Shown in pieces: positions 1 through 20,000 of a stretch of DNA of 20,000 bases. Source of the stretch: Craspedostauros australis. Lineage: Eukaryota. The notes below the pieces were generated by a model, which saw only the letters and a list, made by a program, of their open reading frames with translations, was not told the origin of the DNA and made no database searches. Where the stretch lies: contig JALAGF010000236.1 in assembly GCA_030167865.1 (NCBI GenBank), positions 61,508 to 81,507 of the forward strand. Direction: 5' to 3'. Numbering within the stretch: the stretch's first letter is position 1; every line of letters starts with the position of its first letter. A program made the translations under genes and the position numbers.

Positions 1-249
1 GTTTTATGGTTTTAGACAATAAATTAGTTACGAGTGCTCTTACATGAGTCACCGGTGTATTCGTACTACTGCTTTAGAGCCGAGCAACTGCGACAGAGTC
101 GAGTCAAGTTCTCTACTTTCTGCCAAGAACCTCGTTCAGAGAACTCTGTGGTACTCTCTCCAAATCCGCATTCTTTTGGAGGCACTAGAGGACACAGACA
201 TGCGGCTGCGCTCAGTTGCGCCGTACCAGTATGGCAGTATTGAGGGGCC

Positions 250-1230
250 TCATTTCTTTGACCACCGAGCACATTGTTGCTTGTGCCCCTGCTTCCAGTG
301 CTGCACCTGGCAATCCCGACTGCAGTAGGCGACGCGCTTGCAGCGTTGGCAACACCGCAACGGCTGCAGGTTCTGTTCGGGTGATACGTCGGTGGACGTC
401 GACGCCGATTTCTCCTCCTCTTCCTTTGACGCCGTCACGAAGTAGGTGTTGTTGCACCCCGGATTCGCGCAGGTCGCCGGCAGCACCACGGCACCCTGGA
501 CTTCATCCAGAACCAACGCCACGAGCTGCAGCAGCAGATGCCGGCGTTCCAGAACATGGGCAAAGATCGGCCCCTCCAACGCCACGCCGTCCTCGATCAT
601 TTCCATGAACTTCCGCGCAAGCTGGGGATTGATCGTCTTGAGCTTCTCCGTGTCGACCGACATGGGCTCTCCCACATGCGACCCACCCTCCAACAGGGCG
701 ATCAGATTCTCCTTCTCATCATCAGGCTCGAGCTTGCCGTCCTCAATGTAATCGCGGATGACCCTGGCATCGAGGCGGTACTGCAGGTTGAGCGGATGCG
801 ACAGGACGGAATTCTCAATGACGTTGATGAAGAGCTGCGGGTCCCTGCAGAAGGTGTTCAAGGATGCGAATTCGGGCAGCAGCAGGCGCTTCATGGCGAC
901 CTCGGATGACGCGCCTCCCTCCGTGCAGAGATCGGGCGAGATGGCCGCCAGCAGGTTGCGACGCGCGTTGGCCTTGATGCCACGCCATATGTGCTGCACC
1001 ATGTCGCCGTGCTGCTTCCAATGCCTTCGGATGCCTTCGTCGAGCGCCACGACGGCCTCCGTTTGGGAAGGGTTGGTGAGAACGGTGTTGCTCATGATGC
1101 AGGCATCGTTGCTGTCGGATGATGATGTGCACGTGATGTTCTCGCGCGATGCCCACGTCCAGTTGGCTTTCAGAACGTACGCCGCTATGCGCTCGTCGCG
1201 TCCGTCGTCCACGATGTCCACGGTTACCAT
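250..1230 (-). CDS. MYND-type zinc finger protein (C-terminal zf-MYND, uncharacterised N-terminal region), 326 aa
   Basis: ATG-initiated ORF. The C-terminus CANPGC...CQRCKRVAYCSRDCQVQHWKQGHKQQC fits the MYND pattern, including the YCSxxCQxxHW..H...C signature (about 271-471). Confidence 0.9.
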   Translation of the reverse strand: MVTVDIVDDGRDERIAAYVLKANWTWASRENITCTSSSDSNDACIMSNTVLTNPSQTEAVVALDEGIRRHWKQHGDMVQHIWRGIKANARRNLLAAISPDLCTEGGASSEVAMKRLLLPEFASLNTFCRDPQLFINVIENSVLSHPLNLQYRLDARVIRDYIEDGKLEPDDEKENLIALLEGGSHVGEPMSVDTEKLKTINPQLARKFMEMIEDGVALEGPIFAHVLERRHLLLQLVALVLDEVQGAVVLPATCANPGCNNTYFVTASKEEEEKSASTSTDVSPEQNLQPLRCCQRCKRVAYCSRDCQVQHWKQGHKQQCARWSKK

Positions 1231-1260
1231 GATCGTGTGTTGTCCCAGCGTGTACTGCTA

Positions 1261-1288
1261 TATGTACGAGTATGTACGAGTATGTACG
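1261..1288. repeat. 10-bp tandem repeat (TATGTACGAG) x2.8 about 30 bp upstream of the MYND gene ATG
   Basis: tatgtacgag tatgtacgag tatgtacg, read directly. Confidence 0.85.
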
Positions 1289-1998
1289 TCGGAATGTGAG
1301 AGATCAAGCCGGTCTCTTTGTGATCTCCAGGGGCACAGGACGGCGTGGTGTGGCATGGCATGCGAGAAAGCAGGAGGCGAAGGATCTCGAGGAAGTCGAC
1401 ACCAACAGCGAAAAGAGAGGAAGACCCGTTCGTGTTGCGTGGAAGGAAAATGAGGAAACAAGAGTCATCGCAAAACGTTGTGGTATCCGGGATTGGATGG
1501 AGCATGAAGCCAGATGATTCCCGCTTTAAGTATTCGAATGAGTCATCGTCGCGTCGAAACAAGCTTTTGTGCTGTTTGCGCGATGAGACGAGATGCGACG
1601 TCGAACACAGATCAGTCCAAGAGGGAGCATCCTTGGTGGTAACCACTACGGCTACGATCATTCGCACTCATTCGAGTAACTCTGCTCTGCACTACTCCAT
1701 CGCATAACACCGTTCCATGCATACGACGACCAGTGGAGCAACCCACGAATGGTATGTACCTCCTCCTGGATTACTCTCTCAAATACTCTGCGGCGTTCGA
1801 GGCAAGCATGGCAACACACCAAACGGCTTGTTGAAGGCAATAGGAGAACTCCGCACAGAACACGAAACGACTCCCAAAGTTCGCCAAACGCACGCGTACG
1901 GACACGGGTACGATTTCTTTCTCAATCTCTCATTCAAGTCGTCTGAAGTCATTCATCACAATTCTCTCTGTGCAGCTCATTGATCACATTCCAGAAAG

Positions 1999-3294
1999 AT
2001 GCCAACCGCCAAGACAGAGACGTCCTTCACGGACGACGTCCCAGCCGACGATGTGGAAAACGACATCGAGATGAAGTACTCGAACCAAACCGCCGCACAT
2101 TCCAACAGCGAGGAAGAAAGCTGCGGATTGCTTTCGGCTGACGATGGCGACGACGATGCCGCGTCCGACTTGAACGATGTCAACGACGATGGCGAGATGT
2201 ACAGGACGTTGCGTCTGCGCAAGTACACCACTGATGAGGACAATGAATCGTCGTCGTGCTTTCACAACATCCAATGCTTGGCTTGGTTCATGCTGGGCGT
2301 GCTGGTGGTGGGTTGCATCGCCGTGTTTGCGCCAAAACAGCCATCGACACCGCGGACATCGACGCAAGCATCGGCCATCGTCGATTACCAATGTCCGGCC
2401 AAGATCTCCAAGTCACGCACGTTCGATCAATTCGATGAAGCCGAATACATCAAGGAGGCCAAGCAGCAAGGCACCGACAACATGACGCACTTTGCCGAAA
2501 CCTTCCGCACCTCCGAGTTCGACGACTGGGGGAAGAGCTACAACGAAGTCAAACAGGGCATGTCCGGCTTCAAGCGCAAGTTCTTCGCTCCACACCTCAA
2601 GAGCGGAGACTCCATCTACGAATCGGCCAGCGGCATCGGACTGAACCTCCTCATGACGCTCGAAGTGCTCCACGAGGAGGCTGGCATCACCGACCTCGTG
2701 GTGTACGGCAATGAGTACATCAGCACCAGCGTTGAGATTTCCAACGTCATCTTCGACAACATCACTGCAGACTTCCGACCGCACAAGGGACACCTGTGCA
2801 TGGGCGATTCGGAGTCCCTCCCCTTCGTGCCATCCAACAGCTTCGATCTCGTGTACTGCGGCTACATCACCCCGCTCACGGATCCGCTGGGACTGAATGA
2901 GCAGTTCGGAATCGACCTCACCTGGGGCAACGGAATTGGCAAGGACGGCGTCAATGACACCTACACGCGCCTGTGCGACGCCGACGCCGACGACTGGAAG
3001 AGCGCCAAGCTCAACGAGCTAGCGCAGAAAACGCAGGATGATTGGTTCGGCCAATGGTTCGGCGAGATGGTGCGGTTGGCCAAGCCGGGTGCACCCGTCA
3101 TTGCGGAACAGGTGTCACCGCAGCTGTGCGGCCATCGCATGGATTGGGGCGGCGTGTCGCGCAAGTTCTGGGAGGAAGGCGCGGAGAGATACGGGTGGGA
3201 TGTCGATGTCGATTCTGTGCAGATCGTGGACGACAAGATCTTCGAACGGCGGTATCACGTTTACATGCTCAAGAACGGGGTGAAAGAGGATTGA
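1999..3294 (+). CDS. Type II membrane-anchored class I SAM-dependent methyltransferase, 431 aa
   Basis: Acidic N-tail and one hydrophobic helix (CLAWFMLGVLVVGCIAVFAP). Then motif I-like DSIYESASGIGLNL, post-I VVYGNE, motif II-like GDSESLPFVPSNSFDLVY and motif III-like EMVRLAKPGAPVIAE. Codons are strongly G/C-ending. Confidence 0.88.
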   Translation: MPTAKTETSFTDDVPADDVENDIEMKYSNQTAAHSNSEEESCGLLSADDGDDDAASDLNDVNDDGEMYRTLRLRKYTTDEDNESSSCFHNIQCLAWFMLGVLVVGCIAVFAPKQPSTPRTSTQASAIVDYQCPAKISKSRTFDQFDEAEYIKEAKQQGTDNMTHFAETFRTSEFDDWGKSYNEVKQGMSGFKRKFFAPHLKSGDSIYESASGIGLNLLMTLEVLHEEAGITDLVVYGNEYISTSVEISNVIFDNITADFRPHKGHLCMGDSESLPFVPSNSFDLVYCGYITPLTDPLGLNEQFGIDLTWGNGIGKDGVNDTYTRLCDADADDWKSAKLNELAQKTQDDWFGQWFGEMVRLAKPGAPVIAEQVSPQLCGHRMDWGGVSRKFWEEGAERYGWDVDVDSVQIVDDKIFERRYHVYMLKNGVKED

Positions 3295-3707
3295 AGTCAC
3301 GAGTTTTGGATGTCGAAGTGTGGCAATTCTTGTGCATATTATTGCATTATATGTCGTTTAGTACTCCATACGTAGGGTTATGTAACTCGTACGTGCTGCG
3401 GATGAAATGAACCATCAAGTGTCGACAGCAGCAAGCGGCTTTGAGTTTACGTGGTCCAGGATGAATTGCACGAGTATGAAGGGATTGCCGTAGCAAAGCG
3501 CCGTGACGACATCCATGCAACCATGCTTTCTTTTCGTTCGTACCCGAAACACCGGGCGACCATCCCGAGCTCTGCAGAAGAGATGACACAATGTCGTGGT
3601 TACGCTCGTTAAGACTCTTTCTGCTTCGTTCTATTACTTTCAGTCCTACTCTACTTGTAATCGTCAATTTATCGTCACCATCCTCATGGTCGAAGGTGAT
3701 CGTCTGC

Positions 3708-5275
3708 TTAGAAATTTAACCACGGTGTCTGATCATCGCCCGTGGGATATCCCCAAACTTCCAGAGCCTCCTGCATCTGCGAACATGGCGCATCTCGCAT
3801 GGGATCTTCAGAGACGAACTTACCCGTGATATCGAGTTGATTGTAGAAGTGAACGCGCATGTCGCTGTACAGCCCGGCCTCGGCGTACGGCAACGCTTCC
3901 ACGAACTCGATGGCCTCTTGACGCGATCGCGCATTGAACATGATTAGATCGCCGACGCCGACGCTGGCGGGATCGTCCTTGTCTTTGGTGGCCACATGCA
4001 TCGGTCCTGCCGCTATGATGCGCCGGCTTTCGATGAGGTACTTCAAATTCTCTTCGTACAAGGCTTCGCGCAGACCGTCGACGTTTTCGGTTTCGTCCAT
4101 GGCGACGAGGACGGCGGGTGAGCCGATGCGTCCGTCGTCCTGTCGCAGGGTGTAATCACGAATGTGGCGCCAGCGGTAGAGATGGGCTCCGGAGATGTCG
4201 CCGCCTGTGAGGACCTGCATGATGGGTTCCTCCCGCAAGAGCTCCTCGACGTGCGCCAATTCTTTGCTTTCCAACACCATGACATGACCGATGATTCGTC
4301 GAACATCCGCCGAAAGCCTGAGTAGGTTGTACGCCATACGTGGTGGTTCAATTGTGTTTGCGTTTGCAAATGCATTTGTATTGGGAATGTAGTGCGCGTT
4401 TCGTTTTTGAAATGATGCGAATTGTGATGGGATGGGTTCAGTACATCAAAGGTTGCAACCGCCACATTCGTGATGGCGATGGTGACATTGAAGGTGAAGA
4501 GAGAGAGAGAGAGAGAGGAATCAACGAAGGGATGAGTCGAGAGTATCCATGTAGCATATACGAGCAGAGAGGTACAGAGGACCGAACATGGAACACACAA
4601 CACAACACAAGGCACGGAGCACGGAATACGCGAGGATCTGCCAGGAACGTACATTTGATAACTCCGCGAGATGTCGACCATGCTGCCGGTATTGACGGTC
4701 TCGTTGTAGAGATTCTTCTTGCGGCAGAACATGACATGATCTTCGATGGCCTCATCTCGGTCGTCGTGCAGCTGCATCATGTCGCGGCCCTCGGTGTCGA
4801 CCTCCCGATCCCAAACGATGGAGACGAAGCGGCTGCCAGAGTTCTTGGACATGGGGACGGGCTGCAGTTCGACGGTGGGCGGGATAGAGCCCTCGGCTTC
4901 TTCGTCTCCTTCGTCGTAGGGGCGTCGGAACATCTGCTGGTCATCATCGTCGTAGTCGGAAGCCTTGGATGAATATTCGGATCCATCGGCAGAGAAGGAG
5001 GACATGAAGCATGGTGGCATACTCGTACGTTGGCGGCGTGGCGTGGCAGATGGCGAGATGAAGGCCACGGTGGATGCCCTGCGTGCTGCTGCAGTTGCTG
5101 GTGGTGCGAATGCAGTGACCGAGATGAGCTGCACGCAGACAGACATCAGCAACAGGCGCACCGCGTATCCATTGGTCCGTGGTGGACTTGATGCCGCAGC
5201 ATTCAGTATTCTTTCTTCACACTTGCGCTGCTGAGGCTGCAGCTGCTCGTGTGCCGCTCCGTCTGCCATGATCAT
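3708..5275 (-). CDS. Plastid-targeted protein with two YCII (YciI-like) domains; exons 5275-4653 and 4317-3708 (410 aa from the first ATG; alternative ATG at 5146)
   Basis: Track ORFs 4043..5275 and 3708..4337 join in frame across a GT-AG intron to give ...SRSYQM-LSADVRRII.... The C-terminal IIAAGPM...GDLIMFNARSRQEAIEFVEALPYAEAGLY matches the YCII pattern. The N-terminal LLLMSVCVQLISVTA-FAPP is followed by an A/S/T/R-rich transit-like peptide. Confidence 0.82.
4318..4652 (-). other. Spliceosomal intron (335 nt, phase 2) of the YCII gene
   Basis: Minus-strand donor CAAAT|GTACGT at 4652 and acceptor CTACTCAG|G at 4318. The interior is lower in GC and contains microsatellites. Splicing restores the reading frame. 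Confidence 0.85.
4499..4516. repeat. (GA)n microsatellite within the intron
   Basis: gagagagagagagagaga, read directly. Confidence 0.9.
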
Positions 5276-6131
5276 CTCTGCTATTGATTCGATGCTGGGT
5301 TGATTGGTGGCAATGGTTCCGTGGATCGGAATGCAGCTGAGTTGGTTGGCCTTTGTCGGTATTGGTTGCTCTCTGCGGAAATGCAGCAGAAGATATGCAG
5401 CAGAGATCGCCGGTGTACCTATTCGGCCGCCGATGTAATCTACTCTGCGCGTATTCTGATGGGGTCTTCAGCCAGCAATGATGAAAGAGGACAATACCTG
5501 CTGGGACAATGATCACGATGCTGGAATCGAGAGCGTTCTTGGTGCTTTGGTGGCTGCAATGGCACACAGAGATGGCAGAGAGACGGCAGGGCCGATGGGT
5601 CGACGTGCAACAGGAAGTGCTTTCTGGTTGATGGCTTCCTTCTTCATCCTCTGGGTGGTGTGGATACGCCGAAGATGGACGGATCTGCCTTTCATGTCAA
5701 TGGCAGAAGCGCGGCAGGAATGATGGTTGGCGCAATCTTGATGGGCGGATAGAAGGTCAGACCGTTCTCCACAACGAGAGCCTCAATCACGAATGTGTCG
5801 AATCACGTATAAGACAAAGGATTCTCTTCGATGTTTCTCGGTTCACGATCGCGACACGATTGGTGGCGACGACTCAGGCGCAACAGAACTGTCTCCACAC
5901 AAGGCGAAGGCCCTCTCTCCATTCATTATCCACATCGTCGCACCTCGCGAATGCATCACACCAGGAACATCACAGAGTACGAGAGAGGTGAGGGACAGTA
6001 CGACTACATGTCCCCACATCTGCCATACCAGCACATACATAATCGTGCTACACTCTGAAAGGGTCCCCAATTCCAACAGTGACGCTCGCAAGTGGGCCCA
6101 TCTTCTTTCTGCAATTTGCGAAGTGAGTGAA

Positions 6132-7643
6132 ATGGATAGTGACGACGATGAACCACCGATGCTGGTGGAGGTCGCAGCGGATGCGGCCAGCGAGCCTGCA
6201 CAGCAGCAGCAGCAGGCGCAGCATTCACAACAGGGAGAGAAGGAGGAAGAAGAAGAAATGCCGCCATGTCCAGTCACCATCCTGTCCGGATTCCTGGGCA
6301 GCGGAAAGACGACGCTCATCCAGTACATTCTGCAATCCCCCGACCACGGCAAGCGCATCGCCGTGATTGAAAATGAATTCGGCGAGGGCGTTGCGGTGGA
6401 ATCTCTGATTGCTCGCGACGGTGTGGATCCATCCAACAACAGCCTCACGGACTTCCTGGAGCTGCCCAACGGCTGCATCTGCTGCACGGTGAAGGACAAC
6501 CTCGTCATGACGTTGGAATCGCTGCTGCAAAAACGCAAAGACCTCGATTACATCCTCATCGAGGCCAGCGGCATGGCCAATCCGGGACCCATCGCGAGCG
6601 TCTTCTGGTTGGACGATCAGATCCAGAGCCGTCTGCGGTTGGACGGAATCGTCACTCTGGTGGATGCCTATCACATTCGACGGCAGCTGGAGGAGACGGA
6701 AGAGGCGGCGCAGCAGATCGCCCATGCGGACCGGATCCTTTGCAACAAGGTGGACTTGTTGGGCAAGGCTGGCAACGGCAGCGCTCTCAACAGTGGCGGA
6801 CCATCTCGTGCTCAATCAAACACAGGGGCACAAGTAGACACGGAAGCGCAAGCGCAAGCACAGAAACAAGTGCTCAAGGTGATACGTGACATCCACCCGA
6901 TGGTGCCGATTCAGTGTACCTCGTTTTCGAAGGTCCCCGATCTGAATTGGATCCTGGATACCAACTGCTTCGATGGCAAGGATCGTTTGGGAGAGCTCGA
7001 AGAACAGCTGGAGCGCGCTGTTCAGGTCGAGGTCACGAATGATGGTCAATGCCATGAGGATCACGAGCACGATCATACCTGCCGCCACAACCACCGCCAT
7101 CATCATTCGTGCGTTCATTCGCAGGTTCACACACAATGTGTGGAATGCACAACACCAGAAGAAGAACAAATCAGCAACGACAAGCAGAATCACAAACACA
7201 CCAACTCCATCTCGACCATTTCCTTGCGTCACACAGGCACGATGCAGCTCTCCAAACTCAACGCCTGGTTGGCCAGCATCCTGTGGCCGCAGCAGGATGA
7301 ATTGAATGAAGTGCTGGATCAGCGATTGCAGTCCAACATCTCCACGCACAACATGCGCTCCAACGACACGACGATGCGCATATTCCGCATGAAGGGGATC
7401 CTGTCTGTATTTGATGATGATGACGATACGAATGGCAATTGCAAATATATATTGCAGGCCGTCCATGATCTGTGGGATGTGTACCCAGCCCAGACGGAAT
7501 CATTCGGCGATACACCGCGGCAGTGTCAGATCGTGGTGATTGGCAAACAGTTGCAACGCAAGGAACTGTTGGATGGATTTCATGACTGCTTCCTGAATGG
7601 CGCAACAGACGCAACCAACGCTAGCGCAAGTAACTCTAATTGA
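6132..7643 (+). CDS. ZNG1: COG0523/CobW-family G3E GTPase metallochaperone, ZNG1 (CBWD)-type, about 503 aa
   Basis: PVTILSGFLGSGKTT (Walker A), IAVIENEFG, ELPNGCICC (CxCC metal site), ILIEASG (Walker B), NKVD (G4), a His-rich linker and CobW_C motif IFRMKGIL...LQAVHDL...IVVIGK. Start placed at MDSDDDEPPMLV (6132) rather than the track's 5793. Confidence 0.93.
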   Translation: MDSDDDEPPMLVEVAADAASEPAQQQQQAQHSQQGEKEEEEEMPPCPVTILSGFLGSGKTTLIQYILQSPDHGKRIAVIENEFGEGVAVESLIARDGVDPSNNSLTDFLELPNGCICCTVKDNLVMTLESLLQKRKDLDYILIEASGMANPGPIASVFWLDDQIQSRLRLDGIVTLVDAYHIRRQLEETEEAAQQIAHADRILCNKVDLLGKAGNGSALNSGGPSRAQSNTGAQVDTEAQAQAQKQVLKVIRDIHPMVPIQCTSFSKVPDLNWILDTNCFDGKDRLGELEEQLERAVQVEVTNDGQCHEDHEHDHTCRHNHRHHHSCVHSQVHTQCVECTTPEEEQISNDKQNHKHTNSISTISLRHTGTMQLSKLNAWLASILWPQQDELNEVLDQRLQSNISTHNMRSNDTTMRIFRMKGILSVFDDDDDTNGNCKYILQAVHDLWDVYPAQTESFGDTPRQCQIVVIGKQLQRKELLDGFHDCFLNGATDATNASASNSN

Positions 7644-7836
7644 TCAACATGAAAACTGTCACATCTGTCCTACATAAAGCGGGATATTGCATGGTTTCTG
7701 GCGTGGGACAAAACCAGTGTGATGTCTATTGGGTGTTATGTGGATGGGAGCACCGCCAAACGAATGTACAATCGTCTTCCTCCGTCTCTCCACACATCGA
7801 CATGCTCATGTTCTCTCTGCATGCTGAAAAACAAAA

Positions 7837-9105
7837 TTAGTAGATGGATACGGCGTGTATCCGAAATGGTTGCAACGTCTCCTGTTCGATCGTGCGCAGC
7901 TGGATCGTGGCGGTCGTATCGGCCGGGAGGATCCCAATCGCAGCCGTCTGCACCCTCTGAGCATCGTCGGTAGGGTTGATGAGGACCGTCTGCCCCAACA
8001 GCTGAACCTGTATTCTGGGATAGACCTTGCGGTAGGAAGGTGCGGATGATTCGTAGGAGAGATGGACCATGCGGTCCGTCGGGAATGGGTTGTGGAAGAG
8101 GATGGAGGAAGACGATTCGATCTGCACCTGTTGGCGCCAGCAGGAATCTCCAGCGAACCATGATCCAGACTGTTGGTGCTGTGATGCCGATTCGATGCTG
8201 CTGTCATGGCTGCTGTCATTGCTGTTGTGATGACCGCTATCGTCGTTTGTCCGACCAACAATCACCTGCCCAAGAGCTGCCTGGACCTCGTCCAAATCGT
8301 ACCGCTGCACATTGACGAACAGGGCTCGCGGATATCTGCGTTGCAGTCTCTGCAGGAGGAGGTTGATAGTGGGATCGACAACGGCATCAACGTGAGCTGT
8401 ACTGTGGACGATGACATCGTAGTCCGCCTGATCGCCAAGGATCGTCTGCGTGCATTTGGCATTGACATCATCGGCATTGATGGCCGTGTCCACGCGTATT
8501 TGCATGCTGGCATCCACGTCGGTACCCAAGAGCGTTTCTCGATCATTGGCTGATTGCGAGAGAGACTCAACGAGGGAATAGATGCGCCGTGTCGATTGTC
8601 TGCCGAAGGAAGCCTCGTCCATCATGAACAGGATCTGGAGCGACGACGACGACGACGATGATGTCGATGATGATGGTGTGGCATGCGAATGCTGTCGGAG
8701 TCGGCGGCTGGAGCGATGGGAAGGTGTCAAGTCGGGTGTCAGTGGTATCTGCCTTTGCTCCTGCTGTTTCTGCTGTTTCTGTTGATGTGAGTTGTGCGGA
8801 AGATGCCGCTGCGTCAAGAGAGAAGGCGGGCGATGCTGCACCGTGGCTGTTATCTTGGATGCAGCATTTCTTCTCCAGCCAACAAGGTCACCAACAAGGT
8901 CGCCAACAATGTCGTCTCCATTGAACTTCGCATGCTGCACGCCCAACACAAGCACCGTGAGGGTCACCACCATGAAGACGCATGTCATGGCGAAGGCGCC
9001 TGCTGTCATCTGCCGCGGCTGCCGTCTCCTGGTGCGATTGTTTGTATTGGCATCAGCATTCAGGCTTGTGTTTGCGCTTGCACTTGTCATGCAGGCGGAG
9101 TTCAT
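7837..9105 (-). CDS. Type II membrane protein of unknown function, possibly a degenerate SGNH-like alpha/beta domain plus a C-terminal beta-rich domain, about 422 aa
   Basis: Long ORF; first ATG is 9105 because the track start at 9147 is TTG. A basic tail precedes a TM helix (AFAMTCVFMVVTLTVLVLGV) and a Q/S/H-rich stem. Globular-looking segments follow: CTQTILGDQADYDVIV...LLQRLQRRYPRALFVNV and FHNPF...YP...PFRI. The fold call is tentative. Confidence 0.7.
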   Translation of the reverse strand: MNSACMTSASANTSLNADANTNNRTRRRQPRQMTAGAFAMTCVFMVVTLTVLVLGVQHAKFNGDDIVGDLVGDLVGWRRNAASKITATVQHRPPSLLTQRHLPHNSHQQKQQKQQEQRQIPLTPDLTPSHRSSRRLRQHSHATPSSSTSSSSSSSLQILFMMDEASFGRQSTRRIYSLVESLSQSANDRETLLGTDVDASMQIRVDTAINADDVNAKCTQTILGDQADYDVIVHSTAHVDAVVDPTINLLLQRLQRRYPRALFVNVQRYDLDEVQAALGQVIVGRTNDDSGHHNSNDSSHDSSIESASQHQQSGSWFAGDSCWRQQVQIESSSSILFHNPFPTDRMVHLSYESSAPSYRKVYPRIQVQLLGQTVLINPTDDAQRVQTAAIGILPADTTATIQLRTIEQETLQPFRIHAVSIY

Positions 9106-9106
9106 G

Positions 9107-9126
9107 CTCTCTCTCTCTCTCTCTCT
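9107..9126. repeat. (CT)n/(GA)n microsatellite directly upstream of the ATG at 9105
   Basis: ctctctctctctctctctct, read directly. Confidence 0.9.
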
Positions 9127-10263
9127 ATTCGGCGCCGTTGTGAGCAATGTGTGGGATGAGTGTCAGCCGTGTGCGCCCTCTGACTTGTCTGATTCGAAAC
9201 CAATGATGGCCTTGTTGCGAAGTCCTGTGTGTGGATGTGGATGTGTGGTGGGAGATTCTTGGCTGCGACTCAGCCACTTGTCAGACCAAAGCCGAGGAAC
9301 AACGGCGATGCCTTCCTCTTGTTGGTGGTGCCGAGACGCGCAAATGGATACTGTCGGAGAGTCCAAGGCGGAGCGCGTCGTTTGTGTTCGCCCACCAGCC
9401 AAGGAAGTGGTGGTGCGGAGGCTCGACAAGGAGGGACCGTCAATGCGGACAACTTCGTGTCACCAACAAAGAACACCAAAGGCGGTGATAGTCGCACAAC
9501 AACTCGGAGTCGAATGCGAGGCGCACATCAAATGGTTGCTTGGCGGAGCGGGTGTTTGGATTCCTCGCATTTTCACCGAATTGTTGCTCAGCGCGGAGCA
9601 GCCTCGGCTTGTGCGCAATTCGAATCTCTTGTGTTGCGTGTTTTGTCGTTGTTTGTGTTGGTTCCCACCACCGCCGGCAGCGACACACATGATGCGAAAA
9701 TTTAGGAACGAAATAGCACTTAACCTCCCCTCACAATTTTGTGGTTGTGTCGTCGCCACAGTTGGTGACACAAGGACAAAATTCTTTCTCCGAATTCATC
9801 CAGCGTGACGGCGTCACGTTCCAGAATCTCTCTCTGTTTGAAGTCGGAACAGCGAGATATCTCGAAGGTGAAGTGTCATTTCTCCTCTCCGTGTCCAACC
9901 TTCACCGTCCGTGAACCGGCTGGCTCCCATCATCCAAGAACAAATCAGCAGACGCGCACTCTCTGCTCCACCGTGAGCCACCCACTTCTTCTCTACTATA
10001 CTCTACACTTCGCGTGCGAGCATCACCAGAGAGCACCGTAAATCAAGGTTCTTATCCCACGGTTTGCGCTATTTACACTCTTCTTTGTTGACATGTTGCT
10101 GATTGAAGATGATCGTGGTCCTTTGTCTCACGTGCGAGCAAAGGCAGTGCTCCCATCATTTGAGTTGCCCATCACCCGCCATTCTCTGTGACGCCGGCTC
10201 TGGTCGTGATGGGTGAACGTGATCTTGGACAATTTCATTTGCGCCAATCTGTGGATCACAGCC

Positions 10264-13200
10264 TCACGTACCGTTCTGCGTCATCGTATCTCCTTGACCC
10301 GTTCGTTGTGGCCGTTCACCTGTGGCCTCTCGTTCTGCCGCGGCTGTACCATCCACGGTGGTGGTGTCGACATTGTCAACACAAGCGTTTGGTGCCTTGG
10401 CCTTGGCCTTGGCCCTTGCGTCGCCACCAGCATTGCTTGCACTGCTGCAACAAACAGCGACGATGCGCTGCACCGTCAAAGCGGGATCGTACAGATTCGG
10501 CAACCGCTCCGCATCGAAGCCGGACATCGCCGTGCGCATCTGCGCGCGTGATAGATTGCGGCTCAGCTCTGGCTTGCCACGCACGAAGAGCCGGTGGAAG
10601 TAGGCGCCCTTGTCGATGCCCTTGCGGATACGGTGCCAACCCCAGACGCGCAACGCGTCGCCGAGGTATGCGAACTTCGCGGCCTTGAAGTACCGCGGCA
10701 TGATCACGTTGGCGAACACCTGCTTGTTGGGGATCTGGAAGGCGTAGCCATGGCGGCACCAGGAGATCAGGGATGCGTTGCCTTCCTCGTCGGCGTCCTG
10801 GATCATGCTGCGGATGCTCTCGGGGATCTTGCCGCGCAGTTGTTTCACCTTGTTGTTCGATGTGGATGTGCCGGCGTGATTGGTGGCGGCGGGTGCAGTG
10901 GCATCGCCATTGGCCGCGGTTCCATTCTCAGCTGTCGCTACTCCCATCGCTCCAGCCGCAGCTTCACCAGTGTCGGTAGCAGCACCAGCAGCAGCGTCAG
11001 CAGCAGATGTCCCTTCAGTAGCATTGGCCAACGAAGATGATTCTCTCGTCTTCGCTGCCACGCTCTGCGCCCCTCCTCGTCTGTAGAAATCGGGCACGCC
11101 GCCATCAGGCAGCCATTCTTTCATGGCCGTCATCATCTCGGAACGCGACAACGTCCTGCACAGGTTGATCAGACCATGCACGAAGTACCGGTGATACCAC
11201 GCACCACGGTCACGACCTTCCCGCACCCGTTCGAATCCCCATGCCCGCAACCAACGTTCGAAGTTCACTATCTTGGCCTTGAAGTACTTTGGCATGATCC
11301 GTTCTTCGAACTCCTTCCTCTTGTGGATCTTGAACGCCCGACCATGGATGCACCACGATACGATATGATGGAACCGCTGCCTCTGGGCTTCTTGCAGCAT
11401 CTCGTGGATGCGGACGATGTAGGTGCCTTCGGGATTGGGATTGGTAACCACGAGCTCCCTTGGGGGTCTGGTGGCGAGGCCGGTCTGCTGTCCCATCGCA
11501 GTTGATGCAGCGCCCCTCGTTGCAGTTTCAGTCTGTCCCGTCGTCGTTTTCGCTTGCGGATCTATTGTGACGGCCTCTGCTGCTTGCCTGGCATTGAGAT
11601 TGTGATCATTGTCGTGATGATGGACTTCGCCGTGATTGCGATTCGCCGGATCTGGAGATTGACAGAGTTGATATTTGGCTTTTACTTGCTGCTGTTGCAT
11701 TTGGTTTTGGGTCAGGTCAACGAGCTGGATCTCGCGATGGACCGTATCACCGTATGCGGCTTGCGCGTTGCGACCAGGGACGGTGCTGCTCGTACTACCC
11801 CCAGTCGCGTCCCCAGCGCGCGTACCAGCAGCTGCTGAGCTCGTACCATCCCTTGATAATGAATTGAAGCAGCTACGGACGAAGTTGTTCGCGTGTGCCG
11901 CTGGGGCGTAGAAGTCGGGACATTGCCCTGTTTGCAGGTGACCTTGCATGACGTCCTTCATCTCCTGCCTGGACTTGTTCCGACACAGCACGGGCGCGTT
12001 CCGGACAAAGAGGACGTGGTACAACGCACCCTTGTCCCGGCCTTTCTTGATCTTCTTGAATCCCCACAGACGCAACGTATCGACAAGATGGCCTTTCTTG
12101 CAACTTCTGAAATGCTTCGGCATGAGCTCCTTCTCGAAGCGTTGCCGATCGTGAATCTTGAAGGCGCGTCCGTGCTGCATCCATGAAACGATGCCCGTCT
12201 TGCCTCTCTGTTCGGCATCGTACAGAACTTGCCGCACATCCTCCAATATCTTTCCACGCAGCGCCGCCGCTCTCTTTGACATCACCGCTGCCCCATGTTC
12301 CCCTGTCGTCGCCAAGTTCACATTTGCTTGCGCTTGTGAGGCACCAGCACGTTGCGAACTTCTTCCTGCCATCCCACTGGATTGCTCTCCCCAACTCCCT
12401 CCCCCTTTTCCGCACGTGTACAAATTGGGCGAACACCCCGCCTTGACCCAATTCTCCATCGCCTTGGACATGTCCACCCTGGACAGATTCCTGCACAGCA
12501 ACGTTGCGCCTCGGACGAAGTACCGATGATACCAAGCACCGCGATCTGGTCCTTCCGTGGCACGCGCGAACCCCCAGGCACGCAACCACCGCTGGAAGCT
12601 GTTCATCTTGGCCTTGAAGAATTTGGGCAGGACGGCGTCGACGAACTGCTTCGGTTTGTGGATCTTGAATGCTCGACCGTGCGGCAACCATGATACAATG
12701 TCCTGATGTCCCTGCTGTTCCGTGTCTTCGAGCATGTGGTGTATCCTGAGCACATACGTTGTCTCCGTCGATGCCTGACTGATCTTGCGGGACAACAAGG
12801 TCGCAACCGCAACGTTCTCTGGAGTACCTGCTGTCGTGTTGTCGGTTGTCGGTGTTGGCACTGATATCGGCGTTTCAGTTGCTCTTGGTGCTCTTTTCCT
12901 TGCTGCTGCTGCTGCTGTTGCCTCTTTTGCTCTTGTTGCCGATGCATCCACTCGTGCAGCGATATCTGTCGCCATGCCCTCCGGATATGAAGCATGCTGC
13001 GGAGTTAGCACAGCACCAGCTTCTCCAGTTAAGTTCGAGTTTCCGGCGGTTTGCGATGCGCGATGAGCAGTCGCTGTCACGTTCATCTCAAATGTTGCAT
13101 GCGGCGATTTTGCAGGCACTGTGACATGCGTCGCGAACTGAAAGTCAACGGGTTGATGCTGACTTGGATGCTGACGCTGATTCGAAGCATCCCTCGTCGC

Positions 13201-14244
13201 AGTTCTATCAAGGTGAGCATTGCCACTGTCGTTTGTTTCAAGATGTTGATGCGTGGCGCCTTGTGCATGAGGCGTTGCTCTGCCTGGTCGCGGGAAGTAG
13301 TCTTGGGAAAGGTCCGGCTGGTGTTGCTGGTGATGGTGTTGATGTTGGTGCTGTCGATGATGATGATTCTGGTACTGTTGGTGTTGGTGGTGCTGATGGT
13401 ACTGCTGGTCATGCTGATCATGCTGTTGCCGCTGCCCTAGATAGTGGTCACGGTGACGTGGGTGACCTTGTTGGTGTTGATGCTGGTGCTGATGCTGGTG
13501 TTGAAGTGGATGTGGACGATGCTGTTGGTGCTGATCATGGTGATGAACCTGTTGAACATGGTGATGCTGCGCTGTGCTTACAGCAATAGGTTGAATGGGA
13601 TGATGCATGTTGGGCATTGTTCGCACATGCTGATGTGGATTGGCAGGTGTATCCATGATTGGTTGCATTGCTGCTTCTCCCTCTCGTTCCAAGAATGGTT
13701 CATGATGATGCAACGCAGAGTCCCCTTGCGTGAAAGCATCCATGCTGTTGCCCCCGTCATTGCGCCTCCCGAATCCGCCGTCAAAGTCAGCCGCCATGTC
13801 AGCATCATGATGCATCGCCTCGTCCTCATCGATCCGATCATCGTACAGCCGGTCTCCATCCATTCGCATATCTCCATGTTCTTCCATCCCTGCAGCGGCA
13901 GTGTTGTTTGCAATATCCATCGCATTGACAGCGTCTGCCGGGTGATACGAGAAATCATTCCTTGCGTTCGGACGCAACCGATCAGGTGACGGGATTTGCA
14001 GGAAAGTCGCGTCCAAGTCTGGCAATCCGGTGTGCCCATTCTGTCTCGTTGGCCATTCGATGTCTCCGATTTCATGCTGTTCATGATCTGCCTGCTTATG
14101 TTCCTGTTCCTCCTGGTGTTGTTGCTGTTGTTGGTGCTGTTGATGATGCTGTGGCTGCTGTGGGCATTGGTCCTGATCGTTCTCCTCTTTCAGGAAGGGA
14201 TCAACCCCAAACGAGGGCGCTGCTGGGTTGGCCTCATGGAACAT
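10264..14244 (-). CDS. Transcription-factor-like protein with four HSF-type DNA-binding domains and a His/Gln-rich N-terminal region, about 1326 aa
   Basis: Uninterrupted ORF; first ATG is 14244 (track start 14259 is GTG; in-frame TGA at 14286-14284). Four copies of (I)(V/I)SWxxHG(R/Y)AF(K/Q)I...F...(L/M)PK(Y/F/H)F...WG(F/W)...G.D(R/K)GA..H..FV lie at about 12759-12418, 12261-11908, 11424-11083 and 10839-10489. Confidence 0.93.
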   Translation of the reverse strand: MFHEANPAAPSFGVDPFLKEENDQDQCPQQPQHHQQHQQQQQHQEEQEHKQADHEQHEIGDIEWPTRQNGHTGLPDLDATFLQIPSPDRLRPNARNDFSYHPADAVNAMDIANNTAAAGMEEHGDMRMDGDRLYDDRIDEDEAMHHDADMAADFDGGFGRRNDGGNSMDAFTQGDSALHHHEPFLEREGEAAMQPIMDTPANPHQHVRTMPNMHHPIQPIAVSTAQHHHVQQVHHHDQHQQHRPHPLQHQHQHQHQHQQGHPRHRDHYLGQRQQHDQHDQQYHQHHQHQQYQNHHHRQHQHQHHHQQHQPDLSQDYFPRPGRATPHAQGATHQHLETNDSGNAHLDRTATRDASNQRQHPSQHQPVDFQFATHVTVPAKSPHATFEMNVTATAHRASQTAGNSNLTGEAGAVLTPQHASYPEGMATDIAARVDASATRAKEATAAAAARKRAPRATETPISVPTPTTDNTTAGTPENVAVATLLSRKISQASTETTYVLRIHHMLEDTEQQGHQDIVSWLPHGRAFKIHKPKQFVDAVLPKFFKAKMNSFQRWLRAWGFARATEGPDRGAWYHRYFVRGATLLCRNLSRVDMSKAMENWVKAGCSPNLYTCGKGGGSWGEQSSGMAGRSSQRAGASQAQANVNLATTGEHGAAVMSKRAAALRGKILEDVRQVLYDAEQRGKTGIVSWMQHGRAFKIHDRQRFEKELMPKHFRSCKKGHLVDTLRLWGFKKIKKGRDKGALYHVLFVRNAPVLCRNKSRQEMKDVMQGHLQTGQCPDFYAPAAHANNFVRSCFNSLSRDGTSSAAAGTRAGDATGGSTSSTVPGRNAQAAYGDTVHREIQLVDLTQNQMQQQQVKAKYQLCQSPDPANRNHGEVHHHDNDHNLNARQAAEAVTIDPQAKTTTGQTETATRGAASTAMGQQTGLATRPPRELVVTNPNPEGTYIVRIHEMLQEAQRQRFHHIVSWCIHGRAFKIHKRKEFEERIMPKYFKAKIVNFERWLRAWGFERVREGRDRGAWYHRYFVHGLINLCRTLSRSEMMTAMKEWLPDGGVPDFYRRGGAQSVAAKTRESSSLANATEGTSAADAAAGAATDTGEAAAGAMGVATAENGTAANGDATAPAATNHAGTSTSNNKVKQLRGKIPESIRSMIQDADEEGNASLISWCRHGYAFQIPNKQVFANVIMPRYFKAAKFAYLGDALRVWGWHRIRKGIDKGAYFHRLFVRGKPELSRNLSRAQMRTAMSGFDAERLPNLYDPALTVQRIVAVCCSSASNAGGDARAKAKAKAPNACVDNVDTTTVDGTAAAEREATGERPQRTGQGDTMTQNGT
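13315..13570 (-). repeat. Low-complexity CAN-codon tract encoding poly-His/Gln inside the HSF gene
   Basis: Translates as QHHHVQQVHHHDQHQQHRPHPLQHQHQHQHQHQQGH...HQHQHHHQQHQ. Confidence 0.85.
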
Positions 14245-14699
14245 GCTGCCCAGGAACACAGCCAGTCCGTACGGGTATGACGATCAGAGGCATCGATCAG
14301 ACGATCCAAACTGAACGTCTCCGACCAACAACGACACAACGACTAGCGTGGTATGACCAGAGCAGATTCAGTTCTTTGCGAGCTGGTCTTTCTTGCGTTG
14401 TCCCACTTTGCATGTGGGCATGTATTATACGTTCTTTTCACCGTCCTGTGTTGGTCGCCACAGTGTCAATGATGATGGCGCGGATGTCCCTCTTCGCCCT
14501 TTGGCAGCTCTGTGCTGGTGTGGTGCGAGTATAGTCCACTGATGAGGCAAGTGGCATTGGGTTGTTGACAAATCATGAATACGCGTTGCCGTTGTCTCCA
14601 TTTGTGGTGTTTCTTTTTTTTCGTGCGTGTTGATGTCATGTTCCTCGCAAAGCGCAACGGTCGCGGCCGCGTTGAACCGCAATGCTAGCCTATCTCTCT

Positions 14700-16150
14700 C
14701 TAGAGAGGGAAGGACAGACCAACCAGATGGACTGACTGGGATACACAATGGTCACAGAGGAACAGATCAAGAACAACAACAGGCCAACCCTGGCTGGACG
14801 GTGACAGGATGCACTGCACAGAACACCAGCCTATTCATTGTGAACCGCTCTCCGCGAGTAATATCACAAATATCAGAAATCTACCATGTTACATATATAG
14901 CACACATGACACCATGGTTTGATGATGTTTCCTTGTTGACTTCAGAGATGCCATGCCACATCACTCCACTGTCATGGACTGTCATGGACCGCCCCTCAAG
15001 TCGTCACATCTTCAACCCTCTTGCATCACCCATCGTGGACGTGGTGGGATCAGCTGAGTGGCTTCACTTCCACACCATCCTGCATGCAGTCTGCGTTGGC
15101 ATTGGTTCTCACCACAACCACATTCCACCGCTGTTGCCTCCAGCCACCTCCTGTTCTCTGTCGTTCCACTCACTTCGACGATGTGTGTCGGAAGCCGGTT
15201 CAAGTCAAAGAGTACTTCAACTGGACACCGAATCTCTCGGTCTTCCCACGCCCGCCACGGTGAATACCCACGTCCGCCAGCACCTCCGAAGTGGGGGACT
15301 TGCCGATCGGTATCGCGATGTATGGCACAAGGTGGCTCCCATCAGCTTCTGCTTTTGTTGTGGCCGCGTTTCTGGCTTGGTTCTTGATCACTCCCAGCCT
15401 GGTTTTGTTCTTGGCGTTGCGCTTGTGCTTTTCAAGCACCTGTCGTTGATCTTGCAGCGCAAAGTACATACATACCCTTTAGTTAGGATTCGGGTTTGGT
15501 CAACGCGAATCGGTGGAGGATGCCTTGTGAATCTGCCGGCTTCAAGATAGCCATGTTTTGCAGTTCAAGCAAGGTGTGTGGATTGTAGAGTTGTTACTGT
15601 AACGATGAGTAGAAGAGTGCTTTGTAGCAAATCCTTGTCTGTTTATTATGAGTTAGCTAGTGGTGTTAGTAGGGTGAAGAAACGATGTCACACAGCTTGA
15701 TAGGACCCTGCACTGATGTACTTGGTTCAGTGCTTGAGGGTAGGCGATTATTGCAGTTCCTTGCTCTCCTTACATGTAGACACACTGCAGTGTGGATCAT
15801 GACACTCAATGGTGACAGTCATGAAGCAATGGCTGTGGCTGGAGTTCACTCTTGGATTCCATTGCTTGAGTTGAAGTGAGTTGGATATACGCGTCAGGAC
15901 TACAGCAGTAGTGCAGTAGTCATTGGCATGGAGGGAATTGAGGTATGTTGTAGTGAAAGGATCTGAGGAGCATATAGTTCCCAAGGTGAGATGTGAGTCA
16001 GGTCGGTCATGCCGCTTGAGTCATGATGGACTTGTGAATGGAAGAGAGAAAGAAGGGGAAAAGATTTGGTGGTCGATCAAGTCGGCAGGTTTCGCGCCAA
16101 AACAAGGATTTCTCCCATCGGAAGTGGATACCGTGTCCGGTAATAGTCTG
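14700..16150 (-). pseudogene. CpG-depleted island: probable decayed transposon or pseudogene relic (boundaries approximate)
   Basis: About 7 CpG in 15541-16020 by hand count, versus about 7 in one 60-bp coding line (2041-2100). Minus-strand splice-like signals (GTAAGG at 15773, TACTAAC at 15671-15665) are present with only broken reading frames. Confidence 0.35.
16090..16101. promoter_or_regulatory. Overlapping inverted E2F consensus sites TTTCGCGCCAAA
   Basis: Matches TTTSSCGC on both strands (TTTCGCGC and TTTGGCGC); intergenic. Confidence 0.45.
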
Positions 16151-16631
16151 TCCCTCATTGAATCTCAACTACAATCATCATCACACTCCATACTCATAAA
16201 TCCATCATTGGCACCAAACAAAACACATCACACTCTCACGATACTGACAGTTTCTTTCGCTGTGCCGAAAGTCTGTCGAGTTCTGAGGCGTTCTGTGGTT
16301 CACAGGTTTCCATTTCTTCGTTGTTGGAACTCGGTAGTGTGCAGGTTTTTCATGTGACCGGAGGTGTGGGGGGTGAAACCTGTCTGATGTGTTGTAACCG
16401 ACAATCGACATGCCGAACGACACGAGGTGGAGGAGTATGAGTAGGATCTTGCAGGCACTTTTACCAATACCAATACCAATATCGCTGCCTATTTATCGAA
16501 GACTGTGCTCGTGTGAGGATGGACTCATCATTTCCTTGCATTGAGCTCGCTGGTATGTGTGCATGCTGCAGCTTCCGCTTGTTTCCGTCTCCCGTGCATG
16601 TCCATCCGCACCCGTATCTGTGACGATAGCC

Positions 16632-18581
16632 TCACCCCAGGAACGCACGCAATTCCTGCTTCCAACCTTCAGCGATATCCACCAAACCCTCTCGTGGCAG
16701 AGCCGCCGGGAAAGAGGACAGGACGGCATTGATGCCGTTGTGCGTTGTGCCGATCATGTTGGCGTGAAACGCAGGGCCGAATCCCCGACGGCCTTGTCCG
16801 AACCATACATCCTCGACCTTCCATGCACATTCAGCGTCGTCCTTGATATCATCACCATGCCTGGCATCGAACAGGGAGGTAACGCCGAGATTGCTGATCT
16901 CAATGGAGTCCTGAACGCCATTGGGGCGCGTCGTGGCGAACTTGTTGGAAAACTGGATCCAATCTTCGGAGATGAACTTCATCAAGCCAATGTCCATGAT
17001 CGAGCCCTTCAACGACTTCTTCAGGCTGCTGCTGACCTCCTTGGCCAGCGCAAGCAGAGGTCCCTTGTCCATGCCAGCATCCCCACGGTCGACACCGGCA
17101 CCGACCTGGAGATACAGATTGGGAGCGGTAACGTACACTCCCATGTCGGATGGACGAACCGAGGTTGCTCTGCGTCGACGTTCATCGGCCGAGATCGCGA
17201 TCTTCAAGCGGATCTCGTTGCCGGACTTCTTCGGGATGATGTGCGGGAGCTCCTCTGTGGAGGAGGCACCAGCATCACCCCCTCCTTCTGTTACGAAGTT
17301 GCTGCTGCTATTGACGCTACTCCTTCGAAGGAGGATCGTGGCAACGGCCCTGGCCAAAGTCGATGTGAGGATGCTGTTGGGTGATGCCTTGTACTCTCGA
17401 CATTTGTCCAGGAACTTGGTGGAGTCATCCACAACCTTCACGCGATGCATGCGGCAGGATCGAACAACGTCGCTATCCATCTCGTTAGCCTCTTGGTGTG
17501 ACTGGTTGCCCTTCCAATGTGCCGGCTTGAGATACGAAGCGAGGGATGGAAATCGATCCAACAAGACCGGAACAAGTATATGACTGACTCGGGGGATAGT
17601 GTCGATAAGGTCTTCCATAGGGGCTGGCAAGACGCACTCGGAGTTCCCCGTGCTGCCATCGATGAGGGCCTGGCTGGGTGCATCGCTTTCGCCAGATGAT
17701 GGTGTATTTCTGTAGAAGCGACTGGCGGAGCGCAGAATATCCTTTGCGAGGTGCATGGTACTCACGCCATCGCAGATGAGATGATGAAGCGACAGCACGA
17801 GAGTGAATCTGCTGGATGCTGCATGATCCTTCTCCTTCGTTTTGGCTGCCTCCTCACGAATCAAGGTTGCGCGCCAAAGGTTTTGCGCCGGATCCTCATC
17901 GTGCCATTCTGTCCTTCCTTCTTGCTCCATCACGCTGTGGACCGTTTCGTCGTACGTATTATTATTATTATCATCGCCGCCATTGTTGTGCGTGTGACCG
18001 TTGGTATCGGGGACGATGACTTCACGGATGGCGACAAAGTCGTCAACTGCCGAGGGATCTTGATCGAATGGTGTTGGTCTGGGATCCAGGACCTTCAGAA
18101 ACAAGTCATCGCCCCACAGTGACGCTTCTTCCGTGTTGCTATTTGAATCCGTGGCTTCAGTCGCTGTCGCTGTAGCGGTTCCTTTTTGCGCAATGCTGAC
18201 TGGAACAAGCTCCACTCGGCTGTCAATGGAAGTTGACCCAACACCGTCGCGGTGAACTTTGGTCCGCATCCATGGATGTTGATTGCAAGCATCCAGCAGG
18301 ATGTGCTTGAGGTCCTCGATGGTGGGACCGCCGTGCGATGCTTGGTTGGACGTGGAGAGATCCAAGGCCAGTATGAAGCCGAGGTGCATCCCACTGCGCG
18401 AATGGGCGACGTACCAACGTTCCAGCAGACCAAGCCGACGGCCCACGCAGATGCGATCTCCCTCAGTGGAAGATGAGTATACTGGTGTTCCCAGCTTCTC
18501 GGCCGTGCCAAGTTTGACCTTGCCCAATGCGTAGAGCAGGAAGCCGGACGAAACGAGCACGATTCCGACCAAGGATGCCAT
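16632..18581 (-). CDS. Membrane-anchored CoA-dependent acyltransferase of the condensation-domain superfamily (alcohol acetyltransferase Atf1/PapA5-like), 649 aa
   Basis: N-terminal hydrophobic anchor (SLVGIVLVSSGFLLYALG), RRLGLLERWY, HPWMRTKV, catalytic LHHLICDGVS (HHxxxDG at 17786-17766) and C-terminal IEISNLG. Confidence 0.85.
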   Translation of the reverse strand: MASLVGIVLVSSGFLLYALGKVKLGTAEKLGTPVYSSSTEGDRICVGRRLGLLERWYVAHSRSGMHLGFILALDLSTSNQASHGGPTIEDLKHILLDACNQHPWMRTKVHRDGVGSTSIDSRVELVPVSIAQKGTATATATEATDSNSNTEEASLWGDDLFLKVLDPRPTPFDQDPSAVDDFVAIREVIVPDTNGHTHNNGGDDNNNNTYDETVHSVMEQEGRTEWHDEDPAQNLWRATLIREEAAKTKEKDHAASSRFTLVLSLHHLICDGVSTMHLAKDILRSASRFYRNTPSSGESDAPSQALIDGSTGNSECVLPAPMEDLIDTIPRVSHILVPVLLDRFPSLASYLKPAHWKGNQSHQEANEMDSDVVRSCRMHRVKVVDDSTKFLDKCREYKASPNSILTSTLARAVATILLRRSSVNSSSNFVTEGGGDAGASSTEELPHIIPKKSGNEIRLKIAISADERRRRATSVRPSDMGVYVTAPNLYLQVGAGVDRGDAGMDKGPLLALAKEVSSSLKKSLKGSIMDIGLMKFISEDWIQFSNKFATTRPNGVQDSIEISNLGVTSLFDARHGDDIKDDAECAWKVEDVWFGQGRRGFGPAFHANMIGTTHNGINAVLSSFPAALPREGLVDIAEGWKQELRAFLG

Positions 18582-19276
18582 GCTTCGACAAGTGCTCTGT
18601 GGTGAAACTGTTGGTTTTACGATTGGATAGCAGGGTTGCCCGTTGCCATTCCTCTCTTTAGGCGAAGTCCGTCGGAGTCCTTTTTATTACTCGTGCGCTC
18701 GGTGCTTGTTTCATGCAGGACGATCTCTTCACCGACCCTCTCCGGCATCGGCAACCACGAAGACTACCGAGACTCCGCGGGTGGCATGAGAGGAGAGCAA
18801 CGCAGAGGATGAATACTCGTATCGTGGGAAAGTTATTCGGTTGATGCTCTTCGTCCACAGTCGAAGACTCGTGAGAGAGTGGTGCCACTTCGTATCGTCG
18901 TTGGCCCCGTGGACTCCGCTGCGAGTATCCATGTCGTCTGTTCATCTGATTCGTGCAACTGTTGTTGGAGCAACAACGAAGCCAGCGTTTGTTGGCAGTA
19001 TCTTTGTTTTCATCGGCACGCAGTATGGCCATCACACGTCACTTTGCGTTGTGTCTGGGCGAAGATTTCCGAACGTAGTCTATCTTTCAAAGTTAGTTTG
19101 AATTATTTCTACCACCTTGCCCGTATTAGTGCGTATGGTGTTGTGATTGGGAGAGCAACAACACTGCGCGTATTGAGCCGACTGCAATCATCGCAGCTCA
19201 ATCTCCTGATCGCGCAGCCCTCTGCTTCTCGACGTCATGGTGTACGTGTATGACACCGTTCTTGCATTCTGTGGCC

Positions 19277-20000
19277 TCAGGCTGTGTCTGAATGGATCAT
19301 CTCCTTGGAGGTTCGTGCTTGTCCTCCAACCAGCGATTCATCCGAGTTCATGAGGAGATGTTGAGGTCCATGCTCAGCCAATCTTGCTTCGTCTGCGGTT
19401 GCTGCCGTCTTGGTCGCCATCATGACGGCGCAATTTTGATGCAACACTCCGCTGACGTACGACTTCCCCAAAGTCAATTTAGAGAATATGCCGCTATGAC
19501 CAGTGATTGAACACTCATCGACGACGCATCCATCCGCGAAGGTGACGTAGGTCGGCTCGTACAGGCGGAAGCCGAAGTACAGCAAGCGACCTTCAACATT
19601 GACCCCACGAAATCGGAGAACGCTGTTGATCATCGGTGTTCCCCAGAGCATGGGATACAGCGACCAATTGTGGACGGAGTAAGTGAATGATTGGTACACC
19701 ATGTACAGCGGCAAGCACCATGGCGCCGTTCGCTCATTGCTTCCCGCGAATGTGATCAGCGAGTGCACACGCAAGAGTATGGTCCACACGATGGTCTGGA
19801 TGATGACCGAAAGCACCACCAGTGGGACCGCCTCGACTGATGACTGCGGCTTGATGACATTCATCCATAGCTCAAAGGCTGGGATGAAGCTGATTGCTGC
19901 AACGAGCAGCGTGACGGCGTACAGCAGTGTGCTCGCCACCATGATCCCGGTCAATTTCAAATCTGATATTCTTTCGTTGCGCGGATCGGGCTTTGGATGG
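19277..20000 (-). CDS. 3' end (5'-truncated by the window edge) of a protein with a Pls/PosA-type NRPS terminal domain (TM helices plus left-handed beta-helix acyltransferase-like repeat; TIGR02353-like)
   Basis: The frame is open from 19999 (HPKPDPRNERISDLKLTG...) to TGA at 19279-19277. Hydrophobic helices are followed by LWGTPMINSVLRFRGVNVEG...YEPTYVTFADGCVVDECSITGH...LTLGKSYVSGVLHQNCAVM, resembling the L.GTP....lR.lGa.vg...e.dlv.igd...v....q.H pattern of these repeats. Confidence 0.7.
   Translation of the reverse strand, partial: HPKPDPRNERISDLKLTGIMVASTLLYAVTLLVAAISFIPAFELWMNVIKPQSSVEAVPLVVLSVIIQTIVWTILLRVHSLITFAGSNERTAPWCLPLYMVYQSFTYSVHNWSLYPMLWGTPMINSVLRFRGVNVEGRLLYFGFRLYEPTYVTFADGCVVDECSITGHSGIFSKLTLGKSYVSGVLHQNCAVMMATKTAATADEARLAEHGPQHLLMNSDESLVGGQARTSKEMIHSDTA

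What the first reader, a model, noticed from the sequence alone, without database searches (positions are those of the whole stretch)
10489..12759. Single-chain transcription factor with four HSF DNA-binding domains in an A-B-A-B arrangement
Seen: four HSF-type domains fall into two alternating classes. Domains 1 and 3 begin TY(V/I)(L/V)RIH(H/E)ML and share RWLRAWGF and GAWYHRYFV. Domains 2 and 4 begin LRGKI(L/P)E and share D(T/A)LR(L/V)WG and GA(L/Y)(Y/F)H.LFVR. Each ends with an SR..M...M...P(N/D)(F/L)Y extension, and the linkers are A/T/G/Q-rich. Known: canonical HSFs have one DBD and trimerise through the HR-A/B coiled coil to read nGAAn arrays; diatoms have greatly expanded HSF families. 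Inference: an A-B didomain was duplicated internally, and the covalent array may replace trimerisation. I see no obvious heptad repeat by eye.
Basis: partly seen in the sequence, partly recalled or inferred. Interest (0 to 1): 0.8.

Follow-up and report, generated by a model that had tools for sequence, protein, structure and literature searches.

The report
Diatom regulator with four HSF domains
One diatom gene encodes a transcription factor with four heat-shock-factor DNA-binding domains of two alternating types, one of which always lacks the arginine that normally reads the DNA, so it may show how such factors work without forming trimers.

Summary
Window 10264-14259 (minus strand) is one uninterrupted 1331-codon ORF. 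It holds four HSF-type DNA-binding domains, and each one passes Pfam's cut-off on its own.

The domains alternate A-B-A-B. On a domain tree, D1+D3 and D2+D4 are separate clades (97/95 and 100/96). A D1+D2 clade is rejected (p-AU 5e-64).

The gene is not unique. I found 30 proteins with the same four-domain order, counting this one. The named ones come from Nitzschia, Cylindrotheca and a Bacillariaceae MAG.

The new point concerns the recognition helix. Class A keeps the invariant Arg that reads the G of GAA (37 of 37). Class B always has Asp there (38 of 38), with an invariant Arg three residues later. Class B is also the more basic class.

AlphaFold2 gives four confident winged-helix domains joined by disordered linkers, with no helix longer than 15 residues after any domain. 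I saw no HR-A/B-like coiled coil, though no dedicated predictor was run.

The best reading is a monomeric, covalently tethered pair of A-B readers for composite DNA sites. DNA binding, specificity and oligomeric state are all untested. I found no description of this family in the papers I could search.

The parts
10264..14259 (-). Whole ORF, 1331 codons. The likely CDS runs from the first ATG at 14242-14244 to the TGA at 10264-10266. No intron is needed.
12790..14244 (-). N-terminal region, aa 6-490. It is rich in His, Gln, Asp and Ala and has no Pfam family. It is predicted mostly disordered. I infer it may be an activation or low-complexity region.
12400..12789 (-). HSF domain D1 (class A), aa 491-620. 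The recognition-helix Arg is R557 (codon 12589-12591).
12280..12399 (-). Linker D1-D2 (about 40 aa, rich in Gly, Ser, Ala and Gln), predicted disordered.
11890..12279 (-). HSF domain D2 (class B), aa 661-790. An LRG arm precedes helix 1. Asp D727 (codon 12079-12081) sits at the position of the canonical Arg.
11449..11889 (-). Long central linker D2-D3 (about 150 aa), predicted disordered. It separates the two A-B units.
11065..11448 (-). HSF domain D3 (class A), aa 938-1065. The recognition-helix Arg is R1002 (codon 11254-11256).
10858..11064 (-). Linker D3-D4 (about 70 aa, rich in Ala, Thr and Gly), predicted disordered. It is longer here than in most relatives (19-70 aa).
10471..10857 (-). 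HSF domain D4 (class B), aa 1135-1263. Asp D1201 (codon 10657-10659) sits at the position of the canonical Arg.
10267..10470 (-). C-terminal tail, aa 1264-1331. It has no Pfam family and is predicted disordered.

Best explanation
This is a nuclear gene of a raphid pennate diatom, of Bacillariaceae type. It encodes a member of a conserved family of single-chain transcription factors built from two tandem A-B pairs of HSF-type winged-helix domains. The family arose when an A-B didomain was duplicated once, before the family radiated. This is shown by the tree, with the caveat that the split between positions within each class is only partly resolved. Class A domains keep the canonical recognition helix (S-F-x-R) and most likely read nGAAn-type half-sites, as HSF1 does. 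This is inferred. Class B domains have Asp in place of that Arg, with an invariant Arg three residues further on and an invariant Leu-Arg-Gly arm before helix 1. They are the more basic class, and their helix 3 is more conserved than the rest of the domain. I therefore infer that they still bind DNA but read a different half-site. Each A-B pair is joined by a short flexible linker and would read a composite A-site plus B-site element. The long disordered central linker lets the two pairs occupy two such elements. No HR-A/B-like coiled coil follows any domain, so covalent linkage would supply the multivalency that trimerisation supplies in canonical HSFs. This too is inferred. The His/Gln/Asp-rich N-terminal half would act as the effector or activation region, which is inferred from composition alone. 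The confidence of 0.5 is for this full mechanism. The architectural statements (one gene, four HSF folds, A-B-A-B classes, a conserved family, the Arg/Asp alternation) I hold at more than 0.9.
For: Single ORF: 1331 codons with no stop. Four PF00447 domains, each above the cut-off alone. Fold: AlphaFold2 gives four domains at pLDDT of about 90 or more, with the order helix, two strands, two helices, two strands, C-terminal helix. Foldseek matches HSF1, HSF2, HSF4 and Skn7 DNA-binding domains at target TM 0.64-0.83 among the ten best matches. Conserved family: 17 of 19 first hits have four Pfam stretches. In all, 25 proteins counting the window plus 5 more are A-B-A-B with Arg/Asp/Arg/Asp. One comes from a transcript ORF that its source labels complete (P0011). 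A/B classes: careful tree of 68 domains gives family 100/98, A 97/95, B 100/96. A D1+D2 clade is rejected at p-AU 5.2e-64. A D1 clade is not rejected at p 0.231. Recognition helix: D1 aligns to HSF1 SFVRQLN with the Arg kept, and D2 aligns to HSF2 with Asp on that Arg. Class A has Arg in 37 of 37 and class B has Asp in 38 of 38. The position equivalent to HSF1 N74 is Arg in 38 of 38 B and 31 of 37 A. R78, D248, R523 and D722 are invariant in alignment A1. The role of that Arg (bidentate hydrogen bonds to the G of GAA; Arg to Ala abolishes binding) comes from passages of PMC8379338 and PMC12251660. B is still constrained and basic: median net charge is +7 (D2) and +10 (D4) against +4 (D1) and +6 (D3). 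Helix-3 entropy in B is 0.85 bits against 1.40 for the domain core. The Arg aligned to HSF1 R117 is kept. Unit structure: the D2-D3 linker (65-196 aa) is the longest of the three in 19 of 19 proteins, against 21-97 aa for D1-D2 and 19-70 aa for D3-D4. No coiled coil: the longest helix in aa 480-1331 is 15 residues and the linkers have pLDDT under 50. The N-terminal single-sequence model is mostly disordered. Precedent: only 7 of 17 expressed P. infestans HSFs have a predicted coiled coil, yet these HSFs bound TTC/GAA motifs (passages of PMC11267843).
Against: There are no binding, oligomerisation or expression data for this protein. In canonical HSFs, loss of the helix-3 Arg abolishes DNA binding, so class B may not read bases at all. 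The whole-model pTM is 0.30, so no fixed arrangement between domains is predicted. My heptad scan is crude and found no positive control among the 161 proteins scanned. No dedicated coiled-coil predictor was available. The N-terminal model shows a 33-residue helix over a Gln/His run (aa 273-305) and a 24-residue Ala-rich helix (aa 430-453), either of which could mediate self-association. Within each class, D1 against D3 and D2 against D4 are resolved as position-specific clades only in one subfamily of 8 proteins. Gene conversion or repeated duplication in the other subfamily, which includes the window, is therefore not excluded. The conserved S-G-x-G-x-x-L-S-E tail that follows class A domains in most relatives is missing in the window protein. 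Two relatives' A-B proteins (P0032, P0182) share a longest-contig length of 33,518 nt. The gene may therefore be split in some genomes, or may simply have been called in two pieces.
Confidence: 0.5

Rival explanations
1. Class B domains are pseudo-DNA-binding domains. With Asp in place of the GAA-reading Arg, they no longer read bases. They would instead act as partners or regulators of the neighbouring class A domain, within the chain or between chains, through masking, dimer mimicry or cofactor docking. The protein would then behave as a tethered dimer of two GAA readers.
For: The Arg is described as invariant and essential in canonical HSFs (passages of PMC8379338 and PMC12251660). Class B has Asp there in 38 of 38. 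The HSF wing and turn are known protein-protein contact surfaces. B always directly follows A across a short linker.
Against: B domains are the most basic parts of the protein. They keep an invariant Arg one turn along helix 3, the Arg equivalent to HSF1 R117, and an invariant basic arm. Helix 3 is the best-conserved part of B. None of these would be expected of a surface that had left DNA.
Confidence: 0.25
2. The protein still oligomerises, through its Gln/His-rich or Ala-rich N-terminal helices or through wing contacts. It would then form higher-order arrays on long repeats, and covalent linkage would add to oligomerisation rather than replace it.
For: The single-sequence AlphaFold2 model predicts helices at aa 273-305 (Gln/His run) and aa 430-453 (Ala-rich). 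From my own knowledge, not tested here, Gln-rich helices can self-associate.
Against: Those helices have low confidence (pLDDT roughly 50-78) and no hydrophobic heptads: 0 windows reached 6 of 8 a/d positions. N-terminal regions vary from 0 to 539 aa among family members and are not conserved. No helix longer than 15 residues follows any domain.
Confidence: 0.15
3. The finding is a gene-model artefact or a decaying gene: the ORF really represents two adjacent A-B genes, or a pseudogene.
For: No RNA holder was found for this stretch. Two A-B proteins of one relative may lie on one contig.
Against: The ORF has 3,993 coding bases with no stop across all four domains and three low-complexity linkers. 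Thirty relatives share the four-domain order in one chain, including an ORF whose source label marks it a complete transcript ORF. All four domains keep their class-specific invariant residues.
Confidence: 0.03

Closest known systems
Canonical heat shock factors (human HSF1/HSF2; PDB 5D5U, 7DCJ, 5D8K, 7DCI)
   Same: Same winged-helix DNA-binding fold and the same Pfam family. Class A keeps the S-F-x-R recognition helix, the W/Y-G-F turn and the C-terminal Arg.
   Different: There are four domains per chain instead of one. No HR-A/B coiled coil was seen. Class B has Asp at the invariant Arg. The Asn that makes the water-mediated base contact is Arg in both classes. A conserved P-D-F-Y-type extension follows the domains.
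Oomycete HSFs without coiled coils (Phytophthora infestans; PMC11267843, passages read)
   Same: Both are stramenopile HSF-type factors. In P. infestans only 7 of 17 expressed HSFs have a predicted coiled coil, yet the HSFs still bound TTC/GAA motifs.
   Different: In the passages I read, those factors are treated as proteins with one DNA-binding domain. I found no mention there of tandem domains or of an Arg-to-Asp class.
Database entries 'HSF-type DNA-binding protein' of Nitzschia inconspicua (KAG7349189.1, KAG7374652.1), plus unnamed products of Cylindrotheca closterium, C. fusiformis, Nitzschia sp. Nitz4 and a Bacillariaceae MAG
   Same: Same family, with four domains in A-B-A-B order and Arg/Asp/Arg/Asp.
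   Different: Over the four-domain region they are only 30-43% identical to the window protein. Most carry an S-G-x-G-x-x-L-S-E tail after class A that the window lacks. The names given by the sources are only the generic Pfam-family name, 'hypothetical protein' or 'unnamed protein product'. I found no functional study.
Tandem-repeat DNA readers such as R2R3-Myb and C2H2 zinc-finger arrays (analogy from general knowledge, not tested)
   Same: The logic is shared: several small DNA-reading modules on one chain, each taking a neighbouring sub-site, with an Arg-Asp pair in the recognition helix.
   Different: The folds are unrelated. HSF domains normally gain multivalency by trimerisation, not by repetition.
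Fungal HSF-type regulators Skn7/Sfl1 (PDB 5D5W/5D5X)
   Same: They use the HSF-type domain outside the classical heat-shock factor. The fold matches (rank 7).
   Different: They have a single domain with the canonical Arg, and a coiled coil or receiver domain alongside it.

Membership tests
HSF-type DNA-binding domain (Pfam PF00447) | Profile match above the gathering score for each domain | tested here: met
   Scanned alone, the domains score 56.8, 46.3, 48.0 and 48.9 bits against a cut-off of 22. The whole protein gives four stretches.
HSF-type DNA-binding domain (Pfam PF00447) | Winged helix-turn-helix fold | tested here: met
   AlphaFold2 gives four domains at pLDDT of about 90 or more. 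Foldseek target TM is 0.64-0.83 to HSF1, HSF2, HSF4 and Skn7 domains among the ten best matches.
HSF-type DNA-binding domain (Pfam PF00447) | Invariant recognition-helix Arg (HSF1 R71 / HSF2 R63) that reads the G of GAA | tested here: not met
   This is met in D1 and D3 (R557, R1002; class A 37 of 37). It is not met in D2 and D4 (D727, D1201; class B Asp 38 of 38).
Canonical trimeric heat shock factor (HSF1-like) | One N-terminal DNA-binding domain | tested here: not met
   There are four domains, and the first starts at aa 491.
Canonical trimeric heat shock factor (HSF1-like) | HR-A/B heptad-repeat coiled coil next to the DNA-binding domain | tested here: not met
   No helix longer than 15 residues in aa 480-1331, and the linkers have pLDDT under 50. 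In a crude heptad scan, 0 windows had 6 of 8 hydrophobic a/d positions, but the scan had no positive control. No dedicated predictor was run.
Canonical trimeric heat shock factor (HSF1-like) | Binds inverted nGAAn repeats and is activated by stress | not testable with these tools
   This needs EMSA, PBM, DAP-seq and expression data.
A-B-A-B four-HSF-domain family of Bacillariaceae-type diatoms (defined here) | Four domains in class order A-B-A-B with Arg/Asp/Arg/Asp in helix 3 | tested here: met
A-B-A-B four-HSF-domain family of Bacillariaceae-type diatoms (defined here) | Invariant Leu-Arg-Gly arm before helix 1 of each class B domain | tested here: met
   L188 R189 G190 and L662 R663 G664 are invariant in alignment A1.
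A-B-A-B four-HSF-domain family of Bacillariaceae-type diatoms (defined here) | S-G-x-G-x-x-L-S-E tail after class A domains | tested here: not met
   It is present in most relatives but absent after both D1 and D3 of the window protein.

The most novel reading that the evidence does not exclude
Class B is a new DNA-recognition variant of the HSF fold. An Asp-Arg pair in helix 3 would replace the universal Arg and read a half-site other than GAA. The A-B didomain would then be a heterotypic two-module reader, and A-B-A-B would be a monomeric reader of composite elements. This would be a repeat-array solution, like that of zinc fingers or Myb, to a problem that all characterised HSFs solve by trimerisation. 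It might also help explain how the very large diatom HSF repertoire diversified its targets.
Probability: 0.35. Interest if true: 0.7.

Novelty: new variant of a known kind. Interest (0 to 1): 0.55.

Why it matters
HSF-type factors are the largest transcription-factor family in diatoms: 67 of 196 predicted factors in Phaeodactylum (34.2% of its transcription-factor content) (table and passage of PMC4827209). How they work is largely unknown. In the related oomycetes, most lack the coiled coil that canonical HSFs need in order to bind DNA.

A conserved family that strings two kinds of HSF domain on one chain gives a concrete, testable model for DNA binding without trimers. One of the two kinds carries a fixed Arg-to-Asp change at the single most important base-reading position. 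The same family also offers a test of how DNA specificity can diversify within this fold.

The test is cheap: express A, B and A-B, and run PBM, SELEX or DAP-seq. If B proves to be a non-binding domain, the family would instead show how a DNA-binding fold gets recruited as a regulatory module.

Tried and rejected
- **Own genome:** none is held, so I could not survey paralogues or promoter motifs.
- **RNA evidence:** no RNA holder is listed. The one run offered (X1, kind only guessed as RNA, word share 0.05) gave a single 336-nt contig identical to window 10175-10510, which covers the 3' end of the ORF and 89 nt beyond the stop codon. Its other pieces were matches of 34 to 96 nt with up to 9 mismatches, most of them outside the ORF; the reported 'joint' 12921>14116 has only 22 letters on its shorter side. 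I do not use this as evidence for or against expression or splicing.
- **Complex prediction, D3 against D4:** no answer, score 0.00, controls not run. This is no evidence either way.
- **Heptad scan:** nothing reached 6 of 8 in the window protein or in any of the 25 family members. None of the 161 proteins scanned reached 7 of 8, so the scan has no positive control and is weak.
- **Earlier notes of this scan:** nothing was held by place or by words.
- **Literature:** six searches and passages of five papers turned up no description of HSFs with several DNA-binding domains in diatoms. One search returned mostly plant papers on gene counts.
- **Papers not held:** the two papers most likely to bear on novelty are not held. 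They are Rayko et al. 2010 (New Phytol) and Lin et al. 2024 (Phyton). I recall the first only in outline, and supplements are closed. 'Not in print' therefore means only 'not found in the held library'.
- **Free-standing A-B genes:** the short hits mostly begin at a Met inside helix 1 or sit on contigs of 1-4 kb. They cannot show a free-standing two-domain ancestor.
- **Arg/Asp/Glu/Asp in P0173:** this apparent exception was a mis-hit of my regular expression.
- **AU test of a D4 clade:** it did not finish.
Full report
**What is there.** The finding lies on the minus strand inside a single open reading frame, window 10264-14259. The frame has 1331 codons, its first ATG is at 14242-14244 and its TGA stop is at 10264-10266.

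Pfam's HSF_DNA-bind model (PF00447) finds four stretches in the whole protein (E 3.2e-43). Each 125-residue piece scanned alone passes the 22-bit cut-off, at 56.8, 46.3, 48.0 and 48.9 bits. The N-terminal 490 residues and the C-terminal 71 match no family.

By my own profile the domain envelopes are aa 491-620, 661-790, 938-1065 and 1135-1263. The window is ordinary gene-dense eukaryotic DNA of about 54% G+C. Its neighbours are unrelated: a MYND finger, a CobW-type GTPase, a YCII domain and an alcohol-acetyltransferase-like protein.

**Fold.** An AlphaFold2 model of aa 480-1331, built on a 19-row alignment, gives four compact domains at pLDDT of about 90 or more. Each has the order helix, two strands, two helices, two strands, short turn, C-terminal helix. 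The regions between the domains score below 50, and whole-model pTM is 0.30. Foldseek against the PDB returns HSF1, HSF2, HSF4 and Skn7 DNA-binding domains, with target TM 0.64-0.83 among the ten best matches.

**It is a family, not a one-off.**
- A word-indexed search with aa 495-1260 gave 19 proteins. Of these, 17 have four Pfam stretches, one has three because its first domain is cut at the N-terminus, and one has two plus an HMG box.
- An exhaustive profile search of 1.84 billion representatives with the four-domain alignment found 18,729 proteins at E up to 1e-3 and 633 at E up to 1e-30.
- I classified the window protein and the 160 proteins then held with class-specific profiles. Twenty-five of them, counting the window, are complete A-B-A-B proteins (P0001-P0019, P0021-P0026).
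- A search among shorter proteins added five more (P0173-P0177). The other 23 hits were fragments.
- The members that carry names come from Nitzschia inconspicua, Nitzschia sp. Nitz4, Cylindrotheca closterium, C. fusiformis and a Bacillariaceae MAG. There is also a truncated model labelled Psemu1, which I recall to be Pseudo-nitzschia multiseries.
- One member is an ORF whose MMETSP source label marks it a complete transcript ORF (P0011).
- Over the four-domain region the window protein is only 30-43% identical to the 18 others aligned, so its organism has no close relative in these collections.

**Other multi-domain HSF proteins.** The 150 best hits also include many other proteins with two HSF-type domains, both carrying the canonical Arg. 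Thirteen proteins have three to six domains, and one of them has six (P0047). That list is ranked by summed score against a four-domain profile, so it favours multi-domain proteins and is not a census. It still shows that repeating the HSF domain on one chain is common in these data.

**Two alternating classes, and a didomain duplication.**
- Within the window protein, D1/D3 are 53% identical and D2/D4 are 42%. The four A/B pairs are 35-40%.
- Across the family the within-protein means are 59.6% for D1/D3 and 52.5% for D2/D4, against 38.5-39.6% for the A/B pairs.
- A quick tree of 77 domains, leaving out the truncated first domain of P0013, put D1+D3 (37 rows) on one side of a branch with 96% SH-aLRT support. 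D2+D4 (38 rows) fell on the other side at 94%.
- A careful tree used 15 of the 25 family members then known, chosen to span the 50%-identity clusters. That made 60 domains, plus 8 outgroup domains from four two-domain proteins. Support was 100/98 for the family, 97/95 for class A and 100/96 for class B. The bootstrap had not fully settled.
- Holding D1+D2 together costs 133.9 log-likelihood units and is rejected (p-AU 5.2e-64).
- Holding all D1 together costs 10.5 units and is not rejected (p 0.231).
- In one subfamily of eight proteins, each of the four positions forms its own well-supported clade (99/96, 100/98, 98/95, 99/97). In the other subfamily, which includes the window, positions within a class are unresolved.
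- The D2-D3 linker (65-196 aa) is the longest of the three in 19 of 19 proteins. D1-D2 is 21-97 aa and D3-D4 is 19-70 aa.

Gene conversion within a class cannot be excluded.

HMMER alignments to solved structures place D1's SFQRWLRAWGF on HSF1's SFVRQLNMYGF, with the Arg kept. They place D2's HLVDTLRLWGF on the same stretch of HSF2, with Asp on that Arg.

Across the family, class A has Arg in 37 of 37 domains and class B has Asp in 38 of 38. The position of HSF1 Asn74 is Arg in 38 of 38 B domains and 31 of 37 A domains. In the 19-protein alignment R78, D248, R523 and D722 are invariant. These correspond to R557, D727, R1002 and D1201 of the ORF.

Passages of Feng et al. 2021 (PMC8379338) describe this Arg (Arg71 in HSF1, Arg63 in HSF2) as the invariant residue whose bidentate hydrogen bonds to the guanine of GAA give most of the specificity. 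Asn74 and Arg117 make auxiliary contacts. Passages of a 2025 maize study (PMC12251660) report that Arg-to-Ala at this site abolishes binding.

Class B does not look like a decaying domain:
- Its median net charge is +7 (D2) and +10 (D4), against +4 (D1) and +6 (D3).
- Its helix 3 is better conserved than the rest of the domain, at 0.85 against 1.40 bits of column entropy. In class A the figures are 0.53 against 1.07.
- It keeps the Arg aligned to HSF1 Arg117.
- It carries an invariant Leu-Arg-Gly within a basic arm just before helix 1.

**No sign of a trimerisation coiled coil.** In the model of aa 480-1331 the longest helix has 15 residues, and everything between the domains is low-confidence coil. 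A single-sequence model of aa 6-490 is mostly disordered, at mean pLDDT 45.9. Its three helices lie over a Gln/His run (aa 273-305), an Ala-rich stretch (aa 430-453) and a short segment.

A crude heptad scan found no 28-residue window with 6 of 8 hydrophobic a/d positions in the window protein or in any of the 25 family members. It also found no positive control among the 161 proteins scanned. I therefore rate the coiled coil as not seen, rather than excluded. Passages of PMC11267843 report that only 7 of 17 expressed P. infestans HSFs have predicted coiled coils, while the HSFs still bound TTC/GAA motifs.

**Most likely mechanism.**
- Shown: there is one chain with four HSF folds in two classes in fixed order. 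The class-specific residues are conserved. The A-B linkers are short and the central linker is long and disordered.
- Inferred: class A reads GAA-type half-sites. Class B still lies on DNA but reads something else, perhaps with Asp buttressing the Arg one turn along, as Arg-Asp pairs do in zinc fingers (an analogy from general knowledge).
- Inferred: each A-B pair reads a composite element. The two pairs give the avidity that a trimer gives canonical HSFs. The His/Gln/Asp-rich N-terminal half is the effector region.

I put about 0.5 on this full mechanism. I put more than 0.9 on the architectural statements.

The main rival, at 0.25, is that B is a non-reading partner domain. A non-exclusive rival, at 0.15, is that the protein also self-associates through its low-complexity helices. 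A gene-model artefact is unlikely, at 0.03.

**Comparison and novelty.** Each of the four domains passes Pfam's threshold for the HSF-type domain family. The protein is not a canonical HSF: it has four domains, no HR-A/B was seen, and two domains fail the invariant-Arg criterion.

Relatives exist in public databases, but only under the generic Pfam-family name 'HSF-type DNA-binding', 'hypothetical protein' or 'unnamed protein product'. Six full-text searches and the passages read in five papers gave no description of diatom HSFs with several DNA-binding domains, or of an Arg-to-Asp class (12, 25, 27, 34, 63, 66). An earlier mention cannot be ruled out.

I rate it a new variant of a known kind, of moderate interest. 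The fixed Arg/Asp alternation, however, gives a specific and cheaply testable hypothesis about how coiled-coil-less HSFs read DNA.

Noticed in passing
window 13300-14150 (-), aa about 36-320 of the ORF: Long His/Gln-rich low-complexity runs with acidic patches in the N-terminal half. The single-sequence AlphaFold2 model puts a 33-residue helix over the Gln/His run at aa 273-305. Relatives have N-terminal regions of 0-539 aa that do not align.
   Followed up: partly
P0032 and P0182: Two A-B proteins, one like D1-D2 and one like D3-D4, both begin at a Met inside helix 1 of class A. Both are listed with the same longest contig length (33,518 nt). In that relative the four-domain gene may be split, interrupted, or simply called in two pieces.
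   Followed up: no
P0047, P0039, P0043, P0050, P0051, P0076: These are other proteins with four to six HSF-type domains. Where my simple pattern could read it, the helix-3 position of the canonical Arg is often Ser, Asn, Gln, Thr, His or Asp, but it could not read several domains, and two of those read (one each in P0043 and P0076) keep Arg. The domains are much more divergent, at 40-120 bits against my class profiles. They suggest wider experimentation with repeated, altered HSF domains.
   Followed up: partly
P0020: A 1084-aa protein that combines an HMG-box match with two canonical-Arg HSF domains about 760 residues apart. Its domains fall outside the A-B-A-B family on the tree.
   Followed up: partly
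family alignment; window aa 612-630 and 1057-1075 (window about 12370-12425 and 11035-11090): Most relatives carry a conserved S-G-x-G-x-x-L-S-E motif right after the P-D-F-Y end of class A domains. The window protein lacks it after both D1 and D3. It also has unusually long Ala/Thr/Gly linkers.
   Followed up: partly
window 5742-7643 (+), 250-1257 (-), 3708-4445 (-), 16632-18683 (-): Neighbouring open frames match CobW/CobW_C (GTPase metallochaperone type), a MYND zinc finger, a YCII-related domain and an alcohol-acetyltransferase-like family. Five further frames of 240-474 codons have no Pfam match. None has an evident link to the HSF gene.
   Followed up: partly
window 10175-10510: One 336-nt contig of coded run X1 (kind only guessed as RNA) is identical to the 3' end of the ORF and extends 89 nt past the stop codon. 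This is the only trace of this exact sequence found in public runs.
   Followed up: partly
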